The notes beneath the pieces were generated by a model. It searched no databases. It saw nothing but the letters and a program-made list of their open reading frames with translations, and was not told the origin of the DNA. DNA of 62,467 nucleotides, filler included, from Platydemus manokwari (taxonomy: Eukaryota): NCBI GenBank assembly GCA_037951405.1. It is 6 parts of 6 records of this genome, joined end to end, with 100 filler letters (N's around TTAATTAATTAA, not from the genome) between each part and the next. Parts side by side here need not be neighbours in the genome. Positions count along the whole stretch, not along the records: positions 21,269 to 31,527 come from JBBMOY011153104.1; 5 more parts are not named here. One strand, written 5' to 3'. The position numbers and the translations under genes were made by a program. Below are positions 1-62,467 of the stretch, piece after piece (position 1 is the first letter of the stretch; every line of letters starts with the position of its first letter).

Positions 1-89
1 AATTAAAATTTAAAATAATAATAAGAATTTTAATTGCTAAATTACCGAAAACTCATAATTTTTAACATAATTAAGTAGAGCTTTTAATT

Positions 90-390
90 GATAATAAGAT
101 TTGGTTAAGCTAATAAAAGGGGTTGTAAAATAATTTTTTTATTTATTGAATATATTGAAAAATTCTAAATTACTATTTAATTATATTCTTTAAAATATTT
201 TCAACTTTTATTTCAGTATTTAAGGAGAATAAAAATTGTTTGAAATTAAATATTAAATATACTCTAATTTTAAAATCGCTTAAAACTTGAATTTGTGATA
301 AACGGGTCAAAGTAAATCAATTGCGATTTCTCGAAAATAACCGAGGACACATTTTAAAATTATAAGCAAAATTTTTATAATTATTTCATA
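90..390 (+). repeat. Dispersed AT-rich repeat family (copy 1)
   Basis: Shares tttaattatattcttt-aaaa-atttt-aa-tttt and flanks with about 21020-21168 and 62160-62420, and with the reverse complement of 20730-20945. Confidence 0.6.
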
Positions 391-559
391 AAATTATTAA
401 ATATATAAGGAGTCTATATATAATTTAAAAAATTGTGAAATAGACATATAAGCGCATAAAGATAATATAAAATATAAACTAATAACAAATTAAAATAAAA
501 TAATAACAAAGGAATTTTTCGAACAAACTTATTTAAAATTTTAATAATTATATTACAAA

Positions 560-1765
560 GAATGTTGACAAAGAAATTACGGGCAAGAATAATTTGACTT
601 TATTAGACAAAACCTGCAAATTTAAAGCATTATTTCAACCAGTATCTTTATCCAAGGCCGTTTAAATAGTTTTATACTCAAATTTTAAAATCACTTTCTT
701 TCTAAGTAAATCAGATCATCTTATTTTATATGTATAGATGTATTGGTTATGTCAATTTATGTGGCACGACCTATATCTAAAAATCCTTGATGAATAGGAA
801 ACATGTTGGGGATTTGGGCCAACAAGTTAAAAATTAACAATACACAATTGACAAAATCCTGTGTTCGTATAATCTGTTGTAATCTATAAACAATATTGTA
901 TTATCTGCCTGTTAAAAGTAGTAATTTATATCAGTGTATGGTTAAGCAATGTTTATATCAATGTATAGTGTATTAATTAATATGAATTTTAATTTTTTAT
1001 ACGTAATGATTGTGTTCAAGTCAGCAGAACTAAATTTATCATTTTGGTAATGTCACGATGTATGTTTAGTAACATAGTTTGAATTCTGAATTGTTATATT
1101 TTATGTTTTGGTACATTTATAATTGTATCATTTTTATGTTGTAATAAATTATTCATGATCAAAAAGCGGTTGATTAAAAAACCAATATATTGATAATTAT
1201 AGTGACGTAATAATATTGACAATTTATATATATATATTTTTACAATTATTTGGTATTGGCACAAAAGGGAAATAAAATTATTTCAAAATATTTTAAATAT
1301 CTTCAATAATGAAAATCCAATAGTTAAGGAAAAATATTTAATATTTAATGGGAAATCCGTAAGGAATAGAATTTTATGTAACAAAATAAACCGTTTAAGC
1401 GTAAAAAATAAATTTCGTATAAATAGAAACATCAGAACTTGCCCATTATTCAGTTGAAACCACTAGTTTATTGTCTGTTAGCCCATAATTTATCTCAAAA
1501 CCGCTAGGAAGAATTATTCGATTGCTCGTCAGCAGTATATGTCATTTGCCATTACCAAATAGTAAGTTCGATTGTTATATAAAAAACTGATAAGTATTTA
1601 TCGTACTTATCGTTTAATATTTGACTATAGAGCTGTGCTCACAAAAAACTCTGTTGAAGGTATCATTGGTTTTAATCCAAGAGCAGGATGTATAAACCGC
1701 TTTTTGTCTTGCAATTGTAAGCCAGTCTTTGAACCAACATTTTTATTAAATGTATATTTGTAGCA
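560..1765 (-). mobile_element. Highly decayed Mutator/MULE-like transposase remnant
   Basis: Frameshifted minus-strand reading YKYTFNKNVGSK..YNCKTK..CSWIKTNDTFNRVFCEHS resembles a FLYWCH-type domain; a downstream PKSPTCFLFIKDF segment resembles the MULE C-terminus. Confidence 0.35.
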
Positions 1766-1879
1766 TTAACTTGTAATTTGTTGTTTTATATTTAATAAAC
1801 GTTTAGTACAAAAGGAGTTAAGTTATTGATCGAACATTGTATAATAAATAGTTATAAAATATTGAGACTGATAAAATTA

Positions 1880-2095
1880 GGAAACCCTTTCGATCATTGT
1901 TGCTAATCAATTCTATCATTATATAGTTTTGATTGGAAGATGAAAAAAATAATAACAATAAGGTTTTATAGTTTGTACTTTGCGCTTGATTAGAACTCAT
2001 TTGAGACTGATCAAAACAACGGTGATCCACAATAATCAATAAGAATACATTTGAGACTGACTAAAACAAAAATACCACAAGCCCGAAACACAAAA
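1880..2095 (-). repeat. Dispersed repeat of about 220 bp (second copy at about 35435-35640, + strand)
   Basis: Reverse complement aligns by eye: ttagtcagtctcaaa..attgtggatcac-gttgt-tt-atcagt..atgagt-cta-tcaagc-caaagtacaa-ctataaaacctta. Confidence 0.8.
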
Positions 2096-2691
2096 ATATG
2101 ATAACAATAATAATAATAGTATTAAAGATTGACGGGTTTTTATATTATAATAATAAGTTCAAATTGTAGATGCACAATTTGTAAAAAGATATTGATTAAT
2201 GTCGTAATATGAGAAGGATTTTTTAACGCAAATAATTTCCCAAAATATGGTTACCCTAAATCTCCCTGGACTCCAAACAGATAAGAGGTTGTTGTTGCTA
2301 GAACACTCGGGCGATTATAATGAAAATATTATTGGAAATATAAATAATAATATAATAAAATTCAATAAAAAGCAGTAAAATAAGACAAAATAAAATATAT
2401 TGATAATAAAATTTAATCTAAAAACAATAATTTTAAATAACTCAAGGCGGTGATCGCTATTGCCGGAGGAAGGAGTTGTGTGTCAAGAAAACAGTAAAGG
2501 GCGTACCGCTTATGTGCTCGGGTAAGCCTCTCGTGACAAAAGTTTGAAAGTGGGTAACTTTTAAGTGAGAACATATATGATTTTAAAAGACCTCAAGATT
2601 AACAATAGCCGTGGGTCGAAAAACAATTAAAAATTTACTCGTAGATTGCATAATAGAAATAAAAATATCTTCGGGAGAATCTACGGTGAAC

Positions 2692-2818
2692 AATTGGCAT
2701 ACAATAAATAAATTGGTATACAATAATTAGTTGCTTGTAAAAATTGGCTTCTTGCAAAAATTAGCTTCTTGTACAAATTAGCTTCTTGTGAAAATTAGCT
2801 TCTTGTAAAAATGAGCTT
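2692..2818. repeat. 17-bp tandem minisatellite (AATTAGCTTCTTGTAAA) x about 5.5
   Basis: Units aattagttgcttgtaaa / aattggcttcttgcaaa / aattagcttcttgtaca / aattagcttcttgtgaa / aattagcttcttgtaaa, preceded by two aattgg-atacaataa units. Confidence 0.85.
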
Positions 2819-3279
2819 AATATCGTAAGTGTGAATAGTCGAAATTATGCGACAACTGTGGGTTGATCGCTGCTTATATACTTGTCTGACTGCTTTGTTT
2901 GCAACGTCAGATATTTTCTCTACATCTGTTACTATTATTAGCAACACTTACACGTCAGTTCCAAAAATAGTAACAACCCACAAATTTAGTAGATAAAGAA
3001 TTTAAATTGGGGTAGTTTATTTCTAGAACTGACTTAGTTGCTAAAAAAAGATTTGCTGATCGTTTAATAATTTATCTATTAGGAGCAGTCAAACAAATAT
3101 AATATTTGATTTATTAAAACATATTTTTCTTTAAATAATTTTTTCTGATACTTTATAATTTTTCCCCTTATTGTTTTCTTAAATTGGGACTTAATTTGAA
3201 CAAAATTTTTTATATCTATTTATATTTATATTTTTAGTTAATTTGGTTGATCAAAATGGCTTGGTTAGTTCCCCACAAT

Positions 3280-3418
3280 AGTAAATAATAATAATAAAAA
3301 TAAAAATAATAAATATAGTGATAATAATAGTAACGGCAATAACGATAAAAATAATAATAATAATTACAATAATAATAATAATAATAACAATCACCGTAAT
3401 AATAATAATAATAATAAA
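3280..3418. repeat. Degenerate (AAT)n microsatellite
   Basis: Runs of ataataata; explains the spurious poly-Tyr ORF 3234..3425. Confidence 0.85.
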
Positions 3419-6056
3419 AGTACAATTCATGAAGATAAAATAAGATATTTAGTTTTATTTGATCTGAAAGAAAGAAACCAGATCAAAACAACAAAGGAAA
3501 TAAAAATAGTAGCAGAGAATATTTCATTATATATGTTTTACCTGAACAGATAAAGGCATATGATAAATGAAAATAAATATCGTAGCGGCCATTATGCACC
3601 AAATGGCACCAGCAAAAATACTATATAAGAACACGATAATTTAGTCAAATCACACTCACACATTTAAAGACGAAACAAAACCGATATTCGAATTCGACGA
3701 TTGCGATTATTAGTATTCTTCGACAGCCAAGATTATTCGCAAGTGCAGGTTTATTAGTTAATTTATTGCATTGTATACATAATCATTAATTTAATTAAAT
3801 TAATCAGTTTAGTTTGTGTCGTCGCTCCTGTTAATGGCTCTCCAGTACCCGGTACTTTGGATATCAAGCAGCTATCTACTTGCGTAGTGTGATTGTTTTC
3901 GTTTGACAATTGTATTTTCATTCTTCCTAAATAAATATTTCAATAAATTAATTCGACATTTTAATTCTAGCATCATCAATAATCGTTAACTTATTATCTT
4001 CACATTATAGTTCACCAACTGATTGCAACCGGACATTGGAATCCTTGTTGGCCACGATTAATAGTATTTTGGGTTTATCATTTAAACCGTTAGACAGTCT
4101 AATTTATAATTCTAATAGCTCCGTCATCATACGAGTTATTGAAACCTCATAAGAGCCAGGTCAAAATAAATGATCAACCCATACCTAATGATATATTTAA
4201 TATATACATTGATAATACTATACACTGACAATTAAGGAAGGACTTAGAAATTACACGGGTTTAAGGTCAAGATTTGAGACAGGAATAAATCTCAAAAGTT
4301 TCACAATAAATCATAAAACTTAAAATTATTTACATATAACTGTGGTCGAACCTCTCATTAATGTTCACTCTTTTGTGTAGTTCCCAACATCCCGATGACC
4401 CGATTATTGCTTCATTGGGGATTGTCTTGATTCTCTCTGTCTTTTCGAAAATTGACTCAAATAAGTTATTGAAAATTCACGACTGCAAGAACTAAATTAA
4501 ACCTTTGTTAAAAATATATTATGTGTTCAAAAGGAGAATTCTTTTGGCATTTGATTTATTTAGCGAACTTTACTTATTTTATTTTACACACTCACACACA
4601 CATATACATATTCATCGTTGGATATAAGCTAACAATATAACCTCAATATTATAATTTAAACTACAATATCATAAGCTCTGTTTATCAACATGTACGGTCA
4701 TAATCGTGTCACAATTCAATAATAAATTATCACATAAGACGGAATCAGCACTCAAAAGTAAAACGAAGAATAGAAGACAACAAAAAAAAGACTGGCTGTC
4801 GAAAATCACCCAAAAGTCAAAGACCAGAATACAGGTTACTGACCAAAAGAACTGGCAGTTGCTCACGGAATCCAGCCTCTTTTATAGATCTATTGTGTGT
4901 ATCCATTTGATGTTACGAAGCTTCGTTTTTCATTTGTTAAATTTGTCCGTACATAGATATGCTAGTAATTTCCCTTACATCTCTTGTGCCATTGGTAGAT
5001 ACCTGTGTTTGTTTCCATTTGTTTGCATACCACAATCGATTATTAACTTTTAAATACTAGATAGATACCAAAATTTAATTCCTACTCATCATCGTTATAA
5101 ATATAATGTTGTCCTACGACAGTGTATTAAGCAGTCTCTTGAAGTGGCACTGATATTCGTTTGTCATGAAAGCATAATTCTGATCAAGTCTGCATGTAAT
5201 TTAACAGCTGGGAATAAATACCGACTATTTAAGCCATGTATTAAGAAAACAGTTAAAAACTTTTGATTTTGAGCTCTTGATATAAGAAGTTTTTTATCGT
5301 TTCGAATTGTTTTATCGATATTAATTTGTGAAAAAAGGTCTTCAAAATCGTTTCCTTATTTAATCTTTTATTTTATGGTTTTAAACAAATCTTAAGAAAA
5401 ACTAACAAAATCTTAATCTGAAAGCCAGTTCGTATGCTGATATCATATAAGCATATATTCATGGATTGATATTCATTTCCTAATTTATTTATTCTGCTTA
5501 TTTATAGAGCCAGTGAAAATTGTAATTGATAATTCGGTGGACAAAAGATTCAATTGTCATTCCTGTACAGGAGAAATAAACTCCAGAAATGTTATTTTAA
5601 TATCTAAGAAATTGTCAAGAAGACATTAAGGATGTCATATTGAATACCATTTTCGACATTGCTTCATTTCCAGATTTACTGGATCTAATTATTAATATAA
5701 TATTAATTAAAATTATGATGAAACCAATATTCCAGTCATTTAAGAATAATAAATCGATAATAAATTATATTTAAAAATTAAAATACCTTGTGATCGATAT
5801 TCAATAATATTATAGATACAGTTATTATATATACGTCTTATTATTATTATTATCATTGATATTCAACAATATCTAATAACAAAAATATCATTATAATTAA
5901 TGGTATCGCGCAATTATCATTGTCATATCAAATTTATGATGGGATAAACCAAATGTCAAATCATGGCAACATTATTCTATAATCGATTTGATGAAATGAA
6001 ACCTCAAAAAATGATTACATCATCACGACCACTCATCTCAACACTATATTTGCTAC

Positions 6057-7176
6057 TCAACCATGAGAAATAGAATTACTATTATGTATATTGCGAACAT
6101 GTCGTTGCATATTGGATGAAATACTGAATGATCTTTCGCAATACGGGCAATGATAAGGCTGTTCACCGGTGTGCGTCCTCAAATGTCGATTCAGATTCGC
6201 CGCTCTGGGGAATATTTTACCACAAACCGTACACGGATGTTGGGATTTTAACTTTTTCAAAATCGATGATGAGTTGGTTGGGAATTTTCCTGATGAACAT
6301 TGAGCTGCTGTTTTGGGATTGGAGAAAGGTTCATTTCGAGCAACAGGTTTGGAATATGACTTCACACCACCGTAATTGAAGATTTGTTGATTGACTGAAG
6401 AATTCAGATATGATGGAAATATTCCAGGTGGGAATATGTCTAGCTCATTCTGGTACCGTTTCAGAAACGACGACAGAGGGGGCAGAATATTGACGTTGGA
6501 ATTAATCAATGTCGATATGCTTTGCAAGGACATGGGAGACAATAAAATGCTTTTGTACGTACTAAAGTCGAAACTAGGGCGAAATAAACTTTTTGAATAT
6601 CTCAAGTGATTGCAGAAGTGATGAAAAAGAGATGGAAAAGGTTTAAGAGGTATAGGAAAGAGGAAATAAGGTTTTTCTAGGTTTGTATGAACGACTTCAT
6701 TAGCTTTCTCATCCGATTCGTTGAAAAGATTTTCAATATGGAATCGAAAACTTGGAGTTGAAGTAGAGGATATTTGCGGTTTGGTGACGTTAACTTCTTG
6801 AGGAGGAGGTAGTTTGTATCCGTCTTGCTTGAATTTCTGACGATATAAAGGCAAATGATTGAAGCAGCTGGTAGGACTATTTATTTGATCAGCTGAGCTA
6901 TCGAAACAAGGTTTTCTTTTACATCGTTTATGCATTCTTTTGTGTCGACAAAGATTGGAGAATTGCGTGTATGCCTTGTGACAGACCTTAATCAATATTG
7001 ATAAAGGTTGTGTGTGTTTTATGATTGAAAATCGTTACCTGACATCGAAACGGTTTGAATGATGCATGGATATGCATGTGTTGTTTTAGACCTGAAATCG
7101 AGGTGAAACATTTCGAGCATAAAGGGCATGTGTTTGCGCTGAGCAGGTGATCCTTGGTGAGTTGATTTGATTTCAT
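6057..7176 (-). CDS. EVI1/MECOM-PRDM16 (EGL-43/Hamlet family) C2H2 zinc-finger transcription factor; exons 7176-7039 and 6986-6057, about 355 aa; further 5' exons possible
   Basis: A 52-nt GT-AG intron (7038-6987) joins FRCQ|[52 protein letters not shown] and [45 protein letters not shown] are family-diagnostic fingers. Confidence 0.93.
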
Positions 7177-8984
7177 AGATCTAGATAAATGATTTTTTAT
7201 CGTTGATAGCAAAAATAAAAAACTTTAATAAATAATCGATAAATTCTTATAAAGCATTCTAACAATGCAAAACACGTGGTCAGTTAAAGTCGAAAATAAA
7301 TAATGAGTATCATTATAAATAAGCTACAAATTGAGGTATCGTCATAGATTTATCATTTCTTACAAATATCTTTCAACGGATTCAAAAAATAAATGCTAAT
7401 AAAAATTTCTTACTGAATTTCGAGAAAAATATTTGAAGAGACTGTTTGAGACTAAATGGGGAAAAGAATCGTTAAATGGTGGATTTATCTGAAAACATAA
7501 CGTTTCTATTGGATACGCTTATTTTTCATCATTGTCATTGGATGAGAAATTGTTTCCAGATGGCATCATGCATATAAGGATGACTGATTCGAGATGTTGA
7601 GATAAGGCTTTTTGTAATAATAATAGAAAAAATATCCCCAGTAAATGGGATGCTCCTCTGGCATAATTAGAGGAGTGGGAGTTTTTTGATTATTTTTTCT
7701 AACGGTTTTCAATGATAATCATCGATTATTTATCTCATATTTATCTAAATTAAATCTTCTCCTTTAATTTCATATCTCGGATTCTCTTCATTCTAAAAAT
7801 ATTAATAATAATATTAATAATAATAATACTGATAATAATGATTGAAATATTAGTACATGTGACGTTAATAATAATATTAATTATTATTATATTAATAATG
7901 ATAAATATTACTCGTATTGATTAAAATAATAATAATTATTATTATTTTGTCAAGTTATTTATTTATATTAGAATGAAGATAGTGCCATAGTTATCAGTAG
8001 GATATCATTTATTATCGGGATATTATCATCGCACTATTGATTCTGACAATAAAATCGGTATTGTCACTGATGAAAAATGGTTCCCAAATATTGGAAACTC
8101 TTAAAGAAATTCTGATATAATTTTTACCAACACATGAAAATCGTGAGCTAGAGTGCCTCATTAAGTCTGAAACGTCATTACTTGGCCTAACAGGCCAATA
8201 GATATTATTAAAATCACAATAAAATACAAGCTAAAAATAAAAAATTTCCTTCAATCTCAATCTTATGCCAACATTTGATCCTTATATTTATTTCAGCGAT
8301 TAAGCTCGTCATATCTGTTTGAATTCGAGTCGCTTGTTATCTTGAACTCCACAACGTTTTGATCCAACAAACTCGATCTCAATTTCAATTGATCGAAAAT
8401 GGTCTCATTAATCTCTATCTGCAAAAGAGTTTATATCCAACTCGTGCTTTTCAAATCGTTGTCTTTTATCTTGGACATGATTGCGTAACAAAAACACATT
8501 TTTCCTAACAACCAAGAGCGATGTGGCTTTCGAATAGTATCCATGGTAAATTAAGCATTGGCATGGTTGATACGAGCAGCTTGAATGAATTACATTTTAA
8601 CCGCCTTTCAACACAGAAAAATGTCAATAAAAATCTAATAAGCCAGAATTGAATATTTATCGATAACGTATAACAATTTAATATCAATGAGTCATCGCTA
8701 TAATACAGTGTGTGTGTGCGTGTGTGTTTAAGCGCTATTAATAATCGAGATATTTCCCGATAAATTAATATATTAATTTATTTGTTAGTCTAATTTTTAT
8801 TAAATATGTTAATGATTGATTTGTTTATTATAATAAATCAATATTGATTAATATAAGTAAATATTTCATTGATTAGTTCGTCAAACAATAAGATTTTCAT
8901 TAATTAATCTATTATTAATTAAATTTAATTAATTAATTAATTCAACTATAATAATTCCAATAATGAGAATTTTAATTAATTAAT

Positions 8985-9006
8985 TCTCTCTCTCTCTCTC
9001 TCTCTC
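8985..9006. repeat. (CT)n microsatellite
   Basis: tctctc run. Confidence 0.9.
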
Positions 9007-10875
9007 ATAGCCATTGATGAAATCATTTCACCAAAGACCGACCCTCGAAAACAAATGAAAATCTAACACCAAAAAATTAATAAAAGAAAAAATTTTCGAA
9101 AAAAAAAATCTCTAAAAACTGCTCAAAAGTCGAGTGTTAATAATTCTGTCAAACTGTCGGCGGCATATCGAGATGAGAAATAACACCGGCCTATCTGACT
9201 CTTCCAATCATCAGATGAGATGGAGATTTCAATTTCAGGGTTGAAGAATTCGGGCCGATGTTTATTGTCAATTTTTGATGAAGTATTTTCATTAATGTTC
9301 ACCCGAATGGTTATCTCTCGACCAATGTCATTCTGTGCGGTCACAGTTGACAAGTTGATGATAACTGCTACGAGATTATTATGTTGCTCTGTTTTTTGGC
9401 TTCATCGACTAGAACTTGTGAATTCCATTTGCAATAAACATTCCATTCGCTACATAAAATATGATCGCGTTTTCTGCTTCTTTCTTTTTTGTCAAATAAT
9501 TACCACAATGCCTTTCTTCGATAATTCCCTGCTGACTCTTCTGGAAAAATTACTTTTTCTTCTCCATCAATAATTGACCATCCAACACATTTTATGTTCG
9601 AATATAAACATCTTTAATAAATGAAATTTTTTATATTTATTTATATTTTTATTTTTTTAATTTTTTAATTTTTTAAATTGAAAATTTTAAAATTTCCTAT
9701 TTTAAAAATCTGATATTGATTTGATATTGTTACCGTTTGTGAAATAAGATTTTTCATTTGATTTCACTGTGGGGATAATGAGCTATCTGAGATTAATAAT
9801 GTCCCGCTCCACCTCCAACCAATACATATTTACTTTTATATTTATATTTATATAATCATAATATGAATCTTTTTTCTTTATTATTATTGATCATTTCGAT
9901 GATAAAATAATAAAGTTATCTGATTTGTAAAAGACTCCTTAGTAGAATTGAGAATTCGATCGCATTGGACGAAACGTAGAGAGAATGTATTTATCTCAGT
10001 GATGTCAAGCCTAAAAGTGGGAGAACTTTTTCAAGATGACATCAGCCACCCTTGATGATGAAGAGCTGAAAGAAGAAGCGCATTTGAAGTAGATCGAATA
10101 CTCATCTGACAAATCATCATTAATTGTACCAGTAGCTTTGCAATCTTGATTTATATTAGATTAACAATGATACTAATTGATGTCGACAGGAATGATTTTC
10201 TGCAAATTGCAGCTTCATTTAGTCGTTAATCATAAATGCTGCCAATGTGAGCCAATTCCCAATCAAGTGCGTGTCGAGAAACGGAACCGATCAAACACAA
10301 ATGGACGGAAACAAGTTAATTTCACTTTTTTTCTATCGAAGTGTCAGATAAATCTCTCGAGGAGGTCCGTGTTGGGCTGGTCATGCATATCTGATCTTAT
10401 GATCCAATTGATCCGGAAAACAGGATGTCTCAATTTAATTGTGAGATACTGGCGATATTTGTATCAAACCGAAGAGATTTCAATTGCTCGTGATCTTTGG
10501 GGCAGTTTAAAATGGCTGAGAGATTCAAATATTTCTTTTTTACTTTTATTTTGTAGAAAAGATCACATCAAAATAATTTGATTTCATAATTATACCATCT
10601 CGCATTATAAGGCATTGCATCATTTGTCAACAACATCGCCGTAAGATAATAAAACCAAACATGGGTTGTTTTGAGTTATTCTGATCTACTCTGATCTGAA
10701 ATTTGAAAAAATTTCTTTCCTGGTTCGTTGGTTGGGGATAATCGAGAATTCTGCATTATTTCTATGATCTATCTGATTCTGAAATTTGAGAGATGATTTG
10801 GTTAGAACCAGAAATTCTAGCTCTACGAAATCAAATTTAAAACAATCTTTATCTTTTCAGGGAATTATTGTCTAA

Positions 10876-10885
10876 ATTATTATTA

Positions 10886-10929
<44 letters not shown>

Positions 10930-10952
10930 ATTATTATTATTATTATTATTAT
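10876..10952. repeat. (ATT)n microsatellite at contig end
   Basis: About 25 ATT units ending at the spacer. Confidence 0.92.
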
Positions 10953-11052
10953 NNNNNNNNNNNNNNNNNNNNNNNNNNNNNNNNNNNNNNNNNNNNTTAA
11001 TTAATTAANNNNNNNNNNNNNNNNNNNNNNNNNNNNNNNNNNNNNNNNNNNN
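10953..11052. other. Artificial contig spacer N44-TTAATTAATTAA-N44
   Basis: 100-bp spacer, identical in all five occurrences; the TTAATTAATTAA core gives stops in all six frames. Confidence 0.98.
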
Positions 11053-11083
11053 TTAATTTGTATTTTCGGAAATTTCCCTTCAG

Positions 11084-11350
11084 CTCAACTACAACCCAAA
11101 TAGCACGAGAGTAACAATTTTCAGAAACAATGAAGGAAAGCTTTTAATAAAAAACGATTTCGGAATCTGGAACATTGAAGAGGTGGAAGAATCGAATCAA
11201 AGAACTCTTATTGGTTCTATTTTAGGAACAGTGTTTATCATGTTGATCGTTTGTTTGGTTTTGATATTCGTCCAGAGACGATATTACAAACGAAAATTTG
11301 CGAAACTTCAATATTTGAACATATATTCAAGTGATAATGATTCGGCCTAA
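11084..11350 (+). CDS. Terminal exon of a single-pass membrane protein (5' exons outside contig)
   Basis: Acceptor ttcccttcag followed by an 89-codon open frame LNYNPNSTRVTIF...RTLIGSILGTVFIMLIVCLVLIFVQRRYYKRKFAK...SA*: a TM helix followed by a basic stop-transfer segment. Confidence 0.7.
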   Translation, partial: LNYNPNSTRVTIFRNNEGKLLIKNDFGIWNIEEVEESNQRTLIGSILGTVFIMLIVCLVLIFVQRRYYKRKFAKLQYLNIYSSDNDSA

Positions 11351-11756
11351 TTTTATGGCATTACATTAAAATGATCATTATAAACCTGTATTTTATGTTT
11401 CATGTGTATACAATTGTTATATCTTGTGATTTCGGTTTTTTATTACTACGATTGTTGTCATTTTTACATTCGAATCTTATTTACAATGTCTGTGTTTAAT
11501 CATTGTTTGAAGTTCTGATTACCTTCCGATAGTAATAGATATCCTGTATTGGATTTTATTTCGCCTCAACCACTATAACTTTCGTGTGAAGAGGCGATAA
11601 ATGACATTGGACATTTCTTGTTAATATTTTTAGCAATGTATGACAATACGTATGAAATGTGATTTAATTTTTATTTATTTTTTATATCTTGACAACTCGC
11701 AACATTTTAGTGCAAACCAATTTAAAATATTGTTATTTATAATAATAATTACTTAC

Positions 11757-13738
11757 AGTTAAGCCATAAGCACATTGAGGCATAATATTTATTTGAAAAA
11801 CCACAATAATACGCCAATCAATTATTTAAACAAACACCACGTGTTTCTTTATTTTATTACTTTACTCGCCTCCTCTTAAGGTTTGCTCAACCATTTTAAC
11901 CACTAAAATCGTACTGTTTTCAGAGTATGTGGGAATTGAATCTTAACTTGTCTGTCTGAGTTGAATCCGGTAATTCGATAGAGGCCTTCGTAATGGTATC
12001 CATTTTTCTTCCCCTTATGGGGATCTACGCGAACTAGCACTTTCTTTCTCACCTGAAAAGCTCGATTTGTTCTTTTTCCCTTGTCTTGGTTAAATATTTT
12101 TTCGGCTACCAAATTAGAATTTTCTCTAGCTGATGCTGCAATGTCATCTCGAGTTTGATTCTTGTGGCTCACATCTGTATGAACATTGATCTTGCGCCCG
12201 TAGATTATCTCGAAAGGCGAGAAGTTCGTTGTTGATTAATGTGTTGCGTAGATGCAGAACTCTATCCTTGGCAACAATTCACCCCAATTTGTAAAAAAGC
12301 TGTTATCATATCTCGTACCGTCATGATGACTAGCTAGCCGGTTTGATTGATGCTGGTATGGTGAGCTGAATTCTTGTTTGATACCCGATTTTGAACACGC
12401 CTCTCTCATAAATTTGCTTCCAAATTGTTTCCCATTATCATTCCTAAACGATAAATCCACGAGTTTAAAATGACCTGAAGATAGTCTTTTCATCTTGCTT
12501 AGATGTATCAGTGAGGCTCACTAGCTAGCTTAATCTGTCGATAATGACTACTAGGTACTTCTTGATACTATATATCGTGTCCATTTGTGCAATGTCCACC
12601 ACGATTTACTCTTGAAACTCAGAGCCTAACCAAGGGAGCAGAAACTCCTTAGTTTTTGATTGATCAATCTTTCTCTTGGCACATATAATACATTCTTTCA
12701 GTATCTCTTTGATGATGTTGAACATGTCTGGCCAATAAAGACTGTCATTCAAAAATCCGAAGGTTTTCTTTGATCCTGAGTGGCAGAGCTCCTCGTGAAT
12801 TGTCTTGACAAATTGAGCGGCAAAATCTTTCGGTATTATAGCAGCTAAACCTTTCTCTTTCTCCAGCATCATAGTATTGTCGATCACCTTCAGGTTATAT
12901 TTTATTCTCGAAAGTGAATGTTTATTCCAGAATTTCGCGCTAGTTAGAGTTATTTCACCACACCGCCGTACATGTTTGAAATTATGCGCTGATACCAAGA
13001 CTCTGCGATCGGTCCTCGCGATGAATTTCTTCCCGTACAAGTATTGTCTTAAGTAAATAAAATACTCGTGGATATCCAGCAGTTCCTTCCTGGTAACATA
13101 GTTAACCTTTCTCGTGACTAGTCAGCAATCGAGAACAATAAGCTATAACTGCTTCTGATCCTTTTTCATTAGCTTGGCTTAGAACATTCCCGATTGCACC
13201 AAAACTTGCGACCGCATCGAGTACAAATATCCCGTTTTTTCTTAGGTAATCCAAAATTGGTGCTTCACAGAGTGCCGACTTTAGCTTCAAAAAACTTAAT
13301 TGACACTATTCTGACCATTGTAATTCCTTATCTCCACCTGCAGTTGCGGCGTATAGTGAAGACACTTTTAAAGCAAAATCTTTTATGAATCGCCTGCCTC
13401 ATCTGAAAGCTGTAAGTCGAATGTGCTAATCAGGCTAAGACTATTAATTAAAAGCCACTCTTCTATATCTAAGATCCTCTTTGCTGCTTTGTTTGAATTC
13501 CTTCCATAGAATTTTCGAATATTGAAATTGAGCGCTTCTTGTAACTGTTTTGGCCAATTCTCTAATAACCGTTTCTGCCGCGAGTTCCTTGTTAATGCGT
13601 TGATTTGTATGGAATGGTTACCAGTTAATTCATAAGCTCATTAAGGCATAATATTTATTTGAAAAACTACACTAATACGCCAATAAATTATTTAAACAAA
13701 CATCATATGTTTCTTTATCTAATCAAGTTACTCTTACA
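11757..13738 (-). mobile_element. Internally deleted Ty3/Gypsy LTR retrotransposon with both short LTRs (about 11757-11865 and 13623-13738)
   Basis: Paired direct repeats of about 110 bp (ggcataatatttatttgaaaa..taatacgccaa..attatttaaacaaaca); PPT AAGAGGAGGCGAG next to the 3' LTR; PBS-like TGGTAACC; frameshifted RNase H (LKSALCEAPIL..FVLDAVASFGAIGNVLSQ..VIAY.SR), integrase HHCC (IHEELCHSG..YWP..CIIC), core (DNGKQF..SSPYQHQSN) and GPY/F-like tail; RT absent. Confidence 0.9.
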
Positions 13739-13742
13739 TATA

Positions 13743-15460
13743 TGTAAACAAATATTAGTAAAGCCAACCTAGAACAAATTTGTCGAAACTCACTAAATAA
13801 TAAAATAATTTATAAAATATAAAAATGCAACATTCTATCGCGAAACATTACTGTCATCAAATAAATTACCAGCTGTTATCAAGCACATCAAATAGGATTA
13901 AGCATAATAAAGCACTAAAATCCATAAAGATCGAACGTAACATTTGGTGCTGCGAGCGAGGAATAAAATCATTTTAAAGAATGTTAAAAACCAAAAGCAT
14001 TAAACAAATAATTCATAGATAGAAATAGGAATAATAGAACAATTAAAGATCAATAAGAAAATGTATTTAATAAAACATCAATTTAACATCGTTAGAATCT
14101 CTTGAAGCTTGTATAAGATCGAAATTGATCACAAATAATAGAATTAAAAAGTAATAAGTAAAAAACCTTGAAAATACCTAAATTCTTGAAAAGTTTCTGG
14201 AAAAGTGAATGAAATAGGGATAGTAAAACAATTAAAATTAAAAGTTAATTAAAATTTTAATATTTAGAAATTAATTTAAAGCTTGATTAAGGAATTAGAA
14301 GTTTAAATTGAAAATTGATAGTATATAAAAATTAACTGAAAGTTATAAAATTGACAATTGATTGTAGATAAAATTTAAATGAAAGTTATAAAATTTAAAA
14401 TTAAATTTAAGAACATTATATGTAAATAAACTAATAAATTATGGATAGGAAAAGTTTTAATGATGTATCTGAGATGGCAACAATGTTAACAATGAATTTT
14501 GAATACAATAAGAACATATATGTATCCATAAACACGTATAATGGAAACCACGAAACTTTCGATGATTTCCTTAATGAGTGTGTTAGAATAACGGATGCAC
14601 ATAGCTGAACCGAGCCAGAAAAGAGTCAAAATCTATAACTATACCTAAAATAATTATACCTATAATTATATCTAAAATGCAATTATATTAAACCTATGCG
14701 CAGTAAGTAAACGAGTTAAGGAAAAATTAGTTATAACACAAGAAGTCCATGAGTATTATATAAAGCAGAATTAATACAAAAGGCAAGAAGAATAGAAACG
14801 ATATGTGGAGTAAATTATTCAGAAAATCATGACATAAGATAGAGTACCAATGAAAAATCCATCAATTAATGTGGTCGCATTTAAGGATAATAAAAACGAA
14901 AAATTTTCACAACCAATAAAAATGACAACAGTAAATAGAAATGAGAAAAAAGGGTTGAACGTGACATAGACTGAGTTAAACAAAATGTTAGACCAATTTA
15001 AATAAAGACGATAATAATAATAAACAACAAAATCGAATATACGAAAATAGGAATTACGATAGAAATAGACAAAACTACAATAAAAATTACGATGATAGGC
15101 ATAGGAATGAGAAATATAAACAACAAAACTACAACAATTTTGAGAACAAGATTAATAATAACTGCAGTTCGGAAAATAAAAATCAAATCAATAGTAGAGG
15201 TCACCGGCAGAATCAGAAAAGAATTTTCACGAATAGAAATAATAATTATAACTTCAACGGAATAAGAGGTAGACGTCAAAACCCGTGCGAAATAAAAGAA
15301 GGAGAGGAGGAATTAATCAAAAAGATAGAAAAATTACAACCAGTAAAATACTCACAATTTTAAAAAAGAAGAGAAAAAAGAATATAAATCACAAGAAAAG
15401 ACCAGTAATGAATTGAAATACGATTATGAAAAAATAAGATAAAAATAATCAAATAAGAAT
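13743..15460 (+). mobile_element. 5' fragment of an LTR retroelement: putative LTR (13743-13942, TG..CA), PBS (13945-13961) and decayed gag from about 14474
   Basis: TGTAAAC...GTAACA followed by TGGTGCTGCGAGCGAGG (tRNA 3'-complement pattern). Gag-like YNGNHETFDDFLNECVRITDAHS*TE. Segment NVT*TELNKMLDQFKI..NNKQQNRIYENRNYDRNR matches the gag at 27031-27537. Confidence 0.7.
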
Positions 15461-15461
15461 A

Positions 15462-15645
15462 AGAAAACAAAGCCAATAAAAGAACTCTTGTTGGTTTTAT
15501 TTTTGGAAGGGCTTCTATCATATTGATCATTTGTTTGGCTTTGATGATCATCCAAAGAAGTTATTACCAACGAAAATTTGGATAATTATAGATTGCTGCA
15601 AAATATCGACACGAAATACCAAATGTAGGCGACCATAAATTAATT
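15462..15645 (+). pseudogene. Degenerate paralog of the 11084-11350 membrane-protein exon
   Basis: ENKANKRTLVGFIFGRASIILIICLALMIIQRSYYQRKFG* aligns with EESNQRTLIGSILGTVFIMLIVCLVLIFVQRRYYKRKFA; in-frame stops. Confidence 0.75.
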
Positions 15646-16199
15646 AATAATTAATTAGTATTTATAAAGATGGTGCTATGACTTACTAGGAAGGGACAAA
15701 ATTTTAGTCACTCTAGAAACATTTACCTTCGACGAGAAATGATTCTAATATTCTGGAACTCGAATTATTTCTTCAAGGTTCAGATTTGTTAGTGGATGAA
15801 TGTTATGAAATGCTGTCTTATTATAAAAATCGTTTGAACTGTAACCATTTTATTTTATTTTTTTATTTTTTCTACAATAATTTTTCGTATTTTCCATTTC
15901 CATTTAAAGAGATAATTATTAAAATCATAAACATACCATAATAAATTAATACTATTAATATTATGCACTTCACACTAAGGCAAAATAAAATAACAAAATA
16001 GAATCTAAAACAAAAATTCAAATCCACTTACAAGTTTTAAAGAATTAATTTTATGGATCAGTTAAATGTAATGTCTTGGATTGGTCGAATTTGGTTATTT
16101 TTAATATTTGAAATTCATCACAAATAAATCTCTTCTCATTAAATATTATGCGATGATAATTGATTTGTTTTTGAATTGTATCAAGCCTCCAGAGCAATT

Positions 16200-17160
16200 A
16201 AACCCTAAATATTATTTGGAGAAATTCATTATAGAATTGAAGAGATTCATCGAGCTGACTCAACAGCCAAGATAATTCGAAGAAACACTGGTGAAGGCTT
16301 TTATCACGATAGAATTGCTGTCAATATATGAAGCCACCAAAGGAAGAAATTTCGAAGAGAGGCTTAGAAAAGCTTTCGAGCCTAAAATGAACCTTGATAA
16401 ATATTTAAAGATACTGGAAAGAAAAGAAAGAAAGTTGCAATCAATTCTTCTCTCATTGTATTGAAACAATCAAGTCCTTATCATCACAGTACTAATGGTC
16501 TGATCGAGCGACAATTTCGAACAATACTTGACGTAATTACGAAAAGTACTCAAGACAAGAAATTCACAGATTGGATTGACTTATTGTCTGATATCGAATT
16601 TATGATGAACTCAACAATACAACAATCGACGCAATTTTCAGCAGCCGAAATAGTTTTTGGTAGACCTATTAATAAAGAATGGCAAAAACACAAATTACGG
16701 AAGATATAAGTGTACATCAATCAGAGAATCAGAGAAAACAGAATAAAAGGAATATTGAAAAACAACTAAGGGGTAGATATGATGAGAAAACCAAGGGAAA
16801 ATACAATATACAATACAAAATACAAAATACAATACGAAAAGAAAATACAATATTGGTCAATGGGTATTAATAAAAAGAGAAAACCCCAATAAAATGGAAG
16901 ATAGATATGAAGGCCCATATCAAATAATAGAAAAAATTCACGTTAGAAGTAACAAGATGATGAATGAGACTGGAAAAGTGATAATAAAGAATATAGAGTG
17001 TTTGAATGATTTTAAAAGAGAGGGGATGTAAGGGAGATTCCTAAATATAAAGGTGAATGTCGTATGTATGATGTGTGTATGTTGTTTGATTGCATGTTGA
17101 TTAGTGATTGCGCAATTGTCAGTTGTTTCAATACAAAAAACCTCCTAAGATGTTATTACA
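16200..17160 (+). mobile_element. Decayed Gypsy fragment: gag piece, integrase C-half, PPT and 3' LTR (17027-17160)
   Basis: SSPYHHSTNGLIERQFRTI..W.DLLSDIEFMMNSTIQQSTQFSAAEIVFGR and RYEGPYQIIEKI; PPT AAAAGAGAGGGGA directly before TGTAAG...TTACA. Confidence 0.88.
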
Positions 17161-17759
17161 CCACCAATAATGAAATGATGTATACAACATCGTAATTGTA
17201 TTAAATAAATTATTCAGTGTAAAACGATTTATTTGTAACACTCATATTCCTTTATTATTAAATAAACAATTTTTAAATAAATTATTATTTATTTTTTATT
17301 AATCACTTCTTTTTGAAATGTCTCAAATTGAATAGCTCAAAATGATTTCTTAGCTCTGCTCTACCCGTAACTACTATTGTACAATTAATATATATATATA
17401 TATATATTATCATGATTTAAGGATACTCGCGAATTTGATTACCAATCAAAACTATTAAAAATAATTGTGTACTGATTCTGGCAGTTTGGTGAAATGGAAA
17501 ATATAAAGGCATGTTCATATATCGTTGAAAATTGTTTACAAAAAAGTAGAAATAAATTTCATTGTCTTTCGGTGAGCACCCATTAATAGCAATATTAATT
17601 TTTAATTAAATTTGTAATTATCAATTAAATTTGTAATTAATAATATACTATTTACAATTATTATTGGAAATTAAATTGTTCAAATTGGTTAAAGAGCCCT
17701 ACAAATGTTTTACAAAAACATTTAAATAAAATTAAGTTTTTGAAAATTAGATATCAATA

Positions 17760-18502
17760 AATAAATTAGAAAATACTATAACTGATTGAATTTTTAACCG
17801 GAGACCAAGGGGATTAATCGTTAGAAGATGTGACATTCAAAACTTTGTAGTAGATTTGGTTTCCAAAAATGAAATGTTGGATTTTAAAGCCTCAACGCAC
17901 TGGCTTGATGGATTTTTAAATCGTAATGAATTATCACTCGGAAAGAGAACCTCTATTTTTAAATTAGAGGATAATGAAATTGTTTCAAGAGCAATAATGT
18001 ATAAGAGATATGTTGGTAATATTGATTTTTAGAAATATCATTTGCCGTTTATGATTGCAATGGATAAGACAGCTGTATATATGGGAAAAGAATTGCACAT
18101 TCGTGAGGCATCATCAATCTATATTCCATCAACAGGTTATGAAAGCCAGAGGGTTACTTGTATTCTTGCACTTCGTTTGAATGGAACAAAGCCACGGCTT
18201 TTTATTAGTCGGCTTTATTTGAAAAAGGCTTCATAGCAAAAAATGAGAGATTCGGACCACTACTCAAAGATAAACTTAAATCACGGGAATTAATTGAGTG
18301 TGTTTAAAATCTTGTTTTTTATGAATATGTTACAGAAAAGGACGATTAAACTGGGTTTGATTAAAATGCCTGTATTTTTTAAACATTTCAATATTATAAT
18401 AAAAATATTTTATGACAATTTATAATTTTTTAAATATAAGCCCTACTTTTTTCATCAGAAAATGATATAGGCGGCCTCTTATAATAGGTAAAACACGGAA
18501 TA
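17760..18502 (+). mobile_element. Decayed pogo-like DNA transposon (transposase remnant plus right TIR)
   Basis: FKASTHWLDGFLNRNELSL (CENP-B-type HTH end) and IAMDKTAVY..STGYESQRVTCILA..NGTK (DDE N-part); terminal gcggcctcttataataggtaaaacacggaata resembles a pogo TIR. Confidence 0.8.
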
Positions 18503-18975
18503 TATATAATTTATTTTTTATTTCAAGGTCAACTGTTAACGAGACCAATCATTAAATACCTTTTTGTAACTAATTGTGATAATTTTGGATTGTTTGCTGG
18601 ATTAAATAAGATAATTATGGGTTGTGCATATTTATTTTTGCTTCACATGTTTAAATCACAGTGAATTGGGTTGAATTTACTAATATATTTCATCCGATGA
18701 TAACAAAATCGAACATAAGAACCCAGTATTTGAATAAAAGAAAGAGTTTTAACAACGAGCTATGTATTACTGTGAAAAGAGAAAATTGTTATTTAACTAA
18801 AATATTTTAATCGAGACATGATAAAAGTAAATTGTGATTACCTCTATCGATAATTATAAAATATTCAGACTTTATATTTAGAAAACTAATTTATAAATAT
18901 TATTATTTTAAAAGATATGAATTAAAACAAGATATAATTCAGCAACCAAATTTTATTTGAAACAATTCATTTCAT

Positions 18976-19503
18976 TTAGTTAGTGATGGTTTTGACACTG
19001 ACGATTTTCTCTTCATTACAAGCTGACATCACTGTAATCATTACCATATCTCCTTTATCGAATCTCAATCTTATATCGTTTTCCAAATCTCCTCCAGGAA
19101 GTTGAACATCTTCTTTCATATCTCCTCTTTCTGACATCAAACTCACAAATCCATCATATGAAATATCAACCAATTGATATTCAATTCGTTTAACGATTGG
19201 CATTTCTCTATTAGCAGTTGATGGAGAAACATCTTCAAGTCTTTTATCAGTGAATATATCAGTAGCGACAACATGGACTTTAGCTGATCCGTGTTTACCG
19301 GTTTTACAAGTGCTCATATCGGTGATTTTACATGGTCGATCTTTGATCATGATGTATTGACCTTTACGGAAAGCACTCATTTGATTGGGAATTGTAAGAG
19401 AAGCTCCAGAATCGACATTGTCAAAAGTATCTTCGAATTCAGACTGCAAATACAAATCGAATCAATTGAAATTGAATGAAATGAATAAAATATTGATTAC
19501 CAT
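18976..19503 (-). CDS. eIF5A: Translation factor eIF5A; exons 19503-19501 (ATG only) and 19443-18976; 156 aa
   Basis: RPCKI.DMST.KTGKHG.AKVH hypusine loop and full-length eIF5A sequence; 57-nt GT-AG intron directly after the ATG (M|SEFEDTF). Confidence 0.96.
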
Positions 19504-20729
19504 TATTTGATAAATTATTTCAATATAAATTGATTAATAGAGTTAAACAAACAAATAAAAATGAATTCATTATAACAAATTATTATAATTAATTTAAAAA
19601 AATTTGAAAATCTGTGCATATATTTATCAGACGACATTTTAAAAAATGGAATTTATTAAAATTAAAAATAAATATTTAAATTATAATAAATAAAATTGAA
19701 TGATATTTTTTTAAATGAAAATTATAATTTAATCATAATAATAAAGTATAATTTTCAAAATGAAATGTTTTTTCAAAATTATCAAAGAGCACATCAGCTT
19801 GTAGTCTTTCTCGTCTCAATTTATTCCACAAGCTGATGGAAAGTTTATCAATCGATATCCACTCCATCATCTTTCAAATATTCTTCTATCATGATATTCT
19901 TTCCAGAGGGATTTCAAAAATGGTGAGTTTATATATTGATTAACAAGTTTAAATTCCGAAAAATTATGTGTTTGATGTGGGAAATACGTTTCCTATCTCT
20001 GCTAACCTATGCCAAGTTTAAGACCGAAAAATATAACTTGCTAAATAACAATTCGTAAAAGTCTTTTCCTCTATCAAATATTCATCCCAACACTCGTACT
20101 TATCAGAACAAATTATCTACTTGCAATACAAACATTTTTCAGATGATATTTTGCCAATTGCAAATCAGTTTAGTTTTATTAATAATAAACTAAACACGAA
20201 GATAAATAATGAAAAGAACTGGCTGTTCATATCAAAAACATCTTTAAAACAAAGAAACTGAAATTTTTTCAATATTTTAGATCTTACATTTTACTTCACA
20301 TGAAGTTAGACCCTATCTAAGCAACATTATTCATGCTCATACAATTTAAATCATCTTCAAAAATATTAACCATGTTATACATATGATTAGATAAATATAA
20401 TGAACCAATTGATGCGATAATGAGTGGGCTTAGTTAAGAAAAAGGATCTTTGACCTACTTTCATTATTATGAATTTTCGCGCGCGGAGTCATTTTAGAAT
20501 GTTATTTCGTGTATAGATTTATCAGATGTCATGTGGAAATTAGTTTTAACGAACATTTTTATTTTAGATCAATATTCTCAATTAGGAACAAAACATAATG
20601 GTTTAACCTAGTTCATACACCAATAGCAACGCTTCTAAATGATTTTCTAATATAATTTTTTAACTATTAATCAGGAGAGTGAAGTCCTGACACGAATAAT
20701 AATCCAATATCACTTGTTTTTACATTATA

Positions 20730-21168
20730 TTTTAAAAATTCAAAATTTCTCTTATTTTGCTTTCAACGTTAAAATTAGTGCCCGTTAATTTTCTATAAAT
20801 TGCGATTTGATCTACTTCGGACGATTTTTCAACTACTAAGTCATTATCAGATTTCAAAGCTCTAGTTTATTTAAATTTTATTTTAAATCAATAAGATTCT
20901 TGTTTGGAACACAAATAAAAAATTGTTGATCTTTGAAAGGCACTCAATAAATTATAAAAAAATTTAAAAACTTCTTTTAGCGGGTTTAATTCCTTAAAAA
21001 TTAATAACGATGTAAACTAATGAAAACCGAAACGGTTTTTGAAGAAATGCGTTTTAGGCTAAAGTTAAGAAAAAGAGGTCTGAAATAAAATTTTAAATTT
21101 GTTGAGTGTATTGCTAAAATCTATATAGTTTATTTAATTATATTCTTTAAAAACATTTTGAATTTTTT
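20730..21168. repeat. Foldback arrangement of the dispersed repeat family at the contig end
   Basis: 20730-20945 is the reverse complement of the unit seen at 190-390 and 62215-62420; about 21020-21168 matches 90-210 in forward orientation. Confidence 0.55.
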
Positions 21169-21268
21169 NNNNNNNNNNNNNNNNNNNNNNNNNNNNNNNN
21201 NNNNNNNNNNNNTTAATTAATTAANNNNNNNNNNNNNNNNNNNNNNNNNNNNNNNNNNNNNNNNNNNN
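21169..21268. other. Artificial contig spacer
   Basis: N44-TTAATTAATTAA-N44. Confidence 0.98.
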
Positions 21269-22388
21269 GACTTAACTTACAATCATTCAAGATCAGTTCC
21301 ATATTTCTCCATTAAACTTTGGGTTAAGTTATAGAAATAGTCCAACTTATTGTTAAAGTATTGTGCTAACTTCACATCCAACTTATTGACTTGTTTTTTG
21401 GCATCTTTTATTTCATTTTCGCTTAGGTATATTTCCTTATAGTTAGTATAACCACTTGAGTATATCCCCTATCTTGACCCTTATGTATAAACCTCATAAC
21501 ATTTTTTCCTTCTTCACTCATTTATACAGTTAGTGTTTCTTTCATTATCATTTCAGATGTTTCCCTATTACTGTCAGGTAGATAACTTTCCGAAAACTTT
21601 GTTTCTATGAATATTTTTCCATTTACTGCATGTAACTTTTCCTTTTTTGTTAATAAGCATTGGTATAGGTTAGCCTTATACATTATTAATGATGTTCCTG
21701 TGTCGCATATTTCTTTTCATATTCACAATTTATCCATGTAGTCATTTTCCTAGTCTGAGCATCAAATGTAGCTTGAAATTCTCTTAATTTTATGATATAA
21801 TTTCTTAATGCTACTACTTTTTCTAATGTCTTATTCCAAACCCTTACAGTAACTTCCTGAACCTCTCCATCCTGCAGATCCTATTTTTTGTCTCGTTATC
21901 CTTTTTTCTAATGTTATTGCATATCCGTGCGATTTGTAATATGTTCTTTTCTCAAATGCTTGTTTACATTTTTCCTCTGTTGGTATTTCTGGCATTAGTG
22001 CCCATGCCGGTTCTAATACCGTTGTATATGCTCCTGATGAACATGAGAAGTGAAATTTTAATTCCTGATACATTATTTCACATTACCTAGCTTTTTCAAA
22101 CAGAAATTCGGACTCTTGATACAAGTACATTTCATTAGCTATTGATTTTGTTAAATTTACAGGGTATGCTTCTGCAAATTTATCAATATTTAGCAATGAA
22201 TATTTTTGTCCCCATTGTGGCTTTCCACAATCATATCCATCAATTCCTGCATCAACTCCTCCTATTAATCCAACCAAGTACATTGTTAGCAACGTTTGAA
22301 CTATAATGGTAAACTTAGATTTTTGCTTAGATTGTTTTTCTGATAATTTTATTTCACTTTGCATTATGGGTTTTTCATTATCAGTCAT
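21269..22388 (-). pseudogene. Envelope glycoprotein, chuvirus G / herpes gB-like class III fusogen, N-terminal part
   Basis: Signal-like TIIVQTLLTMYLVGLIGGVDA, then GIDGYDCG..YSLLNID, YLYQ..*CEI, SCS, CKQA, CKG, KVVALRNYIIKLREFQATFD, INCEYEK.ICDTG, TNYKEIYL, DVKLAQYFNNKLDYFY..LILNDCKL. This matches the motif order I recall for chuvirus-type glycoproteins. Confidence 0.78.
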
Positions 22389-23564
22389 TTTTCTAATATT
22401 GACTGTATTAATTTAGGCCATCCTTGATGTTGATTAATTTCACTTTTAAATTCATTTGATATTAGTTCCGCTCCCTCTTCTCTGTTTGATATCTTATTAT
22501 TCATTAAATTCCTTGTTGTTTGCAAAGTCGTAATTATTCTTCCTCTTCATTTATTATACTAATTACTTCCTTAGCGGTTTCCTTATCAGATATTTTATTG
22601 CTTATTCGGTTTATTTCTTCTAGGTATTTACTTGTACAATGCACTAATGCCTTTACTTGCAATTTTTGATTTTTATCTAAGGCGCTGGCTTCGCCACTAA
22701 GTGCTTGTAGGTACTGTTTAATTTTCTTCTTTGCTTCTTATTTTCGGTTGAATTCTGTGCATGTATCTTATTTTTATCTAATGAGCGGATTTCGTCACTA
22801 AGTGCTTGTGCCTTATACTTGATTCTCCATTTTGCTTTTACTTCCTGGTCAGAATCTTTTTTGTTATTTTGATTTCCGAAACATGGATCATGATATTGTT
22901 ATTGTAAACATCCAATACAATTTCCTAACTCATTCTCTTGTTTTCTTATTTGCTTATATGTTTCTGGTGATTCTATTAACTTCATGAAATCTTTTCCGGA
23001 TGATTCTATTTCATCTTTTACTTCCTCTGTCTTCCTTTTCTTCTTTGATGTTTTTTTCTAATCATCTTTATTTTTATTACCCCCACTTATTTCTTCATCT
23101 ACTTTTTCATCCAAATCTACTGACCATTGTCTGTTAACTTTTCTTTCTTTGCTTTTTCTTCTACATTTAGCCATTTCTATTATTCTTGGCTCATTAATTT
23201 CTTCTTCCTTATTTTTCTCACATTTTATCATATTTATATCATTATATCCCCAACACACGTTGTAATTTGTATACCTTCAAGGTATTGTTCTAGGTATATT
23301 TGGTTTTGGTGCTATTATGTTAATTGTTACTACATTTATCTTCTTCTCTGAGAATACATTTTTCAGTTCTTCCTCCTCTATTAGGATTCGTTGTTTGTAT
23401 TTTATGATTATTTTATTCAATCCCCACTCTCTTCTATTTATATTCTGTTCTTGTATTTTTCTTTTTAGATGTTTTACTCCTTTCTTTTTCTTAATTAACT
23501 TATAGCCCCCTAGGTCTTATTGGTAACTATTTAACACTTCTATTTTTACTATGTACTTTTCTTC

Positions 23565-35233: not shown

Positions 35234-36650
35234 CAGTCAACCCTCATTAATCAGAACTTCAATAATCCGAAAACTTCATATTCCGAAAAAAAATATTTAT
35301 TTCGTCAATTTTCGAACGTTTCCAGACAAATTTGATTCATTAATCTGAAACTTCATGATCCGCAATCGAAAACACTTTTTTGAATTAAATTTATAATAAT
35401 TTTTAAAATTTTGGATTGATGTTATTTAAATAATGTGTTTCGGCCTTGTAATTGTTTAATCATTCTTAGTCAGTCTCAAAATATTATGAACTATTGTGGA
35501 TCACTGTTGTCTTAATCAGTTTCTATGAGTCCTAGTCAAGCCCAAAGTACAATCTATAAAACCTTAACTAAACCATTTTATTCACTTCGTAATCAATACT
35601 ATGTGGAGATAGTATGATTGGCCACAATGATCCAATAATGCCTTTATTGTTATCAATCTTAAGGTCTATTATACCCTTTTATTTTACTAATCCTCAATCA
35701 ATGAATAGGATGTAATTTCACTACATATTTATTAAAATAACAAACAAATACAACTAATTAGGTAATTTTATGAATTCAATATACACTTAAATAAAAGATT
35801 AGACGCAACTTCCGGATTAAGAGACGGTTAATATCTTCAACTCTAAGAGTAAAACCAAATATATAAATATCCATATGTTTAGAAAAAGAACTTAAGTCAC
35901 AATTCATCCAAAGGCAAAAATTTGTGCAATAAAGGAATTAAAGAAGATGTCGCTGAGTTAATTGTCTCAAATTATCAGAAGAGAATCAAAACTGAACCTA
36001 GGGATTACTACGTTAACAGAAATTTTGAAAAATAAAGACAAATGGGAAAATTGTGAAAGCCCAAGCACTTACCCCAAACAATCTTCGAAAATTCATTCTC
36101 TGCTTGAGAATTCATTGATTGAATGGATATCTCGAATGGATGCGATAAATGGTTACGTGACTGATGAAATTATCATTACAAAAACTAAATGTTGATGACC
36201 TGCATTTCAGCAAAGAATGGCTCTATAGATTCAAAAAGTCGATTTAATCTGAAATTGAAAGTTCCCATGGAGAAACAAATTCAATGAATAAGGTTAATAT
36301 TTCAGCTCATAGAAAAAAATGGTTGAAAAATTGGGAGGAGTTGACCCAGAAGTTATGCTTAATATGGATAAAACTGGATTTTTTTTCAAGAATTTCCTAC
36401 AAGAGCGATTTTATCAAATGAAATAAAAGGTATAAAACAATCTAAAGTTAAAATAACCTTAGCTTTATGTTCAAATGTTAGTGTATCAGTTAACATTACA
36501 CCCTTTGTTAGTGGACATAGCAAGAAACCAAAATGTTTTACAGGATTAAATGTTGCAAGATACTGTAATTACTACGCAAATTCGAAAGTATGGATGTCCA
36601 CCCATTTGTTTAATAGTTTTCTGCTGAATCTTGCAAATATGTAATAATAG
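35234..36650 (+). mobile_element. Decayed Tigger/pogo transposon (left TIR after TA; CENP-B-like transposase remnant about 35875-36640)
   Basis: TA|CAGTCAACCCTCATTAATC-GAA start; LENSLIEWI..VTDEII..FSKEWLYRFKK..HGE; NMDKTGFFF; K.KITLALCSN; GHSKKPKCF; YYANSKVWM. Confidence 0.88.
35435..35640 (+). repeat. Copy of the roughly 220-bp dispersed repeat nested inside the Tigger element
   Basis: Aligns to the reverse complement of 1880-2095. Confidence 0.75.
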
Positions 36651-37930
36651 AAGCAATCTAGATTATATATAGAAGATTTACGAATGGATGTAAAATCATA
36701 TTAAACTGAATTATCCACCGTTCTCGAGTAATGCTAGTAAATGTTATTGTTTACTCAAGTGATAATGAAATAAAATACATCAATATTAAAATGAAATAAA
36801 CACAATGAATAAAATTAACACAAGAACTCTGATAAATTTTTATAGATTTTAATTTTCCTCAAAACACAGATTTTAGGTATGTTCAGCAATCTTAGAACCT
36901 TCAAACAAACTACCATTGGTGTCACTTAACAATTGAATATCAGGAACCTACTTGTAAAAATGAACTGTTGGAGATTTCTAATTTTCTTTATAATAATGGC
37001 TTCTTGATACTAAACAGGTTTTGATAAATTTCTGTAATCGTAAAAATTCGTGCTTCGAGTAAACAGAATGAGTTCGAAATTAATTGCAACTTGAAAGAAA
37101 TTACAATTCGTATATTAATGTTTTGTGCTATATAACTTTGTCAAGGAAATCATGCTTTTATCCAATATAACTTGTGCTGAGAAATGTGTTAAGATTTAAT
37201 TCGTAATTTGTCAGAATTTTTGTGCAAACATGTATGTACAAGTAGCTTTTAAATCTGGTTTTTGTTTAACTCTTCGTTCTGATTGGAAATAAGATCACTG
37301 GTTTTCTTGATGAGCTTATCTTTGTTTTATTTTTCTAAGAACAAAATCATTTAAATTATGTACTGAATTGCTGATTATTTATTGTTTTTTTCGATCAAAG
37401 TATTTGTCTTATTATTTGAGCTTATCTTAATTAATAATATAATTAAATTTAATAATATCAACCCTAGAAATATAATAATTTAAATATGCTTAATTGAACT
37501 TATTAAATTGAGACACATGAGCAACAAAAATTTAAATTATTAATAAAACTGCTGATGTCTGTATTTCCTGAAACGCTTTCTATTGATTTAGTTAAATATA
37601 TCCAATTAAAGAGGAAAACCTTGAACTAATTAATCAATTTAGAATTCTTTCCAGGTTTGTCAGACCTCAATAATGATTTTAAAAAAATTTAAATTGAGAC
37701 TGGGAAGTGATCCACACTCCTCAACTATGAGCAATATCAATGAAATTATTCGGCCATAAACATTATGATGTGGATATAATACTCGCAGCTGGACATATAT
37801 TCCACGACTAATTAATTGCTTTCAACATATTAATTGAGAATAATACATATTAATATGAAATAATATCAAATTAAAACATTTATTTCATATTATGAAAACT
37901 ACTCTAGATCACACAAACACGACAATTATA

Positions 37931-38628
37931 CTATTCAAATGAAAATGTACCGGCAGAATTAAATAAATAATCAACTGATTTTTCAGGAATATGCATATCA
38001 CATTTCAAACAATTAAAAGTTTTATTATTGACCTTTGAAAAATTACTACTCTTTGTAGTTTTGTGATTTTCAATTAATTCTGAGCTATCTTTTAGAAAAT
38101 GATGTGGCACACAAGTATATGGTAAAGTAGTTTTAGATGAATTATTAATAATTGTTTTATTTTCCATTTTTAACATAGGTTTCGAGAAATCACTACCAAT
38201 TTCAGTTGGATTGTCTTGAATTCCAAGCAGTGTGGAATCTTCCAGAGTAATTTGTATCAAATGATCCTTTTCCAATTCCAAAGAATTCATGCTAAAATCT
38301 GATTTCGATATTATATCTTGATAATTAAAATCATTTAAAGGTGTCAGCCATTCTTTCGGTATCGCCTTTTCAATGAAAGGAATGTGTGAACTTATAGTTG
38401 CTAATCGATTAATCCATTTGGGTAATTGCTGTCCACAAAGAATCTAAGAACGAAACAAGTGAATATTACAAATATAAATAATGTACCTCCAAAAATACTG
38501 ATGAAAAGTGATTACAATTTTTTTTTAATAAATGATATTGTTCACCTTTAAAATCATTGCCCAAAATATCAATCAATTGGCGAATATCATCATCAGTAAA
38601 GTCGGTTGACCCAATGTTTATAGTAGTT
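37931..38628 (-). CDS. DESI2: DESI2/PPPDE1 deubiquitinase/deSUMOylase, last two exons (38628-38487, 38443-37931); 5' exons not found in contig
   Basis: [43 protein letters not shown]|[26 protein letters not shown] matches the DESI2 core including the catalytic NCN motif; 43-nt GT-AG intron. Confidence 0.92.
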
Positions 38629-41600
38629 CTATTAATAATAATTAGACAGGTAAATGCATAGCAAAATTTGAATTAAACTTTATTCCATAAATAATTATTT
38701 AATATACATACAACATTTACATTTTGTTAACATTTAAACCATGGAGCACATTATTGTCCTGTTTATAATAAATTCAAATATTTTCTAAGGCATTTGAAGA
38801 TATAAATATTTATAAATCACTTGGGTATGATGAATCATAAATAATATTACAGCATAATTAACACACGGGAAACAGCAGAAGCAAGAAATCAAATATCGGA
38901 AGAACTACTCGCTACTACCACCAAATATTCGTGGCGATACCCAGTAGGACTGTGACAAATAGATAATGTAGCAAAACAGACAAAATAAATGTCATATTTA
39001 TATAAACTGAATACTAAGTCATTTAATGACACATTAAATTAATCCATAAATTAAAGAAACCCATTGAAAATACTCAATAGTTCCGGCATACAGTGCCTAA
39101 ATTAGTGATGATAAATAAATTAATGTGCCTTTTACAGACCTAGTATTCAGTTTATATACCACAAGTTTGTTGTTCTTGTGAACCAGTGTGCATTACCACA
39201 AGGAATCTCAACTCGATTTTTAATAGAAATTATTTTAGTGTGAAGTTCTAATCAATTTCAAATAAATCTTCCGACTCGGCAGATCTTGCCATGATTGGTG
39301 ATTTTTTTATTATAAAATCAATTCATAAAATATGATAGCTATCTAACTTGATTACCTGCAACGTTTATTTTCATAAACTTGATATAAATCGAAAATAAAT
39401 TATGTTATCAGAATTATATATATATATGAAATTTTCAAAATTAAATTACACAAATGGCCATTATTTATGAAATTGATGTAAATTTAGGAAGTATAGTTAC
39501 TTCTTTTTGGTGAAAGAACAAAATCGAAATACTTACATAGCACATATGTACATTGAATATTTTTAAGGAAATGCGCAGGGTTCAATCGACAGTGACAGAT
39601 ATGACGGCTTCAAATAATTATATTTATTAGTCTTCACCAAAAACGGAGAAAATTTAAATCATATTTCAGAGCTCTACGTTATTTATCCTATATATTATTT
39701 TAGTGCTCATGATTGTCAATTTAGCAGAATTCTTTAATTCCATAAATAGAAAAGCAAGCATTGACGGACCTTGTTCTGTTGATTCAAAAAATGAGATATG
39801 TGAAGATATTAATTGGTCAATCTTTACTTGGTCAATAATAAAATATTGATTTAATATTCGAATTTATAGCGATAGAAATGCAATTTAAATGCTTAAAAAA
39901 TTATCCTACGCTCAGCTAGAAGTGATGTATTCTAATAAAATTATTTAACTTAGTGAAATGTGTTAAATATATTCTTAAATATTTCTCTAAATTATGATGT
40001 ACGGATTTCTCTTTTGGTTCTGTATCTATTAATTGAATATTATAAAGATGAAAATTACCTATCAGATCTGAACATATTCATTGCTTGTGGAAACATTTGT
40101 ATATTTAATTTACTGAAATTCAATTCTAAATTTTATAATTAAACACAATATTGATATATTTGACCCGGATCTAATCTTTGAATAGGAGAGGGGTGTTAAT
40201 AATAAAGATTTCACTGTTGAAAGAATTATTTGTTTAGAATTGTTACTTACATATTTAAAGATGAGATCTCACTGCTTAGGATATTATCAAGAATGTTTTA
40301 TGAAAATAGCACAATTTGTGTCCAGTAGAATTAGAAAAATTATATTCGGGCTACTTGTTCAACTCGATTTTCTGGAGTTGTCATTCAATTACACTAAAAG
40401 AAATTGAATTAAAGAAAGAATTACTGGCGTACTTTAAGAAAGACTATTATTAATCGAATTTCCATAATCTAGCTGTGTAATATTTTTTATCCCGTACCAT
40501 TCAAAACCCATTCAATTTGTAGGTCTAAATTTATATTTTCGAATATATTTATCAAAATCGAATTATGTTATTTTCACTTTTCTGTCTCTTGTTTTATATC
40601 AAAGCAACAAAACATGCCATGAGGTGTTAGATGTATAAAATATTAGTAATTCTAATGGCTCATAATTTGGAAACAGACTAAGCTTGTTAAAATAAATAAA
40701 ACCAGATTGAAACAAAAGATTAATTACAATTGTTATCTGTTGCTTGACCAGTTTCATATTTATTAACTTTACAATATATTAATTTACAACAGATTTACAA
40801 AGCAATTTTATATAGTTGATGCACCTGCCAATTAATCTACTTTTTAAAAATGAATTTATTTTGCAAATAATTTATGGATGAAAATAATATCGATTAGCAC
40901 AATTAAAAATCCATGATCATTTAGAATTTTGAATGTTTATTAAAATTATCATTATTAACATTAATATTTATAACAATCGGTTTCATTGATCATGAAATTG
41001 TCGAATATTACAATATATATATAATCTATATGCAATCACATCTTCAATTATTAACGGTTTCATTTTACCATGAATTGATTTCCTTTACTTCATGAATATT
41101 AAAGAGTGATGATTAAGTTATCTATATTATTTTTATTTACAGGAATAATAACTCCCTTTCCATTTTCTTTGAAATTTTCTTAATCCCAAGTATCTGGCTG
41201 GTGAATATTTATATTTTTTTAAAAATTACAAGAAATAATTTGTTCTGAAGTTAAGATCCACATTTTGAATGAATGAAAATTATAATTAAACATGTTTTTT
41301 GAAACTTTTTTAGGTAATAAATTTTAAATTTCCCACAGATTTCAAGAAATCAAACGAAAACAGATGATTTATACCTATGATGATAAAAAACAATCCCTCC
41401 CACAATCAGATGTAGCTCTTAATTATGTTAGATGAAGATCAAATTGAAATCTGATGTTACTTTTATTATTTCAGTAGTTTTTAATTGCACAACTAAATCT
41501 ATCAAACATTCCATTATTAATATTATTACCAAGTATTATTATTACAATTCACTATCAAAGAAAGGTCCTTTCGGATTAATTTCAATTTTTGAAGCATTTC

Positions 41601-41717
41601 ATTGGTTTTAATGATTATATCCCATGAATATCCCATATTATACACAATTATCCAATCAGCATCTTACTAAACAACATTTCATATTAAAAATCAGATGTAG
41701 ATATTTTTCATTAAATA

Positions 41718-41817
41718 NNNNNNNNNNNNNNNNNNNNNNNNNNNNNNNNNNNNNNNNNNNNTTAATTAATTAANNNNNNNNNNNNNNNNNNNNNNNNNNN
41801 NNNNNNNNNNNNNNNNN
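41718..41817. other. Artificial contig spacer
   Basis: N44-TTAATTAATTAA-N44. Confidence 0.98.
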
Positions 41818-43875
41818 TTAAATCATTTAGAAAAATTATATGTTGTAAGATATAAGAAAATAAAATATGAGAAAATTGAAAAATTACATGATATTCACAC
41901 GACATGATTTTAAGAAATTGATTTGATTTAAAAATTACGTAACACGATTTCTTTATATAATTTAGTAATTAACTCATGCAAACATAATTGTTAGACTACT
42001 TGTCTTATCGATATCAATATTTGTCTGTTTTGACTAGTTAGATTTATCTCAAGCTTATTAACAATCGATTATCAAATATTGGTTCTTTATCCATTTTATG
42101 ATCCCTGATTTCATTACATAAAAATTTAAATAAAATAAGATTTGATTTTATTATATATTCCATGAAAATATATCATTTCCTTCGAACGAATACCATTCAA
42201 ATTAAAACGACTAAAGTTAAAATAATAAATACTAATAAAATGTTGTAAAAGATAAAAATTTTATTCAATTTCTATTGGTCATCACATTAAAATACCAGAA
42301 ATCTTTTAAATTAACAGCTTGGTTGACAGCAATAAAGGAAATCAAGTTAAATGTTTGACATTATTGTATAAGCAGCTTTTTATCTCCTGGTTTAATTAAT
42401 GATAATTCCTTTTGTATTCAGCTTTAATTTCTATTCATGTCGTATAACCCATATTTCTAATGACACAGTTTTGGAATATTCTGGAATCTATTACTTTATA
42501 TGCAAGTTGACCAGATGTATTTATTTAGATAAACTGCGGACTTGTAGATTACATAGTCCAGTAAATTCCGTTGCCCTTAACTGAAGAATAACAACACAAT
42601 TTTTTAAACTTATTTGACAAATTAATTTTTTTTGTTCCATGAAATGCGAGTTTGTCAAATTAAATTTAATCTAAGTTCCACAAGATTATTGCGCTACTTG
42701 ACAATATTTGAATGTTATAAATGCTTTGAAGTCATTTATGCGTTTTGTATTAAATTTCTATTTTGGTATTTGAATTAGTAACAATCCTATGATTTATCTG
42801 TTAGTAATTTTAAATTTCTAATTAATAGCTTCATCTTTAATGTTTCTTACGTAATTTCTTACGGTTTCGAGATATTAAAATTTGATTGTCGATTTCTAAC
42901 GTTTGCTAATATATTTGCATGTCATTTATTTAAAATTATCGATTATATATCACGTTATATGGATACTGCGTATGTACATGTTGTAATATACATTTAATAA
43001 ATAAAGCACAACCGAATTTTCAAAATTTTGTTTATGGTGTTGAAGCTATTACATCATTTAATTATTATGTAAACATAAATTGATCAATATTTTTATAATT
43101 CGTTTTTTATCATGTACTAAAATTTTTGAAATTCAATAATTTTTTTTAAACTTTAAACATATCTTGAGACAACAACAAATGAACCACCCCAATGTGTCAA
43201 ATATTGAATAAGTAATGAAATCATAATAATTTTATAATGTAACATAGCAGTGATGGACAAAATGATACATTTTTAGAGTTGTCGAAATTTGCAAATAAAT
43301 TAAATATTGATTAATGGTTTTTCGGAAATTGTCGTTGCATAATTAGTTAAATCAAAATAGTAGGAATAATTGTAATCTGAAAAACTCATTGTGACGTCGA
43401 TACTAGAAAATGATATACTACCGTAATCATAATTTTATTCAGTTTTGAAACACGTAATATTATCAAAATATTTTTAAGATGGAAACTGATGTTTAGAAAA
43501 TATAAGGAATCTGTGATCTGATTTAAACTTTATAATTGAATATTCTCATAGTTCCATTATCTGATTACAATTGTTATGTATTTTAGATATTATTATTATT
43601 AATCAATGCGTGACAAATTAATCTTGTCACAATTAATGTCTACTTCATTATGTGATTTGATCATTTCGCTGTGGTTTTTTCAGTCGAAATTTTCGTTATT
43701 GCATTGAATAATGTAAATAAAAATATTATTATTTGAATATTATTACTTTTAATTTTCGATTTAAGTTCATTTTTTAATTACGTATTTTGATTTCATCTTT
43801 TTAATTAATTAATTTTTATATTAAAATATACATTTAAAGCAAAAAGTAAAAGCATTTCAGAAATTGTAATTTTAG

Positions 43876-45090
43876 GAAGCCATGTTACACAAAAAAGCCA
43901 GACGGCAAAATACTGTTTATCTCAAAAATGGTCTTATATTTTCAACGGGATATTCTCAATCAACCACGAGAGAATATGCTCTTTGGGATGAGGTTTATGA
44001 GTATATTTTAATATTTTGTTGATATTTTCATATAGAATGATTTAACTAACCCAATTGAATTGATAGATCTCGATTCAAATAGCGGTGTTTTGTATCCAAT
44101 ATATGATGCTGATATAAATGTGATTTATGTTTGGGGAAAAGTAGAAATTTATTAGTTTAAGGCATTTTTTAAAATGAAGTTTAGGGTGATTCAAATATGA
44201 GTTTCTTTGAAGTTGTATATGATACTAAACCGAATATACAGTATTTATGCGGTTATCAAAGTGCAAAACCTCAAAACGGCGTGATTTCTATGCCAAAGTT
44301 AGGTGTCAATGTGGCCGCTAATGAACTGACACGTTTATTTAAATTCTATGCAAATGGATTTTGCGAGGTTATTCCAATTATTTGTCCAAGAAGAGAACAA
44401 GGGTTTAGTGAGGACGTTTATCCACCCACTCCTAGTCGAGAACCAGCGTTAACGGTAGACGAGTGGATAAGTGGTGTAGATGCTGATCCGATTTTGGTAA
44501 TATATCTTATTCAATTCAATTATTATATTTCTAGATTTTAGATATCTTTAGATAATGGTGAGACTTCTCCTGTATCACATTTAACTCCAAACACATCAAT
44601 TAAATGCCAGGTATGGATTTCAAAATTTTTTAAATATTATTTTTTTTAAATTATGATTATATTATAACGAATATATAAAATAATATTTATATTTTTGGAT
44701 GACTTAAATTATTTTATATTCTGCAAAATAATATTCAATTTTTTTGATATTTTTATTATATCGCAAATTTTGTAGAAATCTAAAACTCCTCAACAAAAAA
44801 TAAATGAAATTATATCTATTATCAACGAATTTACTTCGGATGAAGCAACCAATGAACACAATCTAACTGACTATCAATTACTAATCAATAAAATACAGAA
44901 TATTTTGTGTATTGAAAGCAAGACGAATCAGAATGTAATTCCTGAAAAATCAAAAAAGGCGGGAAATTCTTTGGAAGCATATGACAAGGGGCAAGAAAAG
45001 AAAGGTTTATTGAATGCTGTTGATGCGTTTGTTAAAGAAAATGCCTCAGAAAATGTTGTAGACTGTGACGAAAATGAATGGGTTGAATGA
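43876..45090 (+). CDS. Coronin, 3' five exons (43876-43992, 44036-44140, 44185-44496, 44542-44610, 44776-45090)
   Basis: STGYSQSTTREYALWD|..LDSNSGVLYPIYDAD..WGK|GDSN..PQNG..MPK.G..CEVIPIICPRR..FSEDVYPPT..EPALTVDEWISGVDADPIL|ISL; all introns GT-AG and phase 0, with the frame maintained. Confidence 0.93.
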
Positions 45091-47064
45091 AAAATGATTA
45101 AAAAATGACAATGTTGAGTTTTTGACAGCTGTATTTTCTATTTATTTATATAGCTTAATATTGCTTTTTAAAATGAATTACAATATAGATGTGATTTAAT
45201 GTTGGACAATAATCCACTGATGATTAATATTTTGATTTTTCTAGAATTTTTGGTAAATTATATAAAATAAAAATTGGGTATTCTGATGAAAACTGTGGGT
45301 TATGAACTGGTGATTAGTTTAAATATACAGAGATCTATGTTTCAACCAATATCTAGCTTCTGGCACATTAATGCGTTGTATGTATTTTAAAATAGTGATA
45401 AATAAATAATTAAACGAGATAAAAACTATAATACAATATAAAATGACAAATGCGCAATGTAAGGTTGGACAGATAAAACCTGTGGTGACCTGACGATATT
45501 GAACAGGTGCGACATAATCTATTGAAAAAAATTACGTAAATTCAATTGCCTCACAATTCAGCTTACGGACATTGATGTAAAACAAACGAAAAATCACTAA
45601 GCATTTTGTAGGAAGTTGAGTGTGATAATTAAATGAATGTCAAAAATCCGAAATAAATTCTGTGTGATCCGTAATAATGCACAATAAAGTTGTGATGTTT
45701 GATAATCCGCAATTATATGAGCGTTTCACAATGACCGTAAAATTTGTTCTATGCGATTTATCGCCAACCGATTAAATACCATCGACTAAGTGAGCAATTA
45801 AAAGAAAAAGTTGTGGTTTGGGTCTTGCTTATATTATTTGTGGGGCAGATGACTAATTTTTCATTTATAGCATTGTCATGTCCACTTGTATTTAAATTTA
45901 AAATTACTGTCTTCAACAATTACCACGGCAACATGATAAATAAAAATGGTTGAATCTGAATATTTTAGGAATTTTATTATTAACACCCACAATATATTAA
46001 TTATTATTGTAGTTATCCCTTTTTATGCTAACATTGCATCATAGAACCATTGGTTTGGATTTCTTTAAGTTTATATCAGGTTATTTCTGCTTTTTGTAGG
46101 TTTGTAATTTAAAGTAGACTATGGAAGCCTATTGATATAACAATTTAGTCATCAATCTTAAAGATTTGCTCTGCAAATGAATGAGAAAGATATTGTCCTG
46201 AATTAGTTATAATAAATTTTCTAGTAGATTATTGTTGGATTTGTGTTTTTTATTGTTAACAGAGTGACTTCTTGATAATATAATCGTTTCGCAATATATA
46301 ATCATAAGTATATTTTTTTCTTTTATTTTATATTCTCAAAAACATACTCAGGGACTATTTTTCATAAAATTTTATTTATGAAATCTACAATTAATCAGAC
46401 AAACGACACGTCAAGTTGACTCGCAGGAATTGTAATTATCGTTTTTAACCTTCAAAAATAAATTTGTAACCAAAAGTGAATCTTTTTGTCGGTTTGTTTT
46501 TTTATTAAATTATACTTCCATGTCAAATCAAAACATAATTATTGCAATTCAGATTAAACTATTATATTTTTCCTCAATATGTATTTTTTTTCTCTCGATG
46601 TGTATTTACCGTGACTCTTATGTCTATCTTGGGGATTTCGGGTAATAACATTAATACATATCGTTTTACATTAGGTAAATTTTTACCCCATTAGTAATTT
46701 GTAAGCTATTCTAAATTTAATGATTTTGCTACTCTGTTCATAGTTTTCTTTATTTTATTCTTGAAAATTTATCAACTTCAAATTCATGTTAATATTTTAT
46801 TTTAAATAATTTTTAAAACCTTAATTAATATTAACTTACCATTCCTATTAACTTTTTACTATTATTTTCATTGAAAGATAATGACGAAATTGTCTATCAA
46901 CGTAATGAGTTTCTTGTTTTGGTCTACTTTAAGTTGTGATTGTTAGATTAAGTTTTGCTTCAACATGTTAAAAGAGAGAAGAAGATAGTCGTTTCTTAAG
47001 TATTATTTTATCTAGCATCGTAGTAAAGGTATAATTATAATAATGAAGTAATTAAAATTATTAA

Positions 47065-47135
47065 CACGTTGACGGGCACTTGCGTCTATAACCGCCAATT
47101 TCGAACTTCAGTTGTTCCTACTATCCGTCAATGTG
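47065..47135. mobile_element. 71-bp piggyBac-type MITE
   Basis: TTAA|CACGTTGACGG...CCGTCAATGTG|TTAA: 11-bp TIR with one mismatch and TTAA on both sides. Confidence 0.7.
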
Positions 47136-47449
47136 TTAATAACTTATTATTTAATAATTAAATACAGGTTTGTTTTCTTTGACTGAAACTTAGTTCTAAA
47201 CATGAAAGTTTTATTAATATGTTAAGCTTAAAACTCTAGTTAGAGAAACAAATTAAATCTAATTATTTTATCTCAGACTCCCAAATACTATTTGTCTTAG
47301 ACCCACAAAATTGTATTTTGAGTCGTTCTCCACTTCATGAACCATGTCGATATTTTAATAGCATTATATGCTTAGCTCAATGTGTTATTATTTTTTGTGC
47401 CAATTATGTGTATATTTATTTAATAAACAGTTTTTCAAAGTAGTCTGAG

Positions 47450-49700
47450 ACCTTCACTGCAGGCTTATCATTTATTCCTTCTTCTTTTTGCCATCAGTTT
47501 TAGCCAAGTTTGTCTAACATCTCTTCATTTTCAGAGTATATCAACTCATCGTTCAAGATATTTTATTGGTTGTCTTTTTCGATTATGCTTCTTGGGTTAT
47601 AAGATGCCTCGCTTCGATGGAATTGCCATTGCATATGGGATACCTGAATGTTGGACTGGATACATTCATATGTGATTGTCTTCATCAAATTTTTCTTTAA
47701 TCCGAGTTTTCTCAGTGTTATGTCATTTGTCGTTGGCCAGGTTCCGAGTACCCCGACCATATAAGTGAATAATTCAACTGACCATCCTGGTCTTGCTTTT
47801 TTATTTATTTCCTGAGATCCTCGTATTTTTGCATTTTGAGATTAACAGCATTTGTCAGCAGACGTTGTTCAACCATTGGGCATTTCAAATCGATTAGAAA
47901 GATTGGGCCTCTTCGGTTATTAATTACTTGCAGGTCACCTCGCAGTCTAGAACCTGTGAATTGGTAATGTTTTTAGACATGATCATCATTTTTTGTGTAG
48001 TAATTGATAAATTAATTTAATTTGTTCATGATTTTCGTGTGTTGTAGCATAACATGGGAATGAGACAGTTTTACACGTGATAAAGACGTGTGTTTGTGAT
48101 TCTACCTCGTACAGGCACTTTCTGTATTGATGTCTCCTCGTATACTTTTTGTTCAATGTTGGCAAGATATCAGAGCGTGCTTGATTCATAAATATAAATT
48201 CTGAAGTTGTTTAGCCTCCGTTGAATATCACTTTTTCCATATGGGCGAGGCAGTAGGTATTGTTTTTGTTTATCTTCTGCAACATATTTGTTGAGATAAT
48301 TTCAGTTGATGACTTCTGATGAAGCATTGACGCAGAAGTTTTAGAAGTTCTTTGATGTTTTTATGGCTAATCAGGTCTTCTCTTGTTATTTCTCCTTCAT
48401 CTGTGGCGATATTTTGGTTGACCCAAATGCCAATTTCTCCATCAATTATTTGGAAGCTGATTGACATCTATAATTCGTTGTTGGTATATTTGATTTCCTC
48501 TCTTATATTTCCCAAATAGATTGTATTGTTTCCGTTTCCATTGGATGTGAATTCAACTAGTTTAGGGAACCCATGATTGTCGGTGGTCGGTCTGCTTTCC
48601 ATAAAACTGTGCATCTTTAGATTGTGGTTGACACGTAGGCACTGGTAATGATCTTCAATCGCAATTTGAGGAATTTTTTGATAGTAGATTCCCAAAGCTT
48701 TGATTCTATCTTTGGATTGCATGTTCCATACTTGCCAACATTTGTCTGGTTTAAATTTGATTACTACGACGACTTTAATTGAATTCTTCAACATTTTTTG
48801 AGAACTTTAAGAGTCTTTGTTGATTAATGCTGTGTCCTCCGTATAAGCCAGGACATTGATTTGTGGTTATTCAGTATAACTCCACAGCTAATTTCTTGAT
48901 CCATTTGCACTAGAAGTGGATTTATTGCACTGTTGATAGCAACATCGGTACTTGGCATCCCTGCCTGACTCCTTTTTTGATCGCAATGTTTTTGGTAATG
49001 TAATTTTCGCAGTGAAAGGCAGTGTTGCAGTTATTGTAAAGACTCCTGATTATTTTTATAGCTACCTGAGACCCATCTTGTCCATTAAACATGAACAATA
49101 TGTCTGTATTCATTGAAGGAAAAACTTCATCGATATCTAGAAAACATAAGTTCATATTGTTTTCTTTCTTGTCGTGGAATCTCTTGAGGATTGCCCTTAG
49201 AATAAAGTTGTGTTCTCCACATCCATTGGTGAGACCAAGGCTCTTTTGCAGACTATTTTCATTGATCCATTGCGTCAGTTGTTTGCATAGCAGACCAGTA
49301 AAGATTTTATAGGAGTAATCGAGCAAGGCAAATTGGTCTCCGGGATTCGACTTGATAGTATTGTCCTTTCTGCTTGTTAGAAAAATGATTTTCAAGTTCT
49401 TTCTTTTTTGGATAGCAGTCGGCGTCATCTGATCTAGTTGTTGGAGAAGATTAGTATAATTGACAGACATATATCCGTTTTAGCCCTTTCCGTTGTCAAA
49501 TATTTTTAACCAAGATATGGGTTTGTCGCTTCTTTGATTGCACATAGACTTTCGACATGATCGATGAATTTATTACACATATTATTTAGTGATGTTGTCA
49601 TGATTTGGACAGTCAGTTCGGATACTGTTGATACTCCAATTCGGGGGCTTTCAAATTATACATATGCTTTTTACTCTTGAAAAACATTTACTTGTTCTAT
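47450..49700 (-). mobile_element. Decayed non-LTR retrotransposon of the restriction-like-endonuclease group (R2/NeSL-like)
   Basis: RT motifs (YKIFTGLL, NGCGEHNFIL, LCFLDIDEVFPS, KGVRQGC, LAYTED, FKPDKC), CCHC remnant (RKCLYEVESQTHVFITC), endonuclease (RLRGDL..DLKCP) and the VGVLGTW..ND..LRKLG tail. Confidence 0.88.
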
Positions 49701-51135
49701 CTCTTCAAAAATATTTAGCCCCACGCATTATATTGTGTTAATTTTATTGTGTGATAATGAATTATTTCTTCGATAATTAACCTTCAAAACTCTCTCATAT
49801 TTATGTTCTAGTGATTATCGTTAATGATTTATCCCGTTAACTATGACTTAAAGTTGAGGTCTTATTTTGATCGAGCAAGACTAAGTTTAATCAAGTGACA
49901 CACTAAAACTATTTGACACGGATCTGCCTGTATTTGTGTCAAATTTTTATTGAACCAGTTTGTTATTTTACAACATTCCTAATAAAATACAACTAATGAT
50001 AAAAACCCGAATATATGGCTTAGATAAGCCAATGCAATTTTCAATTTTAACAATGTTATTTATTTTGGAATTAACTTTGTAATCCATTATTGTAATAGAA
50101 ATTCGATCAAACTAAAAAAATTTATTTGTTATCAAAAAGTCAGTTACAGAAAATCCGAAATCAGAATAATCCACGAACTTACACCTGTACATATAAATAC
50201 TCACCTTAAAGTTCTGAAAAATTTGGTAGCAACGGGATGAACGATGGACCTGAGTCTGCATATCTAATACTACTTTTACCTGAATTCATTGATGAATTTA
50301 TAATAAAATCCATAACTGATGTAAAATATATTTCGTCCTTTCTAATTTTAGATTCTTGAGAAGTTTTATTATCAAAATCAGGCTGCTTTCAAATAATATA
50401 AATAAAAAATCGATCTAACCTAATAACCTGAATTTTTAATTTATTAATATGCTTATATTTACAATTTTTGTTAAGACAACTAGAATTCCTAAAAAATTTG
50501 CACTCCGGTATCTTTCTAAAAATATATCCCAAATGATTTCTGAAAATCCATCAAATTAAACCTTTGAAACAGAGATAACTTTTTATATCGATTTTCAATG
50601 TTTTTGTTAAAACAAGATTTGGGTTTCGATAAGTCATTCGCAAACGATTTAGCTTGACTTCTGCGTCAATAAATAAATATCAGTTAAATAAAACTCAGAA
50701 ATTAAATTGTAACCTGTAATAGTTATACGGTAAGACTAAACTTGTAGTGAAATTTCTATAACCATATTTATAAATATAGTGACTCTTCTGTACATATTTT
50801 CTTTTAACGGTTTTAATATATTTTGATTTAGTAAAGTTTCGTAAAATACGTAACTTATATTTAGAATAAAAGTGTTCGTACATTTTAAATAAAAGTATTT
50901 AAATTAACATAAATAATAACAATCTTAACAATTTAATAAAACAAAACAGTTGCATCCTGTAAATAGGAAGTTGACAAATTTCTTCCATATTAAATATATT
51001 GGTATTTTAATAATCTTGGATATTGTAGCCCGTATATTCATATTTAACGCTAATTTTAAAATAGAAATATATAAATTTGTCACAAAACATTACATTATTT
51101 AGAAAGTACAGTAAGAATATTCTTGTTTCCATTAA

Positions 51136-51235
51136 NNNNNNNNNNNNNNNNNNNNNNNNNNNNNNNNNNNNNNNNNNNNTTAATTAATTAANNNNNNNNN
51201 NNNNNNNNNNNNNNNNNNNNNNNNNNNNNNNNNNN
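51136..51235. other. Artificial contig spacer
   Basis: N44-TTAATTAATTAA-N44. Confidence 0.98.
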
Positions 51236-51650
51236 AAGTTCATTTGGTCATAAAAAGTGATTAATGTAATCAAATCTGAAAATGATCTCAAATTAAATAT
51301 CGGATTTAGATTTTAAACAACAACGATTTTTATCTTTCTTAAATATTTTTTTAATCAAAGAAATTCACTTATAATTTCATAATCAGAATTAATTAATACC
51401 GATATTGAAATCAAATCAAAAATGATTTCAAAAATCTATCATTTAGATTTGAAAAAATATCTGGAAAAAGTTGTTTCCAATAATTTATTTTCAACTGAAA
51501 TGAATTATCTGATTTGTAATTGTGGAATTTTTGTTTTCCATTAATAACAGAATCCATTCATTAGCGTGTATCTAATTAACATTATTCAAATGATCTATCA
51601 GCATTGATTATGTTCATAATTATAATTTATAAGATCATTTTTTCTCAATA

Positions 51651-53538
51651 ATGGCCCGCGTACAAACTATCGATACTCCAGAACGCAATGTCTTCAAAAG
51701 ACATTCAACAACTACACTATTTGATGCTTTTTTACCTGTAGTTGTTCAAATAGGTCGATATGGTACACTTGGTCTATTTGCAATTGGGATAATATCTAAT
51801 ATCGTCGCAATTATTGTTTGGTGGTATCCGAGACTAAGAATCCGAGAATCTACGGTTTTGAGTTTCATTTTCTTGTCGGCGATCGATATTATATACTTGT
51901 TGTTAACATTGATAGATGATTTTGATAAAGTATGGTCGGTCAACTTATTCCACAATGAAGGGGTGTGTAAGTCCTTCCAAGTATTACGCAGCAGTTTTTC
52001 TTTTTTATCTCTTTTAATGGTATTGGCGATATCTGTCCAGCATATTATATCAATAAAAAATCCAGATAATTATGAATATTATAAATCCAAAAAGTGGACA
52101 TATCTCATCGTTATTTTATTGACAGCAGTGTCAGTTCTATTTTCCATAGCAGAAGGAATTTTTGGAACAATATCCGATGATAATGTCAAGTTCCATGAAT
52201 GTATTCTTCCGCGAGATATTCTAAAAACGAACAAAAGCTATAAAGTTTATTTTTGGTTGGTGAAATTCTTTTTGAACTCTACATTGATTATATCGATATC
52301 TGGAACGTGTATTTATATTTTACATCTTTCAAATGTCGATTTAGATCAAAGAAGTTTTTTCCATAATGTTGATTGCACGTTAACAATGAAAGGCTTTTGT
52401 CGATGTAGTAATAGCAAAGATCAAGATGGCAATAAAAATAGAATTTCTCTCACTAAAACGATCTCAATCATTGGGTTCTATTCTGTGTTTATAACCTTAC
52501 CAGTGTTAATTCTTGTAAGTCTCGAACCTTTGAATACATATGGCGATTTAATGATGACGGATATTGAAGTGAGTCTCTAATTAATATTTATGAATATTTT
52601 AGAACATTATTGGTTATAATAGTTTTGAAATAATGTTCTGTCTTACGTGATAATTATTAAAAAGAATAATTAAAAACTAATGGTACTTATTATTTCTTAC
52701 ATCTCATTTTTATAAAAAATTTTCAACAATATTTCTAATATTTTATTATTATTACAAAAATTGATTTATTAGCAGGAAAAAAATTTTTAAACTAAATTCC
52801 TAGGTTTTAGATGATCCGGTTTGGGAACGTTACTTCAATATTATCGGGGCGAAAATATTCTTCAACGAATTATTCTTGTCCAGATTCAGCATAAATTTCT
52901 TCATCTATTTCTTCTGCAGCAAATCGTTTCGGGAATGTTTCCAGGAAATATTTGGTCTCACAAAGTTTTGTCAAAGCTTTAATCTGCAGACTTCGAAAAA
53001 GAAATCGAAATCCTCAAAGCGATCAAAAACGAAACCAATCTCATATTACATAGATAGAACTCAAAATACATATCCTTTTTCATTGGATAGATCTGCCTCT
53101 GAAAGCAGTAAAATTCAGACCCGAAAGTCTGAAAAAAGGAATTCGATAGAAAATTACAAACCAGATGCGCATAGACGAATCCCAAAAGTGAGGACAATTG
53201 AAAGATCGACAATCCCATCGAAAATCATTTCTCGACCTGAACCAATTTATTATTCTCTACCTCGACCAAAAATACAAAAGAAACATCATCGATGTAACAA
53301 ATACCACTCGAATACCAGTCAAACAAGAAAGACTACTCCAATGCCAAAACCTAAGGAATATCATAATGTCTGCAGCGAATTTGAATATACAGGTCATTCG
53401 TTTTCAAGTTCACCTGATAATTCTCCAATTATTTACGTAAAGAAATGCGATTGTCATGAGAGTAATGAATCTGATTCGAGTTCTGAGGAAATAGTTATTA
53501 AATCAAAACGGATTAATCGGAGATTCCACCAAGTTTAA
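51651..53538 (+). CDS. Rhodopsin-class (peptide-receptor-like) 7TM GPCR; exons 51651-52568 and 52804-53538; about 550 aa
   Basis: TM1 GIISN, TM2 LSAID, TM3 Cys, TM6 FITLP, TM7 FSINFFIY plus helix 8 SKSFREC; GT-AG intron 52569-52803 keeps the frame. Confidence 0.92.
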
Positions 53539-54399
53539 CATTGCTTAAAGACCTTCATGTTGTTCTTGTTGCTATTCTAAATTTATATAATTATTTTTCA
53601 AATTATATGTATATGTGTGTGTGTTTATTAGCAAAAAAATCTTAATGTTTTTAACTTGATTATAATATATAGTTTGTGGATTATTCTTGTTAAATAGCGG
53701 CTAACTAAATATATTACGTCTTAATAAATTATTTTATTATTCTACTTCATCTTCCTTTCTATAATCTGTGTGCAAATTGATATTTGTCAATATAATATAA
53801 TTTTATCTAATATTATCTACTGTTTCCACATATAATCTAAATTGATAGTTTATATTATATTATACGGTTTATTTCAGTAACTACATAAACATAAAATAAT
53901 GAATACACTAAAATATGTCTAAAGATTAAATAAAAAATAAAATATTCATTTGATGATTTTTGTCATTCAAGATAATGATCCAATAATAATTGTTTCTTGG
54001 TAAGATTAAAGATAAAAATTAGTCTTGTTTCTATTAGAATATCTCATCTTATCTTTAATCTCTAGCGTTCAGACATAAAAATATCGTAATATGGGGAAAT
54101 TTAATCACTTTATTTACTTTTGAAATCATTTTCGTAAAGAATCGGAACGCCATGCGATTATATCGAACGCTAATTATATTCGAGTTGTTGGACAGAAAAT
54201 CAAATGTTTTATTTTCAATAAATCAATATTTTTATCTAAATCATCATTGAAATACTTTTAATATAATATTATATATGATGATGTAGCAGAGAATTCGATA
54301 AATATTGAATAATAAGTTAATTTTACTATCTCGTAAATGATAAAAATATTTTTTGCAGCTTAATATCAATAGAGATTCAGTTTCCGCTTATTTATAGAG

Positions 54400-54678
54400 C
54401 GTGATTTATAAGTCTTCGTCTCTAAAACTCAAATAGAACAACACTATGAACAATCTAAATGTATTGAGTTATCTCAATGCACAACAAAACACAATAACAG
54501 CAAGAACAAATAACGGTAAATAATAAGCAATTTCATAGCAACGGTTCAAAATGTTCACAATCGCACTCCAAACCTTTCCTTCATGATTTCATAAGAGGGA
54601 TAAATATGTGAGTATAAATTATATTGTATTTTGTTGTTTTATTTTAGTTTTAGAGACGGGAGACTTATGAATTGCACG
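54400..54678. mobile_element. MITE-like inverted repeat (arms about 45 bp)
   Basis: gtgatttataagtcttcgtctctaaaactcaaatagaacaac versus reverse complement of the right arm gtgcaattcataagtctcccgtctctaaaactaaaataaaacaac. Confidence 0.7.
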
Positions 54679-55261
54679 GTATATTGATTTCAGCTTATTA
54701 TGGCCTTGTAGACATCCTATATATTAATAAATTCATTATATTCACGCATTTTAGTCTCCAAATTTTTTGGGTATCAAATACATACAAATAAATATAATAA
54801 AGTTGTTGAAATAAGTTTCCAAATTCTAATTCTACTTATTCTGTCCTATAAAATATTCAGCCCAACACAAAATTTAAATGATTGTTCCATGTATATATAT
54901 TAAAATTCATTTGAATGCGAATCGATATTAATAGTAATGAATTATTACACATTCACATTCAGTGAATGATTAGGTCTCGATGTTCTATAAACCGTTCAAT
55001 ACACAAACCAGAGAAAAATTATTTTCATCATCCTAATTATTAACCAGTAAAAATTCATCAAATGATTAAGAATTATTTCCGATCACTTGACATCATTTCA
55101 AAATACATAATAATAATAATAATAAATATGCCGCAAAATAATAGACACAAAATAATCGATCATTTTTTAACCAATCAAATCAATTTGCAATCAAACAAAG
55201 AAAAATGCAAACCAACAATTTGAAAGAATAGATCAAAGAATATATTTACAAAACCAACAAT

Positions 55262-56995
55262 CTAATTAAAAACTCTTTTAACTGGGGGCGCTGCTTTTGG
55301 AATAATGGTTTCTGATTTTGCGGGAAATTTGGGAAATTGATGCGGAGCAATCGGTAAGGGAGTTTCACTGAAATAATAATGTTTCTTGGCTTCTTCAGCA
55401 CTGAATCTCCTTTCTGGACAGAATGTGAGTAACCTAAATTATAAACACGTTTCAAAATGTTCGATTATAATTTTTCTGGATCAATAAAATGGTTTCAAGC
55501 CAATACACGGAATACTAAAGAAAGAAATACGGAAAATCATATTGCCAATCCTATATGTCAATCCTTAGAAACTAACGTGAGCTATATTTTAATTATCGTT
55601 GCTCTCGCATTGACTTAAGAAGATATTAAAATAAACAAATCTTACTTATTAAAAACATATTTTCCAAGACCCGACAATCGATTTGAAAGCCTCTTTTCAT
55701 TCCTTGGCTTCTCTTTCGACTTGAAATTGACTTTTTTCATCATTGGCAATTCTGAAACACCGGGCCATGTCTCTTCGGTCGGTACGCCTAATTCACGGAA
55801 TAGAATTTGAATCTGTTCCATTTCGGATTTGCCGGCAAACAAGGCTCGATTGAGAAGCAATTCACCGAATATACAACCAACTGACCAAATATCAATGTGA
55901 GTTGAATACATTTTCTGGCCGAGTAACAATTCTGGTGCGCGATACCAAAGCGTAACAACTAGACTCGTGTAGCTTTTAAGAGGACTGCCATATTCGCGTG
56001 CCAAACCAAAATCGGCAACTTTTAACACACCATTATGACTGAGCAGCAAATTGGATGTTTTCAAATCACGATGAATGATCCAATTGTCATGGAGATGAGC
56101 AATTGCCTCTAGTAATTGAAGCATGAGACATTTGATTTCTGATATTTCAAACGCTCTGTTGATAATTTTCATTAATGATTTGAGATCGTGTTCAACGAAA
56201 TCCATGACTAAATAAATCGAATCTAAATCATGCCCAACAACCACTTCTCTCACTGTTACGATATTTTCGTGCTGTGCTTTCATTAATGTGTTCACTTCTC
56301 GCAGCGATGTAATTGGGAAACCATATTTTTCATTCTCCATTTTCAATCTTTTCAATGCCACAATTTCCGAAGTTTTTCTGTCTTTTGCTCGGAAAACTTC
56401 TCCGTAGGTTCCTTCTTCAATTTTGTTGAGAAATTCATAATTACTTAAAAATCGACATCCTTGAATTGCAGGATAATAAAGTGGTTTCTCATTTGGTGAT
56501 TTTGATATCAAGTCAACAGTCGAATCAAAAGTCATGCTTTGAGGAGGTGCAAACTCAATGTCAACAATATTAGAATCGTGCTCTGGCTCACCATTATTAT
56601 CGTCTGATTGTGAATTAATTGAATCAAAACGTGATCGTAAAAGTTTATAATGGTCAATCTCTGAATTATTTAACTCTGAATCAATAGTCTGTTCATTGTC
56701 TGATAGGGATTTCGAGCATTTTGATGGTAGATCACTATTAAAACTGTTTGATTTTCTTTTTCTATTATTATAAGATTCAATAAGTTTCTTTCTTAATCTT
56801 TCTTCTTGTTCTTGTAATACAGTATCATTTGGAGAATTGCATTCACCGTCTTCTAAAGATGATTCTCTATCATGAATTCTAATCTACAATAAATTAAATA
56901 AAAATTTCAAATTTAATTTATTTCACTTTGCAAGAATCGATTATGTTAATGTGGTCTTCTTTGTTGCATTTATTATAATCTGTATTGCGATACAT
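55262..56995 (-). CDS. CDK11: Cyclin-dependent kinase 11 (PITSLRE); exons 56995-56927, 56883-55646, 55433-55262; about 492 aa
   Basis: [55 protein letters not shown]; last exon [23 protein letters not shown]; both introns GT-AG with the frame maintained. Confidence 0.95.
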
Positions 56996-57529
56996 AGACA
57001 ATTTTAATTATTACTATTTAAATTATATTATACAAACAAAAATATTTCAGGTTATTTATTTTCAAACTTAAAATACAGAAAGAGTTTTTATGGCTTTTGA
57101 AATAAAACACTTCAAGCTTTCATATATTTTAATCCAAATGAAAATTTTAATTTAACTTATTTTTAAGTAATGTTGAAGTTCAACACTAAAAATTAAAATA
57201 AACAAAAATATATTTTAATAAAAATTTATTCAAAAATAATATTGAAATTCTCCCCATAATATTTTGGTATCATTTTGGTAAGATATAAAATCTATCTTGG
57301 CCTTTTATATTTAATACTATTTTATGGGAAAATAAAATCATCAGTGATAAATAATAATTTTACGAAAGTACATTGCGATTATTACAATCACAGCCGTGGT
57401 ATCCATCGACTGTCGAAATAAATATCAATATAAGAATTGAATTTTATTTAGGATTCGAATTTGTAATCTGTTTTTAAAAATGTATGTTATGAGGAATTTA
57501 ATTAATCATTTAATTTGAAATTTAATATT

Positions 57530-59070
57530 TATGGGACTCCATTTGTTACAATCTTATTAACTAACTTTGTACAACCAATGTCCCAATGACCTACTATGAA
57601 TGTGTTACTATTTGCTTTTAATATTCCTCATAAACGAGATCCTTCTTTCACTGTAGGACATTCTTTTGTTTTCTTGAATCTATCTTCATCGGTTATACTC
57701 CTACCAAATCTCGTTGTTATCTCACAGATGGATGTGTTTAGTTCTTTTTCTTTGTGCTGAGGGATCTTTTTCCATTGTAAAATTACTCCAAATTCTTCTT
57801 GAAACTCTATTCTGCTTATAATCAATGGTTTCATTTGCTCAACTATTATGATATAAAATTGCACTGATTTCCTAACTTGACTTTTATTCTTATTCTACAA
57901 ACAACCTCTAATCTACTGTCGTTGGTATATCGTAAACTTTCACTTGTATATTCGATTTCTACTTGTTCGAGTGTCTCTAATATCGTTTTATTCAGGACAT
58001 TTATTCTTGCGCCATTGTCTAACAAGCATTCAAATTCTTTATTCTCTATTTTTATAGTTCTGCTTGTCTCCCTTGTATTTTATTATGAGAAATCATCTGG
58101 AAAAGCTTTAACTACTTGATCGTTAATTGTCAGTCATCTCTTTCCTTATAAATTTTACAAGTTTCCATTGTACACTCTTTCTTGATTCTATATCATTGTT
58201 GTTACCGGTTACAATTTGTTTTTCTACATTCCAATGTTCTATGTTCTGGACACTGCCTTGCTTGTTTATTTTAATTTTTATTTTGTTTAAATTACTTATA
58301 TTATAAATATCAATATGATTACTTATACTCTCGGTATCTTGCTCAAACTTAGATTTACAGCTTGCTCCGATCCACTCTCCGGGAGTCGGTGCGTTCTCTT
58401 TTGGTTGTGCTTTGATGTATTCTGAATCAGATTCTTATTTGATACCAGATACTTATCTATTATTTCGGTTCATCATTCTGTAATGTTGTCCCTTGAAATT
58501 CTGATTGTTTTCATTTATTGAACCTGTTTTATTGCACTCTACTTGTGATCAATCTTTTGGTGGCTGATTAATGTCCGTTGCTGGTAGTTGGATTTTTGTT
58601 GTCCCCTTTTATCTGGATCCGTATAATATTTACTCTCATGATGTCCTCGCTATTGACTATCGTGGTAGTTTATTTATATTTTTAAAATACACGTCCGCCA
58701 GTGCGGCACTTCCTTCTAAACCTCAGGGCATCCATCCAATCCTGAGGGAAGGATTTTCTTTAGCCAAACGCCTTTCTCAGTCTGACCACATACTCCATCT
58801 TGGCATCTCTGTCCTCAAATTGTTACACTAAGCATTTTAAACTTGACTTGGGGGTATTTTAGCCTCAAAATATCGATTGCACTTTAATAAAATGTTCGAC
58901 ATTATAACCCATTTTGAATCTTTTTGGCATCAGCCAACTAAGATTCACGTCTACAAACATGGTTGCTATTTTAGTTGTGTTGTCTGGACTTTTCTCTTTC
59001 AATTTTCTAATCAATTCATTTTTATCATCTTTTAGTTTTGATTAGAACAAATCTCTTTAATATTCATGGT
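57530..59070 (-). mobile_element. Decayed Gypsy-type gag-protease remnant
   Basis: Aspartic protease motif IENKEFECLLDNGARINVL (about 57990-58050), Cys/His knuckle remnants (about 58205-58260), many stops. Confidence 0.65.
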
Positions 59071-59221
59071 CGACGTTCACTTAATCGTTATATAATAATT
59101 TTATTTACATTATTTTATAATATTTAGAACCAATAATAATTTAATAAAATATTTTTAATTAATTTTTTCATTTTATCTACATCAAAACCATGGATATTAT
59201 TAAATCTTACCAAAAATATAA

Positions 59222-60205
59222 ATGGAAAATAAATTACAAGTCAGTGGTAGTCATAAAGAAGAATTTACTTTCAAAGGTATTTCAAATATATTGAAAATGC
59301 CTTCTATTGGAGTTCAGTATTTGACCAGAAATAAAACTAAATCCATTGAAAATGTATCTTCAGAAGAAATGAAAAAGTTAAAAGAAATAGCAAGTACATC
59401 CAAATCACCTATTATGGACGTTTCTTGCTCGGTCAATAATAAAATTATATTAGTAGAAAATGTATATTCAGATACAGATACGTTATCGTCGGAAGAATCG
59501 AAAAAAACAAAAAATATTGGAAAAGCGAAAAGAACAATTAAAAGAAAAAAGCAAAATTTTAATTCTATTGAAAGTAAGTTAAAAGCTGTTGAGATGTATA
59601 TTGAAGGAAAAAGTTCAAAAGAAATAGCCAGTATTTTCAAAACGCACCAATCGGTGGTAGCACGATGGATCGAAAATAAAAATAAGTTATTAAAAAAAGT
59701 AAATAAACATCCGGATCAGATGTCATTGGAAGAAATGAGAAGATTGGAAAATATAGCAAATTGGACCGGAAAAGCTAAGAGATCAAAACCTAATTCTATC
59801 GATAATAGATTAATGGCCATTGATATGTATCATAAAGGAAAAAAGATAGAAGAAATAGCACATACGTTCAAAACAACCGTTTTGACAGCTAAACGTTGGA
59901 TCAAAAAAGATAGTGTCTTATTAAATGCAAGCTTATCAGGAAAGTCGAATATACCGAAAAAAATGGCAAATGAAAACGAAAGAGTTTTTAATAAAAATGA
60001 ATGGATTGGAAATTTGAAGGAGGAAACTCCTGACAATATATCTACTGAAAATATAAATGTTAGAACAATAAATCTTAAAAGGGATATCAGTGATTACGAA
60101 GATATCGATCAATTCAGAAAAAGAAGACGTCTGGATGGAAGTGAAAATGAAAGAAACAGAAAAAGTAATGGTTTGACTTTAATTTCTCATATTTATATAA
60201 AATAA
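59222..60205 (+). CDS. Protein with two tandem transposase/psq-type helix-turn-helix domains; alternative start ATG 59190 via a 41-nt intron 59277-59317
   Basis: Intact 327-aa ORF; NSIESKLKAVEMYIEGKSSKEIASIFKTHQSVVARWI and NSIDNRLMAIDMYHKGKKIEEIAHTFKTTVLTAKRWI; basic NLS-like RKRRR; no DDE domain. Confidence 0.75.
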   Translation: MENKLQVSGSHKEEFTFKGISNILKMPSIGVQYLTRNKTKSIENVSSEEMKKLKEIASTSKSPIMDVSCSVNNKIILVENVYSDTDTLSSEESKKTKNIGKAKRTIKRKKQNFNSIESKLKAVEMYIEGKSSKEIASIFKTHQSVVARWIENKNKLLKKVNKHPDQMSLEEMRRLENIANWTGKAKRSKPNSIDNRLMAIDMYHKGKKIEEIAHTFKTTVLTAKRWIKKDSVLLNASLSGKSNIPKKMANENERVFNKNEWIGNLKEETPDNISTENINVRTINLKRDISDYEDIDQFRKRRRLDGSENERNRKSNGLTLISHIYIK

Positions 60206-62159
60206 TAATAAAAGTTTCTCAACGATTGTCTGTTTTATTTTAAATTACAAAATACTGAGTATAATAATTAAAAATATATAATAAATGCTGTATCAAGACG
60301 GCAAGATTTGAAGTTTAGTTGAAGATGTAATTAAACCAAATAACTTTTGTCATCAATAATAAAAAAATTAGGGTTTTTATTTTGTAAAAATTTAAATTTT
60401 TCCTTTCATATTTAAAAAGATATCACTGAGAATTTAAATAGAAATTGGATAGGAATTCAAACAGCTCAACCCAAAAAGTATTTCAACCAATATTCAAACT
60501 GATATTATAAAAATATTAAAATTATTTATCATCACACAAAATCAAAATCTTGCGATATTTTTACATGTCATGTTTTTGAATTCTCTATTCAACCTTGATA
60601 TTATTATATCGACTTCTCTTTGTCTATCGATTTCTCGACCATTTCTATATTTTCAATGTATTTTCTTTCGACTCTAATCTCTAACTTCTTTATTCTCTGA
60701 TTGAAAAAATATCTATTCTGATTACAATTTATTCGGTTATGCTCATCTTATATTTTGACTAAACCTTTCCGATCTATATATATTATATAATTCATTATAG
60801 GATCGTAATGAGGATCGTTCATGAGGTTATGGGATGAAAATTTGAAAGAGATCATATCAACTGAAAAATATCAATGTTAGAAAGTGATAACAAAAATATC
60901 GATCAATTCATGACTTTTGTTTCTCATACTTATTTCCAACAATTTAAAAGTTTCCTATCAATATGTAACTTTAAAATTCCACAAAATACGGAGCATAATT
61001 ATTGAATTTGTTTTCACAACAAAATTTCTACTCAATATCTTATTTTTTATGAATTTTAAATATTTTAAATAATATAAGAGTCAAGGACATTCCGTGATAA
61101 CGTAAATGATAAGAGAGTAATTTGTATCGTAGCGATACTGATTTTACTGATAGTGATCGTCAAAGTAAATCATTTCAAGTAAAGATCACTCGAATTTACG
61201 TTGCTGATAGAACTCAATATAAGCTGAGCTTCAGACGGCTCTAACTAGAATTGAAATATACTAAACTGATTCCTATATATTGGGTAACTTTTCAAGCACC
61301 AACCAAGTTATGCGTTTTGCATTAATTTGAGTTATCTGACTTGTACAAATGTTAATAGAGCGGTACTTGTTTTCGAAAGACAAAATTGTACAAACAAGCT
61401 CACTTGAAAGAGAGAATATATTATCTCAAGTAAATGTCACTGTTAATTAAATTTTCCTCCTAATGCTTCTCTGATTGACTCGAGAGTGATAATGTAACTA
61501 GTAGCCAATGTTGTCGTTGGCTAATTAAATTTTTGATATTATTCTTATTTATTTGAAATACAAAAATCATTGTTGTAATCATATTTCATTGTACTCAGTT
61601 ATATATTTAGCATTATATATTTAGCACCACATGAGAATAAATTAAATTGAATTGATAAAGAATGGAGAATTTTCATAAACTGCAGTGATGATAAGTAAAA
61701 ATAAAAGAAGGTCAAGTTTACGAAGAAAAAAAACCAGGAATCTAAGAATAAAAACCAAGACAATTACAGAACAATGTATATTTTATTGAGGTAACGGTAA
61801 ATAATTATCAGATATTATTATTTTTAATATTTATATTATAAAGGTTACCAGTAAATTTAATATAAAGTAAGAAATCGAAAAATTGATAAACATACAGTAA
61901 ATTTTAGTTCTTCTATTATTAAGGCATTGATTTTTGGAATGTCATTACAATTGAAAAGTGATTTAGCCAACAATGAATGTGAAAGTTATGTAAATGTATT
62001 CTTTCTATCAATTTGCTATCGCAAAGTATTTCTTGGAGTAATTTCAAAACCAATTCTTAGGTGTTTATCTAAAGATGCACAAAATGAAATAGTTTAAAAA
62101 AAAATGAAAAAAAATAAAATAAAACCAGTTAAGAAAAGAACTAATCCACAAGAATAATT

Positions 62160-62420
62160 CGATAATAAACTTGTTGAGTGCATTCCAGAACTCTATGTGG
62201 TTGGTTTAATCCTATTCTTTAAAACATTTTGAATTTTTTATTTAAATGCGTAAGAATTGTTTCAAATGAAATATTGAATTAACTAGAAATTAGAAATCTT
62301 CTAAAATTTGATTATATGAATGAATCAATGTAGTTCAAATTTCAATTTACTGAAAGTTAGCGAGGCACTATTTTAAATATTAGAAATAAATTGAGATATA
62401 CTTTAAATTTTTTAAAAAAC
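62160..62420 (+). repeat. Dispersed AT-rich repeat family (copy 3)
   Basis: Similar to 140-390 and to the reverse complement of 20730-20945. Confidence 0.55.
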
Positions 62421-62467
62421 AAATAATAGATTATAAGCATGTCATAAGTTGCTTAAGATAATTTATA

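Follow-up and report, generated by a model that had tools for sequence, protein, structure and literature searches.

A broken front half of a gB/chuvirus-G-type env gene was found at the end of one Platydemus manokwari contig. It very probably forms part of a retroelement copy that is decayed and truncated at its 5' end; the element is high-copy and likely a planarian Burro-like giant Ty3/Gypsy LTR retrotransposon (an errantivirus of gag-env-pol order). The window, i.e. the whole stretch of DNA analysed (62,467 nucleotides, filler included), comprises six contigs of 9-11 kb each, separated by N44-TTAATTAATTAA-N44 spacers, with a GC content of 25-29%. The env remnant occupies the extreme end of the 10.3-kb contig 21269-31527, with position 21269 being the contig end. 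The features of the element are listed in Table 1.

Table 1. Features of the env-bearing element and the adjoining spacer, in the order of the minus strand.
Feature	Position	Strand	Evidence and remarks
Asn/Arg-rich gag tail	27031..27657	-	gag core and LTR absent; 5' edge of the element near 27600-27770
Degenerate CCHC zinc knuckle of gag, lacking the second Cys	26893..26934	-	tblastn match with the P0123 knuckle region (E=7e-4); without zf-CCHC Pfam match
Glu/Lys/Arg-rich, likely coiled-coil (Smc-like) segment	26272..26874	-	sequence composition; without significant Pfam match
Ubiquitin-like module, homologous to that in P0122, P0123 and P0128	25949..26084	-	custom profile, best of 1332 windows, E=0.001 (weak)
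Beta-rich modules, ~530 residues, ubiquitin/SUMO-like in look	23290..24880	-	PF13881, E=0.0064 at ~24182-23931 (weak)
Possible remnant of a Bcl-2-like domain (BH2-like end), adjacent to env on its upstream side	22405..22504	-	weak match (E=0.057), the top one among 996 windows; without Pfam match
Hydrophobic stretch ahead of the YDC motif	22248..22313	-	likely internal signal sequence; 17-residue Kyte-Doolittle mean 2.03
Env ectodomain remnant (PF24664, gB/chuvirus-G type)	21269..22247	-	covers ~55% of the family profile and is interrupted by 2 stops and at least 3 frame changes; runs off the contig end
Artificial contig spacer	21169..21268	.	N44-TTAATTAATTAA-N44; remaining env and any pol would sit past the spacer

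The env remnant

The minus strand from 22316 to 21275 corresponds to ~55% of a class III glycoprotein of the chuvirus-G/herpes-gB type, counted from the N-terminus. The initial annotation had listed a series of env motifs that were to be read across stops and frameshifts, and all of these motifs were recovered in the order it gave on the minus strand of 22388-21269. The reading across breaks was likewise borne out: env is divided into four collinear frame segments (~22277-21842, 21841-21727, 21707-21443 and 21447-21303), with in-frame stops at 22085 and 21524 and at least three frame changes. Aligned to P0121, the closest relative found by database search, the segments matched consecutive, abutting stretches (residues 7-149, 154-192, 199-287 and 287-304, respectively) at identities of 32%, 46%, 35% and 61%, the last over 18 residues only. 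Since the segments align to abutting stretches, env contains no introns. In the long relative polyproteins, the hydrophobic stretch preceding YDC sits at residues 144-1365 and is thus internal to their chains, so that translation need not begin at the Met at 22388. Of the conserved cysteine pattern of domains I-II, eight cysteines are common to the remnant and P0121, not all family cysteines being kept in the present copy; the cysteine type, C1a, was assigned by eye only.

The likeness to class III env goes beyond chance. The first env segment matched PF24664 (Monjiviricetes fusion glycoprotein; profile positions 5-155 of 653) with E=9e-6 at 24.4 bits, which falls under the curated Pfam cut-off of 27, and the same scan on the whole 381-residue frame gave no match. 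A profile of 19 natural relatives matched three minus frames with E=1.4e-41, 1.6e-12 and 1e-9, respectively, with the remnant spanning positions 4-363 of 650 and the C-terminal domains and membrane anchor placed beyond the contig end. No match was obtained with the first segment in a word-index protein search (0/162 candidates) or with the window env segment in a sequence search of PDB chains.

A 359-base contig of run X1 was identical to 21339-21697 (zero differences), so the breaks in that stretch are real in the sequenced DNA; X1 may be the window's own sample. Judged by its sequence, the present env copy is broken and dead and cannot make a working env, and the suggestion that the element is potentially infectious does not hold for this copy, given the stops and frame changes in env. 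Stops and frame changes run throughout the element, which thereby lacks the uninterrupted gag, env and pol ORFs that define an intact errantivirus in PMC13524379.

Sequencing depth and upstream region

Strand skew was uniform from ~27700 down to the contig end. The summed contig depth of run X1 was 321-5850 over 21269-27766 versus 14-85 over the flank (depth of individual flank contigs, 8.7-10.3), dropping from 1214 to 59 at 27766; the element is covered hundreds of times more deeply than the DNA beside it. This summed depth is no copy number, as the tool warns, yet it marks a high-copy repeat. The 2298 aligned records were distributed by likeness as follows: 128 at 99+%, 302 at 95-99%, 825 at 90-95% and 1043 under 90%. 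Most copies have therefore diverged. Between env, with a depth of 5850, and the region upstream of it, with 3837, depth dipped to 720 (22295-22636), and one X1 contig leaves out 21996-22388; copies may differ at the Bcl-2/signal junction.

On the minus strand, an Asn/Arg-rich gag tail is followed by a CCHC knuckle, a coiled coil, a ubiquitin-like module, an acidic stretch, beta-rich modules, a Bcl-2-like remnant, the signal and env, and the upstream domain order is that of Burro as given in PMC6431247. Neither pol nor a gag core nor an LTR was found on the contig, and no pol lies between the knuckle and env. MATH, BIR and ankyrin domains gave no match in the 6.4 kb of this decayed, partial element. 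A motif at ~25950 was considered as a protease active site and rejected; it aligns with the end of the relatives' ubiquitin-like module.

Within 23290-24880 (minus strand), two units of ~190 residues, both starting with PVY, resemble tandem ubiquitin-like pairs by eye only; self-BLAST of this module region did not find a tandem repeat, and no counterpart of its ~530 residues was present among 14 long relatives. The upstream ORF 23568-24032 yielded a poor single-sequence model (pLDDT 42; VIA best Z 5.6), for which Foldseek gave no match at E<=0.001. For the same ORF, the ESM Atlas provided no usable match, and a locus scan of metagenome contigs gave no relative among 281 pattern matches.

The other contigs of the window carry animal genes (eIF5A, a CDK11-like kinase, a GPCR and a C2H2 protein). 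A repeat linking the env contig to the other five was not found by blastn, and no tRNA genes were found. The eIF5A gene (18976-19461, minus strand) is intronless and divergent, with ~55% identity to named animal and fungal proteins; its best named match, from Macrostomum lignano, reached 55% only, and it did not group with Macrostomum in a tree. In this uninformative 20-row tree it grouped only with unnamed metagenome sequences, in a clade without a named member among the clusters looked up. Four host ORFs gave no exact match. AT content, the architecture of the element and the similarity of env make a planarian host likely. Two further decayed Gypsy pol fragments (RNase H, integrase) lie on another contig at 11903-13395 (minus strand) and 16401-17031 (plus strand); a weak SAD/SRA match after the first integrase (E=0.005-0.02) is probably spurious, as it falls where the C-terminal region of the integrase is expected. 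An intact ORF of 327 residues with three transposase-type helix-turn-helix repeats was observed at 59222-60205 (plus strand), together with a probable non-LTR RT remnant (by eye, with no Pfam match) and Tc5/pogo-type transposase remnants at 48471-49479 (minus strand), 17790-18032 (plus strand) and 36372-36644 (plus strand).

Relatives of the env and their fold

A search of 1.84 billion proteins with env gave 19 matches at E<=0.001 (best E=4.8e-28), of which 17 matched PF24664, six carried zf-CCHC, protease or RT in the same chain and two had a Bcl-2 domain just ahead of env (PF00452, directly ahead of env in P0126 and P0136). None of the 12 relatives whose names were looked up was named as a virus protein. 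P0127, P0137, P0140 and P0150 contain env-PR-RT-RH-IN in one chain, a Gypsy-type domain set whose RT has YIDD and whose integrase has GPY/F. Searches of the pol-bearing relatives gave no match to a BEL/Pao family of Pfam. Knuckle motifs precede env in P0122, P0123, P0131 and P0137. In every long-enough relative env leads into protease or full pol, the exceptions being P0128, P0122, P0126 and P0143, whose ends lie inside env or shortly past it. The proposal of a chuvirus-G/gB-like class III env in a retroelement was upheld; the nearest relatives are retroelement polyproteins. Membership in Ty3/Gypsy is likely for the window element, as drawn from relatives at 23-39% identity.

The structural comparison with class III fusogens that the initial annotation had called for came out in its favour for a modelled relative. 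An AlphaFold2 model of P0126 (21-row alignment, pLDDT 69, pTM 0.40) matched the chuvirus-type G of Tacheng tick virus 4 with E=2.6e-40 and HSV-1 gB with E=8e-14 (Foldseek), the TM-scores to gB being low (0.27-0.32). The class III fold was seen for this modelled relative, and we infer it for the window copy through the collinear alignment. Locus scans with P0121 gave no relative in viral contigs (0 of 10) or in metagenome contigs (0 of 62).

The NCBI entry for P0137 carries the name 'Flavobacteriaceae bacterium' (MAG), which likely reflects eukaryotic contamination of the bin. P0123, P0124, P0127 and P0140 contain at least two aspartic-protease-like domains after env, an unusual multiplication of the protease; P0140 has up to six aspartic-protease-like stretches, plus ankyrin and C2H2.

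Known elements and alternative readings

Burro and GYPSM1 are planarian LTR retrotransposons of the giant Gypsy kind, typified by long LTRs and a total size over 30 kb; PMC6431247 refers to Jurka 2007 and Grohme 2018 for them. In PMC6431247 (2019), Burro is described with gag knuckles and Smc, Ubi2/SUMO-like and BCL2-like domains, with MATH, BIR and ankyrin accessory domains varying between families. Its env lies in frame between BCL2 and protease, matches the fusion glycoproteins of arthropod and fish mononegaviruses and was likened to gypsy/baculovirus F; the elements were proposed as proviruses, with decayed, frameshifted fragments in Dugesia japonica. The window element is like Burro in having a likely coiled coil and a Ubi/SUMO-like domain, the latter matched weakly but in two separate ways, followed by env; a single degenerate gag knuckle (E=7e-4) and a faint Bcl-2-like remnant (E=0.057) lie at the places expected from Burro. 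It is unlike Burro in that MATH, BIR and ankyrin matches are missing from this partial copy and in its extra beta-rich module region of ~530 residues. The env types also differ as described: PMC6431247 likened the Burro env to F, whereas the modelled relative of the window env folds as class III. That some relatives combine Bcl-2 with a class III env on a single chain indicates a gB-type, not an F-type, env in Burro.

Errantiviruses of Platyhelminthes were described with HSV/gB-type env only and in GAG-ENV-POL order in PMC13524379 (2026), with gB-type members in Schmidtea, Macrostomum and Prostheceraeus. Six of its nine flatworm elements are from S. mediterranea (Smed_errantivirus_1-6, cysteine type C1a), with 1-215 intact copies per element, and its main text contains no occurrence of Burro or Bcl-2. 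The initial annotation had placed the element in a lineage for which it knew of no described case; env-bearing planarian Gypsy elements are in fact published in both of these papers. A gB-type env and multiple copies are common to Smed_errantivirus_1-6 and the window element, and the motif and cysteine spacing appear similar by eye; the Smed elements are intact, unlike the broken, truncated window copy. Comparison by eye puts the window env closest to Smed_errantivirus_3 (supplement of PMC13524379), with 14 of 40 residues identical (~35%, ungapped) in the second frame segment. On this one 40-residue segment, the window element would so represent a different family.

Mobilisation in trans of a non-autonomous Burro-like derivative, which had kept gag, the accessory domains and env and had lost pol, is an improbable reading. 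It would agree with the lack of pol on the contig and with the module region that has no counterpart in the 14 long relatives tested; however, the contig stops inside env, so that the absence of pol is expected anyway, and the long-enough relatives, apart from the four exceptions named above, run from env into protease or full pol. The initial annotation had drawn a parallel to mosquito BEL/Pao elements, and capture of a chuvirus glycoprotein by a BEL/Pao element is even harder to support. Chuvirus (Jingchuvirales) glycoproteins and mosquito BEL/Pao env have the protein family (PF24664) and, judging from the modelled relative, the fold in common with the window env, and the BEL/Pao glycoprotein is reported to be homologous to one adjoining gypsy POL (PMC13524379). 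This likeness does not extend to the element as a whole: the pol-bearing relatives show Gypsy-type domains, and env here comes after gag and accessory domains with no intervening pol, as in the gag-env-pol order of the likely Ty3/Gypsy element.

Chance landing of an endogenised chuvirus glycoprotein gene (a non-retroviral EVE) in a retroelement fragment is very improbable. The best structural matches of the modelled relative are indeed chuvirus-type glycoproteins. These are, however, more distant, with 16-22% identity to P0126 among the top nine structural matches, and occur in a different genomic setting; identity to herpesvirus glycoprotein B, which has the class III fold in common with this relative (Foldseek E~1e-13), is 9-13%. 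The nearest sequences are retroelement polyproteins and not viral G, env and the upstream 5.4 kb agree in strand, skew and high depth, and no N or L gene match was found on the contig. Least probable of all, and largely refuted, is an intron-containing host gene, either for a secreted protein or domesticated and syncytin-like, to which the signal-like stretch and the Met at 22388 might point. The best matches are not host secreted proteins with introns, which the initial annotation had named as the finding that would speak against its proposal; instead, consecutive segments join up in the homologue and leave no gaps for introns, stops and frame changes interrupt the reading frame, and the region is present in high copy. 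The decayed Burro-like Ty3/Gypsy element stays the preferred reading.

Proposed mechanism and implications

Intact members of the element would encode one long polyprotein consisting of gag, coiled-coil/ubiquitin-like/Bcl-2-like domains, an internal signal, the env ectodomain, a membrane anchor, protease, RT, RNase H and integrase, an order pieced together from separate relatives. By analogy with class III fusogens and Drosophila errantiviruses, the internal signal would thread env into the ER, and cleavage would free it. Env may then trimerise as a class III fusogen on budding gag particles and fuse with neighbouring cells, by which the element could move from cell to cell and reach stem or germ cells, as analogous systems suggest. 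The Bcl-2-like domain may dampen apoptosis, and the ubiquitin-like domains may modulate ubiquitin/SUMO signalling.

The result, real but ordinary, is a further decayed family in a group already described, and a broken half gene gives no advance on the question of particle formation and cell-to-cell movement by the env-bearing retrotransposons of planarians. A bolder and rather doubtful reading is that of a new Burro-like family with copies in the hundreds, whose polyprotein has an expanded tandem ubiquitin-like array ahead of the Bcl-2-like domain and the class III env, i.e. a virus-like element that would decoy the ubiquitin/SUMO and apoptosis systems of its host while spreading between stem cells. 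If true, this reading would tie the Burro description of 2019 to the gB-type errantiviruses of 2026, a link absent from the main text of PMC13524379.
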